Below are positions 1 to 24,000 of a stretch of 24,000 nt of DNA, in pieces. Origin of the DNA: Euryarchaeota archaeon Ods02 (GTDB lineage: Archaea > Halobacteriota > Halobacteria > Halobacteriales > Halorutilaceae); the NCBI GenBank assembly GCA_028751075.1, contig JAQZDA010000001.1:84005-108004 (forward strand), read 5' to 3'. The first letter of the stretch is position 1; each line of letters starts with the position of its first letter. A program made the translations under genes and the position numbers. The notes below the pieces were generated by a model. It worked only from the letters and a program-made list of their open reading frames with translations. It searched no databases and was not told where the DNA came from.

Positions 1-240
1 GTGTCCTCAAGCTCCTGTTTGAAGCCTTCCCTTGCCTGGTGACCTTTACGAAGTTGAATTTATCCCAGTATTACTTTTCTGTACTATATGCCCATATTCT
101 CTTGGATGGGGGGGTTAATCTGGAATTTAGATAGAGGTATATATAACGATATTGGAGTGTATGCTTCCCTGGGTAACGTTAACAGCATTGTCAGTACTAC
201 TAAACATGAGTTGGCGCGCAAAACTGTTACCCAAACTTTC

Positions 241-248
241 TTTATACA
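241..248 (+). promoter_or_regulatory. TATA-box-like element, probable promoter of a leaderless transcript for the wHTH/Type I R-M operon
   Basis: TTTATACA at 241-248 sits in an AT-rich non-coding stretch, ~29-36 nt upstream of the first ATG (277). This spacing fits archaeal TATA-to-TSS distance with a leaderless mRNA. Confidence 0.4.
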
Positions 249-276
249 CCTCTGCTAAACATTGGGCCGTGATAGG

Positions 277-957
277 ATGAGCGCAACTAAGATACGGGAG
301 GGGAAAACCCGGACCCAGGTGTTCTCTACTGTCCTGGCGTTCCAGCAGGAGCGGGACATCCATCCACGCCAACAGGACATCGTAGAGGAAACCCCTGTAA
401 GCAAGGGCGCGGTCTCCAACCACGTCTCCTCTCTTGTCGACCTCGGGCTCTTGACGGAGGCGGGAGCAGGAGCGTACGCCGTAGACGAAGACCGTCTAAA
501 GGAAGAGTACCGTGAACACGTTGAGGCTACGTTAACACGCGAGGAAGCTGCACCCCCCTTCGAAGACCGCGTGAAAGCACACAACGAGATACGGACACGC
601 ACGAAACGCAACCTGGATGACGTCATCAACAGCCGCGTCGTCCGAGCCGCGCTAATCGTAGCGTTTCTGGAGTCCAGAGAATCACGTCGCATCCAGACGT
701 TCCGAGAAGTGTTTCTCAGGACCGACGAGATAATCCGAGCCGTCGCTACCGACGCCGTCGAACACGGCATCAACGAAGTGCTCGTCGACATCCATGAGGA
801 GGACATAGACGCCATGTTCCTTCTCGCAGTCTCCCTGAACAACACCCATCAGCAGGTCGCTGGAGTAGCAGAACGCGTTCCATCCTTCGAAAAGTTCATC
901 CCCGGAGAAGTTCCCACAGAGTCCATGATAGACTACCTACAGAACAAGGAGAAATAA
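277..957 (+). CDS. Winged-helix/HTH DNA-binding protein, putative regulator heading the R-M operon
   Basis: The ORF track start at 262 is TTG; the first ATG is 277. The N-terminal segment QQDIVEETPVSKGAVSNHVSSLVDLGLL has a MarR/ArsR-like recognition-helix pattern. The stop at 955-957 is 3 nt before the hsdM ATG at 961. The C-terminal ~150 aa are unrecognised. Confidence 0.6.
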   Translation: MSATKIREGKTRTQVFSTVLAFQQERDIHPRQQDIVEETPVSKGAVSNHVSSLVDLGLLTEAGAGAYAVDEDRLKEEYREHVEATLTREEAAPPFEDRVKAHNEIRTRTKRNLDDVINSRVVRAALIVAFLESRESRRIQTFREVFLRTDEIIRAVATDAVEHGINEVLVDIHEEDIDAMFLLAVSLNNTHQQVAGVAERVPSFEKFIPGEVPTESMIDYLQNKEK

Positions 958-960
958 CCA

Positions 961-2451
961 ATGGCACAAGCATCACTTGACCTCGACGAACTGGAGAACC
1001 ACCTCTTCGAATGCGCCGACATCATCCGCAACACAGTCGATAAGACCGACTACAAGGACTACATCCTCCCGATGGTCTTCTACAAAAGCCTGAGCGACAC
1101 CTACGCGGACCAACGGGAGCAGATGGTGGAGGAGTTCGGAGACGAAGAAATCGCCGAAGACCCCGACCTCTACGACTTCCCCATACCCGACGGATACCAG
1201 TGGGAGGAGTTCATCAACCAGAACAAGAACGTCGACAAGTTCCTCAACGACGCATTCGAAGCCATCGAAAAAGAGAACCCAGAGAAACTATCCGGCGTAT
1301 TCCGCGCCGACTACGTGGGAGCCGACGCACTCGATGACAATGTGCTTCTCGAACTCGGGAACCACCTCGACACCTACAACCTAAGCTCCGAACGCGTACC
1401 CCCCGACATGCTCGGCGAAGCCTACATGGACCTCGTGAAACACTTCGCCAGCGAAGAAGGCCGCGAAGGTGGAGAGTTCTTCACCCCACCTTTCATCGTC
1501 GAGATGATGGTCCGACTGCTCGCACCATTCGAAGAAGGTGATGACTTCCACGACCCCACCGCAGGCAGTGCGGGAATGCTGGTTGAAGCAGCCCGACACT
1601 TCAAAGAAGAGCAGGAGAAAGACCCTGAGACGTTGACGTTGACCGGGCAGGAGCTGAACCCCGATATCGCGGCGATAGCGAAGATGAACCTGTTCATCCA
1701 CGACTATAACGGAGACGTGGAACGCGAGGACTCCCTCCGTAGCCCCCAGTTCACTCGAAACGGCGACCTCCAGAAGTTCGATTACGTCCTTGCTAACTTC
1801 CCCTTCAGCGCGAACTGGCCGAAAGACGAACTTCAAGACGACCCTTACAACAGGTTCGACTGGGCGGATAAACTCCCCCGGGCCGACCGCGGAGACTACG
1901 CCTTCATCATGCACATGGAGGAGCAGCTCAATGACCAGGGGCAGGCAGCTATTGTTGTTCCCCATGGTGTGCTGTTCCGTAAGCACGAGTCGCGTTACAG
2001 GGAACCCATGATAGAGGAGGATATCGTGGAAGCGGTTATAGGGCTACCAGAGAACCTTTTCCAGAACAACAGCATACCCAGTGCGATACTGGTGCTGAAC
2101 GAGGATAAGCCCGAAGAGCGAGAGGACGAGGTCTTATTCCTCCATGCTGCAGACGAAGACTTCTATCGGGAGGAATCCAATCAGAACATCCTCACTCCAG
2201 ATGGGATAGACCACATCGTCGGAAACTTCAACGAGTGGAAGACAGAGGAACGTGTATCACGGCGGGTTCCACGCGACGAGATACGTGAGAACGACTACAA
2301 CCTCAACATCGCGCTCTATGTCGACACGACGGAGCCGGAGGAGGATATCGACGTTGAGGTAGAGCTGGAGAAGCTGAGGGACCTGCAGAGCGAACGCAGC
2401 GAAATCGAGAGTCGGATGGACGAACACATGGAGGTACTGGGGTATGAGTGA
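961..2451 (+). CDS. hsdM: Type I restriction-modification system, N6-adenine DNA methyltransferase subunit M
   Basis: HsdM-N-like N-terminus (LFECADIIRN..DYKDYILPMVFYKSLSD). SAM-binding motif FHDPTAGSAGML. Catalytic motif IV NFPF (YVLANFPFSANW). The stop overlaps the hsdS start (ATGAgTGA at 2444-2451). Confidence 0.93.
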   Translation: MAQASLDLDELENHLFECADIIRNTVDKTDYKDYILPMVFYKSLSDTYADQREQMVEEFGDEEIAEDPDLYDFPIPDGYQWEEFINQNKNVDKFLNDAFEAIEKENPEKLSGVFRADYVGADALDDNVLLELGNHLDTYNLSSERVPPDMLGEAYMDLVKHFASEEGREGGEFFTPPFIVEMMVRLLAPFEEGDDFHDPTAGSAGMLVEAARHFKEEQEKDPETLTLTGQELNPDIAAIAKMNLFIHDYNGDVEREDSLRSPQFTRNGDLQKFDYVLANFPFSANWPKDELQDDPYNRFDWADKLPRADRGDYAFIMHMEEQLNDQGQAAIVVPHGVLFRKHESRYREPMIEEDIVEAVIGLPENLFQNNSIPSAILVLNEDKPEEREDEVLFLHAADEDFYREESNQNILTPDGIDHIVGNFNEWKTEERVSRRVPRDEIRENDYNLNIALYVDTTEPEEDIDVEVELEKLRDLQSERSEIESRMDEHMEVLGYE

Positions 2452-3814
2452 CGAGGCGGAGCAAGCGGGCTTGGACGAGGTCGTGGAGGAGTACGCGGAG
2501 GAAGGCGAACAAGAAAAAGCAGAACGCACCGCCCCTGATTTACCAGAGAACATTCCCGCAGACTGGAAAGTGAAGACCGTAGAAGGAGTAAAGCAGGACC
2601 TACTCGGAGGCGGAACACCGAGTAAGGGTAATGATGAATATTGGAATGGTGAGATACCTTGGGCAAGCGTGAAAGACTTAGATAGTATCACGCTCTCGGA
2701 CACGGAGGACCACATAACCGAAAAGGGACTGGAAGAGAGTGCGGCTAATCTGATACCGTCTAACTCGATAGTAATTTCTACCCGAATGACGGTCGGGGAG
2801 CCTTTCATTAACAAGACGAAGATGGCGATAAATCAGGATATGAAGGGTATAAGCCCTAACAGCGAGCTTGTGAATACTTATTATCTCGCGTACAATCTCC
2901 GACGCAAAGACCCGTATCTAAAGAGTCTCGGAAGAGGAACGACCGTTGACGGTATCACTACCTCTGACTTGGAAAGGACACACGTAGAACTCCCACCCCT
3001 CCCCGAACAGCGCAAGATTGCGAGCGTGCTCTACAACGTCGACGAGGCGATACAGAAGACCGAGGAGATAATCGAGCAGACGAAGCGGTTAGAGAAGGGA
3101 GCCATTCAATCAGTTTTATCGGATGGAACGAAAGACCGCACAGCAAAAAAGCACACTCCAATCGGAGAGATACCAGAAGAATGGGAAGTGAAGCAAGTTA
3201 AGGAGCTAACTGATGTTACTGTCGGCTACGTGCAGACTATTGATGGTCACTTTACCAATTCGGGGAACGGCGTTAGGCTGTTCCGAACGCAGGACATCTC
3301 GTCGAGGGGATTACAGACTGATGAAGAAATATACGTAACAAGAGAGTTCCACGAGGATAACAAAGGTTCACAGGTGGAGCCAGGCGATTTAATCGTATCC
3401 AGACATGGAGATAGTGGACAGGCAGCTGTTGTGCCCGATTCGCTTGACGAAGCACACAGTCAAAATGTGGTTGTCATCCGCTCATCAGATTCCTTCGTCT
3501 CCGAGTTCCTTGAGTATCTGTTTAACTACGAAACCACCAGACAGCGGCTGTTAGCCTGGAAAGCTGGCTCGGTACAGAAGGTGGTTAGCACTACAGCAGT
3601 CCAGAACTTCCGTATTCCTCTCCCACCGATTGACGAGCAGAAGGAAATCATCGAGAATCTATCATCTATGCGTGGCCGATTAGAAAACGAGCAGGGATAC
3701 TTGAACCGTCTCCACCGCCTCAAACGCGCCTTAATGCAGGACCTCCTAACGGGCGAGGTGCGCACCAATGACCGCGCCATCGAGGTACTACCGGAGGTGG
3801 AGGCGCATGGATAA
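2444..3814 (+). CDS. hsdS: Type I restriction-modification system, specificity subunit S
   Basis: Two target-recognition halves, each followed by a conserved helical spacer that repeats at protein level (LPPLPEQRKIASVL...LEKGAIQSVL and LPLPPIDEQKEIIENL...LKRALMQDLLTGEVR). TRD1 has the GGTPSKGNDEYWNGEIPWASVKDL motif. The start overlaps hsdM by 8 nt. Confidence 0.9.
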   Translation: MSDEAEQAGLDEVVEEYAEEGEQEKAERTAPDLPENIPADWKVKTVEGVKQDLLGGGTPSKGNDEYWNGEIPWASVKDLDSITLSDTEDHITEKGLEESAANLIPSNSIVISTRMTVGEPFINKTKMAINQDMKGISPNSELVNTYYLAYNLRRKDPYLKSLGRGTTVDGITTSDLERTHVELPPLPEQRKIASVLYNVDEAIQKTEEIIEQTKRLEKGAIQSVLSDGTKDRTAKKHTPIGEIPEEWEVKQVKELTDVTVGYVQTIDGHFTNSGNGVRLFRTQDISSRGLQTDEEIYVTREFHEDNKGSQVEPGDLIVSRHGDSGQAAVVPDSLDEAHSQNVVVIRSSDSFVSEFLEYLFNYETTRQRLLAWKAGSVQKVVSTTAVQNFRIPLPPIDEQKEIIENLSSMRGRLENEQGYLNRLHRLKRALMQDLLTGEVRTNDRAIEVLPEVEAHG

Positions 3815-3823
3815 GTACAAGGG

Positions 3824-4474
3824 GTGGCTTCGGTGAGCCATGAATACACAGTGCACTCCATGATGCACGTTGCCGAGGCTCAGGCATCCAACTTGAGCGA
3901 GATTGACCGGTTAGAGGATATGTTGACCGGCTACAAATACTCGGCCCAAGGCTCCACCTGTAAGATAATGGTCTCCGGCGGTTCGGAAGAGAAAGAACAG
4001 CCTTGGAAACTCATGATATACGGTGGAACCTCCACCGAGGAAGCCGAGGGGTACATACAGGAACTCGGTGAATCCGTCGAAGATGCAGGAGGGGAGTTTG
4101 AGCTAACCAAGTCACCCGTGATTACGAACCTCGCTGTTAGCGGTGAACTTGGGACCGACTCTCTAAACTTAGAGGGGTTATCCGTCAACCTCACGCAGAA
4201 GGGGTTTGATTTCGAGTACGAACCCGAGCAGTTCCCCGCTCTACAGTTCTACATGAAAGAACCGGAGTGTACATTCCTGCTCTTTTCCACCGGGAGCTAC
4301 GTTATACAGGGGCTACGTGAGTTTGACGATATACCAGTGTCCTTGAACAAAATGGGACCCATACTGGCGGATTCGGGCGAGATTAAGAGCGAAGAAATTC
4401 TCCATGGACGGAGCGATGACCTCGCACAGGATAATACGCCTGAGAAAAGGAAACGGACGGAGGGGTGTCAATAG
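3824..4474 (+). CDS. TATA-binding-protein (TBP)-like domain protein; C-terminal repeat well conserved, N-terminal repeat degenerate
   Basis: ITNLAVSGELGTDSLNLEGLSVNL..FEYEPEQFPALQFYMKEPECTFLLFSTGSYVIQG matches the canonical TBP repeat pattern (I.N.V.S..lg..l.L; EYEPEQFPG; LLiFsSGK.V.tG). The upstream half keeps only KLMIYGGTSTEEAEGYIQELGESVEDAG, which resembles GKlVvTGAKs...a...l...l...G. The start is ambiguous: GTG 3824, GTG 3833 or ATG 3860. It lies 9 nt after the hsdS stop. Confidence 0.7.
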   Translation: MASVSHEYTVHSMMHVAEAQASNLSEIDRLEDMLTGYKYSAQGSTCKIMVSGGSEEKEQPWKLMIYGGTSTEEAEGYIQELGESVEDAGGEFELTKSPVITNLAVSGELGTDSLNLEGLSVNLTQKGFDFEYEPEQFPALQFYMKEPECTFLLFSTGSYVIQGLREFDDIPVSLNKMGPILADSGEIKSEEILHGRSDDLAQDNTPEKRKRTEGCQ

Positions 4475-4476
4475 AT

Positions 4477-4830
4477 ATGGTTAGCGACGATGCAGTAAAC
4501 TACGCTATCGGGAACCTTCTCGCCGGTCCGAGTCAGTGGAAGAACATGTACGCGACAGGTGCGGGGTTCGCGTTCACATCCAACGTAATCCTTGCTCATC
4601 TGAATCTGGTTCCCGCGCTCTACCCAAGTTTGGGGGAAGCGCAATTAGAAATATACGTCGTTGAGTTAGTGAATGCCTTTATACCACTTGTTGCCTTCTT
4701 CTTTGACAGGCCGGAAAAGGCTATCATGACTGCTGGAATGTACATCTTATTCGGACTCGTTTACTGGACCGCGAAGTACGAAATCGCTACATCTGGAAGA
4801 CAAAGAGGAAGACGCGGAAGGAGGAGATAG
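4477..4830 (+). CDS. Small integral membrane protein (about 3 predicted TM segments) with a C-terminal poly-arginine tail
   Basis: ATG 4477 is 2 nt after the preceding stop and is preceded by GGAGGGG; the track start at 4465 is GTG. Hydrophobic stretches are YATGAGFAFTSNVILAHLNLVPAL, IYVVELVNAFIPLVAFFF and AIMTAGMYILFGLVYW. The tail is SGRQRGRRGRRR. The stop at 4828-4830 is 2 nt before the hsdR ATG. No family recognised. Confidence 0.55.
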   Translation: MVSDDAVNYAIGNLLAGPSQWKNMYATGAGFAFTSNVILAHLNLVPALYPSLGEAQLEIYVVELVNAFIPLVAFFFDRPEKAIMTAGMYILFGLVYWTAKYEIATSGRQRGRRGRRR

Positions 4831-4832
4831 CT

Positions 4833-7796
4833 ATGACAGATGACGACGAACACATAGAAACACCGAGCGAGGGTGGTGTTGAGGTTTCCTTCCTGACCTG
4901 GCTGGATGACCTTGGGTGGGAGACCTACGGACACGACGGCGGAGAAGGAGCTCAAGTTCTCGACGAGGAGTACGACCGAGACAAGAGCGAGGTAGTGTAC
5001 TGGGACATTCTCAAGGAGAAACTACTTGAGTTCAACGAAGACGTCGATGAAGATGCAGCAGATGATATTATCTCTACTCTCCGTAGGAAGCTGTCGCACG
5101 ATAACCTGATGAGTGCTAACCGAGAGTTCCATAAAACGCTGAAGAAGGGGATGAAGTACACGAAGACCGAGGATGGAGGTTCTGAATCGGATTACGCGGC
5201 ATTAATCGACTTCGAGAACCCCGAGAACAACCGGTACATAGCCGTCAACCAGTTCCGTGTCCGAGACCGGGAATCCATCCGACCTGATATCAACCTCTTC
5301 GTCAACGGAATCCCGATAGTCACGGGTGAGCTGAAGTCGCTTGCTCAGGGGAACAACTACCGGAACGCCATAGACGACCTCCGAGATTACGAAGAGGATG
5401 CTCCCCGTTTGTTCGTGCCGGTTCTGATGAACTTCGCCGCCGACACCCTGGACTTCCGGTATGGAGCGGTGGGGGCAACAAAGGAGTTCTACGAACCCTG
5501 GCGGGACGCCCCAGAGGAGCATCAACATGAGAACGAACTCAGGCAATCAGTTCAGGCTTTGTTCAACCACAAAGACCTGCTTGAGATACTGCATAACTAC
5601 GTTTTCTATGAAGAGAAAGCGGGAGGGGACGCCAAGATTATCCCGCGGTATCCGCAGTACTACGCGTCCGAGAAGATAATCCAACGAGTGAAGGAAGACG
5701 AGTACGATAGCGGTTTAGTCTGGCATACTCAGGGAAGCGGGAAATCCTACACGATGCTCTACGCCGCCAGAAACCTCATGGAGTTAGACAGCGAGTACCT
5801 GCGGAACCCTCAGGTCGTCGTGGTGGTCGACACAGACAAGCTCAGGACCCAGATGAAGAACACCCTGGCGAAGGTGGATTTCACGAGTTACGAGGTCGCG
5901 GAGAGCATGAGCGACCTGCAGGACCTCCTTGAGCGAGGTAAGGGCAGTCTCGTGCTGACTACTATCCAGATGTTCGCGGACGTTGACGAAGACGTTCAGG
6001 GTAATGAGGAGACTATCGTGATGGCGGATGAGGCGCATAGGTTCATGGAGAAGGACCTGAACACAAAGATGCGGGCTGCGTTACCAGATGCCTACCACTT
6101 CGGCTTCACAGGCACACCCGTTCGGGAACGCGAGCGTGACACCTTCAAGAACTACTGCCCAGAGTTAGAAAGCGGAGCACGAGAGAACTACCTACATCGT
6201 TACTCCATCAAGGAAGGCATACAGGATGACTTGATTCTCCCGGTGAACTTCGACATCCGTAGCGTGATGGACTGGGATATCGATGAATCCGCTTTGGACG
6301 AGGATTTCGAGAGCTCGTTCTCGGACCTCCCTATCGACCGTAAAGAGAAGATAATCGAGAAGTACGTTACGCAGACTGAGATTTCGGAGCTCCGGTCTCG
6401 GGTTGAGAAGATTGTGGAGGATATCGTCAACCACTACGAGACGAAGATGGAGCCGAACGGCTGGAAGGGCATGGTTGTGACGCCGAGCAGGAAGGCGGCA
6501 GCGTTGTACGGTGAAGAGCTGATGAAGTACCGCGACCCCCAAGACGTCGAGGTGTTGATAACCGCTCAAGGTGACGATGAGAAGCTGTTACAGCAGTTCC
6601 ATACCTCCGATGAAGCCAAGGAAACCGCGGTCGATGACTTCAAAGACGAAAAACAACCTAAGCTGCTCGTAGTCTGCGATATGCTCCTCACTGGGTTCGA
6701 CGCTCCGGTTCTGAAGACGATGTATCTGGACCGGAACCTAAAGAACCACAAGCTGCTGCAGGCTATAGCGCGAACCAACCGACCTGCAGCAGGAAAAAAC
6801 AACGGGTTAATCGTAGACTACGCGGGAGTCTTCGAGAACATCGACGACGCCCTCGACTACGATGAAACCGTCCAAAAACACGCCGCAAGAGACGCAGACG
6901 AACTGCTCGACGACCTGGAAGAGGCCTTAGACGACCTGCTTGAGATATTCGAAGGAGTGCCAAAGGTCGACAGTCAGGAAGCCGTATCTGAGGCGGTTGC
7001 CAAGGCGAACGAGGAAAACAGGGACTTCGAACAAGGGTATGAGCGAGCGCAGGACCTCTACGAAACCATCCAACCTGACAAGCGGCTTGCGGAGCGGAGC
7101 TTGATGGAGCGGTACAAATGGCTCAGTCGCATCCACGTAGCCTACCGGAGGACGAACCGAGAGGACACGCCCGAGGAGGATTACCGGGAGAAGACGAAGG
7201 AATTGATAGACGACCATGTTGACGTGGATGAGATACGGAAGGACTTCCCTATATACGAGATAAGTGAGGAGCACCTGGAAGAGGTCGCGGACCTTGAGCC
7301 CAAGGCACAAGCTACGGAGGTCGCGCACGCTACCCAGGACCATCTGCAACCTCGCCGTGACAAGAATCCTCGTTACAAGCGATTGAGCGAACGGGTCAAC
7401 GATATCGTTAGCCAGTGGAGGAGTGGAGAGCTACCCGACCCTGAAGCGGTCGAGAAATTACGTGAGGTTGAAAGGAGGGCCATAGGGGTTAAGGAAGAGA
7501 TAGAAGAGAACGAGCTCAACAAAGCCGAACACGCTTTATTCACGCTGTTGACTGGAGAGTACGAGGAATATGTTTCCGGTGAGGATGAGGCCAGGGAGAT
7601 TGCCGGGGAAATCGTTGAACGTTTCGAAGACCAGATAAACACGAGTTATGAGGACTGGGAGAAGCAGTCGAAAATTCAGAAGGACATCAAGAAGCTGGTG
7701 ATGGTGGTTGTTGTCAAGGAGTACAGTAACAAAGCTTTGTACGATGAGGGTTTCACTGAGAAAGCTCGGGACTACTTGATTGAAAACTATGCCTGA
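4833..7796 (+). CDS. hsdR: Type I restriction-modification system, restriction/translocase subunit R
   Basis: N-terminal PD-(D/E)xK nuclease motif (RPDINLFVNGIPIVTGELK). SF2 helicase motifs: Walker A HTQGSGKSYTM, DEAH box MADEAHR, FGFTGTP, LTGFDAP, QAIARTNR. Length of 987 aa is typical for HsdR. Confidence 0.95.
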   Translation: MTDDDEHIETPSEGGVEVSFLTWLDDLGWETYGHDGGEGAQVLDEEYDRDKSEVVYWDILKEKLLEFNEDVDEDAADDIISTLRRKLSHDNLMSANREFHKTLKKGMKYTKTEDGGSESDYAALIDFENPENNRYIAVNQFRVRDRESIRPDINLFVNGIPIVTGELKSLAQGNNYRNAIDDLRDYEEDAPRLFVPVLMNFAADTLDFRYGAVGATKEFYEPWRDAPEEHQHENELRQSVQALFNHKDLLEILHNYVFYEEKAGGDAKIIPRYPQYYASEKIIQRVKEDEYDSGLVWHTQGSGKSYTMLYAARNLMELDSEYLRNPQVVVVVDTDKLRTQMKNTLAKVDFTSYEVAESMSDLQDLLERGKGSLVLTTIQMFADVDEDVQGNEETIVMADEAHRFMEKDLNTKMRAALPDAYHFGFTGTPVRERERDTFKNYCPELESGARENYLHRYSIKEGIQDDLILPVNFDIRSVMDWDIDESALDEDFESSFSDLPIDRKEKIIEKYVTQTEISELRSRVEKIVEDIVNHYETKMEPNGWKGMVVTPSRKAAALYGEELMKYRDPQDVEVLITAQGDDEKLLQQFHTSDEAKETAVDDFKDEKQPKLLVVCDMLLTGFDAPVLKTMYLDRNLKNHKLLQAIARTNRPAAGKNNGLIVDYAGVFENIDDALDYDETVQKHAARDADELLDDLEEALDDLLEIFEGVPKVDSQEAVSEAVAKANEENRDFEQGYERAQDLYETIQPDKRLAERSLMERYKWLSRIHVAYRRTNREDTPEEDYREKTKELIDDHVDVDEIRKDFPIYEISEEHLEEVADLEPKAQATEVAHATQDHLQPRRDKNPRYKRLSERVNDIVSQWRSGELPDPEAVEKLREVERRAIGVKEEIEENELNKAEHALFTLLTGEYEEYVSGEDEAREIAGEIVERFEDQINTSYEDWEKQSKIQKDIKKLVMVVVVKEYSNKALYDEGFTEKARDYLIENYA

Positions 7797-8529
7797 ACAG
7801 GGGGGACAGGCAGGAGACTCGACGTACGAGGTTGAATTGTTCGGGGAGACAGTGGAATACGCGGTTGGCGTTAGTTCTGATGCGACTGAACCCCGGATTG
7901 ACGTAGATATCAACGGTGTTAGAGTGGTTCTGCCAGTTGATTCGGACAAGGATGCTGAAAGGTTGATGCAGGAGAACGCTAACTGGGTGCTACGCAAGAA
8001 AGAGAAATACGAAGAGTACGAGAAAGAGGCTCCGGACCGAGTGTTTGAGGAAGGTGAAGAGTTCCCATACAAGGGAGATAGTTACGAGCTTGACGTTGCA
8101 GACATCGTAGCAAGTCAGGTAGATGGGAACTACATCAGGTTACCTCGTTCACAGGTGGATAACTCGGATATTCAGGAGGTTCTTCAGGAGTTCTACCGGG
8201 ATAGAGCAAGGGAGTTCTTTGAGGTGAAAGTTGAGGAGTATTCTGACGAGTTGGATGTAGAGTACGAGAGTGTCAGCATTCGGAATCAGAGGACTCGATG
8301 GGGTAGCTGTTCCGCGAAGAAGAACTTGAGTTTCAACTGGCGGTTAATCATGGCTCCGCCAGAGGTCGCAGAGTACGTCGTCGTACATGAGCTCGCTCAC
8401 CTCGTTGAGAAAAATCACACGAAGAAGTTCTGGTTAACGGTAAAAGACCTCATGCCGGATTACAAGGACCACGCTAACTGGCTCGACGAAAACAGCACTC
8501 AGCTGATATTCACAGTAGAAGACCTATAG
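7789..8529 (+). CDS. DUF45 / YgjP-like (M48-related) zinc metallopeptidase
   Basis: HExxH zinc motif in the characteristic context YVVVHELAHLVEKNHTKKFW, preceded by RWGSCS..KNLSFNWRL. ATG 7789 overlaps the hsdR stop (ATGCCTGA, 7789-7796). The track start at 7780 is TTG. Confidence 0.8.
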   Translation: MPEQGGQAGDSTYEVELFGETVEYAVGVSSDATEPRIDVDINGVRVVLPVDSDKDAERLMQENANWVLRKKEKYEEYEKEAPDRVFEEGEEFPYKGDSYELDVADIVASQVDGNYIRLPRSQVDNSDIQEVLQEFYRDRAREFFEVKVEEYSDELDVEYESVSIRNQRTRWGSCSAKKNLSFNWRLIMAPPEVAEYVVVHELAHLVEKNHTKKFWLTVKDLMPDYKDHANWLDENSTQLIFTVEDL

Positions 8530-8550
8530 TGAGCAATTCCATCATCAGGC

Positions 8551-9468
8551 TTAATTCTGCATCAGCATTTTATCGAGCATCCTTGAAGTACGTTTGTTGC
8601 CGTCAAGTTCATCGAACATCTCCTCCGTAGCGACGAATGTAACGTCCTCTACAGACTCCGATGGTTTTGATTCTCTCGGAGCGAAAAGGAATAGAGCATC
8701 TGAGACATCAGCGTATTTTTCCAAACGTTTCTGTCTCTCAGCTGTTTTATCGTTGCCTCCTTGAGTCATTTCAGCCATTATTAGTTTATCTTGATTCAAC
8801 CCCGTGTGGCCTATCACATCAACGTCCTTCTGTTCTACACCAAGTTTTGATACTCGACGAAACGAAGACAGGGTAAGCCTCAGGTACTCTTCCGCACATA
8901 TTTCTAATTTAGTTGGGGTAAGGCTGGAAGCTTCATACGGCAATGGTTCCTGCTGATAGACCGATTCGACGATTTCTCGTTCTATTTGCTTCCAATTACA
9001 AGCAGCCCAGTGTGGGATATGTAAATCCGGGTCAAAAAGTATCGGGGCTTCTTTAGGGGTTACTCTGATTAATCTCTCTTGGTCAAATCTCAGGGCTTTG
9101 AACACATTTTGGTAATCTTGGGGATTTAAATCGGCTTCCCCATAAGGCTCTATTTCGATAGGTTCTAACAATTTCTCCTTAGTGGCGGGAATTATGCATG
9201 TGGCTTCGGGCTTTCCTATTGCCATCCTACCAATAGGGTTGTAGTAAGCGAGCGTGAGGATGTTCTTTTCTACTGCTTCGTTCAGCGAATTGATTTCAGA
9301 CTTCGCCTTCCAGTACCATTCTTCACCGTAGTAATCTGGTTCTAATGTTGGTTTATCGCCCCAATGTAGTAGTCCGTACCCCTTCTCGTAAGCTTGCTCG
9401 TTGTATTGGAATTTGGTCACAGGACCGTCAGCATGATTCAGCCATTTCGGATGGGTCATACAACCCAA
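8551..9468 (-). CDS. Hypothetical protein, no family recognised (possible C-terminal nuclease-like core, very tentative)
   Basis: A 305-codon ORF convergent with the R-M operon. It is among the most AT-rich coding stretches in the window. Only a weak pattern was seen: EEYLR...KDVDVIGHT...LIMAEMTQGG. An alternative start exists at MTHPKW (9459). Confidence 0.45.
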   Translation of the reverse strand: MGCMTHPKWLNHADGPVTKFQYNEQAYEKGYGLLHWGDKPTLEPDYYGEEWYWKAKSEINSLNEAVEKNILTLAYYNPIGRMAIGKPEATCIIPATKEKLLEPIEIEPYGEADLNPQDYQNVFKALRFDQERLIRVTPKEAPILFDPDLHIPHWAACNWKQIEREIVESVYQQEPLPYEASSLTPTKLEICAEEYLRLTLSSFRRVSKLGVEQKDVDVIGHTGLNQDKLIMAEMTQGGNDKTAERQKRLEKYADVSDALFLFAPRESKPSESVEDVTFVATEEMFDELDGNKRTSRMLDKMLMQN

Positions 9469-9583
9469 TACTGCGTAAATTACAAAGTTCTTATGCCCCC
9501 TCCTGACGAATTAAACCAGAAATCTCTCTCGGAGGGTTTGATAGTACCTTAAGGTTTTAGTTCTCTTGAGTTAGACTAAGAAC

Positions 9584-10549
9584 ATGGCATCCACTCCAGA
9601 GTTAGGATTTAATGAGTTAGAACCTCAAGAGGTCCGCGATTACTGGGACGACGAAGCCCGGGACTTTACGCCCTGGCTTGCTGAATCGATTTCGTCCGAC
9701 GAGGCTTCTCATCTATCTGACGTGCTGGGGTTGGACCTGGAGGTAAAGGAGACAGAGAAGAATGTCGGTAGATATCAAGTCGATATCTTAGCGGAAGTTG
9801 TAGACGACGGAAGGCAAATCGTAATCGAGAACCAGTTAAACGACTCTGACCACGACCATCTCGGGAAGTCTATCGCGTACGCAGCGGGTTTAGACGCCGA
9901 TATCATCGCCTGGATAGCCCCCACCTTAAACGATGAACACAGGGATGCCATACAGTGGCTGAACCAGAACAGCAGGGAGGGAGTGGATTTCTTCGCTATT
10001 CGGTTGGAGGTCTGGAAGATTGAGGAATCCCCTCCAGCGGTTCGTTTCAATCCGGTTGAAGACCCAAGTGAGTGGAAAGAGAAAGCTCAGAGGTCGAGGG
10101 ATGAGCTTACTGAAACGAAGAAGCTTCAGGAAGCCTACTGGACGACGTTCCGAGATAAAATCCGGGAGAGAGATACACCGTTGAGACCGCGGAAACCGAA
10201 GCCCAAACACTGGTACAACAACCCTATTGGGAAGTCTGGATACAAGCTCCAATTCACGGTCAATACAAGAGAGAACCAGCTATACTGTCAGTTAGTCATC
10301 AAGGATGATGCTGAGGGATACCACGAACTCGAACGCCAAAGAGAGGAGATAGAAGATGAGATGAGTGTTTTGGATGAAACCTTGTTGTGGAGACCTCCCG
10401 AAGAAGGGGATAGTGACTGGAGTAAGATAACTCTAACAAGAGAAGGATACTTAGAGAACGAGGATGCTTGGGATGAGTATCACGACTGGATGTTTGAATG
10501 TGGAGAAACATTCTACGAAGTATTCTATGACAGAATTCAAGAGCTATAG
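9584..10549 (+). CDS. PD-(D/E)xK nuclease-superfamily protein with DUF4268-type C-terminal domain
   Basis: The core YQVDILAEVVDDGRQIVIENQLNDSDHDHLGKSIAYAAGLDADIIAWIAPTLNDEHRDAIQWLN matches the conserved pattern of this family (DIla...vvIENQl..tDHdHLGk..tYaag..a..viWia..f..eHr.al.WLN). Transcribed divergently from 8551-9468. Confidence 0.7.
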   Translation: MASTPELGFNELEPQEVRDYWDDEARDFTPWLAESISSDEASHLSDVLGLDLEVKETEKNVGRYQVDILAEVVDDGRQIVIENQLNDSDHDHLGKSIAYAAGLDADIIAWIAPTLNDEHRDAIQWLNQNSREGVDFFAIRLEVWKIEESPPAVRFNPVEDPSEWKEKAQRSRDELTETKKLQEAYWTTFRDKIRERDTPLRPRKPKPKHWYNNPIGKSGYKLQFTVNTRENQLYCQLVIKDDAEGYHELERQREEIEDEMSVLDETLLWRPPEEGDSDWSKITLTREGYLENEDAWDEYHDWMFECGETFYEVFYDRIQEL

Positions 10550-10680
10550 AGGCAGATAGATGGAGATTGGTGTTGATGGTGCTGACGGTGGTTGGTTTGG
10601 AGTCACACATGACGAGGGCTCGTATGGATGAAGAAGAAGTTCCTCTTCCGCGAGATAATTGTGTACAGAGAATTTCGAGG

Positions 10681-12303
10681 TTAGTACTTGTTCTTACTCG
10701 GAACTCTGATGTGTGAGAGGTCGTCGTATTTTTTGACTAACGCCTTGAGCTGTCGGTAGGTTATCCCTTCGTTGAACTCCGCACCATATTGCTCTTCGAA
10801 CCACTCCCATGCTTCATCCCACCCTTGGAGCTGCAGCAGACGGTTTGCAATACTTAACCGCTCATAGTGCTTCAGCCCTTGTATATCGTATTTCCCTTCT
10901 TCCACCGCTTCTTGAAGTTCTCTTGTCCTCGACTTACCGGTTTGCTCCGGTGACTCCGAAGAAGGGGTATTCTCGGTGTATTCTGACCCTGCGGACCCTA
11001 CATCATATCCTTCATCTCTCAGGTATTCGAAGGCCGGAGATTTGCCACCATCCGATAGATACGAAGCGCCTTCAACCACTTGCCGTATGTTCAACTTGAG
11101 TATTTTCGAGCTCCTGCTTTGACCGCCGATTACCGCTACAGCGTCACCCCCACCAAACCCTCTATCAACCCATTTTTCGTAGTCAGTTTCTGACAGTCGG
11201 AGTGGACAAGGACCTCGGACTGTGAACTCTCCGCCACAACCTTTCGCTTCGTAGAACTTCGCTGGGATGAACGTACTTTCCTCCACCCCTTCGTGGTTCT
11301 TCCTACAGTAGGCGTTGCCTTTGACCTGTAGGAAAGCGAGGCTTCTGCCTCCGTTCCCCGCGTTCGCGTAAGGTGAGAAGGGATGTCGGTTGTATCGCTT
11401 CCATTTCTTGGCCCCGTTTTTGTCCTTAGGAGGTGTTTTCCTCTCTTGTAATGGAACCTCAGCGACTTCTTTGGTTAACTCCAGCCCCGTATCTTTCCCG
11501 CCGAGCAGGAGGAGGGCATCAGAGAGGCCTTCTTCGTAGGAGGTATCAGTAGTGTCCATTAGGGCTGTATTAGCCGCTGTGGTTCGTTTGTGGGTGTACT
11601 GGAAATGGTCGAGAGGTGTCTGTATCTCTCGGTTGTCTTCTGCGTTGACTGCTTTACTTACGCATTCCTTTCTGGTGTCACCATGTTCTATTTCTACTTT
11701 GGGTAGTTCTGTCTTCGAATGACGGACTCCCGGGAGTCTGAAGGTTTGTTTACGTTTGTATATATCATCGAGTTCTGCCTCATGCTCGCTGCAGAAGTCC
11801 TTGACCTTGTTCTTCAGTAGCTTTCGTTGTTCCTCTCCGACCGCGAACTTCGGGGTATGGACATGGATGGACCGGTTTCCTGAGAAGTAGTACTGACAGC
11901 TAATGGGGTCGATATTGAGTTCTCTTAGGATTGTGTCAAACCAATCGAAGAGCACTGAGGTTTCAACGCCGTCCTCTAATGCATCGCTTTCGAGATAAAC
12001 TGGATACAATACGTCTCCGTCCTCGGTTGCTTCCTCGCATTCGGTCTGCAGTATATTGGCGATGGACGTGTCGCCTTTCCAAGGGCTGTCAGAGTCCGTC
12101 AGACGGTTCCACTGACCGTCAGAGAGGAGGTAAACCGGGCTGATGTAGCAGGCATCCTCTGGAATAGGTTGGTCCACAGGCTGTAGTGACGGAAGCTGAC
12201 GGTAACTGTCAGATGTTTTCTCGGTGTAGCGGACGCAGGCTGTGTAGCATGTTGTTTGCGCAGACGATACAACTTCAGTTGAAGCGTGTTTAGTGAATGA
12301 CAT
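10681..12303 (-). CDS. Archaeo-eukaryotic primase (AEP) superfamily primase-polymerase-like replication protein
   Basis: AEP-like motifs in order: acidic motif I VYLESDALEDG, motif II YYFSGNRSIHVHTPKF (sGxxxxH type), motif III ELDDIYKRKQTFRLPGVRHSKT. I saw no Walker A/helicase domain. Start placed at ATG 12303 (MSFTKHAS). The track start at 12414 is GTG and adds a basic G/P/R-rich 37-aa extension that looks non-coding. Confidence 0.65.
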   Translation of the reverse strand: MSFTKHASTEVVSSAQTTCYTACVRYTEKTSDSYRQLPSLQPVDQPIPEDACYISPVYLLSDGQWNRLTDSDSPWKGDTSIANILQTECEEATEDGDVLYPVYLESDALEDGVETSVLFDWFDTILRELNIDPISCQYYFSGNRSIHVHTPKFAVGEEQRKLLKNKVKDFCSEHEAELDDIYKRKQTFRLPGVRHSKTELPKVEIEHGDTRKECVSKAVNAEDNREIQTPLDHFQYTHKRTTAANTALMDTTDTSYEEGLSDALLLLGGKDTGLELTKEVAEVPLQERKTPPKDKNGAKKWKRYNRHPFSPYANAGNGGRSLAFLQVKGNAYCRKNHEGVEESTFIPAKFYEAKGCGGEFTVRGPCPLRLSETDYEKWVDRGFGGGDAVAVIGGQSRSSKILKLNIRQVVEGASYLSDGGKSPAFEYLRDEGYDVGSAGSEYTENTPSSESPEQTGKSRTRELQEAVEEGKYDIQGLKHYERLSIANRLLQLQGWDEAWEWFEEQYGAEFNEGITYRQLKALVKKYDDLSHIRVPSKNKY

Positions 12304-12342
12304 TTTTATAGCTATTACGCGTCTACCCGCAGCTGCTCGGGT

Positions 12343-12406
12343 GTGTCCGGACACAGGCGCAGGGCCACGCGACCCCCCGACAGAGGGGTATAAGTAGGGT
12401 CCGGAC
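12343..12406. promoter_or_regulatory. Paired GTCCGGAC palindromes upstream of the primase-like gene (candidate operator or origin element)
   Basis: Perfect 12-bp palindrome GTGTCCGGACAC at 12343-12354. Its 8-bp core GTCCGGAC occurs again at 12399-12406, 54 bp away. Confidence 0.35.
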
Positions 12407-12685
12407 GTCGGCACACCTCGACCCCGACTCTATCCGGCGGTCCTCGCACTATACATAGGAGGTGGTGAGGTTTATACTAAACAGCAAGAATGTGTCCTAC
12501 TACCCATCTCCACCTACACAGTCACTACGAGTGGTAGTTAGAATGGGGGTATGGAGGAGGGAACAAGTTGGGGGGGTGTCGGGGTCTCCCCTCCTCCTTT
12601 ACACCCAATACGAGCAGGTTAGTAAATAAAAAGATATACCCTGAATCCATCTGAACAAGGGTTTAAGTACCAGTGTTTCCAGCGG

Positions 12686-13225
12686 TTAGCTGGTTTCTAC
12701 GTCGAATTTATGCTCGTAACCAGGTACAGTGATGTTCAACCATTCGAGGAAATCCAACGCAGTTTGACCCTGGAGTTCGATGTTGTCGTGTCTGGCTCTG
12801 GCGTCGAAACCTGCTTCCTCCAGTATCTCAGCTCCAACTTTCGAACTACGGTCTAAACTCGTCATGTCGATTAACGCAAACTCAGTTTCTACGTCCCAGG
12901 TCCCTCTTCGCGCCCACCATAAGCTCGCTGTCTCCGGCGTCAACGTAAATTTTGAGGGTAGGGTTTTCTCCTTGTTTTTGTACCAGCGCTGCCGCCAGCT
13001 TTCTAAGTCTTCGTCCGTCGTAGTCTGGAACCTATATTTTCCCTCCGGCTCATGTCTACTGGCGTCAATACCTCCATCGAACTCCTCAACTAACCAGTCG
13101 ATGTACTCCTTTTTCTCTGACCTTTCCCTAACGAATGGATAGGGTCTGTTCTTTGATTGTATGATAGATGCTTTTCCGAACAAGATACCGTTCAGAATGT
13201 AGGTCTGTCTTACACTCAGGTCCAC
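12686..13225 (-). CDS. LAGLIDADG homing-endonuclease-like fold protein with substituted catalytic acidic residues (probably inactive)
   Basis: The pattern YILNGILFGKASI..(n)..KEYIDWLVEEF, then WYKNKEKTLPSKFTLTPETASLWWARRGTW...ALIDMTSL....AEILEEAGFDA, parallels the double-motif LAGLIDADG layout (LLGDGs...eYl.wl; W...g.K.vP..LtP..La.W..DDGs...l.l.t.sf....L...L...gf). The motifs read GK and RRG where DG and DDG are expected. Confidence 0.45.
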   Translation of the reverse strand: MDLSVRQTYILNGILFGKASIIQSKNRPYPFVRERSEKKEYIDWLVEEFDGGIDASRHEPEGKYRFQTTTDEDLESWRQRWYKNKEKTLPSKFTLTPETASLWWARRGTWDVETEFALIDMTSLDRSSKVGAEILEEAGFDARARHDNIELQGQTALDFLEWLNITVPGYEHKFDVETS

Positions 13226-13298
13226 TGCAGAGAGTTAGCAAGAGACTCCATAACGTTGTTACGATGTAGGAACACGGGAAGTAGAGTGGTTTCGCCGC

Positions 13299-13838
13299 TC
13301 ATGCTCTAACCCGAGATACAGTTTGACTTGGATTGAGAGATAAAGAAGCCTGTCTGAGGGTTCCCTCCTCTATCTCAATCCTTCTGTCAATTTCATCCTT
13401 CAGCTCACTGGACTCCTCAATATCAATGACTTTGCCGGTGAAAGGGTCGCTACAACGTAATCCATCCCCTCGGCAAAACCGGTCTATGTATTCGTCGGCT
13501 TCATCTACATCGAGAGCTTGTTTAGCTACTTCCTTCGTGTCTTCAACGACCTCTGTCCAGTTCATGCTGACGTCTGCACTGACTTGTCCGGCGAACGGAG
13601 TCGCCGACCACATCACGGGACTCTGACTTTGGTCTTTCCGGACGTAGCCTTTATTCAACATTCCGTCGAGAGACGTCTGCACGTCCCGTTCGGTGACGTT
13701 CATCCCTGCTTCACGGAGCTTCATCTGTATCTCCGCCTTCGACATACCACTCTGCATGTCATCCCTAAGGTAACGAAGGATTACGAGGTCACGAGTACGG
13801 AGATTCAACGCTGAAAGAACCATGTCCTGACTCCGCAT
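13299..13838 (-). CDS. Winged-helix DNA-binding protein (putative element regulator)
   Basis: LVILRYLRDDMQSGMSKAEIQMKLREAGMNVTERDVQTSLDGMLNKGYVRKD has a wHTH pattern (helix-turn-helix plus wing). The C-terminal half is acidic. A palindromic operator-like site lies 62-100 nt upstream. Confidence 0.55.
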   Translation of the reverse strand: MRSQDMVLSALNLRTRDLVILRYLRDDMQSGMSKAEIQMKLREAGMNVTERDVQTSLDGMLNKGYVRKDQSQSPVMWSATPFAGQVSADVSMNWTEVVEDTKEVAKQALDVDEADEYIDRFCRGDGLRCSDPFTGKVIDIEESSELKDEIDRRIEIEEGTLRQASLSLNPSQTVSRVRA

Positions 13839-13899
13839 CCAGACAAAACCACGACTCGTGAGAAGGTATTAACGTTCAAGCTCAGAATACGGAGAGAAA

Positions 13900-13948
13900 A
13901 ATCGTCGACGGCGTCGACGATGTTTCGACGGCGTCGATTGTTTATCGA
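13900..13948. promoter_or_regulatory. Tandem palindromic operator-like site upstream of the wHTH gene
   Basis: Perfect 10-bp inverted repeat ATCGTCGACG-g-CGTCGACGAT (13900-13920). A shorter second copy TCGACG-g-CGTCGA lies at 13924-13936, exactly 20 bp centre to centre. A third half-site ATCGAC lies at 13943-13948. Confidence 0.55.
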
Positions 13949-14057
13949 CACCCCGCATGGGCCGTCCTGTGGTTAACATTTGACCCATTCACAGTATTGA
14001 CGGATACGCTAACTGGCTAAAAGCCGGATAATTCAGAGATTCAGGTGAGTGTTGGGC

Positions 14058-14666
14058 TTATTCATCGACTATCTTTTTGACTGTGTTTTTTATACGGTTA
14101 TGTTTGTTACAGACGACGTTCAGACGTTTCTCTTCCTCAGATAAATTATGTGACTCAATCACGCTTCTCAGGGAATCTTCCTGTTCCATACTGTCTACCG
14201 CGGTGTTGAAAGCTTCAGTTATCTCCCCTTCCGAGAGCAATTTTTCCGACCTCTCCATCGCCTCCTCCATGTCGTGTAGATGCATCTCGACGGCCCTACC
14301 AATCGCTCCACGGATATCCTCTCCACATCGGAAGCACATGGCATTACTAATGTTGTTCTGTTTACCACACCCCGTACAGTTTATCGTGGAAAGGTCTATC
14401 TCAACGTCCTGACTCCCGTCTTTCTCGGAAGACGTGTGCTGTCGTTGCCCTCCATTCGGTTTTGTCCTACTTCTGGTGCTCGTGTTATATGCATCAGGTG
14501 TCGATTTTCTGCCCGCCGCGAGGTAGATGATTAACCCGATGAAACCAAGAAAAACCACGAGCAAGGTCCATGCGTGATGGTCCTGTCCTCTGAAACTTTT
14601 CGCATCATACCAGACCCAGATAGCGAGTGCCAGATTCACTAAAGCTAGGAACAGAATTCCAGACAT
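14058..14666 (-). CDS. Membrane protein with N-terminal two-TM PLDc_N-like domain and internal zinc ribbon
   Basis: The N-terminus ILFLALVNLALAIWVWYDAKSFRG..HAWTLLVVFLGFIGLIIYLAAGRK resembles the short PLD-N/cardiolipin-synthase-N membrane domain. CxxC-x10-CxxC is present (CTGCGKQNNISNAMCFRCG). The C-terminus is helical and acidic. Confidence 0.55.
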   Translation of the reverse strand: MSGILFLALVNLALAIWVWYDAKSFRGQDHHAWTLLVVFLGFIGLIIYLAAGRKSTPDAYNTSTRSRTKPNGGQRQHTSSEKDGSQDVEIDLSTINCTGCGKQNNISNAMCFRCGEDIRGAIGRAVEMHLHDMEEAMERSEKLLSEGEITEAFNTAVDSMEQEDSLRSVIESHNLSEEEKRLNVVCNKHNRIKNTVKKIVDE

Positions 14667-14817
14667 TAGTCTAACCTCTCTTCCCTGATTGGTACCCTCA
14701 CGCTTCTCTCATTATTCAAAGTTCCACACGTTGGATAACTTTCTAAGCATCCGAGTTAGATGTTATGCTTGAATGAAACGGGTTTAATCGAGATAGAGCC
14801 GGTAAGTGAGTGTGCGG

Positions 14818-15915
14818 CTACCCTATCTTATCCAACGCCTCCCTCCGGTCTTCCACCGGAACCTGGTCGTACTTCATCGTTGTCTTAACACTTCTATGAC
14901 GGAGCTGTGCCTTCGTCGCAGCGAGGTCCCGCTCCTTCGTCATGTAGGTCCCTGTTGAGTGTCGGATGGTGTAGAAGCTCATCTGACGGTCGGAGTAATC
15001 TATGCCTGCCTTGTCACACACGCTACGTAGCAGTCTACTGAGTTCCTTCGAGCTGTAACGGTTACCATGCCGCGTCAACCAAAGCGCGTCTGTGTCATCG
15101 TATCGCGGGTTCTCGCTACGTTCTTCTATCCAGCGTTCTAACGCGGTCGCGGTCCGCTCGGTCACGCTCACCGCCCAATCACCCTCGTTCTTACTGGATT
15201 CCTCGCGTGGTATACGCAGGAGGCCGTTGTCTGGTTCCACCCAACGCGTGCTTGCCCGGCGTACCTCGACGGGACGTAAGGCTGCATCGAGGCTCGTCCA
15301 GAACAGGGAGGTGTACTTCCAGCTTGTGTCCTCGTCCACGACGTCCTCGTCGTCGAGTCCATAGCTCGGGTTCCCATCCATCTGCAGAGCTGCCTGACGT
15401 ATCTTCTGCCGTTCATCGTCAAGTAGGAAGTCCCGGGGACCGGTGTTCCCGCCTCCACTGTTGAAACTCCAGTCGAACTCCCAGCGTTCCTCGTCGTACC
15501 TGTACTCCAGCCACTTCGAATACCGGAGCAAAGCCTCCAGAATCTTGCCCTTCGTACTCTCAGTGACATCGCGGAACGCTACCTCGTCCATGTATGCTTC
15601 CGCGTGTTCGAAGTCCGGCTGGATTACGTAGCATCCCTCGCGTTCCCAAAGCCAGCGGTCGAAACGTGCGGTCCGGTTCGCCGTCGAGTACACGCTGTAA
15701 GGGCTGTATCCTTCGGCTTTCTCTGGGTTCTTCCCCATCCTTAGGAGGTAGGTGAGGAACCTCTCTCGGTAGTCATGATAGTCGATTTCTTCTTTCTCCC
15801 CCAGTAACTCCGCGTTAGAGTCTGGAACGATGGTTATCGAGCGATTCGGGTCTATCTCATCATCCGCTATCTCAGGGGGACAGCGTTCAGCGGTTTCCTT
15901 GTTTTCAGAGTTCAT
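14818..15915 (-). CDS. Tyrosine-type site-specific integrase/recombinase
   Basis: Catalytic-domain signature in order: ALRPVEVRR (Arg I), YTIRHSTGTYM (R-H box), LRHRSVKTTMKYDQV (His plus nucleophile Tyr). The N-terminus is SAM-like. The gene sits adjacent to the tRNA 3' end. Confidence 0.9.
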   Translation of the reverse strand: MNSENKETAERCPPEIADDEIDPNRSITIVPDSNAELLGEKEEIDYHDYRERFLTYLLRMGKNPEKAEGYSPYSVYSTANRTARFDRWLWEREGCYVIQPDFEHAEAYMDEVAFRDVTESTKGKILEALLRYSKWLEYRYDEERWEFDWSFNSGGGNTGPRDFLLDDERQKIRQAALQMDGNPSYGLDDEDVVDEDTSWKYTSLFWTSLDAALRPVEVRRASTRWVEPDNGLLRIPREESSKNEGDWAVSVTERTATALERWIEERSENPRYDDTDALWLTRHGNRYSSKELSRLLRSVCDKAGIDYSDRQMSFYTIRHSTGTYMTKERDLAATKAQLRHRSVKTTMKYDQVPVEDRREALDKIG

Positions 15916-15975
15916 ATCCTGTCATTCATCTCCTTGACAGGCCGGAAAACCACAGGAAGGCTCGCCGAAGGCGAG

Positions 15976-16060
<85 letters not shown>

Positions 16061-16118
16061 GCGTTTTTTCCTAATGCCACCGTGGACTTATGGGTTCCTA
16101 TTCTGACTCGTCTGGGGG

Positions 16119-16484
16119 TTATACTAACCCGAGGTTCGCGGGGTAGCTGTAGCTTTCGCGGTCGCTGGCTTTCACGGAAGCTATGACCACCAGTATGATG
16201 TTGGCGAGAAGTAAGAGGGGGACGAGCAGCAACCCTATCAGTATGATGATGGTGAACGCCGCGACTATGGTGTAGATGGTCATGCTTATCTGGAAGTTCA
16301 TGCTCTCACGCGCCTGCTCTTCGACCCAGTCGCTGTCCTCCTTCATGAAGAGCCAGATGGCGAACGGTCCGAGTATGTTGCCGAACGGGATTCCGACGAA
16401 CATCAGGAAGGCGCTGAGATGGGCTGCTACACCCCATTTGCGTTCGCGTTCCGTTACGTCGGCGTCGGCACCGTCCTCGGACAT
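16119..16484 (-). CDS. DUF4870-like small membrane protein
   Basis: Only the C-terminal 121 codons of the 415-aa track ORF look real. The sequence MSEDGADADVTERERKWGVAAHLSAFLMFVGIPFGNILGPFAIWLFMKEDSDWVEEQARESMNFQISMTIY... matches the DUF4870 pattern (E.kw..l.HLs........i..pli.wl.k...s.fv..ha.e.lNFqis). ATG at 16484. Confidence 0.7.
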   Translation of the reverse strand: MSEDGADADVTERERKWGVAAHLSAFLMFVGIPFGNILGPFAIWLFMKEDSDWVEEQARESMNFQISMTIYTIVAAFTIIILIGLLLVPLLLLANIILVVIASVKASDRESYSYPANLGLV

Positions 16485-16727
16485 ACATGGTTGTTGACCT
16501 GCGAGAGACTTAGGTCTTCCTTCGCTGGTGTCTCGACGGCAGCTCCGGAGGAGTCTCCTGGATATCCCTGTTGGGTTCCCGGTGGCGGTTCCCGCAAGGT
16601 CCCTGGGACATCCCGGCTGCGTTCTCGGTGGCAGTTCCGATGCGAGGCCTCGGCCCGGGTTCCGGTGTTGCAGGGACGACGCAGACTCGACCCAGTGGTA
16701 AAGTACACGGAAGACGTAGCCCACAGC

Positions 16728-16898
16728 ATGGACTGCACGTACTGCGGCAGCGACGTCGTCCACCACGACCCTGTCTACGTGATGGAGGATGTGAACTCCT
16801 GCGGTGGCGGCGGCAGCGACGCCTTCTGTAACTACAGCTGTCTGGTGTCGTGGATAGAAAGCGAGGGCAAGATAGAGGGCGACAGCTGCAGGATATAG
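16728..16898 (+). CDS. Small TRASH/YHS-like zinc-binding protein
   Basis: A 56-aa product starts at the internal ATG 16728 of the track ORF 16419-16898. MDCTYCGSDVVHHDPVYVMED...FCNYSCLVSWIE has a CxxC...CxxxC arrangement like the TRASH domain (C-x2-C-x(19-22)-C-x3-C), here with a poly-Gly insert. It is acidic with GC3-rich codons. Confidence 0.55.
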   Translation: MDCTYCGSDVVHHDPVYVMEDVNSCGGGGSDAFCNYSCLVSWIESEGKIEGDSCRI

Positions 16899-17015
16899 GT
16901 TCATGGTGATTCTCTGGCCCTGGATCGCTGGTCCTGGATGTCTGGCCCGCCGAGTAAACGTCTGACTCCGCGATGGGGTCGAAAGAGAGATGGAGCGGCC
17001 GCGTGAACTCCCCTT

Positions 17016-18051
17016 ATGAGCAAAGACCACCGGGGTGACACAGCTCCCTTCGCTGGCTCCGGCGGCGAGGTCTCTCTCGAGACCATCCCCCTGCATTCGA
17101 CGAACCTGCTCACGGTTCTCGACGAAGACGGAGTGATCCAGTACGAGAGCCCGTCGATAGAGCGTGTCTTCGGCTTCCGTCAGCGGGAGCTCGTCGGCGA
17201 ACAGGTGGCGGAGTTCTTCCACCCCGCATAACCGGAGGGAGGTCGTCGACGCGTACCGGTCCGTGGTCGAGGGAGAGCGAGGGGACGTGGAAGCCGTGGA
17301 GTACAGGCATAGATGCGCTGACGGCGGGTACTGCTGGGTGGAGTCCGTGGCGTCCTCGAACCCCACTCCCGAGGGGTTCTACGTCGTCAACACACGTGAT
17401 ATCTCGGTGCAGAAGGCCCGGGAGCGTGAGCTGAAGGAGTCGAACAGGAGCTTGGACGAGTTCGCTCACCTCGTCTCCCACGACCTCAGGAACCCGCTGC
17501 AGGTGCCTCGCGGCAGGCTGGAGCTCGCGCAGGAGGACTGCGACAGCGGGCACCTCGACGCCGTGGAATCGGCGCACGCGAGGATGCAGGCGTTGATAGA
17601 AGACGTTCTAGAGGCCGCCCGGGGAGACACCAATCCGGAGCTGGCGGCCGTGGACCTGCGTTCGATCGCTGAAGATGCTTGGAGGAACGTGGACACCGGT
17701 GACGCAGTGCTGAAGCCCCCGGACTCCGTGGAGGTCTACGCCGACGGCTCCCGTCTACAGCGGCTGCTGGAGAACCTGTACCGGAACTCCGTCGCACAGC
17801 GGGAGGACGTCACGGTATCGGTGGAGGTCCTCGACGACGGCTTCTACGTCGAGGACGACGGACCCGGCATACCGGAGGCGGAGCAGGAGAAGGTGTTCGA
17901 ACCAGGGTACTCGGACTCCGATGACGGCGGAGGATTCGGCCTCAAAATCGTCGAACAAGTGGTCAGCGCACACGACTGGGAGGTCGACGTCGACCGGGGA
18001 GACACCGGCGGCGCGCGGTTCGAGTTCTCGGCTGTAGAGTTCGTGGAGTAG
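17016..18051 (+). pseudogene. PAS-domain sensor histidine kinase interrupted by a +1 frameshift near 17222-17229
   Basis: ORF 17016-17231 encodes the first half of a PAS domain (LLTVLDEDGVIQYESPSIERVFGFRQRELVGEQVAEFFHPA*). ORF 17164-18051, one frame over, continues it (..HNRREVVDAYRSVVEGERGDVEAVEYRHRCADGGYCWVE..VVNTRDIS). Then come the H-box HLVSHDLRNPL, the N-box LLENLYRNSV, G1 EDDGPGIP and G2 GGGFGLKIV. Removing one nucleotide in CCCCGCA (17222-17228) restores FFHP(D/H)NRREVV. Confidence 0.7.
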
Positions 18052-18079
18052 GGGTTCCGTCACCTCCGGCAGAGTAGAG

Positions 18080-18119
18080 GTTCAGTCAGCGAGGAGTTCA
18101 GTGGCGAGGGGGGTTCAGT
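18080..18119. repeat. Three direct copies of GTTCAGT (GCGAGG-N-GTTCAGT units) in the convergent intergenic gap
   Basis: GTTCAGT occurs at 18080-18086, 18096-18102 and 18113-18119, spaced 16 and 17 bp. GCGAGG precedes the second and third copies. The third copy overlaps the purF stop codon. Confidence 0.6.
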
Positions 18120-19524
18120 CTGCGCCTGCTTCCCCGCGTTCGCCTTCGCGTGCGTAGCTCTCGCCGTCGACGTCGACGGGGTAGCTGTCGGTGACGCAGC
18201 CGGTGCACATGTGGTCGACGGGCATGTCGAGGCCGTCGCTGATGTCTTCGACCGAGAGGTACTCTAAGCTGTCGGCGCCTATCACGTCCTCTATATCGTC
18301 GACCGAGCGGTCGCTGGCCATGAGCTCGTCCCGCGTCGGCATGTCGATGCCGAGGTAGCACGGCGACACGATGGGTGGTGACCCGATCCGCATATGCACC
18401 TCTTCGGCGCCGTTCTCCTTCAGCAGCTGGATGAGCTGCGTCGAAGTGGTGCCGCGGACTATCGAGTCGTCGATCAAGGTCACGCTCTTGCCTTCGATGT
18501 TGGACTTCACGGTGTTGAGCTTGAGGCGGACCGCGGTCTCCCGTGCTTCCTGCGTCGGCATGATGAAAGTGCGTCCGACGTACCTGTTCTTCATCAGGCC
18601 TTCCGCGTACTCGACGTCGTCGGCGGCTTCCGCGTAACCCGTGGCGAACGCGCGGCCGCTGTCCGGCACCGGCGACACGATGTCGGTGTCTACGCCGTGA
18701 CGCTGGTACAGCAGGCGGCCGAGCTCCCTCCGGACGTCGTAGACGAGCCGGCCGTCGATCTCGCTGTCGGGTCGGCTGAAGTAGACGTACTCGAAGAAAC
18801 AGTGGGCGGGACGTTCGTCGAACAGCCGGTGGCTCTCGAACCCCTCGCCGTCTTCGTCCAAGACGACGACCTCGCCGGGTTCGACGTCCCGCACGAGCTC
18901 GCCGCCCAGGACGTCTATGGCTACGCTCTCGCTGGCGATGACGTAGCCGTCGTCGAGCTCGCCGATGCAGAGCGGCCGGATGCCGAGGGGGTCGCGTACT
19001 CCGACGACCTTGTCGTCGTGCATCAGGGTGACGCTGTAGGCGCCGCGGACGCGGGTCATCGTGCGCTCTATCGACTGGATCAAGGGGTAGTCGAGGAGAT
19101 TCGCGACGAGCTCGTGCACCATGACCTCGGTGTCGCTATCGGTGGAGAACGTGTGGCCTTCGTCCTCGTACTCCCGCCGTATCTCGTCGGTGTTCACGAG
19201 GGTTCCGTTGTGGCCGAGCGCGATAGAGCCGCGCTTCGAGTTCACGGTGTAGGGGTGGCAGCTGAGCTCTGTTATGTCGCCGCTGGTGGGGTACCGGAGG
19301 TGGCCGATGGCGCTGTCGCCGGCGAGCAAGTCCACGTCGTCTTCGCTGAAGACCTCGCTGACGAGGCCGAGTCCCTTGTGTTCGTGCTGCTGGAAGCCGT
19401 CGTGCGAGACGATGCCCGCGCCCTCCTGTCCGCGGTGCTGGAGGGCGTAGAGTGCGTAGTAGGTGGGTAGCGCGGCGTCTCCGTCCTCGAGCTGGACGCC
19501 GACGACGCCGCATCGGTCCTTCAT
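18115..19524 (-). CDS. purF: Amidophosphoribosyltransferase (glutamine PRPP amidotransferase)
   Basis: N-terminal nucleophile context MKDRCGVVGV, LQHRGQEGAGI, and the PRTase motif VTLIDDSIVRGTTS. The 469-aa length is typical. Confidence 0.93.
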   Translation of the reverse strand: MKDRCGVVGVQLEDGDAALPTYYALYALQHRGQEGAGIVSHDGFQQHEHKGLGLVSEVFSEDDVDLLAGDSAIGHLRYPTSGDITELSCHPYTVNSKRGSIALGHNGTLVNTDEIRREYEDEGHTFSTDSDTEVMVHELVANLLDYPLIQSIERTMTRVRGAYSVTLMHDDKVVGVRDPLGIRPLCIGELDDGYVIASESVAIDVLGGELVRDVEPGEVVVLDEDGEGFESHRLFDERPAHCFFEYVYFSRPDSEIDGRLVYDVRRELGRLLYQRHGVDTDIVSPVPDSGRAFATGYAEAADDVEYAEGLMKNRYVGRTFIMPTQEARETAVRLKLNTVKSNIEGKSVTLIDDSIVRGTTSTQLIQLLKENGAEEVHMRIGSPPIVSPCYLGIDMPTRDELMASDRSVDDIEDVIGADSLEYLSVEDISDGLDMPVDHMCTGCVTDSYPVDVDGESYAREGERGEAGAD

Positions 19525-19569
19525 CTTTTCCGAGGGTGTCTCTCCCGGGATGTTTAGCTCTCTATCTAT

Positions 19570-19743
19570 TCAGCTGTCGCCGGCCTTGCTCTGCCAGCTG
19601 TAGCTGCGTTGCTTCGAGCTCTCGCCGAAGCCGCACTGCGAGCATCGTTTCTTGTTGACGTGGTAGCTGGTCTCGCCGCAGCGACGGCATTTCACGTGTT
19701 TCTTCTTGTTCTTCTTGCCCTGACTGGGGGTTCCCTTCGTCAT
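19570..19743 (-). CDS. rpl37e: 50S ribosomal protein L37e
   Basis: Not in the ORF track (57 aa). My translation of the minus strand is [57 protein letters not shown]. It has the GTPSQGKKN start, a CxxC...CxxC zinc ribbon and the W-QSKAG ending characteristic of haloarchaeal L37e. ATG at 19743, TGA at 19570-19572. Confidence 0.85.
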
Positions 19744-19866
19744 CTATTCTCAGTTGTACTGGAGGGCTGGCAGTGTATAACGGTTTTGTTAACAGGAGAT
19801 GGATGCCCTCTCCATCAGCGGCGGGTACACGCAGGTTTTATCCTGCATCACCGCGACTTCACCGCT

Positions 19867-20340
19867 ATGGAGATAACGAGCCGCCACCACCTGAGAGAGG
19901 ACGAAGCCGACGAGATACGCGACCGTCTCAGGGAGAATCTCGGGGTGGAGCTAGAGGGCACTATAGAGGAGATAGAGGTGGACGACGACTACGACATCCT
20001 CCTCGTCGACGGCCGCCCGCTCCTCGCGAGGTTCGACGACGAAGCCTTCGTCACCGTCCAGGGTGCGCTCGAGCTAGAGCCGGACCGAGGCCGCGTCATC
20101 GTCGACGCCGGCGCGGTGGAGTTCGTCACCAACGGCGCCGACGTGATGCGGCCCGGTATCACCGAGGTCGACGTCGACGTCAGGGAAGGCGATCTCGTCG
20201 TCGTGGTGGAGGAGAACCACGGGAAGGCGCTCGCGGTCGGCCGCGCCCTCGTCGACGCCGACGACATGGAGGGAGACGAAGGACGCGTCGTCGAGAGCCT
20301 GCATCACGTCAATGACGAGCTGTGGGAGTTCGACGGATAA
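19867..20340 (+). CDS. PUA-domain RNA-binding protein (archaeal Tma20/MCT-1-like)
   Basis: Internal ATG at 19867 of track ORF 19609-20340; the upstream part overlaps rpl37e on the opposite strand. The sequence IVDAGAVEFVTNGADVMRPGITEVD...GDLVVVVEENHGKALAVGRAL has the typical PUA pattern. Confidence 0.75.
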   Translation: MEITSRHHLREDEADEIRDRLRENLGVELEGTIEEIEVDDDYDILLVDGRPLLARFDDEAFVTVQGALELEPDRGRVIVDAGAVEFVTNGADVMRPGITEVDVDVREGDLVVVVEENHGKALAVGRALVDADDMEGDEGRVVESLHHVNDELWEFDG

Positions 20341-20440
20341 CCTACCCCCCCCCCTTCACCCGACAGACGCAAGACACCGGTCAGTGACTATGACCTCTGT
20401 CTGACGAAGAGTTAAGAACGAAGCCTCTCTCCCTTCGTAC

Positions 20441-20803
20441 ATGAGCCTGGTGAACAAGATACTCGGCGGCGAAAGACAGCACAGCATCAACGAGTACGAG
20501 GAGATAGATCTCCGGCAGTACGAGGACGAGGTCGTACCGCGTGAGGTGAACAAGCAGGTGCATATCGCGGAGCTCACGGGTCAGGAAGGCGTGATGGACG
20601 TCAAGGACCTCATCTACGACGGCGACATAGTCGTCGCGGACGTCACGGCGTTCAAGGACAACGAACGGAAGCTCCAGAGCGTGATGGAGGAGTTCCGGAT
20701 GGTGACGGAGGAGGTCGACGGCGACATAGTGCAGAAAGGCGACGACCAGCTCCTCATCACACCCCGCGGCGTCGGCATCAGCCGAGAGAAGATAACGCGG
20801 TAG
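20441..20803 (+). CDS. sepF: Cell division protein SepF (archaeal, DUF552)
   Basis: A 120-aa protein: N-terminal membrane-targeting-like MSLVNKILGG, then VHIAELTGQEGVMDVKDLIYDGDIVVADVT...VDGDIVQKGDDQLLITPRGVGISREKI. This matches the archaeal SepF layout. Confidence 0.75.
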   Translation: MSLVNKILGGERQHSINEYEEIDLRQYEDEVVPREVNKQVHIAELTGQEGVMDVKDLIYDGDIVVADVTAFKDNERKLQSVMEEFRMVTEEVDGDIVQKGDDQLLITPRGVGISREKITR

Positions 20804-20915
20804 AACACCTGAAGTTCCTCTCTACCTCGCTGTCTCTCGACAGCTCCTGCTCCCTTGTCACGCTGGAGGCGGGTGGTTTATGGTACGCGGCTTCCACTGT
20901 ACCGGTGAGGACACG

Positions 20916-21449
20916 ATGCAATGCGAGATGTGCGGTAAACAGACGGAGAGCCTGAAGGTCGCGCTCATAGAAGGCAGCGAACTCGACGTCTGCGGCGACT
21001 GCCAGAGCTTCGGAGAGGTCCTGCACGAGGAGTCCGACGATACCGATGACAGCGGGTCAGCGACAGCGGCAGGGGGAAGCTCCGGCGGCACTTCATCGAC
21101 GGGCGGCCGTTCCCCGTCACCGTCCTCTGGCGGCGGTGGAGGCGGTGGAGGTCGCCGCGACCCACTGGAGAAGATGGGGGCCCTCGCCAGCGACTACCCC
21201 GAACGGGTGCGTCAGGCTCGCGAGAGCATGGACCTTACCCAGGAGGAGCTAGCCGACCGGCTGAACGAGAAACAGAGCCTCATCAGGAAGATAGAGAGGG
21301 GCGACATGCGACCCGACGAGGAGGTAAGGGGTAAGCTCGAAAGCACGCTCGAGATCTCGCTCACCGAGGACGTCTCAGCCGACGACTGGGAAGGCAGCGG
21401 AAGCGGTGAAGGCTACACCCTAGGAGACATAGTGGAACGGAAGGACTGA
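20916..21449 (+). CDS. mbf1: Archaeal multiprotein-bridging factor 1 (zinc ribbon plus XRE-type HTH)
   Basis: MQCEMCGKQ...VCGDCQSFG zinc ribbon; C-terminal HTH MDLTQEELADRLNEKQSLIRKIERGDMRP. Start placed at ATG 20916. A long Gly/Ser-rich linker separates the two domains. The stop is 3 nt before tpiA. Confidence 0.8.
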   Translation: MQCEMCGKQTESLKVALIEGSELDVCGDCQSFGEVLHEESDDTDDSGSATAAGGSSGGTSSTGGRSPSPSSGGGGGGGGRRDPLEKMGALASDYPERVRQARESMDLTQEELADRLNEKQSLIRKIERGDMRPDEEVRGKLESTLEISLTEDVSADDWEGSGSGEGYTLGDIVERKD

Positions 21450-21452
21450 CGG

Positions 21453-22097
21453 ATGTTCCTGTTAGTCAACCTGAAGACCTACGAATCAGGCACAGGAGCC
21501 GACGCCATCGAGGTCGCGGAGGCCGCGGCCCGCGTCAGCGAGGAGACCGGTGCACGTATAGCGGTCGCGCCTCAAGCCGTCGACCTCCGCGACGTGGCCA
21601 AGAGATGCGAGGCGTTCGGTCAACACGTCGACTCCGTGGAGTACGGCAGCAACACCGGTGCGTCCCTCGCGGAGGCGGCGGCGCACGCCGGCGCAGGCGG
21701 CACCCTCGTCAACCACTCCGAACGCCGCGTCCGACTTCATGACCTCGCGGGCGCAGTAGACGCCGCCCACCGCGCCGGACTAGAAGCCCTGGTCTGCGCG
21801 AACAACGCCGAGCAGTGCGCGGCCGCGGCGGCGCTGGAACCCGACTACGTCGCCGTCGAGCCACCGGAGCTCATCGGCACCGGAACCCCGGTTTCTCAGG
21901 CGGACCCCGACATCGTACGTGACACCGTGGAGCGTGTTGGAGACGTCGCCGAGGTCCCCGTGCTCTGCGGCGCCGGCATCTCCAGCGGCGACGACGTCGA
22001 CGCCGCAGCAGACCTAGGGGCGGAGGGTGTGTTGGTCGCCAGCGGCGTCGTGAAGGCCGACGACCCCGAGGAAGCTATGCGCGACCTCGTAACCTGA
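21453..22097 (+). CDS. tpiA: Triosephosphate isomerase (archaeal type)
   Basis: [14 protein letters not shown]-terminus, catalytic-region VNHSERR, and [11 protein letters not shown]. The 214-aa length is typical of the short archaeal TIM. Confidence 0.88.
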
Positions 22098-22181
22098 ACC
22101 CAGGTCGGACGACGCCCCCCCCTCCCCCCTCCGCGGTCCTCCGACGGTAGTTTTTACTGACGCCGTCGCCTTCTACGGCTG

Positions 22182-23075
22182 ATGGACATACTGTCGACGA
22201 AGGAGATGACCAGGAAGGAGATGCTGGAGGTGCTCGACCACGCTCGTAGCGTCGAGCAGGGCACCTCGCTCTCCGGAGAGGTCCTCGGCCTGCTGTTCTT
22301 CGAGCCGTCGACGCGGACTAAGATGAGCTTCACCAGCGCGATGAAACGACTCGGGGGGGACGTCGTAGACATGGGAAGCGTGGAGTCCTCCAGCGTCAAG
22401 AAAGGTGAGACGCTCGCCGACACCGTCCGCGTCGTCGAAGGCTACGCCGACGCCCTCGTTATCCGGCATCCCCGGGAGGGGTCGGCGCGTCTGGCGTCGG
22501 AGTTCGTCGACGCACCCGTGATAAACGCCGGAGATGGAGCGGGTCAGCATCCCACGCAGACCTTGCTCGACCTGTACACCATGCGGGAGGAGGTGGACGA
22601 AGACCTCGGCAGCCTGCACGTCGGCGTCATGGGTGACCTGAAGTACGGACGCACCGTGCATTCGCTGTCGCTGGCGCTGGCGAAGTTCGACACCAGGCTT
22701 TCGTTCGTGTCGCCGTCGGAGCTACGGCTGCCGGAGAACGTCCGCCGTGAGCTAGAGGGTTCCGGAGTGGAGTTCCGGGAGGTCGAGGACGTCGAAGGAG
22801 TCGTCGACGACCTCGACGTGCTGTACGTCACACGTATCCAGAAGGAGCGTTTCCCCGAGGAGAGGGAGTACGAACGCATAGCCCACAGCTACCGCGTCTC
22901 CAGCGACAGCTTGGAAGACGCCGGCGACGTCAGGGTGATGCACCCTCTGCCCCGCGTCGACGAGATAGACCCCGACCTCGACGACACGGAGCACGCGCTG
23001 TACTTCCGGCAGGCGCACAACGGCGTACCGGTGCGTATGGCTATACTCGACATGGTCTTGGGTGGTAGCGGATGA
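22182..23075 (+). CDS. pyrB: Aspartate carbamoyltransferase catalytic subunit
   Basis: Signatures [21 protein letters not shown] and [10 protein letters not shown]. Confidence 0.95.
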
Positions 23076-23121
23076 CCGACTTCAGCGCTGGAGCTCCAGC
23101 CGATGGAGGAGGTGTGGTCTG

Positions 23122-23574
23122 ATGGAGGAGCTCCGCATCCGCCCGATACGTGACGGCACCGTCATCGACCACATCGAACGCGGGAGAGCATTGGAGGTGT
23201 TGAAGATACTCGGCGTGGATTCGTCGACCCGGGACGTCGTCAGCGTCGCGATGAACGTCTCCAGCGAGAAGATGGGGGCGAAGGACGTGGTGAAGGTCGA
23301 GGGCCGGGAGATAGGTTCGACAGAGACGGACATCATCGCCCTGATAGCGCCGGAGGCGACGGTTAACGTCGTCAGGGAGTACGAGGTGACGGAGAAGTAC
23401 GTGGTGTCGATGCCGGACGAGATAACCGGTGTCCTGACGTGTCCGAACCCATCGTGCATCACTAACGGCGGTGAACCCGTGGAGACGTCGTTCGAGGTGG
23501 AGGATGACGGTGAACTGCGTTGTAGCTACTGTGACGAGGTTCTGGAGGACGAGGTTGCGGAGTACATCTCCTGA
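23122..23574 (+). CDS. pyrI: Aspartate carbamoyltransferase regulatory subunit
   Basis: MEELRIRPIRDGTVIDHI..., and a C-terminal zinc domain CPNPSCITN...CSYCDE. Start set at ATG 23122; the track start at 23062 overlaps the pyrB end and adds a basic, atypical peptide. Confidence 0.88.
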   Translation: MEELRIRPIRDGTVIDHIERGRALEVLKILGVDSSTRDVVSVAMNVSSEKMGAKDVVKVEGREIGSTETDIIALIAPEATVNVVREYEVTEKYVVSMPDEITGVLTCPNPSCITNGGEPVETSFEVEDDGELRCSYCDEVLEDEVAEYIS

Positions 23575-23585
23575 CCAATGAAAAG

Positions 23586-23600
23586 GCTTTTTGTTGTTCT
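23586..23600 (+). terminator. Oligo-T tract, candidate archaeal terminator of pyrBI
   Basis: GCTTTTTGTTGTTCT begins 12 nt after the pyrI stop. Archaeal termination typically uses oligo-T runs. Confidence 0.35.
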
Positions 23601-23621
23601 TCGAATACTCACAGCCACGCA

Positions 23622-24000
23622 ATGAACCGTCTCCCAGCCGCCGTTATCCTCATCGGAGCCCTCATCCTGCTGACGTTCCTCGCCCTAGACCCCGCTGCAG
23701 CGCAGACCCGAGAGGAGGTCCGGGGGTCACCGAGCTTCGAGCTCACGGCACAGGACAACAGGGTCTCCCCGGGTGAGTCCACGAACCTGAGGATCTCGGT
23801 CTCCAACGGCGGAGACCTATGGAGAGCGGGGCCTCAGGACATGGAGGACCGCGTGAAGACAGCCAGGAACACCAGGTTCTCGGTCAGGGAACGACGGATG
23901 AACGACGACATATACCTCCGGAGCGGTCCCGTGCTCCGCGGCACCGTCCCACAGGGTGTAGCGGAACCACTGGAGTTCCATCTCGAGTTCGACGAGGACA
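23622..24000 (+). CDS. Secreted/exported protein with N-terminal signal peptide (5' part; runs off window)
   Basis: Not in the ORF track because no stop is reached. My translation is MNRLPAAVILIGALILLTFLALDPAAAQTREEVRGSPSFELTAQDNRVSPGESTNLRISVSNGGDL..., open to 24000. It has a hydrophobic h-region followed by an AAAQ cleavage-like site. Confidence 0.6.
   Translation, partial: MNRLPAAVILIGALILLTFLALDPAAAQTREEVRGSPSFELTAQDNRVSPGESTNLRISVSNGGDLWRAGPQDMEDRVKTARNTRFSVRERRMNDDIYLRSGPVLRGTVPQGVAEPLEFHLEFDED

Follow-up and report, generated by a model that had tools for sequence, protein, structure and literature searches.

A divergent TBP paralog and a small membrane protein between hsdS and hsdR of an archaeal Type I restriction-modification operon

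Why does a Type I restriction-modification (R-M) operon of Euryarchaeota archaeon Ods02 carry, between hsdS and hsdR, one gene related to the archaeal TBP and another one for a small membrane protein? The locus lies in a 24,000-nt stretch of contig JAQZDA010000001.1 (assembly GCA_028751075.1, positions 84,005 to 108,004 of the forward strand), to which we refer as the window. The original prediction took the two genes, here called ORF-A and ORF-B, for a single two-gene insert that could be either a guard module held latent by the R-M enzyme or a dedicated controller of hsdR expression. We asked what the two genes encode, whether they belong together, and what their neighbors in other genomes suggest about their roles.

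The operon, its island and the inserted genes

The genes of the operon are tightly packed on the plus strand in the order HTH, hsdM, hsdS, ORF-A, ORF-B, hsdR and a gene for a YgjP-like peptidase. The first gene (262..957; likely ATG start at 277, with TTTATA upstream at 240-245) encodes a winged-helix (MarR/ArsR-like) HTH protein, for which the Pfam matches MarR_2, DUF7343 and HTH_5 were all below the gathering score. It is followed by hsdM, coding for the Type I methyltransferase (961..2451; Pfam HsdM_N and N6_Mtase, E=1.9e-84), and by hsdS, coding for a specificity subunit with two target-recognition domains (2444..3814; two Methylase_S matches, E=2.5e-43; TAA stop at 3812-3814). Beyond the two inserted genes comes hsdR, coding for the restriction/translocase subunit (4833..7796; Pfam HSDR_N, SWI2_SNF2, ResIII and T1R_D3-like). 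The HsdM, HsdS and HsdR subunits of a Type I R-M system are all encoded in the operon, and the identities assigned to these genes earlier were confirmed by Pfam. The last gene, for a YgjP-like Zn-metallopeptidase (7780..8529; PF01863, E=9e-60), overlaps the end of hsdR by 17 nt; such a gene closes related Type I operons too, at the same place in loci L103, L108, L112 and L113. As for the HTH protein, its homolog in locus L115 is fused to HsdM.

The operon resides in an island with a GC content of ~50%; the core genome past its right end has ~64%. On the right, the island is closed (14818..16060, minus strand) by a tyrosine integrase gene (14818-15915) and a tRNA-Leu(GAG) gene (15975-16060). 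No tRNA-derived direct (att) repeat was found inside the window; therefore, the left end of the island should be situated upstream of position 1. Another gene of the island, outside the operon (9584..10549, plus strand), encodes a DUF4268 protein (Pfam) equivalent to the PADLOC candidate defence gene PDC-S11 (E=7e-106). A homolog of this protein is encoded beside hsdM in L103. A search of the whole window against Rfam found no RNA family.

In the closest relatives of the Type I operon, with HsdM 65-73% and HsdR 54-56% identical to the proteins of the window, hsdS and hsdR overlap by 8 nt and there is no gene between them. Because of this direct overlap, the 1,018 bp separating the two genes in the window represent a genuine insertion with respect to these relatives. 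We propose that a low-GC integrated island carries a Type I R-M operon whose hsdS-hsdR junction would have recruited two independent accessory genes.

The open reading frame of ORF-A (3824..4474, plus strand) has a GTG start at 3824, a TAG stop at 4472-4474 and 216 codons. A second GTG in the same frame, at 3833, lies 9 nt downstream of an AAGGGG run; the database protein P0001 (213 aa) begins there, and this GTG may be the real start of ORF-A. For ORF-B (4477..4830, plus strand; ATG at 4477, TAG stop at 4828-4830, 117 codons), the mechanically found open reading frame opens at GTG 4465, and the N-terminus MVSDDA, read from ATG 4477, is kept in the homolog of locus L090. The purine run GGAGGGG (4459-4465) precedes the ATG of ORF-B, and GGAGGAG (4820-4826) precedes the ATG of hsdR at 4833. 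The positions given in the original prediction for the hsdS stop, ORF-A, ORF-B and the hsdR ATG were all found correct on the sequence, and the GGAGG-type runs described ahead of the latter two start codons were both located.

TBPL paralogs and their restriction neighbors

The Pfam TBP model matched only residues 98-182 of ORF-A (E=3.8e-14), and 166 homologs were found; judged by its sequence, ORF-A is a real gene. The N-lobe was not recognized by Pfam, with only one TBP repeat detectable by sequence. The score of ORF-A against the best NCBIfam TBP model, 64 bits, stayed under the curated cut-offs of at least 181. The AF2 model of ORF-A (pLDDT 85) has two lobes of the strand-strand-strand-strand-helix type. 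Compared by Foldseek with the M. jannaschii TBP, the model gave TM values of 0.83-0.85 with an rmsd of 2.2-2.5 A (E=1e-10); overall, it matched 44 TBP chains at E<=1e-3 with ~185 columns aligned. As modelled, ORF-A has the full two-repeat TBP saddle fold, and the TBP-like fold that had been suspected from the start is upheld by the profile (Pfam) as well as the structure searches (AF2, Foldseek). Since archaeal TBPs were the best PDB matches, we take ORF-A to derive from an archaeal TBP.

By HMM score, ORF-A belongs to a discrete haloarchaeal family of TBP paralogs, which we call TBPL (ORF-A is placed in its subfamily I). Members of the family score at least 224 bits against the family HMM, compared to at most 151 bits for canonical TBPs. 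Current pipelines label these proteins as "hypothetical protein" or, misleadingly, as "TATA-box-binding protein".

In the C-lobe of ORF-A, the putative TFB-contact stirrup E-Y-E-P-E-Q-F is intact, and both predicted DNA-kinking Phe residues (F137 and F154) are kept. Residues E131, Y132, E133, P134, E135, Q136 and F137 are invariant in 50 TBPL members and in canonical TBPs. The stirrup E131-F137 together with F154 is invariant across TBPL, TbpC-like and canonical TBPs, while the N-lobe counterparts are missing. We take the E-P-E-x residues of the stirrup, which contact TFB/TFIIB, to be the equivalents of yeast E186, E188 and L189. Four Phe residues characterize canonical TBPs; the N-lobe positions of ORF-A are occupied by gap/Gly and Val/Ser instead. 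The N-lobe stirrup is also gone, with a turn of only 2 residues left in the AF2 model, and this lobe carries a family-specific HSMMH strand and an insertion between S4 and S5. Residues 183-216 make a disordered tail that is unique to this copy. Without the Phe pair of the N-lobe, TBPL may be unable to bend promoters productively.

We fetched 29 TBPL loci, which together with the window copy make 15 clusters at 80% identity. A restriction gene was present nearby in 27 of these 29 loci. A small number of hypersaline metagenomes supplied many of the loci, which are hence non-independent; a single isolate genome, Haloarcula salinisoli, is among the TBPL contexts. The restriction gene was usually within 135 nt, and the median gap was tens of nucleotides. 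The two remaining loci are contigs of only 1.2 and 2.5 kb. The partners of TBPL are Type I systems (two lineages), Type IIG, McrBC, GmrSD and PLD-SNF2 with an Eco57I-type methylase. For example, TBPL heads an operon TBPL-hsdM-hsdS-hsdR-YgjP, related to the operon of the window, in nine loci, while in several others the TBPL gene is convergent to the restriction operon. Among 80 control loci of canonical TBPs, mostly from non-halophiles (1.16 Mb in total), none had a restriction gene nearby. The controls came from a contig scan on the EYEPEQF motif, which is common to both groups; canonical TBPs were all that it returned.

Besides the variety of partners, we observed that TBPL similarity does not follow the similarity of the partner enzymes. 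For L112 and L113, TBPL is 80% identical, compared to 31% for HsdR and 42% for HsdM. The L112 protein is also 80% identical to a TBPL encoded beside PLD-SNF2, 70% to one beside Type IIG and 60% to one beside GmrSD. With TBPLs 60-80% identical to one another and the enzymes next to them unrelated, a role of TBPL as an enzyme subunit is unlikely. Such decoupling argues for a conserved partner of TBPL, probably a host factor or DNA.

A linkage to defence loci was also seen in another clade of divergent TBPs. The TbpC-like proteins, defined by loss of the N-terminal Phe pair with the C-terminal pair kept (PMC4230888), share this pattern with ORF-A. All eight TbpC-like TBPs that we inspected, with at least 48% identity to the L097 query, are encoded in or beside BREX-5, PglX-helicase or Type I loci. 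In this they are like TBPL: the genes of both clades were found here within or adjoining restriction or BREX loci, and L097, L113 and L118 each have genes of both kinds around a single system. On the other hand, TbpC-like proteins are only 20-27% identical to ORF-A, which does not group by sequence with the Halobacterium TbpC, and two Pfam TBP repeats are still detected in them, unlike in ORF-A. TbpC-like genes are common in the plasmid collection, where TBPL was not found; the search of this collection with ORF-A gave canonical TBPs only, and a tblastn search of ORF-A against plasmids did not match the TbpC locus of pNRC100. On these comparisons, and with a clean separation of scores on the TBPL HMM, TBPL is a family separate from the TbpC-like clade and more divergent than it. 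The TbpC of Halobacterium NRC-1 is itself among the TbpC-like TBPs encoded within such defence loci; in this genome, the methyltransferase gene preceding tbpC is interrupted by ISH27. Becker et al. 2014 considered TbpC possibly non-functional, or "very specialised", and it was reported to be dispensable and unexpressed (PMC4230888).

Searches of viral contigs, a phage collection and BFVD found no TBPL, only ordinary viral TBPs, and its absence from these collections ruled out a virus-encoded origin of TBPL. A TBP is encoded by the halovirus HJTV-2. We found no cis-element common to TBPL genes and restriction promoters. A conserved 17-nt element, belonging to subfamily II, is found a single time in each locus, and only ahead of TBPL. 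This element was also considered as a uORF or an N-terminal extension, and both were rejected since the frame and the start codons are inconsistent between loci.

ORF-B and its place in front of hsdR

The protein encoded by ORF-B has three hydrophobic segments (residues 29-49, 55-78 and 81-100) and a short basic C-terminus. Its AF2 model is all-helical (pLDDT 74), and the membrane nature attributed to it earlier holds on both counts. No match was found in Pfam, NCBIfam or PADLOC, and the PDB fold search gave no significant match. With a homolog at 68-70% identity and dN/dS of ~0.14, ORF-B is evidently under purifying selection and is a real gene. A search of 1.8 billion proteins produced nine cluster representatives of its family. 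This family, new and unnamed, comprises proteins of ~100-130 aa with ~3 predicted transmembrane helices, encoded directly 5' of hsdR.

In all six ORF-B contexts (the window, L090, L114, L115, L116 and L117) the gene is situated directly upstream of hsdR. In three contexts the two genes are 2 nt apart or overlap by 1 nt, and the remaining three have 6-54 nt between them. The adjacency spans a GC range of 32-52% and HsdR identities down to ~42%, and ORF-B appears to be translationally coupled to hsdR. The arginine tail noted originally is present, but its last three Arg codons, AGG AGG AGA, are the hsdR Shine-Dalgarno run, so that it is largely ribosome-binding sequence, and in ORF-B homologs the tail is much shorter.

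ORF-A accompanies ORF-B in the window only: the five other ORF-B contexts are without ORF-A, and ORF-B is absent from all 29 fetched TBPL loci. The two genes were thus not linked as expected, since in these loci they do not occur together outside the window, whereas the linkage of each one to restriction genes is strong. From this distribution, ORF-A and ORF-B are two independent restriction accessories and not a pair. In the literature accessible to search, there was no earlier account of the linkage of the ORF-B family to hsdR and no earlier link of TBP or tbpC with R-M or BREX; a locus of this composition was likewise not described there, in agreement with the original prediction.

Possible roles and known systems

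The explanation that we prefer, with slightly less than even confidence, is that TBPL, binding DNA and TFB, regulates defence loci and that ORF-B is a membrane partner of HsdR. TBPL would be dedicated as a regulator to horizontally mobile restriction and defence loci and, rather than serving as an enzyme subunit, would set or gate how the locus that travels with it is transcribed. It would then be an archaeal basal-factor counterpart of bacterial defence regulators of the C-protein or BrxR type. ORF-B would partner HsdR at the membrane, either tethering it or controlling its level or activity; its adjacency to hsdR is compatible with a tether, a regulator or a toxin alike. Control of hsdR expression, one of the two roles proposed originally, is the nearest to this preferred reading of ORF-A; it differs in that the observed linkage is to many defence types and not to hsdR specifically. 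Besides the lost N-lobe Phe pair and the negative search for a cis-element common to TBPL genes and restriction promoters, two points speak against TBPL as a regulator. The HTH protein at the operon head could be the regulator instead, and Type IV systems need no C-protein-like timing control, yet carry TBPL.

An unlikely alternative is that TBPL acts as an infection sensor or decoy, protecting or licensing the restriction system that it accompanies. As a mimic of host TBP it may detect or soak up viral factors that attack TBP/TFB, or its DNA-binding saddle may capture viral DNA-mimic anti-restriction proteins. DNA mimics such as TAF1-TAND1 target the TBP saddle. Such a role would suit a conserved TBP look-alike with a disabled N-lobe that is decoupled from the partner-enzyme sequence and accompanies, in any orientation, mechanistically unrelated systems (Type I, IIG, IV and PLD-SNF2). 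It would also suit the presence of TBPs in haloviruses, as in HJTV-2, and of TBP-domain proteins in bacterial TOTE/TALON conflict systems (PMC12458937). However, neither an effector domain nor a signalling partner is linked to TBPL, a viral ligand for it is not known, the idea is purely inferential, and a transcription role explains the strictly conserved TFB-contact stirrup equally well. A broader version, which we find rather improbable, takes TBPL and the TbpC-like proteins together as defence-borne crippled TBPs guarding or decoying the transcription machinery, with ORF-B adding membrane anchoring of HsdR. Their task would be to detect or soak up viral DNA mimics or a viral takeover of TBP/TFB, and thereby to license or protect restriction across Type I, IIG and IV R-M, PLD-SNF2 and BREX-5 systems.

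It is quite improbable that ORF-A and ORF-B form a PrrC-like guard or abortive module, held latent by the R-M enzyme, with ORF-B as a membrane-disrupting effector. The pair fills the hsdS-hsdR slot of prrC, the genes are tightly coupled in translation, and small multi-helix membrane proteins like ORF-B can be abortive-infection effectors. Still, this part of the original prediction did not survive the finding that the genes are independently distributed, with five ORF-B loci lacking ORF-A and 29 TBPL loci lacking ORF-B; a two-gene module is unsupported because the ORF-B family precedes hsdR mostly (five of six) without ORF-A. Moreover, no ATPase, HEPN or nuclease domain was found in either protein by Pfam, NCBIfam or PADLOC, as was thought originally for nuclease and ATPase motifs. 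The coupling of ORF-B to hsdR is constitutive, no antitoxin is paired with ORF-B, and most of its Arg tail is accounted for by the hsdR Shine-Dalgarno sequence.

Equally improbable is TBPL as a DNA-bending structural subunit that joins restriction complexes, for instance to load or orient them on DNA. The very tight adjacency, with gene ends overlapping or nearly so, and the DNA-contact residues kept in the C-lobe would agree with such a subunit. Against it, TBPLs as similar as those of L112 and L113 are unexpected for a subunit co-evolving with HsdRs so dissimilar, one TBPL type serves Type I, IIG, GmrSD and PLD-SNF2 systems, and in several loci TBPL is convergent to the operon. The least probable explanation is that there is no functional link, TBPL being a decaying TBP duplicate or a backbone gene of integrative elements that hitch-hikes in defence islands and ORF-B a lineage-specific leader ORF: the genes are housed in integrase-bearing islands and the analogous TbpC was reported to be dispensable and unexpressed (PMC4230888), but TBPLs keep many invariant residues and 60-80% identity across samples, with synonymous sites saturated (pS ~0.85) and pN of only ~0.27-0.32, they directly adjoin a restriction gene rather than being scattered over the island, and ORF-B is kept beside HsdRs only ~42% identical to each other.

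Numerous paralogs of TBP and TFB are a known feature of haloarchaea, with roles mostly unexplained. Two TBP clades now gain a concrete and testable context, near-obligate restriction or BREX neighbors. As a regulator, TBPL would be the first case of a basal-factor-type protein controlling a defence system, and archaea would have in it their own solution to the task performed by C-proteins and BrxR in bacteria. A sensor role, if confirmed, would represent a new defence principle; the guard or decoy reading, if true, would mean a defence logic built on the universal archaeal/eukaryotic initiation factor. ORF-B suggests a dedicated membrane partner for some archaeal Type I enzymes, which bears on where restriction meets incoming viral DNA. 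HMMs of TBPL and ORF-B could serve to mark archaeal defence islands.

Among known systems, the E. coli prr (hsd) locus has its PrrC gene between hsdS and hsdR, where the window has the 3824-4830 insert. PrrC/RloC anticodon nucleases have an ABC-ATPase domain and a C-terminal HEPN nuclease. ORF-A and ORF-B differ in having neither domain, in their independent distribution and in giving no sign of latency or abortive infection. The TOTE/TALON systems of bacteria (cited in PMC12458937) likewise place a TBP-fold protein in a prokaryotic conflict or defence locus. Its partners there are TPR-CSD/OB proteins and effectors of the RNase H or NERD kind, whereas the operon and island of the window contain no TPR, CSD/OB, RNase H or NERD gene.

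The canonical archaeal TBP (two PF00352 repeats), which recognizes the TATA box to nucleate pre-initiation complexes, has the same two-lobe saddle, and its C-lobe EYEPEQF and both Phe residues are identical in ORF-A. In contrast, ORF-A lacks the N-lobe Phe pair and stirrup and has the HSMMH strand and the S4-S5 insertion; it is also situated beside restriction genes, while all 80 canonical TBP loci are without them. The C proteins and BrxR/WYL regulators are likewise small DNA-binding proteins encoded in or beside many restriction and BREX types, and by analogy TBPL may belong with them in function. Like theirs, its gene often opens the operon. The R-M C proteins are of the Xre-type helix-turn-helix class and bind a C-box operator upstream of their own or the R gene; for TBPL, no C-box-like operator was found, nor a repeated one shared with restriction promoters. 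The folds are also different, HTH or WYL in C proteins and BrxR and a TBP saddle in ORF-A, and, unlike these regulators, TBPL would presumably have the archaeal TFB/RNAP machinery as its partner.

The operon and its insertion

The first 8.5 kb of the window is a single compact array of plus-strand genes. It is opened by a gene for a MarR-like HTH protein (262-957), which is followed by hsdM (961-2451), hsdS (2444-3814), ORF-A (3824-4474, alternative start at 3833), ORF-B (4477-4830), hsdR (4833-7796) and a YgjP-like metallopeptidase gene (7780-8529) overlapping the end of hsdR. The successive gaps are 3, -8, 9, 2, 2 and -17 nt, and purine-rich Shine-Dalgarno runs are found at 4459-4465 and 4820-4826. 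The original prediction had described this operon and its coordinates correctly. Judged by sequence comparison, the 1,018 bp between hsdS and hsdR are a genuine insertion, since in the nearest relatives of the operon (HsdM 65-73% and HsdR 54-56% identical) hsdS overlaps hsdR directly by 8 nt, with no gene in between.

The operon lies on an island with a GC content of ~50%, compared to ~64% in the core genome beyond it. A tyrosine integrase gene (14818-15915, minus strand) and tRNA-Leu(GAG) (15975-16060, minus strand) mark the island end. No att-like repeat of this tRNA gene was found within the window, so the left end should be located beyond position 1. The island also carries genes for a 577-aa protein without a family match (10681-12414, minus strand) and a LAGLIDADG-like protein (12686-13225, minus strand; E=1e-9). 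A DUF4268 protein (9584-10549, plus strand) matched the PADLOC candidate defence gene PDC-S11 (E=7e-106); its homolog directly adjoins hsdM in the comparison locus L103, so this protein, too, may regularly accompany these Type I loci. In locus L115 (2371-4200) the MarR-like HTH is present as an N-terminal fusion to HsdM, suggesting that the HTH belongs functionally to this Type I lineage; the GC content of the L115 operon, 39%, is outside the haloarchaeal range.

ORF-A and the TBPL family

In ORF-A, the first of the two inserted genes, Pfam detected one TBP repeat (aa 98-182, E=3.8e-14), while a phmmer search against PDB aligned aa 62-181 collinearly with archaeal TBPs. The scores on the NCBIfam TBP models were at most 64 bits, with cut-offs of at least 181. 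The AlphaFold2 model, built with 50 homologs, was confident (pLDDT 85) and had two lobes; Foldseek matched it to the M. jannaschii TBP with TM 0.83-0.85, rmsd 2.2-2.5 Å and E=1e-10 over ~185 columns. The TBP fold proposed originally was thus borne out.

We compared the ORF-A residues in alignments with canonical haloarchaeal TBPs and within its own family, TBPL, made up of divergent haloarchaeal TBP paralogs. By model and alignment ORF-A is a TBP, though not an ordinary one, and asymmetric. In the C-lobe the stirrup E131-Y-E-P-E-Q-F137 is retained, as is F154, without variation at any of these positions; we take them to be the residues that contact TFIIB/TFB together with both kinking Phe of this lobe (yeast E186, E188, L189, F190, F207). 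Both Phe are missing from the N-lobe, where the stirrup is cut down to a two-residue turn, a Y-x-x-H-S-M-M-H strand specific to the family is present and extra residues are inserted between S4 and S5. The H-S-M-M-H segment (window 3854-3868, aa 11-15), located in the first strand of the N-lobe, hardly varies within TBPL (alignment A1) and is absent from all other TBPs. Its His, Met and His would share one face of the beta-strand and could bind a metal or contact DNA specifically. The sequence clearly points to derivation from an archaeal TBP.

A search of 5.8 billion proteins produced 166 homologs of ORF-A, with all the named ones being haloarchaeal; the best 120 of the 166 had lengths of ~160-235 aa. 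The family has two subfamilies, I (window-like) and II, and on its HMM no member scored below 224 bits and no canonical TBP above 151 bits. We annotated the neighbors in 29 TBPL loci besides the window's own. TBPL stood at the head of a TBPL-hsdM-hsdS-hsdR-YgjP operon in nine loci, faced the YgjP end of operons from another Type I lineage in convergent orientation in three, flanked a Type IIG (MmeI/Eco57I-like) enzyme in ten, adjoined an Eco57I-type methylase with a PLD-SNF2 nuclease-helicase pair in three and GmrSD in one, and was upstream of a 210-aa ORF and McrBC in one. At 80% identity the proteins, the window's copy included, formed 15 clusters, and a restriction gene was no more than 2.4 kb away (mostly within 135 nt) in all clusters but one, which consists of two short contigs. 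None of 80 canonical-TBP loci (1.16 Mb) matched the same restriction queries; these control loci came mostly from non-halophiles, and several TBPL loci share the same hypersaline metagenomes. TBPL thus appears as a family of its own that is linked to restriction genes.

The TBPL proteins of loci L112 and L113 are 80% identical, compared to only 31% for HsdR and 42% for HsdM. The L112 protein is also 80% identical to the TBPL of a PLD-SNF2 system, 70% to that of a Type IIG enzyme and 60% to that of GmrSD, with unrelated partner enzymes in each case. TBPL does not, then, seem to co-evolve with the neighbor enzyme. Such conservation (60-80%) beside unrelated enzymes argues against TBPL as a restriction-enzyme subunit and suggests instead a partner that all hosts share (DNA or TFB/RNAP) or a common viral factor. 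We tentatively prefer to see TBPL as a possible basal-factor-type regulator that would travel with mobile defence loci, analogous in function to C-proteins or BrxR, because it is decoupled from the enzymes, its TFB-contact stirrup is invariant and the C-lobe DNA-contact residues are retained.

Upstream of the subfamily II start codons, at ~30-45 nt, we observed a conserved 17-mer with the consensus ATACGCAAGACTCAGGT, once per locus (L091 377-393, L101 1115-1131, L118 9958-9974 and 13 further loci; alignment A6, columns ~60-78); the variant CAACCGGTGGTCTTAGG is present in five loci. Its reading frame is inconsistent between loci; therefore, we rejected it as coding sequence, and it is probably cis-regulatory DNA or RNA. 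The position is where BRE/TATA would fall for a leaderless mRNA, and the element could be TBPL's own promoter or operator. A cis-element common to TBPL genes and restriction promoters was not found, the 17-mer occurring upstream of TBPL only.

ORF-B, a membrane protein ahead of hsdR

The assignment of ORF-B, the second inserted gene, to membrane proteins held as well: it has three hydrophobic segments (29-49, 55-78 and 81-100) and an all-helical AlphaFold2 model (pLDDT 74). It had no match in Pfam, NCBIfam, PADLOC or PDB folds, and when 1.8 billion cluster representatives were searched exhaustively by HMM, only nine relatives, of 88-133 aa, were detected. In every context fetched ORF-B is directly 5' of hsdR. 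The L090 homolog is 69% identical (dN/dS ~0.14), with a 2-nt gap, an HsdR N-terminus 90% identical and no ORF-A upstream; that of L114 is 52% identical, with a stop/start overlap and an HsdR only 42% identical. More distant homologs are found in L117 (40%; GC 32%), L116 (33%; hsdS, ORF-B, hsdR) and L115 (33%; integrase, HTH-fused hsdM, hsdS, ORF-B, hsdR). A small hydrophobic ORF in L114 (3-254), directly upstream of the ORF-B homolog and overlapping it, has similar motifs (ETAINTFIP, W..SWY) and is possibly its tandem paralog.

The codons for the final Arg residues of ORF-B, AGG AGG AGA (window 4810-4830), double as the GGAGGAG Shine-Dalgarno sequence of hsdR, and the basic tails of the homologs are much shorter. 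The Arg tail is therefore at least partly constrained by the hsdR translation signal and partly its by-product.

ORF-A and ORF-B had been put forward as possibly forming one PrrC-like guard or abortive module. This pairing was not supported: ORF-B was found in none of the 29 TBPL loci, and it precedes hsdR elsewhere without ORF-A (L090). The only other copies of the hsdS, ORF-A, ORF-B, hsdR order are on three contigs, possibly from the same organism, whose ORF-A and ORF-B products are identical to those of the window. As none of the 29 loci has ORF-B, the two genes are independent restriction-linked accessories that have met by chance in this Type I operon. ORF-B might still be an abortive-infection effector, though this role found no specific support; we infer instead a membrane partner of HsdR that would tether it or control its level or activity. 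The novelty claimed for this composition stood, as neither accessory was found in the open-access literature searched.

TbpC-like paralogs and known systems

A second TBP paralog is present beside TBPL in L097, L099, L100, L106, L113 and L118. With 55% identity to the pNRC100 TBP, it belongs to the TbpC-like proteins, a separate haloarchaeal clade. All eight TbpC-like plasmid genes examined (L122-L129) were in or beside defence loci (PglX-helicase, BREX-5, Type I, methylase/REase); Pfam recognises two repeats in their products, Halobacterium NRC-1 TbpC among them, and the N-lobe Phe pair is missing. The gene order is methylase (split by ISH27), helicase, TBP in pNRC100 (L122, TBP at 111987-112532) and PglX-like, helicase, TBP in pHLAC01 and a Halolamina plasmid. 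In Haloarcula halophila the TBP gene is between pglX and pglZ of a BREX locus; the contexts are BREX-5 in Halococcus and Halanaeroarchaeum, Type I in the Halobacterium DL1 plasmid and a methylase-TBP overlap in Salinibaculum. No defence-locus neighbors were seen for a Haloferax TBP with just 45% identity to the query. As ORF-A reveals, haloarchaeal defence loci repeatedly include divergent TBP paralogs; a link of TBP or tbpC to R-M or BREX was not reported in the open-access literature searched.

In NRC-1, the ISH27 transposase (L122 2655-3821; pNRC100 105617-106783) splits the DNA methyltransferase that heads the methylase-helicase-TbpC operon. This may explain why tbpC was reported unexpressed and dispensable (PMC4230888). 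A 126-aa ORF is located between hsdR and TbpC in the DL1 plasmid (L127 5516-5896) and did not match the ORF-B HMM.

With PrrC the insert has in common the hsdS-hsdR slot alone, the PrrC-type ATPase and HEPN domain being absent here. C-proteins and BrxR share the logic proposed for TBPL but differ in fold. Bacterial TOTE/TALON conflict systems include TBP-fold proteins (PMC12458937), but with TPR-CSD/OB and nuclease partners absent here. Nearest in kind are the TbpC-like TBPs of haloarchaea, described by Becker et al. 2014 (PMC4230888) as being without the N-terminal Phe pair and as possibly non-functional or very specialised.
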